Positions 1-57,581 are shown, numbered from the stretch's first letter. The stretch: DNA of 57,581 nt from a virus (IMGVR_UViG_3300013094_000056:1-57581), one strand, 5' to 3'. Notes: generated by a model not told the origin, from the sequence alone. Numbers and translations are program-made.

Positions 1-500
1 GCTGTGTTGAACAACGGAACAGATTGAAGGCTGGTGCAACCTTGAAACAAGCTGCCCATGTTCGTTGCAGATGCCGTGTTGAACAACGGAACAGATTGAA
101 GGCTGGTGCAGTTCTGGAACATGCTGGTCATCGTCGTGACAGCCGCTGTGTTGAACAATGGGGCCAACTGAAGGCTATAGCAGCCATAGAACATGCTTGA
201 CATGCTCGTGACAGCCACTGTGTTAAACAAAGGAACTGTCTGAAGGCTATAGCATTCATAGAACATGTTGGTCATGAAAACAACATTTACGGTGTTAAAA
301 AGAGGAACTGTCTGAAGGCTGTAGCAGGCATAGAACATGTTGGTCATGACTGTTACATTGGTCGTGTTGAACAATGGCACAGCCTGAAGGCTATAGCATC
401 CATAGAACATATTGCTCATGGTCGTGACTGCAGACGTATCAAACAAAGGAGTTGTCTGAAGGCTGTAGCAGGAACCAAACATGTTTATTGCGCTTGTCAC
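1..500 (-). repeat. Coding tandem repeat, ~69-nt period (LRR units), about 7 copies
   Basis: Recurring gtgttgaacaa...tgaaggct...aacat motif about every 69 nt. Confidence 0.85.
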
Positions 501-1349
501 TGCAGAAGTTGAGGCTGTCATGACCAAATTTCTGAGGTCAGACATCCCATAAAACAGATAAGCTGCCGTGTTCTGATTTCCCAGATTGACAATAGTTACC
601 TGCTGAACTAGCTCCATGTATATGTTTGAAGCGCCAGAAGTGGTCGAAGAAAGCTGCAAGCCACTAGTTGTAAAATTAGGGCTTCCTACGGCAATGTCCA
701 GCCAGCCAGTTTCATATTTATTCAAGCCAGTCTGCGTGTTCCTCAAGTTGAGATTGAGGCCAGTCAGGTTCCCGGTTGTCGCAGTCACGACCACCACTGC
801 CATTTTGTATGGCAGGATTGTCCCAGAGCCATCATTCGTCAGCGTTATCGCAGAGCCGCCAGAGGTTGCTGAAACCTGGAAATTATTTGTCGTAGCATTT
901 ACGACATAATAAATCTGACCGGCGACAATTCCAGTCGTTGTCACAACGGTGTTAAACGATATCGTCATACCGTTTGTGTAGCCGTGACTTGTCCGGTTTA
1001 CTGTGCTTGTGGCCGCTGTAAATGTAACGGGGGTGTCTGTCAGGCCTGATGCTGAATAGGCGTATTGATAGTTGGCCTGCGCACCAGACGTATAGGTCTG
1101 AGCGGAAGTTCCATCACCCCAATTTACAGTGTATGTCCCTGTGTCTGTCGTTGCCGAAAGAGCAGCGAAATTTGAGTCCGGGAACACAGCAATGAGACCG
1201 ACAAACTTCTGGTCAGTTGGGCCGACTGTAGGCAGAGCGACCCATGATGGATTTCGAACCCATGGGGTGACCACACCCTGATTGCTTCGCGCAGATACAG
1301 CCGTGTGCCTGAACGCCATAGCAGAAGACTGAACTGTGCGGATCGACAT
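1..1349 (-). CDS. Virion-associated surface protein with C-terminal 23-aa leucine-rich repeats (DUF285/BspA-like); runs off the window edge
   Basis: Not in the ORF track because it has no stop in the window. Manual translation from ATG 1349 (TGATG overlap with the upstream gene): MSIRTVQSSAMAFRH...VNWGDG..., then repeats like FNTxxVTxMxxMFYxCYSLQxVPL. Confidence 0.8.
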   Translation of the reverse strand, partial: MSIRTVQSSAMAFRHTAVSARSNQGVVTPWVRNPSWVALPTVGPTDQKFVGLIAVFPDSNFAALSATTDTGTYTVNWGDGTSAQTYTSGAQANYQYAYSASGLTDTPVTFTAATSTVNRTSHGYTNGMTISFNTVVTTTGIVAGQIYYVVNATTNNFQVSATSGGSAITLTNDGSGTILPYKMAVVVVTATTGNLTGLNLNLRNTQTGLNKYETGWLDIAVGSPNFTTSGLQLSSTTSGASNIYMELVQQVTIVNLGNQNTAAYLFYGMSDLRNLVMTASTSAVTSAINMFGSCYSLQTTPLFDTSAVTTMSNMFYGCYSLQAVPLFNTTNVTVMTNMFYACYSLQTVPLFNTVNVVFMTNMFYECYSLQTVPLFNTVAVTSMSSMFYGCYSLQLAPLFNTAAVTTMTSMFQNCTSLQSVPLFNTASATNMGSLFQGCTSLQSVPLFNT

Positions 1350-1675
1350 CAGCTAATCTCCGAACCAAACAAGTTGAATGAGAGTGTTGCTGAACCAGCG
1401 TACACCGTCACAACGTCTGTGGTCGCCAGCGTGACACCTAGCGTCAAGAAAACAGTGTCGTATTGGTTGACATAGTTTGAATAAACGATGTACTGCGCCG
1501 CCGTCAGCGTGGCACCCGCTTTGCGAATGGCCACATTGTATGTGGTGGATGCCCCTTGGTTGCAAATTGCCAAGGTTGAGCAAACTGCCGAAGTCGAAGC
1601 CGGAACTGTGTATATGTCTGTGTTCGTGGTGGCAGCAGGAGCTGACTGCCCCAGGACTTTGTATGTGGTAGTCAC
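1349..1675 (-). CDS. Small phage structural/fibre-associated protein
   Basis: 108 aa, Thr/Ala-rich beta-type sequence (YKVLGQSAPAATTNTDIYTVP), tightly coupled to neighbours. Confidence 0.6.
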   Translation of the reverse strand: MTTTYKVLGQSAPAATTNTDIYTVPASTSAVCSTLAICNQGASTTYNVAIRKAGATLTAAQYIVYSNYVNQYDTVFLTLGVTLATTDVVTVYAGSATLSFNLFGSEIS

Positions 1676-1678
1676 CGC

Positions 1679-3295
1679 TTAAGCTCCCATCAGCATAAAT
1701 ATGTCTTGAAGACCTGAAGAGCCGCCGCCTCCTGCTGGACCAGTCGGACCTGTAGGGCCTGCAGCGGTTGAAGCCGCGCCTGTTGGCCCGGTTGGGCCTG
1801 TAGGGCCTGCAACGGTTGAAGCCGCGCCTGTTGGCCCGGTCGGACCTGTTGGCCCATTGGTTCCTGCGGCTCCTGTTGGCCCGGTAGGGCCTGTTGGCCC
1901 GTTGGTTCCTGCGGTTCCTGTTGGCCCGGTTGGGCCTGTTGGCCCGGTTGGGCCTGTTGGCCCGTTGGTTCCTGCGGTTCCCGTTGGCCCGGTTGGGCCT
2001 GTTGGCCCGGTTGGCCCGTTGGTTCCTGCGGTTCCCGTTGGCCCAGTTGGGCCGGTAGGGCCAGTCAGGCCAGTGAAGCCTGTCGGACCCGTTGGGCCAG
2101 TGGGACCTGTCGGGCCAGCGACAGTTGAAGCTGCGCCTGTCGGCCCAGTCGGACCCGTTGGCCCTTGGCTTCCTGCTGTCCCTGTCGACCCAGTCGGACC
2201 CGTTGGCCCGGTCGGCCCTGCAACATTTGACGCTGCGCCTGTCGGACCTGTTGGGCCGGTGGGACCGGTAGGGCCAGCGACAGTTGACGCTGCGCCGGTG
2301 GGGCCTGTTGGACCGGTGGGACCTTGGCTTCCTGCTGTCCCTGTTGGACCGGTGGGGCCTGTCGGACCCGTTGGCCCGGTCGATCCTGCCGAACCTGTTG
2401 GGCCGGTCGGCCCGGTCGGACCCGCAACCATTGACGCTGCTCCGGTGGGGCCTGTAGGTCCTGTGGGCCCGGTCGGACCCGCAACCATTGACGCTGCGCC
2501 TGTCGGCCCGGTAGGGCCAGTCGGACCCGTTGGCCCGGCAACAGTTGATGCTGCACCGGTAGGACCTGTTGGGCCTGTCGGACCTTGAATGCCAGTTGGC
2601 CCGGTCGGACCGGTGGGACCAGCCAGGCCTGTCGGACCAGTTGGACCCGTTGGCCCGGCAACGGTTGACGCTGCGCCGGTGGGTCCTGTTGGGCCTGTGG
2701 GGCCGGTCGGACCTTGAATGCCAGTTGGTCCGGTGGGACCTGTAGGTCCTGTGTGGCCGGTCGGCCCGGTCGGACCCGTTGGCCCGGCAACGGTTGACGC
2801 TGCACCGGTAGGGCCGGTCGGCCCGGTCGGACCCGTTGGCCCTGTTGGACCTTCAATCCCCTGCGTTCCTGTAGGACCAGTCGGGCCGGTTGGGCCTTGA
2901 ATGCCTGTTGGCCCGGTCGGACCTGTCGGACCCGTTGGCCCGGTGGGACCTTCAATGCCTTGTGTTCCTGTGGGGCCAGTCGGACCTGTTGGCCCGGTAG
3001 GTCCGGTTGGACCTTCCATTCCTTGCGTTCCGGTCGGACCCGTTGGCCCTGTTGGACCCGTTGGCCCGGTCGGACCTGTTGGCCCTGTCGGACCGGTCGG
3101 CCCTGTAGGTCCAGCAACAGTTGATCCTGCGCCGGTGGGGCCAGTCGGACCGATGGGACCGATGACTGCAGCAATGGGAAGCTCAGGCGGATTTTCATCG
3201 CCAACCCAGAATACTGTGGGCAGAACCGTTGGGCCGCGCCAATATGTCGTCGGCGGATTCGATATGCCCCGCCAGTATAGCTGGAAGCTGGTCAT
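1679..3295 (-). CDS. Collagen-like (GPT)n fibre protein
   Basis: 538 aa, almost entirely Gly-Pro-Thr triplets with periodic [11 protein letters not shown] interruptions. Confidence 0.9.
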
Positions 3296-3648
3296 GCTGC
3301 GGGTGTCACACTTTCAACAATGTTGATGACCTGCGTCGTTGTGACGGCGATTGTTGAGCTGCCCGACATGATTAGAGCATCCGTAATGTAGGAGCCGGGT
3401 GTGAGAGCAGCGCAAGTCGCAGCATCAATCACACCTTCCCAATACGCTGGGGCACCATCAAGCGCCGGGTAATACGTCACAGCAAATACTGCTGTTGGTG
3501 CAACAGTGACTGGAGGTGCTTGAAGGTTGTAAGAAACCTTGAGCGACATCGTCACAGTCAAGTCTGCAGGATTGTAATCACCAGCATCTGCAATGACAAG
3601 ATCAGCAATGATTGCTTCACCGCGAGGGTATGTGAAGGGGATTCCCAT
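3292..3648 (-). CDS. Putative fibre adaptor/baseplate-upper-like protein
   Basis: 118 aa, AAGGA RBS, ATGA overlap with the collagen gene; function inferred from position. Confidence 0.5.
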
Positions 3649-3746
3649 GTTGTGGTCCTTGCAGGCTGGTCGCCGCTTTTGCAGCTATACTTTGCCTGAA
3701 AATAGCTCCCAAGCAAAGTGAAAGTTTTGATTTGATCAAATTAAGA

Positions 3747-4238
3747 TCAAGGCTTGATCGTTACAGCCCAATTATGAGCATCGATCGCATAAGTCACAGA
3801 GCTTGTGCAGGCTTGCAAGTCGCTGGTGGATACCACGACGGAATCTGTGGGCACGACTGCAGGAAGCTCGGAACTGTCACCTTTGGCGGGGGAAGAGGTT
3901 GAGCCGGAACTACCTTTAGCGGCTGCGGGCTGCACGCGGTGAGAAGCGATGTAGGCAGCAGCGTAAGAGTGAGCATCTTCAAGATGAGACTCGTAGTCTT
4001 TTTGTGCTTTTTGGGCTTGATCATTGTACATTGCCTGTTCGTGAGCGAGAGCTTCCTGAGCGATTGCTGCGGCAGCTGCCTGAGTTTCCTTGAACTGCTC
4101 TGCTTGAATCCTCACAGCATCAGCATTGGCGACAGCGCGACTGTCAAAGTGCCAAGCCAGAGCCGACACAGCGAACAGCGCGCCAAGATACCAATACCTG
4201 CTCAGGAAGCCACAGAGGAGGCCAAGGAGAGCGTTCAC
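3747..4238 (-). CDS. Rz-like inner-membrane spanin
   Basis: N-terminal TM segment, Ala/Gln coiled coil, last gene of the lysis cassette; probable GTG start at 4238. Confidence 0.7.
   Translation of the reverse strand: MNALLGLLCGFLSRYWYLGALFAVSALAWHFDSRAVANADAVRIQAEQFKETQAAAAAIAQEALAHEQAMYNDQAQKAQKDYESHLEDAHSYAAAYIASHRVQPAAAKGSSGSTSSPAKGDSSELPAVVPTDSVVVSTSDLQACTSSVTYAIDAHNWAVTIKP
3794..3976 (-). CDS. Rz1-like outer-membrane lipoprotein spanin embedded in Rz
   Basis: Alternative frame within Rz; hydrophobic signal with lipobox LLTA-C followed by a Pro-rich mature region. Start may be at 3976 or up to 4024. Confidence 0.75.
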   Translation of the reverse strand: MLTLTLLPTSLLTACSPQPLKVVPAQPLPPPKVTVPSFLQSCPQIPSWYPPATCKPAQAL

Positions 4239-4402
4239 AGCGCGTGACCTAGCAGCGCCGCCAGGATGACGACCGGAGCCCAGAAAGGCCACCCTGAGAC
4301 GAATGTAGCCTTAGCCTTGCCAACGAATGTTTCGGCCTTGGCCTCTGCCTTTGCTTCGACGCCTGCTGCAATCGCTTTGATGTCGCTTTTGATATCAACC
4401 AT
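4235..4402 (-). CDS. Small membrane protein (55 aa) in the lysis cassette
   Basis: Manual translation MVDIKSDIKAIAAGVEAKAEAKAETFVGKAKATFVSGWPFWAPVVILAALLGHAL; fills the gap with overlaps at both ends. Confidence 0.6.
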   Translation of the reverse strand: MVDIKSDIKAIAAGVEAKAEAKAETFVGKAKATFVSGWPFWAPVVILAALLGHAL

Positions 4403-4868
4403 CGGACTTTTCCTTTTTGCTGATTGGCTTCAGAACGACCGCACCTTCGTGCTTGACAAGGTCGGCAAACCAGAATGGGGCAGGAACCTGATGAATCCCG
4501 AGGCCAGCGCCGCGATGGCATGGCATGCAGAGAACCATAAGGTTGCGAAGGTCATCAGGACTTTGTGGGAGCGGATTTCCGCCCTTCATGCCATCTGCAG
4601 CGAAACCATAAGCATCCCACTGATGCATGATGCGCAGAACCTTTGAAGGGTCCGCATTATTCCACTCGCTCCACTCGATGATGTAGTGGTGGACCTCAAG
4701 GTGGTCTTTTCCGCCACACTTCCAGCAGCCGAGGCCGAGCTTGTGAACGAGGCGGTGCTTGTTGGCATCAAATTCAGCAGTGTTTGCGCTGCCCCGATCG
4801 ATGTGTTCAGGGTACTCGACATCAACCCGAAGACTTTCGAGCTGCTCGTGAGCTGGTGTTTTATCCAT
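4395..4868 (-). CDS. HNH-like zinc-binding protein
   Basis: CWKC...LEVHH...NLMVLCMPCH...GIH motifs. Confidence 0.65.
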   Translation of the reverse strand: MDKTPAHEQLESLRVDVEYPEHIDRGSANTAEFDANKHRLVHKLGLGCWKCGGKDHLEVHHYIIEWSEWNNADPSKVLRIMHQWDAYGFAADGMKGGNPLPQSPDDLRNLMVLCMPCHRGAGLGIHQVPAPFWFADLVKHEGAVVLKPISKKEKSDG

Positions 4869-5097
4869 TGTTCGAAGCCTCCGGAGTCAGTTTTGCGCCT
4901 ACACCACCGCTGACCAGAATAGCACTCCAGGCCATTGCGAATGCCTGATAGACTTCTGGGGTCAAAGTGTTATGCCACATTTGAGAGGCGAACGCCAGAG
5001 CAGCCATGAGCAGACCTGTGGCTGCGCCCACCCTTTGCATTGAATATGTTTTGTTGTCGCTCTCTGTGAAGAGGTCTGTGACGAATTTCAAACCCAC
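4861..5097 (-). CDS. Putative holin (2 TM)
   Basis: 78 aa, two hydrophobic helices, directly after the endolysin. Confidence 0.6.
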   Translation of the reverse strand: MGLKFVTDLFTESDNKTYSMQRVGAATGLLMAALAFASQMWHNTLTPEVYQAFAMAWSAILVSGGVGAKLTPEASNNG

Positions 5098-5612
5098 GAC
5101 AATGCCTTTTCCGTTATTCTTTCTGTCCTGGCGAGCCAGCCATTGCCGAACACTTTGAATGTCGGCAAGCCTTTGTAGAAATTGGCTCGAGCCTTTTGAT
5201 AGTCGCCAACGAGGGTCTTGATTCCTGTCGCTCGCAGAAACTGCTGCGCCGCGAGGATCGTCTGTGTTCCTGCATGACCATCAGCCGGGCAACCGACGAT
5301 CTTCTGAAGTTCCATCACTGCACGACCATCGCCGCCGTTGACTGCAAAATCAAAAACACACAGCGCCAACGGCAGAGGATATTTGTCGCAGCTCGTGGCT
5401 TGCCAATATCGATTGCGGTAAAGCGGTGTGACACCGATCACTGACAGCGCCTTGATGTCATTGACCGAAACAGGATGGCCGACCCAGCTTTCCCAGCTGC
5501 TTTTTGTCACACCGAGATTGGTTGCGCCACCGGGATCAGCCGGATTGTCCACGAAACCACCCTCTTCACCAAGTGTGACTGGCAAGCACTGAAGAAAAGG
5601 GTCTACCGGCAT
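5088..5612 (-). CDS. Endolysin, glycoside hydrolase family 108 with C-terminal PG-binding domain
   Basis: EGGFVDNPADPGGATNLGVT motif; FDFAVNGG; FGNGWLAR. Confidence 0.9.
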   Translation of the reverse strand: MPVDPFLQCLPVTLGEEGGFVDNPADPGGATNLGVTKSSWESWVGHPVSVNDIKALSVIGVTPLYRNRYWQATSCDKYPLPLALCVFDFAVNGGDGRAVMELQKIVGCPADGHAGTQTILAAQQFLRATGIKTLVGDYQKARANFYKGLPTFKVFGNGWLARTERITEKALSWV

Positions 5613-5627
5613 CTCAGTCTCTTTCGT

Positions 5628-5981
5628 TTACTTCATGGGCGGTGTGTGAACGCCCAAGCCAAGGAAGTTGGAGAGTGCCGCGAGCAAGCTCACAACGATC
5701 GCAAGGATGGCGATCCAGTTGGAGTGACCGTCTTTTCGCTCTTTCTTGGCCCCTTGCTCGTGGCCTTCTTGAACCTTCAAAGAGATGATGTCTCGGTGAA
5801 GGCCAGCCACAAGATCTTTGATCTCTTTAAAGCCAGCATCAACCTTGATTTCAAACCTGTCCATACGGTCGTTCAAGGTGTCCTCCACCCGCTGAATGCT
5901 TCTTCCAGACGCCTCAGCCATTGCCTGCGCCTTTCCAATTTCAATGCCCAGTTCGGCATGGGTGGGTGAGATCGTGGACAT
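5628..5981 (-). CDS. Coiled-coil protein with C-terminal TM (holin/antiholin-like)
   Basis: Heptad pattern followed by WIAILAIVVSLLAAL; upstream of the endolysin. Confidence 0.55.
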   Translation of the reverse strand: MSTISPTHAELGIEIGKAQAMAEASGRSIQRVEDTLNDRMDRFEIKVDAGFKEIKDLVAGLHRDIISLKVQEGHEQGAKKERKDGHSNWIAILAIVVSLLAALSNFLGLGVHTPPMK

Positions 5982-5987
5982 CGGGAA

Positions 5988-6284
5988 TTACCCGTAGAAC
6001 GAAACTAGCAGGGTGGAGCCACCAGCGTTGGTGGAGATGAATTGGATGGAAGAAAGATCTCCTGCAAAACCCATAGGCTCAAGGCTGACCGGCATGATCA
6101 TGCCACCGCCAAAAGCAGCCGTTGGTGCGACGCCATCATCACGCCAATTGACAGCCTGAGTTGCCGCCTGAATGAGTGCAAATTTGGATTTTGCAGGGAC
6201 GGTGAGATTTTGAGCGGCGGAGTTGGTGAGCGTCAGTGTTGCAAAACCAAGAGGCGAATACTGACCGGGGAAAAGATTCGACAT
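5988..6284 (-). CDS. Small structural/hypothetical protein
   Basis: 98-aa ORF in the late operon. Confidence 0.55.
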   Translation of the reverse strand: MSNLFPGQYSPLGFATLTLTNSAAQNLTVPAKSKFALIQAATQAVNWRDDGVAPTAAFGGGMIMPVSLEPMGFAGDLSSIQFISTNAGGSTLLVSFYG

Positions 6285-6298
6285 ATATCACCCTTTGA

Positions 6299-7366
6299 TT
6301 AGAAGCCAACGGCCCACATTTTGATTGTAGCTGAATCACCTGCACCGCCAGTGTTGTAATTGACGATCCAAGTTGTGCGATATTGCGACGCGCTGATGCT
6401 GCTTACGTCGATGACGCAGCCGCCGTTTGAAACGCTGGTGTTGTCTTTGTATGCCCCGTCGCAGAACAAGCAAGCGTTCGGGAACGGGGTCGGAAAGCTG
6501 TATGTCTGGCTCGAGTTGACTGTGCCAGAAACCGAAGCCCATTGAAGAATAATTTCTGTCTGAACGCCAGCAACCAGGACTGGGATCGTGGCATAACCAT
6601 TCGCAGTCTGCGACGATGCGCCAAAGCCAAGGCCAGCCAGCAAAGCCGAGATGCCAACGTCACTGGGCGCGGCAGGGCTGCCAGAGATGTTCGCCTTGAC
6701 TGTGTTGGCAGCCATTGGTGCGAGGTTCGAGTTGAAAATCTGAGCAGGCTCGCTCAGCAGCTCAAAATTGCTGCCGTCCCAAGCCACTTCAAAGATGCAG
6801 CTCGCAGCCAGCTGACCAGCCTGAAGCGGCTGGCCATTCAGGAGAACGCTCTTTGCACCGAGGCCATTGACGTTGAGGGTGTATGCGCCTGTATTTGCGG
6901 AAGCGATCTTGCCGACGCGGATCGGCGAATAGTAGATGCTCGAAAGGCTTGTGGTGGCTGGGTTCAAAAAGATCGAGCCGGCATTCTGGGTTCCGACATC
7001 ACCAGCAGCATTGCCGGTCTGCGACTGAATGTCGCTCGGTCCAGACAGAGTGCTCAAGAAGCCAGCTGTCGGGAAGTTCGCAAATATTGCACCAGTCGAC
7101 CAAGCGGAAGCTGTCGTGTTCTCTTGGCCACGAACGACTGTCATGGTGTCGCCAGAGCGAGCAGTGACCTTTACGATCTCACAGTTGGTCGGTGTGAGCG
7201 TTGTCGTCCCAGCAGCGAAGATGGTTGCTGTGAAAAACTGCTGACCGGTCAAGGTGGGGAAATAAAGATTCCCGGTGCCTGCTGCCACAGTGATGGTGGT
7301 TGCAGTGCTGGAGATTCCGCCGCCTAGCGTTGTGCTGGCATTGTTGGAGAACTGTTCAAGACTCAT
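6299..7366 (-). CDS. Tail fibre protein
   Basis: Follows the baseplate wedge genes; N-terminal FSNNASTTL...EIVKVTARSGD; C-terminal LQW..G....FPTPFPNAC fibre-tip motif. Confidence 0.75.
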   Translation of the reverse strand: MSLEQFSNNASTTLGGGISSTATTITVAAGTGNLYFPTLTGQQFFTATIFAAGTTTLTPTNCEIVKVTARSGDTMTVVRGQENTTASAWSTGAIFANFPTAGFLSTLSGPSDIQSQTGNAAGDVGTQNAGSIFLNPATTSLSSIYYSPIRVGKIASANTGAYTLNVNGLGAKSVLLNGQPLQAGQLAASCIFEVAWDGSNFELLSEPAQIFNSNLAPMAANTVKANISGSPAAPSDVGISALLAGLGFGASSQTANGYATIPVLVAGVQTEIILQWASVSGTVNSSQTYSFPTPFPNACLFCDGAYKDNTSVSNGGCVIDVSSISASQYRTTWIVNYNTGGAGDSATIKMWAVGF

Positions 7367-8253
7367 CCTACCACCACCGTCCAAGTAATCTGAATGGGAA
7401 GTTCAATTGCGCCAGTTATCACTGCCGCTGCAAAAATGTTTGATTCAATGCCGACCGGGAGCGTAATTGTCCACTGCTTAAAACCGGTCGGCACAACAGA
7501 GATGTTGTATTGCGTATCATTCACGACATCAGTGCCATTGGCACCATTCAGAAAACGATTGATCCTACGCTTCAGCCAAGTCGGCGTGAAGACTTTTCCG
7601 TCGCCTTTGTAAAAGGCCCATGTGATGATTCGACGGTAAGTGTCATCGCTCGTCGATGTGTTGGCGAGGCTGATAACCCAATTCGCAAACGTTCCAGAAC
7701 CGCCTGTGCTCGTCACTGTGATTGTCATGGAAGTGCCGGTGTAGGCGGTTATGTATCCCTGCATGTAATTGGCAAGGTTAGAAGCACTTGCGACGCTCAC
7801 CTGATTGCCGACTGAAAAGGCCGAGCCTGTTGCCGGGGTGCTGACTGTGAAAGTGTAAGAGCCAGTCCCGATCGTCGCAGACGTTGTGCTGGTCAGATTG
7901 GCATAGCCTGTGCCAGCGCTGAAGCCATTGAATGTCAGGGAGTTGACGGTGAACGTATTGACATCACCGACTGTCAGTGTTCCGCCGCTGACAGCGAGCT
8001 GCGGACGAATTATTCCGTAAATGCTCTGACCGACAAAATCCAGAAAGCTGCCAGAGATTGGCGCTTGGGTGTATATCGGCAGGTTCAGCTGATTGAACCA
8101 GTTGATGTAGGCTTGAGAATACTGATTGTAAGCAGTGAAAAAGGCCGCAACGTTGTCATCGTCCTGGTACTGCAAATACAGGTACGCAGGGATTGTGTTC
8201 TGGATCGAGGTCGGTCCAGTCACAGGCCAGTTTGTGCTTACGCCAAGTGTCAC
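7363..8253 (-). CDS. Baseplate wedge protein (DUF2612/gpI-like) with an inserted beta module
   Basis: LDFVGQSIYG and SDDTYRRIITW motifs; directly after baseplate J. Confidence 0.7.
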   Translation of the reverse strand: MTLGVSTNWPVTGPTSIQNTIPAYLYLQYQDDDNVAAFFTAYNQYSQAYINWFNQLNLPIYTQAPISGSFLDFVGQSIYGIIRPQLAVSGGTLTVGDVNTFTVNSLTFNGFSAGTGYANLTSTTSATIGTGSYTFTVSTPATGSAFSVGNQVSVASASNLANYMQGYITAYTGTSMTITVTSTGGSGTFANWVISLANTSTSDDTYRRIITWAFYKGDGKVFTPTWLKRRINRFLNGANGTDVVNDTQYNISVVPTGFKQWTITLPVGIESNIFAAAVITGAIELPIQITWTVVVG

Positions 8254-8254
8254 A

Positions 8255-9706
8255 TCACACCTGCGTGATTACGATGTTGTTGGAAGTGACCGTAAAATAG
8301 CTTTCAGGATCACCGTAGATCAGCGATGTCCCGACTGCTGGATTCGCCTCATAGCCGTTGATCGTAACTGTAAAATCAAGATAGCTGATCAGAGCCGGGT
8401 TGCCGTTGAATAGGCCAAGAACAGACTCAATGAAGTCTGTCTGAAGCGCAAACAGGTTGATCGGAGCGCCAACCGGAATGCTGTTGATGTAGGCCAGAAT
8501 CGCAGCATTGCCCAGCTGTGCAACTGATGTCGCAGAAACATAGTTGGGGCTGATCGAGTTCCAGGAAAGCTGAATGTAAACATTCTGCGCCGGAGGGTTC
8601 ACAAAGGGAACTGTGTAGGTGTCCGGATAGCTGTTGATGTTCACCGAGATGTTGCGCGTGTTCGGTGTGACTACGCCGCCACCAGTGTATGCGCCCGACG
8701 ACGATGTGTTGACGCCGAAGCTGAATTGTGTGGGGCTGATGACGGTGACTGTGTATGGCCCACCGTTGACGCCTGACATGCCATTGACGCCAGAGATGTA
8801 GACATTGCTCTGACCGGTGATGAACCCATGGTCGATGTAAGTTGTAACGACTCCGGGATTGGCAACGGTGACATTCGTCACTGTCGTTGTGGAGCCGACC
8901 AGCGTTGAAATATCAAGGCCAGAATCATAGATGGCATTTGCCACCTGATAAGGGTCGCCGCCGCCGACGATCACTTCCCAGCCGCCGCCGTTGACCTGCT
9001 TGATGGCGATCAACCGAGGCTGAACGCTTGGGACATTCGACAGCAGCGTCTTGGCCATGCTGGCGTTTCCTTGACCGGAAACCAGCCCTGCCTGAAGAAC
9101 CTGCGCCGCGAATTCCTGCTGGGTCTGAGCGCCAGCGCTGGGTGTGCCAACCTGAGGATTGGTCACCGAAAGGCTGATGCCTGTTGGCACGCTTGAGATG
9201 ATCGAGCTGACGGAATTGGCAGGAACCGCCCATGTTCCGCTCTGCGTTGCGACCGCATAAAGCGCAACAGACGAGCCAGAGCTTCCGACGATGCCGCCGT
9301 CCTGAATCTGGTATTGATATGTTCCGTCAGAAACCAGAAAGCCGGGAGGAATCTGGAACCCGATGGTCCCAGTGAACACGACATAGACTGAAGTGTTGGA
9401 GGTCGTCCCTTGTGCGACGCCATAGATATTGCCGAGCTCAGTCAGCAAATAGGCATTCGCGCCGAAAGGTGTGATGGAGTTGATTGTCTCGACCGCAGCC
9501 GCGTCGCACAGTGCAATCGCATAAGTCGCTGTGCTGGCAAGGTCTTCAATCAACCCACCAGGAAGGACAGTGTATCCCGGATTGTTGGCAGCCACCAGCT
9601 GAATCAGGTTCGCCCAAAGGGTCGCCGGGGGCGTTGGTTGTGCGCCAGCATCAGTCACTGTGAAGTTGACTGTGATTGGGGTTGAAGTTGAAGAGGTCGT
9701 TGTCAT
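8255..9706 (-). CDS. Baseplate J-like wedge protein
   Basis: LTELGNIYGV, FTGTIGFQIPPGFLVSDG, VTNP..G motifs; synteny. Confidence 0.8.
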   Translation of the reverse strand: MTTTSSTSTPITVNFTVTDAGAQPTPPATLWANLIQLVAANNPGYTVLPGGLIEDLASTATYAIALCDAAAVETINSITPFGANAYLLTELGNIYGVAQGTTSNTSVYVVFTGTIGFQIPPGFLVSDGTYQYQIQDGGIVGSSGSSVALYAVATQSGTWAVPANSVSSIISSVPTGISLSVTNPQVGTPSAGAQTQQEFAAQVLQAGLVSGQGNASMAKTLLSNVPSVQPRLIAIKQVNGGGWEVIVGGGDPYQVANAIYDSGLDISTLVGSTTTVTNVTVANPGVVTTYIDHGFITGQSNVYISGVNGMSGVNGGPYTVTVISPTQFSFGVNTSSSGAYTGGGVVTPNTRNISVNINSYPDTYTVPFVNPPAQNVYIQLSWNSISPNYVSATSVAQLGNAAILAYINSIPVGAPINLFALQTDFIESVLGLFNGNPALISYLDFTVTINGYEANPAVGTSLIYGDPESYFTVTSNNIVITQV

Positions 9707-10122
9707 CAGATTGGCACCGGACTTATGAGAGTAGCGCCGGGATTGGCTGTCGCATTGATGCTGTAGGTCGGATCATAAGACGGCTGTCTTGCGATCAACA
9801 ACTGCAAGAAATACTGCGAGAAGTTCTGCTGAGTTAGTGTGACGTAATAATCAGGGAAAACCTGAGTCACTGCACTCTGCTGAGCAGGTATTCCATAATT
9901 GCCATAAAAAGGCGATTCATTCAAGCCCAGCTGAAGGACTTGTGCAAGGGTGGTCAGCCAAACCGCATCATTGTAGCCATTGGCATCGGTCGAGACTTCA
10001 ACCCAAGTCGAGCTCTGACTTGTGCCAGTTTCAGTGGATCCTATTCCACTCAAACCGATCTCAAAGAAGCCGATCGCGCCGCTATAGTTGCTGGTTGTTG
10101 TGACACGGCCCCAAGTCCTCAT
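9706..10122 (-). CDS. Baseplate wedge/sheath-initiator-like protein
   Basis: LQLGLNESPFYGNYGIP motif, upstream of baseplate J. Confidence 0.6.
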   Translation of the reverse strand: MRTWGRVTTTSNYSGAIGFFEIGLSGIGSTETGTSQSSTWVEVSTDANGYNDAVWLTTLAQVLQLGLNESPFYGNYGIPAQQSAVTQVFPDYYVTLTQQNFSQYFLQLLIARQPSYDPTYSINATANPGATLISPVPI

Positions 10123-10214
10123 AATGTAGCCCTATAAGAATTGTGACCGGAGGCGCTATTTTCGCCTTTTTCGCCGAAAAAAGAAAGCTGTTTTTTGCGA
10201 AATATAAATCTCTT

Positions 10215-10616
10215 TTATACCACAATCGTGCAGAAAGGTGCGACGCTTGGGATTACGATTGTCGCATTAAGGCGAGATGCAGCCTGCTCAATTGCCTCTG
10301 TCAATGCAACAACTTCTACTGCGATCGCAGCAGCCTGTGTCACAGACTTCAGAGCCGGGGCATACTGCTCTTCAAGGTACGCGATCATCCCGGCAACCCA
10401 CGTTATGAGGGTGGGGAGCGTTGTGGGTGGAATCAAAAGGGCTTCGATGGCGGTCAGAAGCTGCTGCTGACCGGCCAAAGCTGAATTTATAAGCCCGATC
10501 GTTTTGTACGCTTCGTTGGTAAATTTCTGAAGCTCGTCCTCTGTTGAGATGACAAGCGACTGCTTGATGAGTGCTTCAAACCAAGCGAGGTTGATTGGAG
10601 GGTAACAATGGATCAT
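10215..10616 (-). CDS. Hypothetical helical protein in the baseplate module
   Basis: 133 aa, TGATG-coupled to the spike gene. Confidence 0.55.
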   Translation of the reverse strand: MIHCYPPINLAWFEALIKQSLVISTEDELQKFTNEAYKTIGLINSALAGQQQLLTAIEALLIPPTTLPTLITWVAGMIAYLEEQYAPALKSVTQAAAIAVEVVALTEAIEQAASRLNATIVIPSVAPFCTIVV

Positions 10617-11209
10617 CAGTAAATTCCTGTAACGATTCCGTTGCTGACTGTCACTGTTTGGCCAGTTGGAGTTGTGAAGTAGCCAGAAGCGCCGTTGCCA
10701 ACCGTGACGGTTCCAGAGACTTCAAGATTGCCATTCTCGCCTTCAATCAGAACACCAGTGGGCGCAACCTGCAGGTTGCAGTTTCCTGTCGGTTCAAGCA
10801 GTGTCACTGCACTCTGGTTGATGAATTCCTCGCTCGTGCTTCCGAGCCAGAAAAATGTCATCGCAGCAAGATTGCCAACTGTGTCCTGCAGATTGGGTGT
10901 TCCACCACCAAGGCCAGTCAGGCCACCAAGGCGGAGGTCTGCAGAAAGAGCGACACCGATGTCTCCAACCTGAATTGGGTACTGAATGTAAGGCGGTTTG
11001 CCAACAGGCATTGTGATCTGCGGAAGGGGCGCAGGCGTGGAGGCAACTTCAAAATTGACGAGGACGATCCCAGGGCTGATGACTGCTGCAACAGTGCAAG
11101 GGAGACCCTTGCCAAGCGCCTGAATTCCGTCCTGTGTCTTGGCTGAAGCAAGGCGTGTGACCGATTTGGCAATCGGCAGCCTTTGGGAGTTGTCGTCGTA
11201 CATGCTCAT
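10616..11209 (-). CDS. Baseplate central spike (gpV/gp138-like)
   Basis: LPCTVAAV...YPIQVGDIG OB-fold-like start; beta-helix-like C-terminus. Confidence 0.7.
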   Translation of the reverse strand: MSMYDDNSQRLPIAKSVTRLASAKTQDGIQALGKGLPCTVAAVISPGIVLVNFEVASTPAPLPQITMPVGKPPYIQYPIQVGDIGVALSADLRLGGLTGLGGGTPNLQDTVGNLAAMTFFWLGSTSEEFINQSAVTLLEPTGNCNLQVAPTGVLIEGENGNLEVSGTVTVGNGASGYFTTPTGQTVTVSNGIVTGIY

Positions 11210-12273
11210 ACGTCAGAACCTTCTGGCGAATCTGTGACTGCTGCCGTGTTCTGGGTGTATGCCTGAAAGACGCTAACCCAGCTTTGAGCGTCGCCTTGCC
11301 TTGAATTTCCGACATGGCGAATGTCGCTGATGATCCATGTTCCATCAAATGCGTCAGCCGCTCGTGCGTAGCTCTGACTGTTGACGTTCGTTATTGCCTG
11401 AAGGCCTGCGATGGCAGGGAGGGATATTTCAGAGCCAATCGTAAGGTCGGCACGCATGACTGTAGTGAACTGAATGGTGTTTGAATTTTGCCATGTGGGC
11501 GACCCGATCAAGTCCTGCTCAAGGATCTGGATCTCTTCAGTCTGCTGACCATTAATTGATGTCGGAACAGTTCCGTCAAACACATTGATTGTTCCGCCGC
11601 CAATCGATATGCTGACGCCTTGATAGTCTGGGTCGTTGTAGATGTCTTTGCTGACCATCTTCACGTAATTTGACAGCTGAGGAAGCGTGTAATGAACAGT
11701 TGGCTCATCAGCAGGAAGGACCAGCTTAGAGCTGATGCTTATGTTTATTTTTGAATTTGGGTAAGCAATCTGAAGGCAGTTCTGCAAAGCGGAAGCAAGG
11801 GTTTGCCCTTTCTTCCAGAAAAGCAAGAAGTTGCCCGGAGCTGCTTGTGTCGATGACCCATCAGCCTTGATGATAAATTCAAGGGTCTGTGTGAGACCTT
11901 GCCAATTGCCGAAAGCCTGAAACAGAAGTCCAGATATGAGCAGGCCAGACTGATTGTTGTTGAACCCTTCCGTCGCAAGCGGAAGACCCGGCTGCATCCC
12001 TCCGAATATCTGGATGTTTGAGCCGTTATAATTTGATGCCTGAGAGATCTGCTCTTTTGTCGGACCCCAAATGCGGACCCAAGATGCGCCTTTATCGGAT
12101 GGCGAGTCATAGGCTCCGACCTGAAGGTCCATCTCAATCATCTGAGCGCCAGTGTCGCAAGCGTTATTGATACGGTTCGTCCAAACGCCAGAGGTGTTCG
12201 AAGGCGCAGCAACGCCAGCAGCTTGCTGCGCTTCTGTGCTTGGAGCAACGACAATCCGATAGTAACGACTCAC
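11206..12273 (-). CDS. Baseplate hub protein
   Basis: 355 aa; DLIGSPTW, HVGNSR...W motifs; position before the spike. Confidence 0.65.
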   Translation of the reverse strand: MSRYYRIVVAPSTEAQQAAGVAAPSNTSGVWTNRINNACDTGAQMIEMDLQVGAYDSPSDKGASWVRIWGPTKEQISQASNYNGSNIQIFGGMQPGLPLATEGFNNNQSGLLISGLLFQAFGNWQGLTQTLEFIIKADGSSTQAAPGNFLLFWKKGQTLASALQNCLQIAYPNSKINISISSKLVLPADEPTVHYTLPQLSNYVKMVSKDIYNDPDYQGVSISIGGGTINVFDGTVPTSINGQQTEEIQILEQDLIGSPTWQNSNTIQFTTVMRADLTIGSEISLPAIAGLQAITNVNSQSYARAADAFDGTWIISDIRHVGNSRQGDAQSWVSVFQAYTQNTAAVTDSPEGSDV

Positions 12274-12542
12274 GGACTGACCTCAAAATTGTTCGTTGAT
12301 ACTCGGTAAACGAGCGTTGATGTCGTGAAATAGCCTTCAATCAGATTGATGTCGTAATCAAGCGGTGAGCCGGTCAAAGGCTTCTGCATGACAAAAACAT
12401 TCTGAAGGGTGTAAACATTCAGGATCCATCGCGCGCCAAAAAGGTTCCACGTCACAACAACGCTGTAAACCTGACCATCAAGCGTCGGCTGGAATGAGAA
12501 GTTCTGGCTCGTCGTTGGCGTAAACTGTGTCAGGGTCGTCAT
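12270..12542 (-). CDS. Baseplate plug-like small protein
   Basis: FSFQPTLDGQVY...WN...RW motif; synteny. Confidence 0.6.
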   Translation of the reverse strand: MTTLTQFTPTTSQNFSFQPTLDGQVYSVVVTWNLFGARWILNVYTLQNVFVMQKPLTGSPLDYDINLIEGYFTTSTLVYRVSTNNFEVSP

Positions 12543-12555
12543 GGCTTCCCTCGAA

Positions 12556-13284
12556 TCAATTCTGGCTTGCTGGGAGAGGGCTGCTCAACGAAGAAGTTGG
12601 CGGTGCAATGTTGCTCCCAAGCGCGCCAGCATTGCCAGGAACATAGTTCTGGCTGATGTTTGCTGCCGGGTTGGAGGCGAAGGATTTTCCAGGCTGATAC
12701 TGAGGCGGGTCACCCTGCGCAATCAGCTGACGGCTGATGTTTGATGTAGGCGGATTCTGTGATGGCAGCTGCGTCGAAACAGACAGAAGAGGCTGCATGA
12801 AATTCCAGATCCAGCGAACCTGAACCTGTGCACCCTCTTCTTCGTCAGATGCATCAATCAGGCTCTCGAGCAGGCATCCGGTGTAGACGTAGCTGGGAGT
12901 GCAAACATTGTACCAGCCACCTTTTGCGGTGTGAGTGTCAAGAGCCTTTTTGAGAGAAGTGATGATTGACAGCTTGCTGGTAACAGTCACCACATTGTTC
13001 GCTGGTATCAGCATCTCCATTGATATTTTCAGAGGTGCTGTGATGACTGCATTGGCAGCAGTCGTTTGGTTTGCGAACGGATAGGTCGCAATTTCATTGG
13101 ACATAAGGCTGTGACCAGTCACTGGCCTGAAATTCGCCCAATTGGTTTGCTTTGCGCCGATGCCGGTGTTGATGTTCAACTTCGTCAGCAGATCGATGAT
13201 GTTGAGCATGCCTGTTCCAGCATAGCCATTCACCAAAATGATCGGGGTCGCCTGAAAGCTGTATTCATAATCTGTGAAGTTCAT
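12556..13284 (-). CDS. Tail tube initiator/baseplate organiser-like protein
   Basis: After the tape measure; YPFANQTTAANAVI motif. Confidence 0.55.
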   Translation of the reverse strand: MNFTDYEYSFQATPIILVNGYAGTGMLNIIDLLTKLNINTGIGAKQTNWANFRPVTGHSLMSNEIATYPFANQTTAANAVITAPLKISMEMLIPANNVVTVTSKLSIITSLKKALDTHTAKGGWYNVCTPSYVYTGCLLESLIDASDEEEGAQVQVRWIWNFMQPLLSVSTQLPSQNPPTSNISRQLIAQGDPPQYQPGKSFASNPAANISQNYVPGNAGALGSNIAPPTSSLSSPLPASQN

Positions 13285-15143
13285 CAGATTGACGCCGTGT
13301 GAAGGGTTGTTGCGATGGACTGGCCTGTGTGAGATTTCAGGTGAACATCATGCTTGAAGTGGGTCGCAGGCTTTCTCGTTTTCGTGCCTCGCTCAACTTT
13401 GTTCATCTCGATCATCAGCTTTTCAAGAACGCGATCATCGTGAAGGTTCAAGTCCTGGTTTGGCTTGATCCCGAGACCTTTCGAAAGCCTTGCGATATAG
13501 TTCAGAGCACTTTGATGAGTGTTGCCTTTTTGCCACTCATTTGACCATCCATGCTGAGGATCGTTGATTATCTGCTCAATGGTTTTTTGACCGTGAACGT
13601 CATAATCTCGCAAGAGCTGACGCGCCATTGCAGAAGCGCCGCTTTTCAGATCAGGGAAGTGAATTGGTCCTCGTCCAGACATTATGTTGCCGGGATTATT
13701 GTTTCGGTCAGCAACCGAACCATTGCCGAGGGTTCCGCCAAGATCGTTTGCAAAGGCAGCACCAGCCCTGGCAGCCGAAGCCGAGAAGTTGGGAGAAAGG
13801 CTGCCTTTAACTGTCGGTGAATATTTTGTGTAGCTTGCGTTTTCCCTGCCCGGTGCAGTGTTGTTCGAATCAGCACCGCCCATGCGCTCTCTCAGGGCAT
13901 CGACAAGCGGGAAAACCCAGAGACCCGGAAAAGCGCCGCCAAACTTTTGCGCGATTGATGTGTCTGCCTCTTTGTCCTCTTTTGGTGTGTTCTGGAACAA
14001 AAGAGTTTTGAGGGTGGGCAGAAACTTGACAAGGATGTTGGCAGTTTCGCCGATTGCCTGAGCGAAATTCTTAAGTGATTTCTGGAAATCAGGGCTTTTT
14101 ATTTCCTCGGCAAAATCAGAAACAGCCTGCTGGAAGCCTTGATCACTGAAAATGTCTGCAAAAGCGTCAATGCCTGCTTCAGCCAGCTTTTCGAATGAGT
14201 TGATTATTTTGTCGAGCGAGCCATTCTGAACCATGACAGAGATTTTGTCTGTGAAGAATTTCTGAAGCGTCATGCTCGCTTCATTTATCCGCTTGTCAAA
14301 ATCCTGCCAAGTTTTGGCGTCTCGATCGCTGAGCTGGAATTTGCTTTTGAGGCCGCCATACTCTTGCTGAGACCTGCCAAGCTCGCCAGACTTCAATGCA
14401 TCTGCAAGGCGACGCAGATCCTCAGGTGTGAAGATGTTCGTCAAGCCTTGAGCCTGAGCTAGGGCAAGGTTGCCCTTGTCCTTTGTGAACATCTCAGCGG
14501 CACGCCGTGCAACCTCGAGCGAAAGCTCTGCAGGGTCTTTTCCGCGCGGGTTGACACCCATCTGAGAGAATGTCGCCCACTGGCTGGGGTCGGCCTGCAT
14601 GTTGGCAACATTGCCGACGACAGAGTTGACGTCATAGTAACGCTGCATCGTCAGGTTCATCGCCCGACGCTGACCGATGCTGATGCCTGCGCCTTGCGCT
14701 TCCCGCCGCTCGTTGCCGATCTTCCCAGCGACATGCTCAAGGCCGAACGTCATGACGCCGCCAGCAAGGCCAGCGCCTATGGACCATTTTGCAAAATCAG
14801 CGGCAAGCCCGACAAGAGTCTTGTAAGACTTCTTCATCGTCTCGATCGCCTTTTGACGGCGATCCTGCTTGTCCTGCTCAAGCTGCTGCAGGCGTCGCTC
14901 TGCCTTTTCAGCCGCCTCTTGGCGCTTGGCTTCCTCTTCAGCAAGCTGCTGCGTTGCTTCAATCTGATTGTTGATGTCAGTGACGATGGCTGCACCCAGA
15001 GCAGCGAAACTGGCTGCCTCCCGGTTTACGTCCTTCCACATCTCAGGTTGACCCTTAAGGTTTTCCTGATACTTCCCAAAAGCTTCCATGAAACGCTTGA
15101 AAGCGGAATCATCGACAGGGATTTTGAGGATAGGTGCAGTCAT
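13284..15143 (-). CDS. Tape measure protein with C-terminal lysozyme-like (RNNNPGNI) domain
   Basis: Helical, Ala/Lys/Glu-rich; follows the chaperone; RNNNPGNI motif near the C-terminus. Confidence 0.75.
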   Translation of the reverse strand: MTAPILKIPVDDSAFKRFMEAFGKYQENLKGQPEMWKDVNREAASFAALGAAIVTDINNQIEATQQLAEEEAKRQEAAEKAERRLQQLEQDKQDRRQKAIETMKKSYKTLVGLAADFAKWSIGAGLAGGVMTFGLEHVAGKIGNERREAQGAGISIGQRRAMNLTMQRYYDVNSVVGNVANMQADPSQWATFSQMGVNPRGKDPAELSLEVARRAAEMFTKDKGNLALAQAQGLTNIFTPEDLRRLADALKSGELGRSQQEYGGLKSKFQLSDRDAKTWQDFDKRINEASMTLQKFFTDKISVMVQNGSLDKIINSFEKLAEAGIDAFADIFSDQGFQQAVSDFAEEIKSPDFQKSLKNFAQAIGETANILVKFLPTLKTLLFQNTPKEDKEADTSIAQKFGGAFPGLWVFPLVDALRERMGGADSNNTAPGRENASYTKYSPTVKGSLSPNFSASAARAGAAFANDLGGTLGNGSVADRNNNPGNIMSGRGPIHFPDLKSGASAMARQLLRDYDVHGQKTIEQIINDPQHGWSNEWQKGNTHQSALNYIARLSKGLGIKPNQDLNLHDDRVLEKLMIEMNKVERGTKTRKPATHFKHDVHLKSHTGQSIATTLHTASI

Positions 15144-15157
15144 CGATCACTTACCCT

Positions 15158-15490
15158 TTAGTTCGCTCTTGCGAGCATTGCAGCCATGGCGCGAAAACCA
15201 TCCATAGTGTGACGCTGTCTGAACGCCTCTGCAGTGTGATATGTATCCCAAGGGTCGCCTTTGTCTTTGAAGAATTCTTGCCAGCCTTCACCGGCAAGCC
15301 AATTCAAAGCATTGGAAACTATGCTGGGGTGCTCTCGCCAATAGCATCTGCGGGCGTCGACATCTTCAAGGAATTCGCGTATTCCGTAGAGTTGAACAAT
15401 GTGGTCTGCAATTCGTAAATTGACGCCATCCCCTCCACCATCGCTTTTCGATCTGGCCTCGGTGGCATTACCGATGCCACAGTAAAAAAA
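15158..15490 (-). CDS. -1 frameshift extension of the tail chaperone (gpGT-like)
   Basis: T TTT TTT at 15484-15490 (minus strand), 7-bp hairpin GTGGCAT/ATGCCAC at 15462-15480, -1 frame open to TAA at 15158-15160. Confidence 0.7.
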   Translation of the reverse strand, partial: FFYCGIGNATEARSKSDGGGDGVNLRIADHIVQLYGIREFLEDVDARRCYWREHPSIVSNALNWLAGEGWQEFFKDKGDPWDTYHTAEAFRQRHTMDGFRAMAAMLARAN

Positions 15491-15909
15491 GTCAGAAGGT
15501 TCATAACCTCTGCTTTTTCTTCTGCGTCAATCAGATTTTCGGAAAGAGCGATGTAAAGGGGGGTGGGTGACCAGCCACTCTCTTTTGTTGAGTGGATGAC
15601 ATTGCTCAGCCGTGTAATTTCAGCCAGGAGGCCGGATTCACCGCCAACCCCATCTTGACCATCCCACCAGTTGTGACCCAAGCTGCGTGTTGTCGATTTT
15701 GCAGTGTCCTTGAGAATCAAGGCTGCAACACTTGGTGCGCTGCGAGGGTCGAGGCCATTCTGAATAAATCCGCTCCACGTTTTCGCAAGAACCATGTGAT
15801 AGAATTCAAATGTTTCAGGTCGGATCGGTGTTGAGTGGATGTAAACAGTTGTGCCATCTTCACGAGTGATTGGGATGACAAGATTGAGTTGACGGTTGAT
15901 TGCGGCCAT
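15319..15909 (-). CDS. Tail assembly chaperone (gpG-like)
   Basis: Lies between tube and tape measure; contains a T7 slippery run. Confidence 0.7.
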   Translation of the reverse strand: MAAINRQLNLVIPITREDGTTVYIHSTPIRPETFEFYHMVLAKTWSGFIQNGLDPRSAPSVAALILKDTAKSTTRSLGHNWWDGQDGVGGESGLLAEITRLSNVIHSTKESGWSPTPLYIALSENLIDAEEKAEVMNLLTFFTVASVMPPRPDRKAMVEGMASIYELQTTLFNSTEYANSLKMSTPADAIGESTPA

Positions 15910-15930
15910 TGCGAGTGTCCTAGCTGAATT

Positions 15931-16368
15931 TTACAGGAACAGAGAATTGTTGACGTAGTAAATTCCCTTGAGCATGACAGGATAATCGTTGCTTTCACCT
16001 GTCAAATCAAGTTCATTCACATTCTGGAGAATGCAATTCGAGATCCGATACTTGCCGAGAATGGCAGAGTCGGTCACCACAACGACATCACCGATCGCGG
16101 TGTTCGTGTTGCGCTGCTTCTCCCAAAGGGTTGATTGAATCTGGCTTTTGTTCAGGTACATCGCAACCGTAGCGACCTGATAAAGGCGAGGCGAAGGCAC
16201 TGCGCCAGTAAGGGTTGCGATGTAGTCCGAAGCATCACCTTCAAAAGTGATGCGAGCGACTTTTGTGCCGAAAAAGCCAGAAGTTATGTTCAGCGCAGGG
16301 AAGTTGATGACCGATACGCTGGTAAGCGCGCGGTTCAAAGTGCCCTGTGGAGTAAGCGGATTTGCCAT
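15931..16368 (-). CDS. Tail tube protein
   Basis: 145 aa directly after the sheath. Confidence 0.7.
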   Translation of the reverse strand: MANPLTPQGTLNRALTSVSVINFPALNITSGFFGTKVARITFEGDASDYIATLTGAVPSPRLYQVATVAMYLNKSQIQSTLWEKQRNTNTAIGDVVVVTDSAILGKYRISNCILQNVNELDLTGESNDYPVMLKGIYYVNNSLFL

Positions 16369-16390
16369 TGTCTTGACCCCTGTGTTTCCG

Positions 16391-17779
16391 TTAGCCGATC
16401 AGCAACGTTGTTGCTTCAAGGTTGAAGTAGATGTTTAGGAACGGAAGCTGCGGAATCCAAACGCAAGAGATGCCGGAATACTTTCCAACAGCGTAATCAT
16501 TCGGATTTTCTGCAGAATAATCCGCCATTGGCTCTGCGTTCACCACGATCTGGCCTGCGTAAACGCCTGAATTAAGATTCGCACTGAACTGCGCGACAGG
16601 GAGGTTGGTTGCGATAACCTGACCGTTGCCGACGCCTGCACTGACACCATTCTGAGCGACCTGAACAACGCGATTCTGCAGGCGATCGATGCCCTGCTGG
16701 TTGTAATACAGCGGATTGACGCTTGATGCCGACCCGTTGATCACTTCATTGGCAAGAGCGATCTGCATGTTGATCTGGGCCCAGTCAACCGAATACCAGA
16801 AGTTCCAGAAATTCGCGTCCGACATCTTCCCTTGATAGATGATGTTGTTGGAAATTCCGCCCTGCTGGCCTGTGCCAACCCAGCCAACATTCGCAACAGC
16901 CAGTTCCTGAAGAACAGACTGATTGCCAGTCGTTGGGTAAGCGGTCGTGCCAAAGCTGGGCGAGTAGCTGAGAGGAACCAGCTTGCTGGCGCTGCTCGGA
17001 TTCTGAGAAATAGCGTTGCCGAATGCCGAAGCCAGAGAGAATTCCGTGGCGGGAATGTTCGGAGATTCAACTTCAGCATAGACGCACTTCAGCGCTGCAT
17101 AAACTGCGCGGTTTGCGACTGTCGTCGTAACCCAGAAATACAGCTGCGAGTTGGTCGCAGTGTAATTGCTGCAGAGCGCCAAGAATGGAGCAGTGTCGTC
17201 CCAGTTGCGCGGAACCAGATAGCCATAAATCTGACCGCTGGTGCCTGCAACTTTGCCGATGAAAGTTGCAAGATCAGGAACATTTTCTGTCGGTGTGCCT
17301 TCGCCGAGCTCAACCACATAGACGCTAGGCACGCCGTTTCCTGCAAAATACGTTGTGCCCATCTGCGTAAGCTCAGTGACCGCGCCGAGCGTGATTGTGC
17401 CCGGAGTGGTTTCGGAACCGGGGTTCGTCACCAAAGGATAGGTGAGTGTCGTGGTTCCTGTAACGGTGCCCGAGAAGGTGCCGTTGTAGCCGGTCGGAGC
17501 AGCCCCTGCGATCGTCACAGGGATGACGTCACCGATTGTCCAGCCGTGCGGAGCTGTGGTCGTCACAGTGACGACATTGGTTGCCCACGCCAGAGACGAG
17601 ATGGTTTTGCCGGGAGCCAGAAGGGTCTGCAGCTGTGCAAAAGTGCTGACCAGAGTGGCAGTGCCGGGCGTAAGGGTAGTTCCGCCTTGCGAAACAAGAC
17701 CCCCAGTTTGCTGAAGGGTGCTGGGTGCCGGTGCCTGCACCACCGATGCATTGACGGTAACGATATTGAAAGTGGTCAT
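16391..17779 (-). CDS. Tail sheath protein (DUF3383-like)
   Basis: 462 aa; WYSVDW...YYNQQGIDRL and DY..GKYSG C-terminal motifs. Confidence 0.75.
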   Translation of the reverse strand: MTTFNIVTVNASVVQAPAPSTLQQTGGLVSQGGTTLTPGTATLVSTFAQLQTLLAPGKTISSLAWATNVVTVTTTAPHGWTIGDVIPVTIAGAAPTGYNGTFSGTVTGTTTLTYPLVTNPGSETTPGTITLGAVTELTQMGTTYFAGNGVPSVYVVELGEGTPTENVPDLATFIGKVAGTSGQIYGYLVPRNWDDTAPFLALCSNYTATNSQLYFWVTTTVANRAVYAALKCVYAEVESPNIPATEFSLASAFGNAISQNPSSASKLVPLSYSPSFGTTAYPTTGNQSVLQELAVANVGWVGTGQQGGISNNIIYQGKMSDANFWNFWYSVDWAQINMQIALANEVINGSASSVNPLYYNQQGIDRLQNRVVQVAQNGVSAGVGNGQVIATNLPVAQFSANLNSGVYAGQIVVNAEPMADYSAENPNDYAVGKYSGISCVWIPQLPFLNIYFNLEATTLLIG

Positions 17780-17825
17780 TGTTCTGCCCTCTGGTCAGAG
17801 TTGATGGCTTTTGCGGTTTTACCGA

Positions 17826-18230
17826 TTAGGTAAAGTTGCCAACAGCCACAACCGACACGTTCGCGCCTGTGGTCACAAACCAGCCGGGGGTAGCAACGGC
17901 AGTTGCCTTGGCCTGAACCAGAACCTGGAAAGGCTTGAGGTCAGCAACCGAAGTAGCGCCGCCAGCAAACAGGACGATGCCAGTGCTGCCCGAGCCATCA
18001 TACAGTGTGACTGCACCCGGCGAAGTCGTTGCGGGAACGATGGTGATTGCATACAGCGTGTCACCGACCGCGCCGGTCGCACCCAGAACCGACTTGGTCT
18101 GGCTGGCAGCAACCTGAACGTGAGTTTCGTTCTTTTCCGTTACACGGAGGTTGCCCGCGCTGTCGAGGTTCGTGAAGCTAGCGCCGCTCGAAACAGAAAG
18201 AGCGGTCTGTACAGCAAGATTCTGGCCCAT
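17826..18230 (-). CDS. Small virion structural protein
   Basis: 134 aa beta-rich; AGGAG RBS. Confidence 0.55.
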   Translation of the reverse strand: MGQNLAVQTALSVSSGASFTNLDSAGNLRVTEKNETHVQVAASQTKSVLGATGAVGDTLYAITIVPATTSPGAVTLYDGSGSTGIVLFAGGATSVADLKPFQVLVQAKATAVATPGWFVTTGANVSVVAVGNFT

Positions 18231-18265
18231 AAAATTCTCCTATAGTGGGACACAAGCAAAGATAA

Positions 18266-19234
18266 TCAGTACTCTGGGTAGAAACCTTCAATGAAAGCAC
18301 TCTGGATGATTTGGCGGGACAAGCTATTCATCCTATTCTGGTAGTAGTTCACATCAAACGTAATCACCTTTTTCTGAGCGATTGCGCTGATTTCAGTCTG
18401 ACCCCGCTTTGCGTCCCTCGGGATAGGCGAGTTCATTATGCCAAAAATTTCAGGATTGTTCAAGGCGTAACTTTGGACTGAATCGATCCAGTCCATGATT
18501 GTGTTATTCCTGATGCCATAAGTCACGATCCGAACCGTGTCTTTGGCAAGCTGCCAGCGGTTGCCCTGCTTGTCCCAGAAGGGTGCAGACTGAAGCGGCG
18601 ATGTGCTGTCCTCTGAAATGTCAGCCACGGCATAGGGAGGCTCAAGGTTGTCAGGCACCAAAAGGCTTGGGTAGATCGGAAAGAACTGATTCAGCTTTAG
18701 CCAGATCGGGAGAGAGTTTGACACCACCCGCTCTTGACCGAGAAGGCTGGGGTCATTCAGAATCTGCGAAGCAAGCGAAGAATAAACCGCATCACCGCTA
18801 TAGTGATAAAGGCCAGCCTGACGATACCAACCAGAACGTGTAGAAAAAGCATATTGCTCACCATCAGTCGTGGCGAGATACAAATAATTGGGTGCGATAT
18901 TTCCGAGATTGTTGATCGGCTGCAAGCTGGTGAAAACCATCCGGTGGACCGAGAAACTTTCGTCAGGGTCCTGACGGTTGGTCGTCGTGTGGTGAAGCGA
19001 CCCTTGCGCCAGAAAGGTCAGAGAATATGCAGGGTCAACCGAGCCGGCAGCCAGCAGGGATGCCTTTGCCCAGAACACGAACCCATCAACAGGAAGGATC
19101 ACCTGCTTGTAAAGTTCAAATTCAACAGTCTGCTGGAGGTCGAGGGTTTCCACCCCTGCCCGCAGAGTTGATGACATCTGGCCTTGATTGCCAGTCGTCT
19201 CGAAAATTGATCCGCCGCCGCTGGTAGCCATCAT
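18266..19234 (-). CDS. Neck/tail completion protein
   Basis: 322 aa; synteny between the head-tail genes and the sheath. Confidence 0.55.
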   Translation of the reverse strand: MMATSGGGSIFETTGNQGQMSSTLRAGVETLDLQQTVEFELYKQVILPVDGFVFWAKASLLAAGSVDPAYSLTFLAQGSLHHTTTNRQDPDESFSVHRMVFTSLQPINNLGNIAPNYLYLATTDGEQYAFSTRSGWYRQAGLYHYSGDAVYSSLASQILNDPSLLGQERVVSNSLPIWLKLNQFFPIYPSLLVPDNLEPPYAVADISEDSTSPLQSAPFWDKQGNRWQLAKDTVRIVTYGIRNNTIMDWIDSVQSYALNNPEIFGIMNSPIPRDAKRGQTEISAIAQKKVITFDVNYYQNRMNSLSRQIIQSAFIEGFYPEY

Positions 19235-19701
19235 TCAACCCATGAACGCATGGACAGCTCGTAAGTGCCCGTATCGATGAATGACGGTCGCTCGCTAGGG
19301 CCAACTTTGGCTTTGAAGCGGAGCGATCTGCGGCTCTGAGCAGCCTTGGTCGGTACGCCTGGAATGCCCAAGCTCTCGATCTCAGCAGACATCAGGAATG
19401 TGCGGAATTCAGACTGAACAAACTGCCCTGTTTCTGCAAAAGGATCAGTAGGGTGACCGCCTGCGAAAAGGTCTTCTAGTGCACCTTCAGCCGAAGAAAC
19501 AAGCGAAGCAGTTATGTCTTGCTTGCGAGCGTCATAGAATGTCTGCATGACGCTGTATTTTTCTTCAAGGATCGTTGCGACCTCAACCGTTGTTGTGGGA
19601 GCGCCGCGCGAACTTCCTTCACCGCGCTTTGTTTTGCGCTTGGGGGTAATACCTTCATTTTCGTATGGAACGTCAACGACACCCATCACAAGGTATTTCA
19701 T
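19231..19701 (-). CDS. Head-tail connector/morphogenesis protein
   Basis: RPSFIDTG C-terminal motif; likely start MKYLVMG at 19701 (ATGA overlap). Confidence 0.55.
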   Translation of the reverse strand: MKYLVMGVVDVPYENEGITPKRKTKRGEGSSRGAPTTTVEVATILEEKYSVMQTFYDARKQDITASLVSSAEGALEDLFAGGHPTDPFAETGQFVQSEFRTFLMSAEIESLGIPGVPTKAAQSRRSLRFKAKVGPSERPSFIDTGTYELSMRSWVE

Positions 19702-20192
19702 GAAATCCCCCAGTTGGTGCCATAATCCTGAGCGTACCCAAGATATGTGCGACCCCAAACCGTTGTGGTGAGCTGAAGCTGACCAACTGTCAGATTTTCA
19801 GCCTGCTTAGGCACGACCATGCTTGCACTGGTGCCTTCGTCGCTCGAAGACTGAACGATGCCAGTCGTAAAGCCGAGCATGTTGTTCTGCTTGCGCAGGT
19901 ACTGAAAAAAGCCATACTGGGTGGTTTCTACGGTGATGTAGATCAAGCCCGGAACATCGGGTGCCCATGTGGCAAGAAGGTGCCCTGCAAGGTTGTAAAC
20001 CATCTGCAGGTAGATCGGGCCAGGAACACACATGAACGCAGTGTTGACGGTTGCGGCTGCCGTGTTGTACGCATAGCCGATAACCGGAGAGGTTGATGGC
20101 AGGTATTCCGCAGGCACACCCATCACGCCATAAACCCAAGCAGAGAAACCTGCCTCGGTGGGGATCGGTGTGTAGGGATATGTGCTTGCCAT
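19698..20192 (-). CDS. Head-tail adaptor (DUF4054-like)
   Basis: YNLAGHLL...G.VQSSSDEGTS...T.WGR.YL motifs. Confidence 0.7.
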   Translation of the reverse strand: MASTYPYTPIPTEAGFSAWVYGVMGVPAEYLPSTSPVIGYAYNTAAATVNTAFMCVPGPIYLQMVYNLAGHLLATWAPDVPGLIYITVETTQYGFFQYLRKQNNMLGFTTGIVQSSSDEGTSASMVVPKQAENLTVGQLQLTTTVWGRTYLGYAQDYGTNWGIS

Positions 20193-20214
20193 TGTGCCTC
20201 TCCGGTTTCGTCAG

Positions 20215-20784
20215 TTAGGCGTTCTTGGCTTTTCGGCCACGCGGAGCACCCTTCGTCGGATTGATCCGCAGACCTTCTTCCAGCTTGGGTGCAGTCATTT
20301 CAGGGTCGCTCTGACCGACCGACTCAAATTCCATCTCGAAACCGGTCGAGTCAGCATTGCTGCCCATTTCATTTGCAATTTCGCGCAGACCATAGTCCGA
20401 GACGATTGCGAGGTTCTGGCGACGCTTCACGCCGAGATCAGTCAGCATGCCCATGTTGTGCGCCTTGACATCTTCGCAGATGGCGCGCGGCACAGCCTTG
20501 TCAAGCGACCAGATCAGCTTGACCACACCCTTGGCCTTGGCAGTGCGAATTTCTTCCAGAGCCACAGCCCCAGCGCTGAATTCAAGCTGCTGGATGAGCT
20601 TTTCTGCCTGCCCAGGAAACACTTCGCCGCCGAACTGAACCTGCTGGCCAGCCGCGATTTCGAGGTATTTCGGAGGAAGCTGCTTTGCGTCCATCCGGTT
20701 GCCGTTGCCATCGACAGCAAAATCGAGCCGGTAGTAAACCTGCCTGTTCTGAGCCGTGCAGTTGACCACAAAAAGTCGTGCCAT
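20215..20784 (-). CDS. Conserved hypothetical protein following the capsid gene
   Basis: ~189 aa, LFVVNCTAQ start, phage-like codon usage. Confidence 0.6.
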   Translation of the reverse strand: MARLFVVNCTAQNRQVYYRLDFAVDGNGNRMDAKQLPPKYLEIAAGQQVQFGGEVFPGQAEKLIQQLEFSAGAVALEEIRTAKAKGVVKLIWSLDKAVPRAICEDVKAHNMGMLTDLGVKRRQNLAIVSDYGLREIANEMGSNADSTGFEMEFESVGQSDPEMTAPKLEEGLRINPTKGAPRGRKAKNA

Positions 20785-20859
20785 TTCCAAATCCTAAACG
20801 AGTGGTGCGAGTGTAACCGCCGTGAATGCACTCGCAACATCCACGGCGGCTACATGGTA

Positions 20860-21885
20860 TTACTGGTAGTTGGCTGTGATGATCGTCAGAGCCTGCGGGC
20901 GAGGAGCCCAGCCCGGAGTCAGACGCCATTCGGACAGAACGTCCGTAGCGCCACCAGCAAGAGGCGAGATGATTTCGCGCGGAGCAGCCATGTCCGAATA
21001 CTGCGTCAAGCAGGTCGGGTTGTTCGGCTTCAGCGTCGCGAAAACGTTGGTGTTCAGAGCGGCAGGGCCACTCGGAACAGCGACTTCAGGCATCGCAATC
21101 AGGATGATGTCGGCATTCGGCGAACCACCAGCACCCTGCAGGGTGTCGTCGTATGCCCACACCAGCTCATCGTCGTTGGCAACCAGCATGTTCTTCAGAA
21201 CTTCGACAGTCGAAGCGGTGCCAGCACCAATGCGCTGGAACTGCGTCAGGCTGACGACGTTGTATTCGAACTGAGACAGCGTGCGCTGCGGACCAAGCAC
21301 AACGAACTTGCGGCCGATGCCCAGCTGCAGAGTGCGCGTCTTGATCTGAGCGATCTGGTTCGCCAGGAAGAACGACATCTGACCATTGTCATAGGTGACG
21401 ATGGTGTCGTTGCCGTACTGGTCAGGCGGCAGGTTGACGGCAGTTGCGCCCGGAGCGTTCAGGAAGCCTTCACCATACTGCGGCTGCAGACCGAACAGGG
21501 CTGCATCGCGAGCCTGCTGGAAGTGAGCCTGACGCATGCCGAGGCGATACGCTTCAGGAACCGCAAAACCCCAACGACCGCCAGCGGCGACGTCATGGTG
21601 ATCATATTCAGCGCGAACGCGGAACTGATAGGTGTTGGTGTTGAACATCTGGGCGCTGATGTCCACACCCGGAAGCTGGTTGGCAGTCGACTGCGAACCG
21701 CTGATCTTGGTGCGGATATTCAGCTGCTTCGCATAGACGACCAGATCGTCTTCAGCCAGCTTGGCGCGCAACTTGCCGCCTTCCAGGACTTCGGTGTAAC
21801 CCGAAGCCTGCTGGAACTGCATGAAAATTTCCGGTTCGCGGAACGAAGGTTCGATGATCTTGTATGCACCGGCGTTAATAGCCAT
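20860..21885 (-). CDS. Major capsid protein (HK97 fold)
   Basis: 341 aa, strongly biased codons, AAAGGA RBS, LFG......GFLN motif, position after scaffold and decoration genes. Confidence 0.8.
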   Translation of the reverse strand: MAINAGAYKIIEPSFREPEIFMQFQQASGYTEVLEGGKLRAKLAEDDLVVYAKQLNIRTKISGSQSTANQLPGVDISAQMFNTNTYQFRVRAEYDHHDVAAGGRWGFAVPEAYRLGMRQAHFQQARDAALFGLQPQYGEGFLNAPGATAVNLPPDQYGNDTIVTYDNGQMSFFLANQIAQIKTRTLQLGIGRKFVVLGPQRTLSQFEYNVVSLTQFQRIGAGTASTVEVLKNMLVANDDELVWAYDDTLQGAGGSPNADIILIAMPEVAVPSGPAALNTNVFATLKPNNPTCLTQYSDMAAPREIISPLAGGATDVLSEWRLTPGWAPRPQALTIITANYQ

Positions 21886-21918
21886 GGTTCATTTCCTTTT
21901 CAAAAAATGGCTTCAGGC

Positions 21919-22830
21919 TTACGCCGTGGTGCCGCCAGTCAGCTGGATGATAGCGCAAGCGCCGTTGAAGTTCCAGTTCGTGTAGCCAGTTGCAGTGCTG
22001 TTCGAAACAGTCATGCAACCCGACGGCTGAACGTCCAGAACGGTTACCGGCAGAGCGCCGCCGTTGGCAGCAATCGTGCCGCCCGACGAGTACGTGCCAT
22101 AATAGCCCGAAGCTGCCAGAGCCAGAACAACGACCGTGGTCGAAGTCGTGCTGACGACAGTCCAGATGCCATTGAACGTACCACCGGTGCCACCAGTGCT
22201 GACGATGCCCGACACTTCAATGTCGTCGCCAGCCGAGAGAACTGCCGTCAGGTTGGTGCCGACAGTGAAGGTGATCTGGCCACCCGAAGTCGCCGCCCAT
22301 ACCGCACCAGTGATGGTGACGGCATTGTAAGCTGGAGCATAAGGCACCAGTTCCTGAGCGGTGAAGTCCCAGCTGACCTGCTGGTTGATTTCGCCGCCAC
22401 GCAGCGAGATCAACGACGGATCGCAAGCAACGGCGATACGTGCACGCGAGCCCAGTGCGTAGAAGTTCAGGCTCTGGCCCGAACCTGCAGTCGGGACCGT
22501 GTTGTTCGGGTCGGTGACGAGGTTGTACGTCTGATCGAACACAGTGAAGCCGACCAGAGCAGTCGAGCCGGTGAGCGAGGTTGCACGACCGATGACCGGA
22601 CCCAGAGTCTGGCGAGGGCCAGTGCTGCTGATGGGCGAGATATCAGCATAGATGCCGATGCCACCCCACATCACAGTCGTTTCGCTCTGCGAGACGATGC
22701 CCGACTGCAGTGCGTTGCGTGTCGAAGGATCAGGGTAAGCCTGACCCTGGATAACGCCGGTGGACGAAGCGCCGTTGAACAGCCCCTGACCAGCGGTCGT
22801 CAGCGAAGGATAACCGTTATTTGCAGCCAT
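21919..22830 (-). CDS. Capsid decoration/cement protein with an inserted beta module
   Basis: WGGIGI...SRARIAV.CDP...VSWDF; between scaffold and capsid genes. Confidence 0.7.
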   Translation of the reverse strand: MAANNGYPSLTTAGQGLFNGASSTGVIQGQAYPDPSTRNALQSGIVSQSETTVMWGGIGIYADISPISSTGPRQTLGPVIGRATSLTGSTALVGFTVFDQTYNLVTDPNNTVPTAGSGQSLNFYALGSRARIAVACDPSLISLRGGEINQQVSWDFTAQELVPYAPAYNAVTITGAVWAATSGGQITFTVGTNLTAVLSAGDDIEVSGIVSTGGTGGTFNGIWTVVSTTSTTVVVLALAASGYYGTYSSGGTIAANGGALPVTVLDVQPSGCMTVSNSTATGYTNWNFNGACAIIQLTGGTTA

Positions 22831-22858
22831 TGTCTTTTACCTTTTCAGAAGGAGGTGA

Positions 22859-23695
22859 TCAGTGAAAGCCACCAGCGCGGTTGACGCGGCCAGTGAAACC
22901 GCTCATCCACGAACCAGGTTCACCAACGAATTCGTTGATGATGTGGCCGCCAGCCTGACGCGAGATTTCGCGCAGCTGACCCGGCATCACGTCAGCACCA
23001 CGACGAGCAGCAGCCGCCGAGTCCGCATAGATTTCGGTGAGGATCGTGTCAAGCATCGCGTCATCGCTGACGGCCGACAGACGGGCATTCGCCCACTTGG
23101 GCGAGTTGGCCTGCAGCTTGCTGCCGAGGCGACGCTTGTACTGCGTCGGGGTTTCACCCGAGAGCGGTGCCGGAGCGCGGTCACCAAACGCCTGAAAGGC
23201 CGGGTCAGCAGCTTCCTGGATGGCAGCGAACCGTTCACGATCGATGTCATTCAGCATTGCAGGTGCACGACGATTCATGGCAGCGATTTCACTGCGCAGG
23301 GCAGCGAGTTCTGCACGGGTGGAGTCAGCCACGCGCTTGTCACCTTCTTCATCCATATAGTCGTCATCGTCGTCCTTGCGACGAGCGTCCATACGCTCTT
23401 CTTCCGAGTCCTTGCGACGCTTGTCAGCAGCGACTTCGCGCGGTTCGCCGGGCTCTTCGACCTTCATGTCGTCGTCATCGTCGTCGCACTTGGCGTCTTC
23501 GACCTTTTCTTCAGCGTCCATGCGCTCTTTTTCTTCAGCGTCCTTGCGCTTGGAATCCATCTTTTCTTCCATGGAATCCATGCGGCTGCTCAGCGAGTCG
23601 AACTTTGCGATCGAATCACGGATCATGTCAGCGATCTGGCCGAGCTTCTCGTCAGCATCGCTGATAATTTCATTCTTGTGGCCCTGTTCAGGCAT
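22859..23695 (-). CDS. Scaffolding protein
   Basis: Highly charged D/E/K repeats; FGDRAPAPLSGETP.QY.RRL motif; start MPEQG at 23695 with AGGAG RBS. Confidence 0.75.
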   Translation of the reverse strand: MPEQGHKNEIISDADEKLGQIADMIRDSIAKFDSLSSRMDSMEEKMDSKRKDAEEKERMDAEEKVEDAKCDDDDDDMKVEEPGEPREVAADKRRKDSEEERMDARRKDDDDDYMDEEGDKRVADSTRAELAALRSEIAAMNRRAPAMLNDIDRERFAAIQEAADPAFQAFGDRAPAPLSGETPTQYKRRLGSKLQANSPKWANARLSAVSDDAMLDTILTEIYADSAAAARRGADVMPGQLREISRQAGGHIINEFVGEPGSWMSGFTGRVNRAGGFH

Positions 23696-24815
23696 GGGTT
23701 TTCTCCTGGGTGGCGATTGCTGAACGAGAATGCAGGGCCATGGTGGCGGCTGCAACCCGAAGCAGACCTAGACGCGGGGTGGGTTTTGCGTTGCCGATTT
23801 GAATTGGGCCTTGAGAGTCGGCAATCGCATCAATACTCTCAACACCGGTAGGATCACCCCCTTTGTCCCACACACCATTAGCGCAAATGGCAATGTGATC
23901 GAGCAGGGATGGTTTGCCCTCAATGAGCATTACCTTGCCGTCTTCCAGCGTGACCCTATCATTTTCTGTGGGATCAGCGAAGTTGACAGCTGGGCTTGTG
24001 GACAGCTGATTGTCGCGCATTTCTTTCGCAGCTTCAGCGTCGTAAACTTTGGCGATCCCCCAGACTTCATCTGGTTTGTCAGCCGGGATATAAGGGAGCA
24101 TGATCGAGCCGATCACACGGTCACTGAATTCTTTATCGTTCAGGAGAGACTTTTCTGGGTGTTCCCAGATCACAGCAAGACCGTTGCACCGAGCTAGGAA
24201 TTCTTCGTTGATGTAGATGCTCGGATCTCTCCAAACAAATTCCTGCCGTGCATGGCGATAGCTGACGCCAGTGCCGGTAATACGGATAGCGAACAGCCAT
24301 ACGTTTTCGTACCTCTGAGGACTCGTCAGGCGATTCTCCGAGATCGCCCTAGCAACCCCTAGCTCGTCCATCGAGAAACGCTCCAGGGCCACCTGGACGC
24401 CAGGATGCATAGGCTGAGGAGGGGCACTGATCGGCGACCAAGCGAAACCATCATGCTCATCAAGATTGAGCTTGGGGGTAAACTGATGGCTGACCTTGAC
24501 CAAGAACGTTGTGAAGTCGACGTCTGTGCTGGGAGCAGGCTCTTGCGCAGGGTCCGCAGGTGTCGCAATCAAAGCCTGCTCAATCGGAGTTTCAGCAGGA
24601 GCAAGTGTGCGTGTCCAGAAAGCCATCTCGCTTTCTTTGATGACGACACCTGCCTCTTCGTAGGTTTCCCGAATTGCGCCTTCTTCAAGCGTTTCGTCGC
24701 CTTCCAGCTTTCCGCCGGGGATCGCCCACTCGTTGGGGTGATCAGCGCCGTTGCCGCGCCTCAGAAAGAGAGCGGTGTCACCAGCGACGAAAAGGATGCC
24801 CGCAGCACGAATCAT
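23688..24815 (-). CDS. Nudix hydrolase fused to DUF2213-like putative prohead protease
   Basis: Nudix box GGKLEGDETLEEGAIRETYEEAG; C-terminal RITGTG...EHP...STSPAV...DHIAIC..GVWD; start 24815 (ATGA overlap). Confidence 0.8.
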   Translation of the reverse strand: MIRAAGILFVAGDTALFLRRGNGADHPNEWAIPGGKLEGDETLEEGAIRETYEEAGVVIKESEMAFWTRTLAPAETPIEQALIATPADPAQEPAPSTDVDFTTFLVKVSHQFTPKLNLDEHDGFAWSPISAPPQPMHPGVQVALERFSMDELGVARAISENRLTSPQRYENVWLFAIRITGTGVSYRHARQEFVWRDPSIYINEEFLARCNGLAVIWEHPEKSLLNDKEFSDRVIGSIMLPYIPADKPDEVWGIAKVYDAEAAKEMRDNQLSTSPAVNFADPTENDRVTLEDGKVMLIEGKPSLLDHIAICANGVWDKGGDPTGVESIDAIADSQGPIQIGNAKPTPRLGLLRVAAATMALHSRSAIATQEKTHA

Positions 24816-25141
24816 TTGCAATTCCAAGCCTTGCGCGACCAATAGTTGGCCGATGTTTTGTCGTCGGTGTTGCCTTGACCGGCAGAGCGAGCGCAATAAG
24901 ATTCGCGGTGTTCGTCGCTGTTTTTCTTGATTCGCATGTTCGGATCGCCGAATTCAACCTTCTTGACATTGCCAGTCTTTGGGTCTTCAACGTAGACCTT
25001 GGACTTTTTGATGTCACCCTTCATGGGCTTGTTCAGCTCGACTTTCCGGCCATGGTATTCAGCGTCAACACGCGCCTTGAGTGCACCGGCAGCATCGGCC
25101 AGCGCGCTCATCGACTTACTGTTGACCTTGGTTTGCGTCAT
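24812..25141 (-). CDS. Small basic protein with a KKVEFG...IKK...R.SYCAR...NYWSR..W domain (putative internal head protein)
   Basis: Motif resembles an uncharacterised DUF seen in many phages and large DNA viruses; N-terminal leader ends ARVDA. Confidence 0.6.
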   Translation of the reverse strand: MTQTKVNSKSMSALADAAGALKARVDAEYHGRKVELNKPMKGDIKKSKVYVEDPKTGNVKKVEFGDPNMRIKKNSDEHRESYCARSAGQGNTDDKTSANYWSRKAWNCK

Positions 25142-26763
25142 TGTTTGCGCTGCCTGTGAATCATGCCGCGAGCGTAGCCCTTCTTATAGGCGTCAGACTC
25201 TTTACCCTTGTAAGGGTTGTAAGCCTTCTCGCCACGACGACCGTCTCCGAAACCTTCCTTCTCAATTTCCTGGAGATTCTGCTCTTCGGAAGCATCCGAA
25301 TACCCACCTTCACTGGTGCCAGCACCGGGCAGGTCACGTTCGGCGTCCGATCTACGATCAGGAAGCTGTTCAACACGGCGGATATCTTTGATCTCGCTGC
25401 CGAGCTGCTGTTTGGCTACTTTCTTTGCGTCGACATTGTGCTTTGCACGAACAGTAACAGTCGACTCTTTGCCTGCGCTGTTGATGTAGACGACGCTGAA
25501 ACGCTGATCGCCGGCAGCGTCCATTTTGGAAACAGCAGAATCAACCTTTGCATAAAGCGCATCAGCCATGTGCAAGGCGCGCTGCAAAGGCGGCAGGCTG
25601 TCCATGCGCTCGGTGAATTCGCCATACGTGTACTGCGGGAGCGTCGTGGCGTACTTGAGAGCTTCGCTCTTGCTGTAGTCCTTCACATCCAAACGGATGA
25701 TGGACTTCTTACCACCAGAGTTGCTCATGATAACCCATTCGTCGCCTTCTTGGCGGATGGTGGGTTCAGAGTCAGCCTTGGCCGATTCATCTCCATTGTT
25801 GAACTTGGTTTTGCTGGAGGGCCACTCTTCCATTGAACCGTTAGCCAGCTTGACGATAACGCTATCACCGCTTTCGGCCATCACGTTTCCAGCCTTACTG
25901 CCCATTTTCACAGGGCAATCGGTGTAGAAACCGTACTTATCGTAGAGACCTTTCTCATAAGAACCGCCAGGTTCACCGGGCTTGGGCTTATCACCACCAT
26001 ATTCTTTGCGCCAGCTCAAATGCTCTTTTCGAGCCTTGGAAACTTCTTCATTGTATTTTTCGGCAGCAGCCTCTTGTGCGATCGGATACATGCGATCCTT
26101 GCTCAAGGCTCGCATGTATTTGTTTTTCGCCTTCTGCTCAGCCATATTGTAGGCGGCTTTACCTTGCTCAAGAGTCAGAGAGCGCGGATCTTTCTTATTG
26201 CTCTTCTTCTCAGGTTCAGACTTCTTAGGTTCAGACTTTTCAGGCCCTGACTTAACGCTCCCAGCCTTCTGACCATTGAATTTACCGCCAGCACCGCCCT
26301 TGATTTCACCGTCTCCACCGACGAGAACCGGAGAACCCTTCATGGTGATCCAATGCTCTTTTCCATCATCGGCATCCGCACGACCAAGGATGGCTTCGTC
26401 GGCATCAGCCACAACACCAGCCTTGACTGCAGCTTCCTTGGCTTCAGATTCGCTGGCGAATGGTCCGCGATGTTCCTTGAAGCCGGGCACCTCGAAGAAG
26501 AATTCACCGTTCTTTTCGTAAACGCAGTCGGCTTTGGCGGCATCCCCACGCGGGTTATAGGGGACATCCGCACCCTTTTTGGCGAGCTGCCGCCAAGGCT
26601 TGTTGTAGTGATCGCGATCGCGCGGATCGGGCCGATCGGCATCCCCACGCGCCTTGTTATAGGCGATGGCGACAGCCTGCTTCTGAGGCTTGCCAGCTTT
26701 CATCTCGGTGGCGATATTGCGACTGAAACCGGGTGTGCCTTCTTTGGCTTTCTCAAGCGGCAT
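25138..26763 (-). CDS. Modular Lys-rich protein (putative head-packaged polyprotein)
   Basis: 541 aa of short modules separated by xxD-[ASC] motifs; N-terminal NIATEMKAGKPQKQAVAIA, internal WIT.KG.PV.VGGDG.IKGGAGG, C-terminal RMF-like motif. Confidence 0.7.
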   Translation of the reverse strand: MPLEKAKEGTPGFSRNIATEMKAGKPQKQAVAIAYNKARGDADRPDPRDRDHYNKPWRQLAKKGADVPYNPRGDAAKADCVYEKNGEFFFEVPGFKEHRGPFASESEAKEAAVKAGVVADADEAILGRADADDGKEHWITMKGSPVLVGGDGEIKGGAGGKFNGQKAGSVKSGPEKSEPKKSEPEKKSNKKDPRSLTLEQGKAAYNMAEQKAKNKYMRALSKDRMYPIAQEAAAEKYNEEVSKARKEHLSWRKEYGGDKPKPGEPGGSYEKGLYDKYGFYTDCPVKMGSKAGNVMAESGDSVIVKLANGSMEEWPSSKTKFNNGDESAKADSEPTIRQEGDEWVIMSNSGGKKSIIRLDVKDYSKSEALKYATTLPQYTYGEFTERMDSLPPLQRALHMADALYAKVDSAVSKMDAAGDQRFSVVYINSAGKESTVTVRAKHNVDAKKVAKQQLGSEIKDIRRVEQLPDRRSDAERDLPGAGTSEGGYSDASEEQNLQEIEKEGFGDGRRGEKAYNPYKGKESDAYKKGYARGMIHRQRKQ

Positions 26764-27001
26764 GGGGATTTTCCTTAGCGGTTTGATATGCCTGCTTGGC
26801 TTCGTGCCAATCAGCGCTGTTTTCTGCTACGCCTTGACCGCGTAGATAATTCTCGATGTTCTTGCCGTTGTGTTGGCCGAAGGCACGCGCCTTGACGACC
26901 ACGTGGCTTTCAGTGACAGTGACTGGCTTGGCAGGCTCAGCAGTCTTGGTGCGAGCGCGTTTCGCTTTGGGAGCGATTTCCATGCCGTCAGTTTCAAACA
27001 T
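26753..27001 (-). CDS. Hypothetical protein
   Basis: 82 aa overlapping both neighbours. Confidence 0.5.
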   Translation of the reverse strand: MFETDGMEIAPKAKRARTKTAEPAKPVTVTESHVVVKARAFGQHNGKNIENYLRGQGVAENSADWHEAKQAYQTAKENPHAA

Positions 27002-27320
27002 CAGCGTTCACGCCTTTGACAACTGTGCTGTGAATTTCGCGCAACAGCTTGAGTTCATCAATGATCATGCGATGGTCAGAATCGCGCTGCGCCCGCTCTT
27101 TGCGAGACATGACATCTTGACCGACCATGATGAGCGGGAGGAACACGAGCTGCAGGAGCGAAGAGCTAACGTACTGAACGATGTTTTCTGTGCTGGGCAG
27201 AAAGAAAGGGACCATGACGAAGGCGGCAAAAGCATAAACGCATTCCATGGTGGCGACCATCACAACGATGCGAACCGCCAGACCTTCATTGAATTTGCGA
27301 AAATGCTTAGAAACGCTCAT
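26994..27320 (-). CDS. DUF1003-like membrane protein
   Basis: Two TM segments; LQLVFLPLIMVGQ...D motif. Confidence 0.6.
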   Translation of the reverse strand: MSVSKHFRKFNEGLAVRIVVMVATMECVYAFAAFVMVPFFLPSTENIVQYVSSSLLQLVFLPLIMVGQDVMSRKERAQRDSDHRMIIDELKLLREIHSTVVKGVNADV

Positions 27321-28162
27321 GCCATTGCCTTGATCTTTGCCCTTGCTTCTTCAAGCGCCTTCTTGCCTTTTTCAGTCATACATTCCGCAGGTACAGACCT
27401 AAGAGAGAAAATAAAGCGGTAAGCACACTTGCAAAAAGGCAGTTCCGCAGGCTGTTCAATCTCGTCTGTGTATCCATCTTTGCCGACCTTCACCAAGCCT
27501 GAGCTGTGCGCCCAAGAATCACGCACCAGGAAGAACTTGCCTTCCCTAGCGTTGTGATCTGGACGTCCATCATAACCCCGCTGATGAACGTGACTCTGCC
27601 AATACCCACCAATAGCGCCACCATTAAGAGCAACAGTTGTATTAATTGCACTGAACAGCTTTGCATTCTGGTCGATTATGACTCTTCTTTCCTCAAAAGG
27701 CAACTGAGAAAGTGCCTTGCGCAGATTTATTTTTTCTTTATTCTTTTGTACAGTCTTGCTCCCGCCTTTGGGCACAGAAGTTGCCCATCCGCGAAAACGC
27801 TGCATTGTCTTCTCGATCGCCTGTGGTCGGTTGACTCTGATCAGGTCAACGCTGGCAGCAATACGACGATCCAGCTCTGCTCGCAGCTCTGGTTTGATCT
27901 GCTGAAGGCGGTAGGGTGTAACGCCAGGGTTGTATTTCAGCACACCGCCAAGGTCAACCTGTTTGCGAAAAACCGCATACATGGCATCGCGAGTCATCTG
28001 CTCAATTTCGGACATCGACTTCATGGAGCGTTCAGCCGCCAGACGGATTTGCTCCGACCAATAGGCAACACGCTCTTCACTGTCGTATCCGTGTTCAGTG
28101 ATGTCCGCTACCGCTGCGGTCAGCACTTCGTAATAAGTGGGTGATCCGTCTGGGTTAGGCAT
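27317..28162 (-). CDS. Head morphogenesis protein (SPP1 gp7/Mu gpF-like)
   Basis: IIDQ..K, W.S....YDGRPDH, PAELPFCKC motifs. Confidence 0.8.
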   Translation of the reverse strand: MPNPDGSPTYYEVLTAAVADITEHGYDSEERVAYWSEQIRLAAERSMKSMSEIEQMTRDAMYAVFRKQVDLGGVLKYNPGVTPYRLQQIKPELRAELDRRIAASVDLIRVNRPQAIEKTMQRFRGWATSVPKGGSKTVQKNKEKINLRKALSQLPFEERRVIIDQNAKLFSAINTTVALNGGAIGGYWQSHVHQRGYDGRPDHNAREGKFFLVRDSWAHSSGLVKVGKDGYTDEIEQPAELPFCKCAYRFIFSLRSVPAECMTEKGKKALEEARAKIKAMA

Positions 28163-28174
28163 ATCTCACCAATC

Positions 28175-28249
28175 TGGTGCCGGGTGTGGGACTTGAACTC
28201 ACGACCTACTGCTTACAAGGCAGTTGCTCTACCGCTGAGCTAAACCGGC
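28175..28249 (-). tRNA. tRNA-Thr(UGU) with encoded CCA
   Basis: Reverse complement GCCGGTTTAGCTCAGCGGTAGAGCAACTGCC-TTGTAA-GCAGTAGGTCGTGAGTTCAAGTCCCACACCCGGCACCA; one mismatch each in the acceptor and T stems. Confidence 0.9.
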
Positions 28250-46770: not shown

Positions 46771-47333
46771 CCTTTCGTGCGTGTGAACTTGGCGACCCTG
46801 CCGGTGAACAGCCCGAGGATTTCAGTGTCAACCTCTTCGCCGTTCTTCATGCGCTCGCGTGCGAATGCTGCCAGTGTCTGAGGGTGAACACCGCTCTCGA
46901 TGGAAGGTGCGAAACCTTCCTGCTCGATCTGGCCAGCGAGGTTGAGTGCCTCGTTGTGCTGGCTCTTGTTGAACGTCACAGAAAGGGTGCTCTTGATCAT
47001 GTCGCCACCTTCGTTGGCCTCAAGCCACTGGATCGCCCTTGCACGCTTTTCGGCGTCCTTAGGGAGCGAGCCAGAAACGAATTCGGCAACCTTGATCTTC
47101 CAGCCGCGCTGAGTGCACTCATCCATCCCGATCTCAGCCATCATGTCAGGAATGACTGATGTGTTCAGGTGATTGAGCTGCTTTTTCGCAGCCGACAGGT
47201 CGTCTTCAAGCTGATCAACAGCTTCCTTCAGGGCAATGGCGTCCGCCAGATGCTGGTTAAGACGATCGAGAGAATCAGGGGCGGCAAGCGCCGCCCCTTC
47301 ATCTTCGAAGCTGAATTCAACTTCGGAACCCAT
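46767..47333 (-). CDS. Conserved phage replication-region protein
   Basis: Coiled coil, IPDMM.E.G, VHPQTL.AF.RE; commonly paired with the following gene. Confidence 0.6.
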   Translation of the reverse strand: MGSEVEFSFEDEGAALAAPDSLDRLNQHLADAIALKEAVDQLEDDLSAAKKQLNHLNTSVIPDMMAEIGMDECTQRGWKIKVAEFVSGSLPKDAEKRARAIQWLEANEGGDMIKSTLSVTFNKSQHNEALNLAGQIEQEGFAPSIESGVHPQTLAAFARERMKNGEEVDTEILGLFTGRVAKFTRTKG

Positions 47334-48142
47334 CAGATGATCTCCGCATCTTCGATGTTGGGATCATTCGACAGATCGACAACGTCACCGCGAACCTGAC
47401 CCTTGATCAGCGAATCACGGAATTCAACCGCTTCCTGGCCGATGTTCGCCCAGTTGACGCCGATGTCGAGCTCAGGCAGCGACGGTCCACGAGCGATCGA
47501 CCAAGCGGCCCACGAGCCTTGGTTGTTGCTCTCTTCAGCAGTCGACAGGTTGTAGGCGCGATAGAACAACGGTGCGACATATTCGCTGCCGTCCGACCGA
47601 CGCAGCTTTTCGCTGGTTGCAAGCGTGATCCACTTGCGTGCCTTCTTCAGCTGAGTGCTGCTCATAGGCAAAAAGCACTTGCGGCGGTCGGCCGTAAGGT
47701 TAAGCCCGAAGAACTGAGCAGTCTCGCTGATCAGGTTGCCGTTGGGCAAAACCGGCTGCTTGCGTTCATCACGCACCGTCTTGTCCATGATTGCCGGATC
47801 AGAGTGAATCTGAACCAGCCCACCGCCCGAAGAGCGCGGTGCCCATTCCAACCATTCCTTGCGGTAGTAAACCGGCAGGAAAAGGATGCCGTCCTTGAAA
47901 AGGTCGCCAGTGCCCACATCGACGATGTCACCGATTTCGCAGCCTTCGATGTACTCAGCCTTCTTGCGCTGCAATTGCGGCGACAGAGCCTGAATGATTG
48001 AAAGGCGGGGAATCAGCAGGTCAGAGCTGGTGACGTTTTCCAGACCAGCGCCAGCGAATTCGCTGAAGAAATCATTGCTGGTGGGGGTTGCGAGAGCGGT
48101 CGAAGCTTTGTCGACCTTCGCAGGGGTATTCTTCGTTGTCAT
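47333..48142 (-). CDS. Putative single-stranded DNA-binding protein
   Basis: AGAGLEN..SDL.IPRL.IIQ.LSP, EW.PR, M.STQ.K..RKW; acidic tail. Confidence 0.6.
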   Translation of the reverse strand: MTTKNTPAKVDKASTALATPTSNDFFSEFAGAGLENVTSSDLLIPRLSIIQALSPQLQRKKAEYIEGCEIGDIVDVGTGDLFKDGILFLPVYYRKEWLEWAPRSSGGGLVQIHSDPAIMDKTVRDERKQPVLPNGNLISETAQFFGLNLTADRRKCFLPMSSTQLKKARKWITLATSEKLRRSDGSEYVAPLFYRAYNLSTAEESNNQGSWAAWSIARGPSLPELDIGVNWANIGQEAVEFRDSLIKGQVRGDVVDLSNDPNIEDAEII

Positions 48143-48267
48143 TTTAACCTCATTTATCAGACGCCTGGTTGGCGACGCAACCTCTTTCGCCTGAAAACTT
48201 CGTCAGGAAAAGGTTTTTTGCAAACTTTTTTCACATGAAAAGTTAAATGATTGTTTTTGTGTGAAAC

Positions 48268-48328
48268 TTTTCTGTTTTCTTTTTCGTCAGTTTGGGCGAT
48301 AAAGGCTTCGGGCAGCAGGAAACGCCCA
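48268..48328 (+). promoter_or_regulatory. Repeated early promoter/leader motif, copy 1
   Basis: TTTTCTG-TTTTCTTTT-CGTCAG-TTTGGGCGATAAAGG-TTCGGGCAGC followed by a GC hairpin and RBS. Confidence 0.7.
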
Positions 48329-48345
48329 CCAAACGGAGACCGACC

Positions 48346-48642
48346 ATGATTCTGAACGCTTTCACCTTCACCCCCACCGGCACCGAAGAACTTTCGTGGA
48401 GCAAAGGTGAGACTCGCGAGATCGGAACCATCGAGGCGACTCTGGGCGGCAAGACCAAGATCGTTGAAGCGGTTCGCTACGAAAATGGCCAGATCGTTTC
48501 TTGGGACTTCACGGGTCGTTACTCGACCGGCAAAAAGGCTTGGCCTGCTTCCGTCAGCATCCTGAACGAACGCGAAGTGATCTGGCACGGTCGCGACGAG
48601 CGCGTGGGTCGCTGCCTTAAAAGCGGCCTTTCATTCAAGTGA
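48346..48642 (+). CDS. Early hypothetical protein
   Basis: ATG 48346 after GGAG. Confidence 0.6.
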   Translation: MILNAFTFTPTGTEELSWSKGETREIGTIEATLGGKTKIVEAVRYENGQIVSWDFTGRYSTGKKAWPASVSILNEREVIWHGRDERVGRCLKSGLSFK

Positions 48643-48648
48643 CCCGAA

Positions 48649-48672
48649 TGGGGGCTTCGGCCCCCAACCTTT
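48649..48672 (+). terminator. GC hairpin with TTCG loop (terminator or stabiliser)
   Basis: GGGGGC-TTCG-GCCCCC followed by AACCTTT. Confidence 0.55.
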
Positions 48673-48687
48673 CGCAGGAGATGTGAA

Positions 48688-48894
48688 ATGATTGTTGTGA
48701 AATTCTCGACCCTTGCTGGCGGCGTTTTCATCGAGCAGGATGAAAAGCCTGAATATGTGGCTGAGACTCGCTGCTTTCGTTTCGACAGCAATGGAGGGTC
48801 TGAATTCGCCTATTATGGCGACCTCACGAGCAGCAACCCTGCACCTCGTTGGTACGGGCACGTATTCAAGCAAAGCTCTTTTATTCTGGCGTGA
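48688..48894 (+). CDS. Early hypothetical protein
   Basis: Preceded by the CGCAGGAGATGTGAA leader. Confidence 0.6.
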   Translation: MIVVKFSTLAGGVFIEQDEKPEYVAETRCFRFDSNGGSEFAYYGDLTSSNPAPRWYGHVFKQSSFILA

Positions 48895-48921
48895 TTCGCC
48901 AATTTTCGCAGGAGATGTGAA

Positions 48922-49284
48922 ATGATCGATGCAGTTGAAATCGCCGTCACGCGCTGTGAGCCTGTTCTGGCTCGCGGCATCAGTTCCTACCAGAACCAGA
49001 ATTGCTGTCGGAGCCTCATGGTGACCAAGGGCACCCTGCCACCTTCAAAGGTGAAGCTCAACATCGTCCCCAATGATCTCCCTGCGAAGAGCAGGTTCAC
49101 TGGCAAGGTCATCCGCCAGATCGCCGAGGGCAACCCTCGCAGGGAAGGCTCTCGCGGGCACCGCAGCTTTGACATCATCATCAAGTGCGACGGAGAGTTG
49201 ACCTACGAAGCTTATCGCCTGATGGGCGGTCGGCCGCAAGACCTTCAGTGGGACCTCGATCACGGCTATGTGGACATTCTGTGA
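48922..49284 (+). CDS. Early protein with an NPRR.GS.GHRS...GG...DL.WD domain (putative DNA-binding)
   Basis: Domain paralogous to the C-terminus of 53235-53858. Confidence 0.6.
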   Translation: MIDAVEIAVTRCEPVLARGISSYQNQNCCRSLMVTKGTLPPSKVKLNIVPNDLPAKSRFTGKVIRQIAEGNPRREGSRGHRSFDIIIKCDGELTYEAYRLMGGRPQDLQWDLDHGYVDIL

Positions 49285-49451
49285 TTGCCTACATTTATGT
49301 CTGGTCCGAGAAGCACCAATGCTGGTGCTTCAACGACATCGCCTCGAACGAGGATCAAGCCAAGGAGAAAGGTCGGCTGCTTTGGAAAAGTGGCGTCGCT
49401 GGGGTCAGGATCGACATCACGAAAACTGTGGTGGATCAGCGTCGAAAATAA
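49281..49451 (+). CDS. Early hypothetical protein
   Basis: GTGA-coupled, 56 aa. Confidence 0.45.
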   Translation: MIAYIYVWSEKHQCWCFNDIASNEDQAKEKGRLLWKSGVAGVRIDITKTVVDQRRK

Positions 49452-49467
49452 ATTCATCAATTGATTC

Positions 49468-49550
49468 TTTTCTGCTTTTCTTTTTCTTCAGTTTGGCCGA
49501 TAGAGAATTCGGGCAGCGGTTCGCTGCCTGTGTTTTCGCAGGAGATGTGA
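49468..49550 (+). promoter_or_regulatory. Repeated early promoter/leader motif, copy 2
   Basis: TTTTCTGCTTTTCTTTTTCTTCAGTTTGGCCGATAGAGAATTCGGGCAGCGGTTCGCTGCC...CGCAGGAGATGTGA. Confidence 0.7.
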
Positions 49551-49551
49551 G

Positions 49552-49848
49552 ATGGCCAAGAACCGCTTCAAGACCCCGATCCTCATTTTCGTCATGACCG
49601 ACGAAGCAGCCTCAAAGCTGGCAGCGACCATCCCTGGATCGCGCACACTAAACAGCATGACTGGACCCCTCAAGTTCCGCATGGCCATGGTTGATCACGC
49701 CAACGGCGAGTACGAAACGCTGATCGCCACCCCTGAGTGGCTGACCGGCTGGCGCGCGGCGATCGGGACCGACATTCGGTTCTCCGTCGATTTTGATGAG
49801 TCGCTCATTCCGCTTGCGCAAGGGCTGGTTCCTGTCGGCGCAAAATAA
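49552..49848 (+). CDS. Early hypothetical protein
   Basis: 98 aa after the leader. Confidence 0.6.
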   Translation: MAKNRFKTPILIFVMTDEAASKLAATIPGSRTLNSMTGPLKFRMAMVDHANGEYETLIATPEWLTGWRAAIGTDIRFSVDFDESLIPLAQGLVPVGAK

Positions 49849-49860
49849 TTCACCAACTGA

Positions 49861-49947
49861 TGTTTTTTTGCTTTTCTTTCTGTCGGAATTGGCGGAAAGA
49901 GAATTCGGGCAGCGGGTCGCCGCCCTTAACCTTCACAGGAGATGTGA
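49861..49947 (+). promoter_or_regulatory. Repeated early promoter/leader motif, copy 3
   Basis: GCTTTTCTTTCTGTCGGAATTGGCGGAAAGAGAATTCGGGCAGCGGGTCGCCGCCC...CAGGAGATGTGA. Confidence 0.7.
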
Positions 49948-49948
49948 A

Positions 49949-50089
49949 ATGCGTGAAAAAGATTTGATCATTGCCTTTTTGCTGCTGGTGGTCCTTGGCT
50001 GGGCAATAATTTCATGGATCAGCTCAGACGTCAACGATTTCTGCGGAAACGACATCGCCTGCCACACCAAGATGGAGGCACCGCAGTGA
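49949..50089 (+). CDS. Small single-TM early protein
   Basis: MREKDLIIAFLLLVVLGWAIISW... Confidence 0.5.
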   Translation: MREKDLIIAFLLLVVLGWAIISWISSDVNDFCGNDIACHTKMEAPQ

Positions 50090-50249
50090 TCGTTCCTCAG
50101 CGTGCACCTCTCGGCAGCACAGGTCGGGTTTCGTCCGAACAGTCTTGGCCCCTGCGAGGCTCCGAGGGAACAACCTTCGCAGATCGTTGCCCGGCTGGCC
50201 AGACATATGCAGAGCGCCGTGATGCTTTGCTCAAAAGCAAAGGTCTCAA

Positions 50250-50561
50250 GTGATGGGAAAATTCGAAAAAACAAATGACCCTATCCTTCTCGATTTTCTG
50301 CAGGAATGGCTTGATTGGGTCGATGATGGAGCGCAAGACAGTAAACCTTTCTTGAGAGGTTGGGGGCTTTGCAGCAACACCAGGTCAGAGCTTCAAAGGT
50401 GTTCGCTCAAGAGTGCCCTCTCAGAAGATTTTGGTGCCATTAATGCGAACTTGCCTTTCTCAGACGCCAATGAATATGCGCATCGCGCAGATGAAAGAAC
50501 TCAGCATGAGTGCCCGAAGCGTTTGGCTTGGGTCAAGGCAAAATTGGGGATTGATCAGTGA
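50250..50561 (+). CDS. Hypothetical protein with an FL.EWL...GLC...PF...RL.WV domain
   Basis: Domain paralogous to two copies in 56298-57449. Confidence 0.6.
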   Translation: MMGKFEKTNDPILLDFLQEWLDWVDDGAQDSKPFLRGWGLCSNTRSELQRCSLKSALSEDFGAINANLPFSDANEYAHRADERTQHECPKRLAWVKAKLGIDQ

Positions 50562-51037
50562 ACCTTTTCATCGTCAACACCTGCCCGATCCAAGCAGCCA
50601 AAGAGCTCGATGATGTTCGGGTCATCAAGATCGCTCTCGAGGCGACACAGATCCTTTGCACCGTTCTCAGCCAGAAAGGAATCGCAGTTCCATACAAGCC
50701 GACTCACGCCAATCACCCGGTGACTGTTTGGGCAGGGGCGGATGATCGCAATGCCAATTGGGTCTACAACTATGCCTATGCATTGTGCGATGTCTATGAA
50801 TTGTGGACTGGCAAAAAGCACGCTTGCATCGCTGTCCTCGATCAGCTGAACGATCACATACCAGAAGCCGAAGACCCCATCGATTTCCAGAACAGCGCCC
50901 GCAACGGCGCATTGGACTTCAGCCACCTGCCAGTGACAGAGGCATATCAGCAATATCTTAATGCCCGCTACCAGACAGGCAAACGCTCACCCAAATGGAC
51001 TGGCAGGCAATTTCCTTCCTGGTATTGCCCTTTCTGA
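50558..51037 (+). CDS. Pyrimidine-dimer DNA glycosylase/endonuclease V-like protein
   Basis: MNLF....P..AA..L.D..V.K..LE..Q.L.T...YKPTH.NHP...W pattern. Confidence 0.7.
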   Translation: MNLFIVNTCPIQAAKELDDVRVIKIALEATQILCTVLSQKGIAVPYKPTHANHPVTVWAGADDRNANWVYNYAYALCDVYELWTGKKHACIAVLDQLNDHIPEAEDPIDFQNSARNGALDFSHLPVTEAYQQYLNARYQTGKRSPKWTGRQFPSWYCPF

Positions 51038-51048
51038 AAGGATACAGT

Positions 51049-51237
51049 GTGAACAATACAGAGCATATCAGCATTTTGCGCCGCTTACGCAACAACCTCA
51101 GTGGCGAAGAAAAGGCTGCTTTGCGTCACATGCTCAATCGTCTGGAGAATTTCGAGAACAAGCTCAAAACAATCAATCGCATGTCATACATCAAACGCGA
51201 TCACGAAGGAAGGGACGATGAAGAGCAGCAAGCGTAA
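51049..51237 (+). CDS. Hypothetical protein
   Basis: GTG after AAAGGA. Confidence 0.45.
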   Translation: MNNTEHISILRRLRNNLSGEEKAALRHMLNRLENFENKLKTINRMSYIKRDHEGRDDEEQQA

Positions 51238-51395
51238 CAGCGCCAATCAAAAATCTGATTCGGTCAAGAAAAAGGAAGGCAAGCCCCAGCAGAGCAAATA
51301 TTTCCTGAAGGGTGGACCTTACAAATACGGCGAAGACCAAGAAGCTAATCGTGTCAAACGCATCAGAGGATTCTGATCAAACTTTCGAGGTTTAT

Positions 51396-52130
51396 ATGAA
51401 TGATTCTGTGAAAGAATTGCGCAACGAAGAAGCACTGCTCCACTTGCGTCAGAAATTGCTTGCAGGCGACGACTCTTCAAGCTCGAAGAAGCTGGAAAGC
51501 ATCAGCATCGCGATCGTCAGCCATCGCGTGACGATTTACACCAGCGAGGAATTCGGCCATTTCATCTGCAGCTCGAAGTTCCGTCCGGAAATTCGTGCAC
51601 AAGGCGACCGCATATTCCTGACCAAGGATCCAATCGGGCCAGGCAACTCAAGGCGTCTGGGCAGTGTTTTCAAAAAGAAACATTGCAACGAGATCGCTTT
51701 CGCTTTCGAGCGCAACAAGAGGGACAACCTCAACAAGGCTCTTGGTGATCTGACTTGCTCGAAAAGCCAAGTTGATCTGAAGTGGATCCATAGCGATACA
51801 TGGGAGATCATTTTCAGCGCTGATCAGCTCAAAGAAAAGTTCCCCCACAGAGGCTCCAAAGGCGGAGTGCCCGGAAGGAAATTGAAAGGGTCGATCGAAG
51901 GCGACGAGGAAGGCGCAGGGACGCAGATCGCTGATCAGGTGCCCCAACGTAAGCTGAAAGCCGTCGATCGCATCGAGCGCCCACTAGAATCTGTTTTCTG
52001 GGGTGATGAGGCGATCAAGCTCAAGCGTCTGATCGAGGAGGTCAACAATCACAAGCAGAATATGGGCGAATCCCTGATTTTGTACATTGGCGAAGGTGGC
52101 CTACTGAAAGTCTCCGTGGACCTGATTTGA
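51396..52130 (+). CDS. Hypothetical protein
   Basis: Long ORF; likely start ATG 51396 after GAGG. Confidence 0.55.
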   Translation: MNDSVKELRNEEALLHLRQKLLAGDDSSSSKKLESISIAIVSHRVTIYTSEEFGHFICSSKFRPEIRAQGDRIFLTKDPIGPGNSRRLGSVFKKKHCNEIAFAFERNKRDNLNKALGDLTCSKSQVDLKWIHSDTWEIIFSADQLKEKFPHRGSKGGVPGRKLKGSIEGDEEGAGTQIADQVPQRKLKAVDRIERPLESVFWGDEAIKLKRLIEEVNNHKQNMGESLILYIGEGGLLKVSVDLI

Positions 52131-52151
52131 AGAAAATTCACAATTGCGCAA

Positions 52152-52225
52152 TTTTTCTGTTTTCTTTCTCGACAAATTGGCGGAAAGAGAATTCGGGCAG
52201 CAGAAAACGCCCACCAACGGAGATT
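52152..52225 (+). promoter_or_regulatory. Repeated early promoter/leader motif, copy 4
   Basis: TTTTTCTGTTTCTTTCTCGACAAATTGGCGGAAAGAGAATTCGGGCAGCAGAAAACGCCCACCAACGGAGA. Confidence 0.7.
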
Positions 52226-52229
52226 TAAA

Positions 52230-53189
52230 ATGGCACACGAAATCGTCAATGAAATGATCGCTTACGCTGGTGAAACCCCTTGGCACGGCATTGGCGCCAA
52301 GCTGGACACCGGTTCGACCCCTGCCGAATTCCTCGATGCAGCCAAGCTCAACTGGACCATCGACAAGCATCCGCTTCAGGCTGTTGTCGGTGACACCATC
52401 ATCCCGGTCCCCAACAAGTTCGCCATGCTTCGCTCCAGCGACAACAAGATGTTCGGTGTTTGCTCGGACGCCTGGACGCCTTTCCAGAACGCAGACGCGC
52501 TGGATTTCATGCGCCGCTACTGCGAAGCCGGTGGCGCCACGATGGAAACTGCTGGCGGCCTGCGCGACGGTCGCATCGTTTGGGGTCTGGCTCGCCTCAA
52601 CCACTCGTTTGAGGTTCGTCCCGGTGACAAGGTCAACGGCTACCTGCTCATCACCACCCCGCACGTTGTCGGCATGAGCACCACCGTTCGCACGACCACC
52701 GTTCGCGTCGTCTGCGCCAACACGATGGCGATGGCCAACAGTTCCTCGACCATCGAGTATCGCCAGAACCACATGAGTGCCTTCGATGTCGCCAAGGCCA
52801 AAGAAGCGGTCGAGCAGGCTCACGAAAATCTGCTGCTTGCAGAGATGCGCGCCAAGACGCTCGACAAGCTGAAGCTGAACCTTGAAGACTCGGTCAAGAA
52901 GGTTCTTGTGCCGGCATTCGACGCCGATCTTGCTGCCGACGAAGAATTCATGGCTGCCAATCTTGATGTCGAAGCTCTGCCCAAGCGTTTCCAGCACATC
53001 ATCGATTCGCTTCAGAATGCCCCTGGAGCGATCGAAGGCAACGGCTGGGGCACCCTCAACGCAGTGACTCACTACTGCGACCACGTTGCCGGTCACAATG
53101 CAGGCACCCGCCTTTTCCGCTCTTGGATCGGCGATTATTCGCGTATCAAGCTGGACGTTGAAAAGCGTCTGCTTGAGCTCGCAGCCTGA
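52230..53189 (+). CDS. DUF932-family protein
   Basis: MAHE...YAGETPWHG.G, QN.DA, ETAG.L..G, RVVC.NT, W...NAVT.Y.DH. Confidence 0.85.
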   Translation: MAHEIVNEMIAYAGETPWHGIGAKLDTGSTPAEFLDAAKLNWTIDKHPLQAVVGDTIIPVPNKFAMLRSSDNKMFGVCSDAWTPFQNADALDFMRRYCEAGGATMETAGGLRDGRIVWGLARLNHSFEVRPGDKVNGYLLITTPHVVGMSTTVRTTTVRVVCANTMAMANSSSTIEYRQNHMSAFDVAKAKEAVEQAHENLLLAEMRAKTLDKLKLNLEDSVKKVLVPAFDADLAADEEFMAANLDVEALPKRFQHIIDSLQNAPGAIEGNGWGTLNAVTHYCDHVAGHNAGTRLFRSWIGDYSRIKLDVEKRLLELAA

Positions 53190-53198
53190 CTCGATGTT

Positions 53199-53221
53199 TG
53201 GGGTGGTGAAAGCCACCCCAT
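53199..53221 (+). terminator. Hairpin after DUF932
   Basis: TGGGGTGG-TGAAAG-CCACCCCA; weak U-tract. Confidence 0.45.
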
Positions 53222-53234
53222 CCATGGACTCAGG

Positions 53235-53858
53235 ATGTCCAAACCCAAATACCTGACCAAACCGAAAGGAATGACAATGTCGATTTCAGAAGTAACCCTC
53301 ACCAGCCGTGAAATCATGTTCCTTGCTTCGACCATCTCAGGCAAAGAGGCAAAGCGTGCGGCAGACAAGCCTAGCGCAATCAGCGCATTCACCAAGGCTC
53401 TCGAAAATCGCATCGGTGAATCAAACGCGATGGACTGCCGGTGGGAGATCCTTCTGAGCGAGCATGTCAATTCCGCCCATGCTCTGGCTGGCCAGATCAT
53501 CTCGAAATTCGATGGTGACGAGCCGGAAGAAATTCTGGCATCATTCATCGGAACACCCAACGCAGGCGATTTTCAGGAAACAGTTCCTGTTGCCGCCGAA
53601 ACAACCACTCGTGAAGAGGAAAATGACATGAGCACCAACGAAAATGCCGGTCGTCGCGGTCGCAAAGCAACCGCCGCTGGTCGCAAGCTGAGCGCTGTGG
53701 GCACCGAGAACCCGCGTCGGGCAGGAAGCCACGGTCACCGCAGCCACCAGATCATTCTCGACAATCCCGGCATCACGACTGAGGATTTTCTGGCCCAAGG
53801 TGGTCGGATCAATGACCTGAACTGGGACATTGCCAAGGGTCACGTGAAGGCCGCATAA
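53235..53858 (+). CDS. Hypothetical protein with C-terminal NPRR.GS.GHRS domain
   Basis: Paralogous domain to 48922-49284; start may be 53277. Confidence 0.6.
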   Translation: MSKPKYLTKPKGMTMSISEVTLTSREIMFLASTISGKEAKRAADKPSAISAFTKALENRIGESNAMDCRWEILLSEHVNSAHALAGQIISKFDGDEPEEILASFIGTPNAGDFQETVPVAAETTTREEENDMSTNENAGRRGRKATAAGRKLSAVGTENPRRAGSHGHRSHQIILDNPGITTEDFLAQGGRINDLNWDIAKGHVKAA

Positions 53859-53867
53859 GGCCAAAAT

Positions 53868-54032
53868 AGGTTCCAAGTTCGGAAAAAACGCTTGTTTCAG
53901 GACTCCCCCGGTGTTTACCCTCCCTTTAGGTTCCTTTTTTCTCTTCTTCTACTCCGTTGGGATAAAGTAGAGAGAAGATAAGAAACCTTAGAGAGAGTCT
54001 CAAAACAAGGAAAAATTCCGAACTTGGAACCT
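53868..54032. repeat. ~165-bp element with terminal inverted repeats (copy 2, inverted relative to copy 1)
   Basis: AGGTTCCAAGTTCGGAAAAAACGCTTGTTTCAGGACTCCCCCGGTGTTT ... GAGTCTCAAAACAAGGAAAAATTCCGAACTTGGAACCT. Confidence 0.9.
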
Positions 54033-54054
54033 GATTGCTATTGTGGGGTAATTC

Positions 54055-55689
54055 ATGTCTGCTAAAATTGTTGATGGTCGAATCGTCGTTGCCACCCGCG
54101 CAACCCCTGATGTGCTCGTTTTCCTGCCAACGCTTGAGGGTCGGCGCATATGGCTGAAGGGTGGTGGGCTCTCGGTTGAAGACACACCCCACAATCGCTC
54201 TGCAGTTGAAGGCAAGTTCGGCCCTGTCTCTGCCGAGGAAGAAGACGTCAAGATCGTCGGCCTGCAAAAGCGGCAAATGCCCAACTTCAAGCGCAAGCCC
54301 GAGCCGCATCAGATCGAGGCACTTCAGGCGATCGGCGACAAAGACAATTTTGCGCTGTTCATGGAGCAGGGCACCGGCAAGACAAAAGTCGGCATCGACT
54401 GGGCATGCGCTCTTTTCGTTGCTGGAGAGATTGACGCCGTCCTTGTGTTGTCAAAGCGAGGCGTTCACCGTCAGTGGATCGAAGAGGAAGTCGAAAAAGA
54501 CTGCTCTGTTGATTGGGATGGTGCATTCTGGGACAAGAAGGCAATCCCTGACCGCATCCTCAAGAAAGCCGATGGCAAGCTGCTCTGGTTCGGGATAAAC
54601 TGGGACGCCATCAAAACAGCTGGTGGTTTCGCGGCTGCGCAAGATTTTTGCTTGTCCCACAAAAACAGGCTTCTGATTATCGGTGACGAATCTCAGGAAA
54701 TCAAGAACATTAAATCGCTTCGCTCGAAAGCAGCTTTCAAGCTCAAGCGTCACGCCAACCGGCGACTGATCACAACCGGCACCCCAATCGCCAAAGACCT
54801 GACCGACGAGTGGGCACAGCTGATGTGGCTTGATGAGTCAATCATCGGCTGCAAATACATCACAACATTCCGATCGAAATATTGCATCATGGGTGGCTTT
54901 GAGGGTCGTCAGATCATCGGCCACAAGAACATGGAAGAATTCAAGGGCAAGGTCGGACCTCATTCGTTTCGCAGAACGAAAGAGCAGATCGGAATCCTGC
55001 CAAAGCGCTACACTGAGTGGAAGTTCGACCTGACGCGTGATCAGAAAAAGATGATCAGATCAATCAAAGACGATCTTCTGGCCGAGATCAGCGAAGGCGT
55101 TGAGATCAACATCAACACAGCAGCTTCTGCATTCAGCAAGATTCAGCAAGTGGCTTGCGGATTTTTGATCGACCAAGCAAACGAAACGACCCACAGGTTG
55201 ATGCCAGTCGACAAAAACCCGCGCACAATCGCAGCAATGGAGTGGCTGGCTGCGAATGAAGGCAAGGCAATCATATGGTCGGCTTTCATTGAAGACAAGG
55301 CGATCCTCGTCGAGGCGATGAAGGCGGCTGGCATCAGCTTCTGCGAATACCACGGAGCGACCTCAGAAGCAGATCGTAAGGCAGCAAAGGACACATTTCT
55401 CGACCCTGATGGGGCACAGGTACTCATCGCTGGCAAATCGGCCTCTACGGGGCTAAATTTGCAAGGCTTGTGCAATCGTGCACTTTACTACAGCAACAGC
55501 TTCAATGCGATCGACCGCTGGCAGAGCGAAGACCGCATCCATCGAATCGGAACTGTGGGCGCTGTGACGTTCACAGACCTGATAGGGGTCGGCAGCACAG
55601 ACCGACACATACGCCGAAACCTTCTGCAGAAAGAAGGGATCGCCCGAATGAGCTTGGGCGATTATATCAACGCACTGGAGGATTTGTGA
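54055..55689 (+). CDS. SNF2-family (SF2) helicase
   Basis: MEQGTGKT, DES, TGTP, TGLNLQ, QSEDRIHRIG. Confidence 0.9.
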   Translation: MSAKIVDGRIVVATRATPDVLVFLPTLEGRRIWLKGGGLSVEDTPHNRSAVEGKFGPVSAEEEDVKIVGLQKRQMPNFKRKPEPHQIEALQAIGDKDNFALFMEQGTGKTKVGIDWACALFVAGEIDAVLVLSKRGVHRQWIEEEVEKDCSVDWDGAFWDKKAIPDRILKKADGKLLWFGINWDAIKTAGGFAAAQDFCLSHKNRLLIIGDESQEIKNIKSLRSKAAFKLKRHANRRLITTGTPIAKDLTDEWAQLMWLDESIIGCKYITTFRSKYCIMGGFEGRQIIGHKNMEEFKGKVGPHSFRRTKEQIGILPKRYTEWKFDLTRDQKKMIRSIKDDLLAEISEGVEININTAASAFSKIQQVACGFLIDQANETTHRLMPVDKNPRTIAAMEWLAANEGKAIIWSAFIEDKAILVEAMKAAGISFCEYHGATSEADRKAAKDTFLDPDGAQVLIAGKSASTGLNLQGLCNRALYYSNSFNAIDRWQSEDRIHRIGTVGAVTFTDLIGVGSTDRHIRRNLLQKEGIARMSLGDYINALEDL

Positions 55690-55946
55690 TGAAGCAATTT
55701 ACGATCGTCGAAGAGGCACAGGCTCTGGTTCGCTACAAAAATGGCATACAGAAAATCGTGAATCTCTACACCCGCAATGAGCGGCTGTTCATCCCGCAGG
55801 GAATTGGGTTCATTGCAATTTGCGCAAAAGTCGAAGACGCATTCACGACTGTCCACCCTGACATCAAAGCCCTTGAGATTGACTGTGAGGGTATTTCACA
55901 GGACAGGTTCGGAAGGCCAGCATTGCCGGAGAAAAACAGTGTTTGA
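55689..55946 (+). CDS. Hypothetical protein
   Basis: TGATG-coupled to the helicase, GGAGG RBS. Confidence 0.5.
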   Translation: MKQFTIVEEAQALVRYKNGIQKIVNLYTRNERLFIPQGIGFIAICAKVEDAFTTVHPDIKALEIDCEGISQDRFGRPALPEKNSV

Positions 55947-56193
55947 TAATTTGTCAGAAAAAGAAATTCGGATCGCAATTCGTCAGGCTTACGAAAAAGG
56001 CGATCACAGCCGCAAGCTCTCGATATTCGATGGCAGTTACATTGAGGAGGCAGACGTAAAACAGATCTGTTTCTTGCTCGGTGATTTTTCTGAAGAGCCC
56101 AATCTTTTCCGAGCTTTGTCTTATGCCGATCAAGAAAGCCTCGCCAAGGCGTTGCAGTTCTGTTCGGAAAAAGGATTCATCGAGCCAGAATAA
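55939..56193 (+). CDS. Hypothetical protein
   Basis: GTG after GGAG. Confidence 0.45.
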   Translation: MFDNLSEKEIRIAIRQAYEKGDHSRKLSIFDGSYIEEADVKQICFLLGDFSEEPNLFRALSYADQESLAKALQFCSEKGFIEPE

Positions 56194-56221
56194 TTGCAAT
56201 CTGCTGTTTTAATTCTGAATT

Positions 56222-56270
56222 AATCTCTTTCCTTTTCCGACAGATCAGCGGAAAAGAACACAGGCATCAA
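56222..56270 (+). promoter_or_regulatory. Degenerate copy of the early promoter motif
   Basis: CTCTTTCCTTTTCCGACAGATCAGCGGAAAAGAA. Confidence 0.45.
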
Positions 56271-56297
56271 GAGATTGCCTACCAAAAGGAAAATGAC

Positions 56298-57449
56298 ATG
56301 AGCGACCTGCATAAATTTCTGCAAGACTGGCTTGATGCTGCGACCGGCAAGATCGAAAAGCCGACATGGTACGACGACGCCAGAGGCCTGTGCGCCTGCG
56401 CGCGGATTTGGGGTCATGCGCGGCCCCGTCCGGGTGCAAGTGCAGAGCTTGAGCATCGCCTAAAGGAGGAGTTTGGGGATGCCTACAACTACCCGTTCGG
56501 CGGGATGCATCGGTTCAACCGGGAGGCTCTTGACGGCACCATACGCCTGAACAAGGAGCGCCTCGAGTGGGTCCGGAAGGTGCTGGCCGAGAAGGCCGAT
56601 AAGGCCGAGCCTGTATGGGGCGCGGCAATCGACGTCGAGGTGGTCCGCGAGCGGCCCGACTGGCTGAAGGCCAGCGACATCTGCGATATCAAGGATCGTG
56701 GTGTGTGGACAGGCGGGTGCGGCAGGTTCAAGGCGTCGGAATGGTTCTGGCACAAGGACGTCACCCAGATCAAACTGCTGGCCGACCACGCCTACTACGC
56801 CGTGCAGGAATACAACAAGGAGCACGGTACGTCGTTCGTGTACTGGGGCGGGCAGGGCGACAAGCCTGATGACTGGGACAGAGTCAGGGTAGTGCTGCGT
56901 AGTGGCGGCACGGTCCGCAGACCGTCCAACTGGAGCCACCCTTGGATGGAAGGAAGTGATGGGGAATTCGACGTCATCGGCTACACGCGCAAGGTGGAAG
57001 AAGCCCGCGATGACCTCAAGGACTTCCTGACCGAGTGGCTCGAGTGCGCAACATCGGATCGACAAAGGCCGCTGTGGTTCGACCGTGGGGTCGGCCTTTG
57101 CCAATGCGCAAGGGATTGGGACGATGCGACGGGGCGTGGTGCCCGCAGACTGCTCAAGGAAAAATTCAAGGAGGAATTTTCGAAGGCGAGCTCTTACCCC
57201 TTTGGCGGAATGGATCGATACTTTGAGGATCGGGCAAATATGTCATCGCACCAGAACCCTGAGCGCCTCGCGTGGGTCCGTAAGACGCTGGGCATTGTTG
57301 AGGATGCTGTCGTCAAACCAGACAGCAGTTTGGTTTTGGACAGGGAAGCGATGGGGCGGATATTGAAGGCTTCCTACGATCTCATACCTTTTGATCAGCT
57401 GATCGATTCTGCCATCGCTCAGTACAAGAAGGAGATTGGTCGTGGCTGA
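56298..57449 (+). CDS. Multi-module hypothetical protein with two FL..WL...GLC...YPFGG...RL.WVR domains
   Basis: 383 aa; internal duplication visible; AAAGGA RBS. Confidence 0.7.
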   Translation: MSDLHKFLQDWLDAATGKIEKPTWYDDARGLCACARIWGHARPRPGASAELEHRLKEEFGDAYNYPFGGMHRFNREALDGTIRLNKERLEWVRKVLAEKADKAEPVWGAAIDVEVVRERPDWLKASDICDIKDRGVWTGGCGRFKASEWFWHKDVTQIKLLADHAYYAVQEYNKEHGTSFVYWGGQGDKPDDWDRVRVVLRSGGTVRRPSNWSHPWMEGSDGEFDVIGYTRKVEEARDDLKDFLTEWLECATSDRQRPLWFDRGVGLCQCARDWDDATGRGARRLLKEKFKEEFSKASSYPFGGMDRYFEDRANMSSHQNPERLAWVRKTLGIVEDAVVKPDSSLVLDREAMGRILKASYDLIPFDQLIDSAIAQYKKEIGRG

Positions 57450-57581
57450 GGATGCAATCCCCCAGTGGGCGCTGCAAGAGGCCGTGAAGCGTCTGAATGA
57501 GGCTATTGGTTGGTCCTGTTATAAGATCAGGAGCTGCGAAACCAAAGTCCTCGCCCGCGTGATCGCGAAGCATGAGAAGCC

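Follow-up and report, generated by a model that had tools for sequence, protein, structure and literature searches.

The 541-aa product (p541) of a gene in the head region of an uncultured phage is probably a head-module polyprotein, cut after Asp at the joints between its modules by the phage's own prohead protease. The window analysed is the 57,581-nt stretch IMGVR_UViG_3300013094_000056:1-57581, with attention to the section from 22,859 to 26,763; all of the features described are on the minus strand. p541 is encoded beside the capsid protease and carries the same mark as the scaffold, so it is probably split by this protease into numerous small head-interior proteins. It would consist of a conserved 41-aa N-terminal module (N-module) followed by interchangeable small folded modules, with joints made of [Arg/Lys]-x-Asp and then Ala or Ser. 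A NUDIX-fused divergent DUF2213 protease would most likely cut after the joint Asp inside the procapsid, with which p541 would be co-assembled. The acidic scaffold, riddled with the same motif, would be shredded by this protease for removal, and the pieces of p541, which are mostly basic, would remain in the head with the DNA as small proteins.

Gene layout

The portal protein (28998..30515; PF06381, E=2.1e-15) and a MuF-like head-morphogenesis protein (27317..28162; phrog_324, E=1.4e-15) precede p541 (25138..26763), which was recognized from its ORF, its relatives and its motif statistics. Next come a 109-aa protein, p109 (24812..25141), the NUDIX-prohead protease (23688..24815) and the 278-aa scaffold (22859..23695, ATG at 23695). 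The major capsid protein (20860..21885) matches PF09950 at 26.2 bits, against a cut-off of 26.8, and phrog_6671 at E=1.6e-125. This head order of portal, MuF-like protein, protease, scaffold and PF09950 capsid fits the placement of a DUF2213 protease. The p541 and p109 genes overlap by ATGA, as do those for p109 and the protease, so that the protease gene is translationally coupled to p541 two genes upstream, with p109 between. The scaffold start overlaps the protease stop codon in ATGCCTGA.

Modules of p541 and their exchange between relatives

A protein identical to p541 is on record (P0001), and another 33 relatives, 308-913 aa long, align with 7-100% of its length. The N-module (residues 1-41, MPLEKA..KAGKPQKQAVAIAY.KARGD; 26641..26763) ends at RGD-A, the hyphen here and below marking the proposed cut. 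The module at residues 80-120 (26404..26526) runs from KAD-C to VAD-A and is predicted to be beta3-alpha, folded over 81-114 with a block pLDDT of 68-78; the block is conserved in 19 of 21 aligned proteins. Segment 131-282 (25918..26373) has a Gly-rich 'HWITMKG..GGAGGKF' stretch, a Lys/Glu/Pro low-complexity stretch and a helical hairpin at 197-255, and in the 21-protein alignment it is shared at full length with P0002 only. From YTD-C to KAD-S there is a small beta domain (283-331; 25771..25917; strands predicted at 294-315), which is also the C-terminus of P0103. The next beta3-alpha module (332-388; 25600..25770; KAD-S to RMD-S; block pLDDT 74-79) occurs in 20 of the 21 proteins of the alignment, each time after xD-[AS].

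The helix module SLPPLQRALHMADALYAKVDSAVSKMD (389-415; 25519..25599; helix predicted at 392-416) contains three D-[AS] sites. It is followed by the best-folded piece of the model, a beta2-alpha-beta module ending RSD-A (416-473; 25345..25518; block pLDDT 91-93) that is gained and lost as one unit among homologs. A 17-aa mini-peptide, AERDLPGAGTSEGGYSD (25294..25344), has D-A on both sides; columns D473-G480 are nearly invariant in the 21-protein alignment, and two copies of the peptide are present in each of P0005, P0006, P0008 and P0014. The C-terminal segment (491-541; 25141..25293) is basic and predicted to be disordered, and an RMF-like profile did not recover it.

Module gain and loss at the D sites of homologs, which the first-pass annotation had proposed as a check, is seen. 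Both ends lie within 4 aa of D[ASC] in 46 of 66 clean insertions, whereas 1,000 trials of random placement gave 5.5 on average and never more than 14. Between P0001 and P0002, the differing blocks run from RGD-A to RGD-A and from VAD-A to VAD-A. Structure prediction agrees in part, giving folded modules with low-confidence linkers in a model that is weak overall (mean pLDDT 58.5, pTM 0.26). Of the 16 D[ASC] sites, 11 are outside folded segments, and several are no more than 7 residues from the edge of a domain, but the other five (300, 401, 408, 415 and 445) are inside predicted folded elements, and therefore not every D[AS] is a joint. Nor is module size uniform at about 30-60 aa, as had been suggested: successive sites are 5 to 152 aa apart.

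No Pfam family matches p541 at E<=0.01, and at E<=10 there is a chance-level match only. Across 85 family members four Pfam families were matched, PF04957 (RMF) in two proteins and the other three in one each; none of the four matches p541 of the window.

The joint motif

All ten boundary motifs originally listed for p541 are present: RGD-A (41 and 74), KAD-C (79), VAD-A (120), RAD-A (130), YTD-C (282), KAD-S (331), RMD-S (388), KMD-A (415), RSD-A (473) and YSD-A (490). The scaffold motifs RMDS, KMDS, RKDA, RMDA, RKDS and VADS were likewise located. Expected counts were taken from 5,000 residue shuffles per protein that kept its composition. On this basis p541 has 8 [RK]xD[AS] where 1.2 are expected (p=0.0002) and 14 D[AS] where 6.9 are expected (p=0.0034). 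The scaffold has 7 against 1.2 (p=0.0002) and 13 against 7.4 (p=0.014), respectively. In the other nine head-module proteins tested by shuffling, the motif is at chance. These include the portal, protease and p109, in which ATDS and RIDA, IADS, and RVDA do exist as claimed, although each protein on its own has a chance-level count (3 against 5.4, 3 against 4.1, and 2 against 1.5, respectively). Homologs lend some support to the motif at these places. In 59 portals the C-terminal 60 residues hold 73 D[AS] where 47.3 are expected, the pair 'ID-A..AD-S' of the protease tail is found again in the homolog tails examined, and in p109 the D-A that immediately precedes 'EYHG' is conserved between the window and the four close homologs examined, as is the leader.

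The same excess is present at the level of the family, in which sequences are related and the counts are not independent events. No dipeptide is more over-represented in 33 homologs than DA (363 against 166.6, z=15.2), and at P3 Arg shows a 5.9-fold enrichment. Across 165 family proteins the observed-to-expected ratio is 1.89 for D[AS] and 0.97 for the E[AS] control. The motif is also spread through the scaffolds of the lineage, both as 33 fused tails (511 D[AS] where 265 are expected; ratio 0.71 for the E[AS] control) and as 21 separate proteins (ratio 1.91), with 20 against 9.8 in PdC23 and 15 against 8.7 in QDWS. No avoidance of the motif was seen in capsid, portal and MuF-like proteins, where D[AS] ratios of 0.88, 0.99 and 0.92 are near the E[AS] controls. 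A depletion of D[AS] in the protease core (0.44) was set aside as not specific, other dipeptides being similar (E[AS] 0.64, D[LIV] 0.41).

The two motif-rich proteins differ in charge, with a pI of 8.9 for p541 (family median 9.0) and 4.7 for the scaffold (5.3 for the fused tails). Pieces of 3-7 kDa might leave the capsid in the way that scaffold fragments do.

The protease and probable cleavage after Asp

The protease is taken to be 375 aa long. An ORF of 402 aa, the first listed, starts too early, and a 99% identical protein (P0168) is 375 aa. Its NUDIX domain matches PF00293 (E=5.7e-14), and NUDIX domains are also the PDB matches among those listed. phrog_6216 covers protease and scaffold together, with the protease at profile positions 3-289 and the scaffold at 297-535. 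The putative protease domain itself (23868..24338) is a divergent DUF2213, with a PF09979 score of 16.4 bits (E=0.0096) where the cut-off is 22. The PdC23 homolog, 40% identical, scores 30.0 bits and that of QDWS 17.7, and there is a precomputed PF09979 match in 8 of 120 protease homologs among the matches listed. H219, S272, S274 and H307 are invariant in 48 protease sequences. The predicted structure (pLDDT 83.7) was compared by Foldseek with BFVD, a comparison of predicted with predicted structures that comes without aligned ranges; the targets matched bear the names DUF2213 (E=4.7e-10 and 7.9e-9), prohead protease (Shigella phage 2019SD1, 5.3e-9; Pseudomonas phage POR1, 1e-8) or prohead serine protease, and not Nudix. 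Sequence profiles and the structure model thus support a distant membership of the DUF2213 prohead proteases. The C-terminal tail (23688..23867) has SID-A and IAD-S sites followed by a predicted helix, as judged from homolog tails and the model.

Cleavage after Asp has a precedent in a phage with a DUF2213 protease. Edman sequencing placed the N-terminus of the mature TLS capsid protein at ASDMGIW, as given in PMC11447400. In TLS gp36 this follows directly after ..AKND, so that the cut is after K-N-D; the equivalent place in the T1 capsid reads ..VKQD-AAATMGIW. The proteases of T1 and TLS match PF09979 at E=9e-26 and E=4e-23. With a divergent DUF2213 protease encoded next to p541 and the TLS cut after K-N-D, cleavage after Asp is the best reading. 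The claim of an Asp-specific DUF2213 protease is supported as to distant family membership and precedent, although the window's protein scores below the Pfam cut-off; its specificity would be carried over by analogy from T1-like phages, to whose T1 and TLS proteases it has no BLAST-detectable similarity.

The order of head genes is the same in the T1-like coliphages (protease-scaffold T1 ST50 and TLS gp33; capsid T1 ST47 and TLS gp36), the shared order with the window being terL, DUF1073-type portal, MuF-like protein, DUF2213 protease and scaffold, decoration protein, and PF09950 capsid. The scaffold parts of T1 and TLS are rich in [KR]xD-[AS], as in the window. Unlike the window, T1 and TLS lack both a cargo polyprotein and the NUDIX domain, and they make their capsid protein with a propeptide. 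In the window's capsid protein no N-terminal propeptide site was seen and the single D[AS] is at residue 127, so the class of substrate that is experimentally supported in TLS is missing here.

N-terminal module, shared helix and cargo slot

Residues 1-45 of p541 align with positions 1-44 of the 52 in phrog_2423 (E=6.6e-11), which places the N-module in that family; a helix-turn-helix is predicted at 13-38. Searching with a profile built from 14 copies gave 5,222 cluster representatives at E<=1e-3; among the 150 best matches, 147 have the module at the N-terminus. D[AS] follows it in 94 of 136 proteins of at least 100 aa and in 13 of 82 proteins of 70 aa or less. The junction thus co-varies with the presence of cargo after the N-module. 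Most of the best 80 copies on viral contigs are stand-alone ORFs of 43-60 aa with a Lys-rich tail. These stand-alone phrog_2423 proteins share the N-module with p541 but rarely have D[AS] after it, and are mostly from phages without a detected DUF2213 protease. In 80 loci, all three complete N-module ORFs of at least 200 aa are accompanied by a DUF2213 protease (L014, L045 and L050), as against 1 of 76 shorter complete ones (L067).

A recurring helix had been proposed as the loading signal. It was recovered in p541, a member of the cargo-helix family at 29.4 bits (50 of 165 proteins, none in shuffled copies), and in the N-terminal helix region of the scaffold (..KFDSLSSRMDSME..; 23561..23665), which the scaffold-helix profile KLDKILTHLDSMGKRMDAME matches at 13.1 bits. 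When aligned with each other, the cargo-helix and scaffold-helix profiles are in register (P=1.4e-4). The third segment, in p109, is matched by neither profile. The invariant 41-aa N-module, to which the first-pass annotation gave no special notice, is at least as good a candidate for the loading signal, which may be the shared helix, the N-module or neither.

p109 has a 26-aa leader ending RVD-A and then a phrog_7595 domain, as seen from a profile match and homologs. Its sequence suggests that it is likely to be a single-module cargo, the leader of which would be removed at RVD-A; a distant homolog (L037) has no leader. Both the MuF-like gene and the protease gene were located in 67 of 80 related loci, where the distance from one to the other ranges from 2 to 5,390 bp; in relatives the slot also holds enzymes such as TopIB. 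Two things appear to be new: the polyprotein family headed by the N-module, and the hypervariable cargo slot that separates the MuF-like gene from the protease. A published description was not found in the literature, nor was a cultured phage with such a polyprotein.

Alternative explanations

p541 might instead be an auxiliary scaffold or core protein, co-assembled with the scaffold and with a part in procapsid building or sizing; cleavage at the same sites would then end in the expulsion of its fragments, with no delivery to the host. The motif it has in common with the scaffold, the in-register helix, its place in a translationally coupled morphogenesis operon, and the short, predicted disordered nature of several of its pieces would all suit such a role. 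However, the cultured PdC23 and QDWS build heads without p541, the MuF gene there being followed directly by a protease-scaffold fusion. p541 is also basic where scaffolds are acidic, and some modules of its relatives resemble host-directed factors (RMF), with enzymes (TopIB) in the same slot. Its content differs greatly between close relatives, which is a poor fit to a structural role, and an auxiliary scaffold is judged unlikely.

It could also be that p541 acts intact as beads on a string, R-x-D-A/S being flexible charged linkers or junctions favoured by recombination. Such a protein might, for example, bind DNA inside the head or be a late protein of the cytoplasm. In favour of this, linkers that are helical or charged typically contain Asp, Ala, Lys and Arg, some of the sites (401, 408 and 415) fall within a helix, and head proteins show no avoidance of the motif. 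Against this, the preference is position-specific, with Arg at P3 and Ala/Ser at P1', and is absent for E[AS]; the same motif is the sequenced cut in TLS; it follows the N-module mainly where cargo follows; and a degenerate motif of 12 nt would be short for homologous recombination. An uncut p541 is likewise judged unlikely. That the motif is an artefact of composition is very improbable. A, D, K and E are indeed abundant in p541, which also contains a low-complexity stretch, but both the composition-keeping shuffles and the boundary test contradict chance, and the pattern is conserved over thousands of relatives. Cleavage of p541 at its joints by the prohead protease remains the preferred explanation.

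Relation to known packaged proteins

In T4, IPI-III and Alt are loaded into the scaffold core by a short leader, the capsid-targeting sequence. The prohead protease gp21 cuts after Glu and removes the leader at a motif that also cuts the scaffold, and the internal proteins are ejected with the DNA. In the window, leader-like sequences end at RVD-A in p109 and at RGD-A in the N-module of p541, as read from sequence. Each T4 cargo is a separate gene product with a Glu cut, whereas here one chain has up to a dozen modules, and the proposed cut, like the proposed loading, would act on the whole chain, after Asp instead of Glu. In giant phages the processing motif is S/A/G-x-E. Their prohead protease (phiKZ gp175 and SPN3US gp245 substrates) is described as processing many head proteins that enter the host (PMC7411985, PMC5694885). 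The ejection and inner-body proteins of these phages are large and separate, with propeptides and T4-like proteases, and differ in this from the chain of 30-60 aa modules in p541.

The polyvalent proteins of Iyer et al. 2017 (PMC5512222) are described there as mosaic, fast-shuffling, multi-module proteins encoded beside virion genes, with packaging and delivery with the DNA proposed and proteolytic processing in some. As portrayed in that source they are very large, with recognizable enzyme domains and their own peptidases; p541 has tiny modules and would be cut by the prohead protease. Several recognizable enzymatic or effector domains characterize a polyvalent protein, and p541, in which no Pfam domain was recognized, does not fit this description.

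A wider reading, put forward tentatively and with the odds against it, is that the slot holds libraries of 30-60 aa mini-proteins and occasional enzymes that would be tagged by the N-terminal module or the scaffold-like helix, co-assembled, cut after Asp and injected as a fast-evolving takeover or anti-defence cocktail, the slot being kept by phages with DUF2213 proteases. Candidate effectors would be RMF-like ribosome silencers, a ProQ-like RNA-binding module, topoisomerase IB and an ADP-ribosyltransferase. If this is true, the polyprotein strategy, so far linked to RNA viruses, would also be used by tailed phages for the delivery of effectors.

Head-module genes of the window

The head genes of the window all lie on the minus strand. 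They encode, in order, a portal protein (28998-30515; PF06381), a 177-aa ORF, a MuF-like head-morphogenesis protein (27317-28162; phrog_324), a 108-aa membrane-like ORF and an 82-aa ORF, the 541-aa modular polyprotein p541 (25138-26763), the 109-aa protein p109 (24812-25141), a NUDIX-fused divergent DUF2213 prohead protease (NUDIX-protease, 23688-24815), the scaffold (22859-23695), a 303-aa probable decoration protein, and the capsid protein (20860-21885), whose PF09950 match is slightly below the cut-off. Longer ORFs of 402 aa for the protease and 298 aa for the scaffold have starts that are too far upstream; among database proteins the nearest, P0168, is 375 aa, and the protease stop codon is overlapped by the scaffold ATG at 23695. 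Successive overlaps of ATGA, ATGA and ATGCCTGA join the p541, p109, protease and scaffold genes, which are thus probably translated as a coupled unit.

Antisense to the capsid, decoration and scaffold genes is a 900-aa stop-free ORF without family support (20182-22884, plus strand). It was rejected as spurious; the high G+C content of the opposite, coding strand most likely accounts for it. A greedy ORF set took this ORF and so missed the scaffold; the named genes were used in its place for the motif statistics of the window. The 108-aa hydrophobic protein between the MuF-like gene and p541 (26994-27320, minus strand) has a weak DUF1003 match (E=0.0067) and is kept at the same position in four viral-contig loci (L086-L089), as a membrane-like protein within the head module.

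Distribution of the Asp motif

The first-pass annotation had described a putative cleavage motif, Asp followed by a small residue, as shared by p541, the scaffold, the portal, the protease and p109. All of the motifs that it listed are present. Against composition-preserving shuffles, there are 8 copies of [RK]xD[AS] in p541 and 7 in the scaffold, with 1.2 expected and p=0.0002 in each case. By the same shuffles the motif is at chance level in the portal, NUDIX-protease, p109, MuF-like, capsid and decoration proteins and in three small proteins. There is thus a genuine excess, but mainly in two proteins; the wider sharing does not extend beyond chance to the portal, protease and p109, where the single sites take their weight only from conservation in relatives. 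No avoidance of the motif was seen in the capsid, portal and MuF-like proteins. A depletion of D[AS] in the core of the NUDIX-protease (0.44) was discarded as unspecific, E[AS] being at 0.64 and D[LIV] at 0.41. There is no D[AS] site between the NUDIX and protease domains of this protein (23688-24815, minus strand), therefore the Nudix hydrolase would remain joined to the protease after processing.

The family statistics, for motifs and insertions alike, rest on related sequences rather than independent events. On this basis, the fused scaffold tails of the lineage (n=33) contain 511 D[AS] sites against 265 expected, with the E[AS] control at 0.71, and the D[AS] ratio in separate scaffolds (n=21) is 1.91.

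Modules gained and lost at Asp sites

A word-indexed search identified 33 proteins besides the window's own, of 308-913 aa, covering 7-100% of p541. The same start of approximately 41 residues is found in 32 p541 relatives, followed by module sets and orders that differ. DA is the most over-represented dipeptide in the 33-protein set, from which the protease fusion P0028 was excluded (363 vs 166.6). Positions P3 and P3' around the 495 D[AS] sites of these proteins are enriched for Arg (5.9-fold) and Pro (4.2-fold), respectively.

If the modules are bounded by Asp sites, as had been proposed, they should come and go at these sites in homologs, and this is what is seen. Between colinear ungapped matches there are 66 distinct clean insertions of at least 15 aa. 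In 46 of these, neither end is more than 4 aa away from a D[ASC] site, a count drawn from related sequences and hence not one of independent events. When the insertions were placed at random, the average was 5.5 and the highest count in 1,000 trials was 14. The ends of gapped BLAST HSPs gave a weak signal (44-49% within 5 aa of a site vs 29% at random) because gapped HSPs cross the joints, and the ungapped test was used instead. A coverage map of p541 provided no discrimination, and a tblastn search with p541 as query gave no match at E<=1e-5 among 50,697 phage records.

Two short peptides are highly conserved and have D|A on either side: the 17-aa AERDLPGxxTxEGxYxxD (25294-25344, minus strand), often present twice, as in relatives P0005, P0006, P0008 and P0014, and the 10-aa ADEAILGRxD (26374-26403, minus strand). 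Neither is long enough to fold; they could serve as spacers or protease exosites, or be released as peptides. A further motif, HPRGxDGKFGSGGG, directly follows D|A sites and precedes larger cargo in relatives P0005, P0006, P0012 and P0027; its variant in the window is HWITMKG..GGAGGKF (p541 residues 131-158; 26290-26373, minus strand).

The protease and the T1 and TLS precedent

The C-terminal domain of the NUDIX-protease matches PF09979 (DUF2213) weakly, at 16.4 bits. The protease of Pantoea phage PdC23, 40% identical to that of the window, reaches 30.0 bits, above the cut-off, and 8 of the 120 listed homologs carry the PF09979 label. The AlphaFold model (pLDDT 83.7) matches predicted structures in BFVD that are named DUF2213 or prohead protease, and in the PDB only Nudix enzymes, over residues 1-162. 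NCBIfam has no match for p541, p109 or the protease domain, and direct BLAST of the window protease against those of coliphages T1 and TLS found none.

A study of TLS gives the Edman N-terminus of the capsid protein as ASDMGIW (PMC11447400). In TLS gp36 this sequence is immediately preceded by ..RGAKND, and the equivalent position in T1 reads ..GVKQD|AAATMGIW. That paper estimates that 45 residues are removed, which is at odds with the RefSeq gp36, where ASDMGIW starts at residue 33; the Edman sequence rather than this estimate was taken as the basis for the cut position. Both T1 and TLS have canonical DUF2213 proteases (E=9e-26 and 4e-23), their capsid proteins belong to PF09950, their head-gene order is that of the window, and their fused scaffold parts contain many KAD|A, KAD|S, ERD|A and KGD|A. 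Because of the TLS Edman cut, the DUF2213 assignment and the D[AS] excess in scaffold tails, the best-supported reading is that the DUF2213 protease would cut after Asp in [KR]-x-D|[AS]. For the diverged window enzyme, this Asp specificity is an extrapolation.

The N-module family and the proposed cargo slot

The first 41 residues of p541 (N-module, phrog_2423) belong to a large family. A profile of 14 copies matched 5,222 cluster representatives, 1,238 of them at E<=1e-10, and the match is N-terminal in 147 of the best 150. On viral contigs the N-module is mostly a stand-alone ORF of 43-60 aa with a Lys-rich tail, mostly in phages without a detected DUF2213 protease, as judged by local searches of limited sensitivity at loci of which many are short. 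D[AS] follows the N-module in 94 of 136 proteins of at least 100 aa, vs 13 of 82 proteins of 70 aa or less. Among 80 N-module loci, all three complete ORFs of at least 200 aa occur together with a DUF2213-type protease, and only one (L067) of the 76 shorter complete ORFs does. For example, a 781-aa N-module chain (L045:3260-5605) immediately precedes a canonical DUF2213 (E=5e-32), and its joints, G-K-D|[A/S]-L-P-L-P-V, differ from that of the window. The Asp-small pair is kept and the flanks differ, as expected if extended protease sites are lineage-specific. Another N-module ORF is fused to DUF2213 (L050, E=4e-44) and another is upstream of a window-type protease (L014). The simplest history would be that a small, widespread head-module protein gained cargo wherever an Asp-cutting protease existed. 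The cultured Burkholderia phage BCSR129 has the window's parts unfused, with a MuF-like gene, a stand-alone NUDIX (142 aa) and a stand-alone N-module (58 aa) at L166 4640-6177, and is a possible laboratory model.

In the cultured phages PdC23 and QDWS, nothing lies between the MuF-like gene and the protease-scaffold fusion. Across a set of 80 viral-contig loci chosen for carrying the window's type of protease, this interval ranges from 2 to 5,390 bp (67 of 80, where both genes were found). An N-module ORF is in the slot at 27 of these 80 protease loci, some near-identical, and in one case is fused to the protease. Other occupants begin with the heads 'MPLTAKGE..VFYAS.NKG..GVD' and 'MPTTSPAQHRLMEAAAHTPGGYGG', then xD|A and modules separated by D|[AS].

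The MPLTAKGE and MP.....Q.R.MEAAAH.....G heads play the role of the N-module (L097:6712-8001, L098:7380-7991, L132:7459-7998, L002:4860-6707). Each stands ahead of xD|A and modules, or forms a fusion with the NUDIX-protease, and a Met-Pro start is common to all three heads.

Enzymes also occur in this system. A topoisomerase IB (L134:6722-7732; PF01028, E=4e-19), located in the slot, is preceded by a helix leader and an HPRxxDGKFGS motif. In other proteins a cargo stands in place of the scaffold behind the protease domain, and an ADP-ribosyltransferase label (PF03496) and PF19593 are found on these. The entries concerned are L134:6722-7732, P0236 and P0216.

Candidate loading tags

A helix recurring in p541, the scaffold and p109 had been proposed as the loading signal. 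The p541 segment PLQRALHMADALYAKVDSA is a member of a helix family with the consensus PLDRALAAADALYAKADAA; 50 of 165 family proteins carry it, and shuffled versions of these proteins gave no match. Scaffolds of the lineage have KLDKILTHLDSMGKRMDAME directly after the protease domain or at the N-terminus, and the window scaffold scores 13.1 bits on this scaffold-helix profile. The cargo- and scaffold-helix profiles align in register (P=1.4e-4, 15 columns, probability 52%), with an intermediate, P0127, at 31.6 bits on the scaffold-helix profile. The strict cargo-helix profile does not match the window scaffold or p109, a cargo-type helix is in only 1 of 33 fused scaffolds, and a scaffold-type helix (at least 6 bits) is in only 5 of 165 cargo proteins. 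The cargo-scaffold link thus rests on a modest profile-profile match, and the sharing of a helix is supported to this extent for p541 and the scaffold. The p109 leader is recognised by neither profile, although similar leaders precede a p109-like domain and the topoisomerase IB in L134. From these comparisons the helix is a plausible co-assembly tag, and the fixed N-terminal module an equally plausible one. Complex prediction for scaffold 1-80 with p541 380-420 (score 0.03, mark 0.32) speaks neither for nor against binding.

Predicted structure and identity of the modules

Overall confidence in the p541 model is low (pLDDT 58.5, pTM 0.26), but it has separate folded pieces at residues 13-38, 81-114, 197-255, 294-315, 332-374, 392-416 and 420-466 and low-confidence stretches between. 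In this model 11 of the 16 D[ASC] sites are outside folded pieces. Those at 41, 79, 120, 331, 388 and 473 are just beyond their edges, that at 415 is at the end of helix 392-416, and 300, 401, 408 and 445 are internal. A solved-fold search with the model (VIA) found no convincing module match, returning generic helical hairpins over residues 186-266 (Z<=8.4), and the protein atlas returned unnamed viral clusters only (scores 0.80-0.82). Modules resembling ribosome modulation factor (RMF) are found in relatives including P0019, P0029, P0004, P0034 and P0126; PF04957 matches 2 of 85 relatives, with a best E of 6e-11, and 11 copies, spread over 10 of 165 proteins, were recovered with an iterated profile. 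No part of the window p541 matches this profile.

A possible packaged polyprotein and its alternatives

Under the account that best fits these observations, p541, p109, the NUDIX-protease and the scaffold would be made together and enter the procapsid, where the protease would then cut after Asp. The acidic scaffold (pI 4.7) would be shredded and leave the head, and the basic modules (pI 8.9 for p541, family median 9.0) would remain with the DNA. The cleavage in this account is reasonably probable. More tentatively, the modules would be injected and would have a role in the host; hints of this are the RMF-like modules of relatives and the enzymes in the same slot.

Among the alternatives, p541 may be a linker-rich protein that stays uncut; this is unlikely. 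p541 might instead be an expendable auxiliary scaffold. The motif excess and the helix alignment that it has in common with the scaffold speak for this; the empty slot in PdC23 and QDWS and a charge opposite to that of the scaffold speak against it, and the reading is likewise unlikely. That the motif pattern arose by chance is barely credible beside the shuffles and the random placements.

The T4 prohead protease gp21 cuts after Glu, and T4 has capsid-targeted internal proteins. The window system would work alike, with the cut after Asp rather than Glu. It would also resemble the processed ejection proteins of giant phages, and differs from both in the many mini-modules strung in one chain. 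p541 is not a polyvalent protein as defined by Iyer et al. (PMC5512222), because no recognisable enzyme domains were found in it. What is new is the family headed by the N-module, together with its size and with the variable slot beside a NUDIX-fused DUF2213 protease. A literature search covering papers available without subscription found no account of a prohead protease specific for Asp or of polyproteins of this kind.

If the cleavage account is true, [R/K]-x-D followed by A or S beside a DUF2213 protease would be a sequence rule for packaged proteomes, open to testing in the cultured phages T1, TLS, PdC23 and Chronis. The system would also provide short loading tags and a prohead protease specific for Asp, which could be used for packing foreign proteins into capsids. 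The rule would be readable from sequence alone for thousands of uncultured phages, and would point to a large reservoir of unnamed mini-proteins acting in the first minutes of infection.
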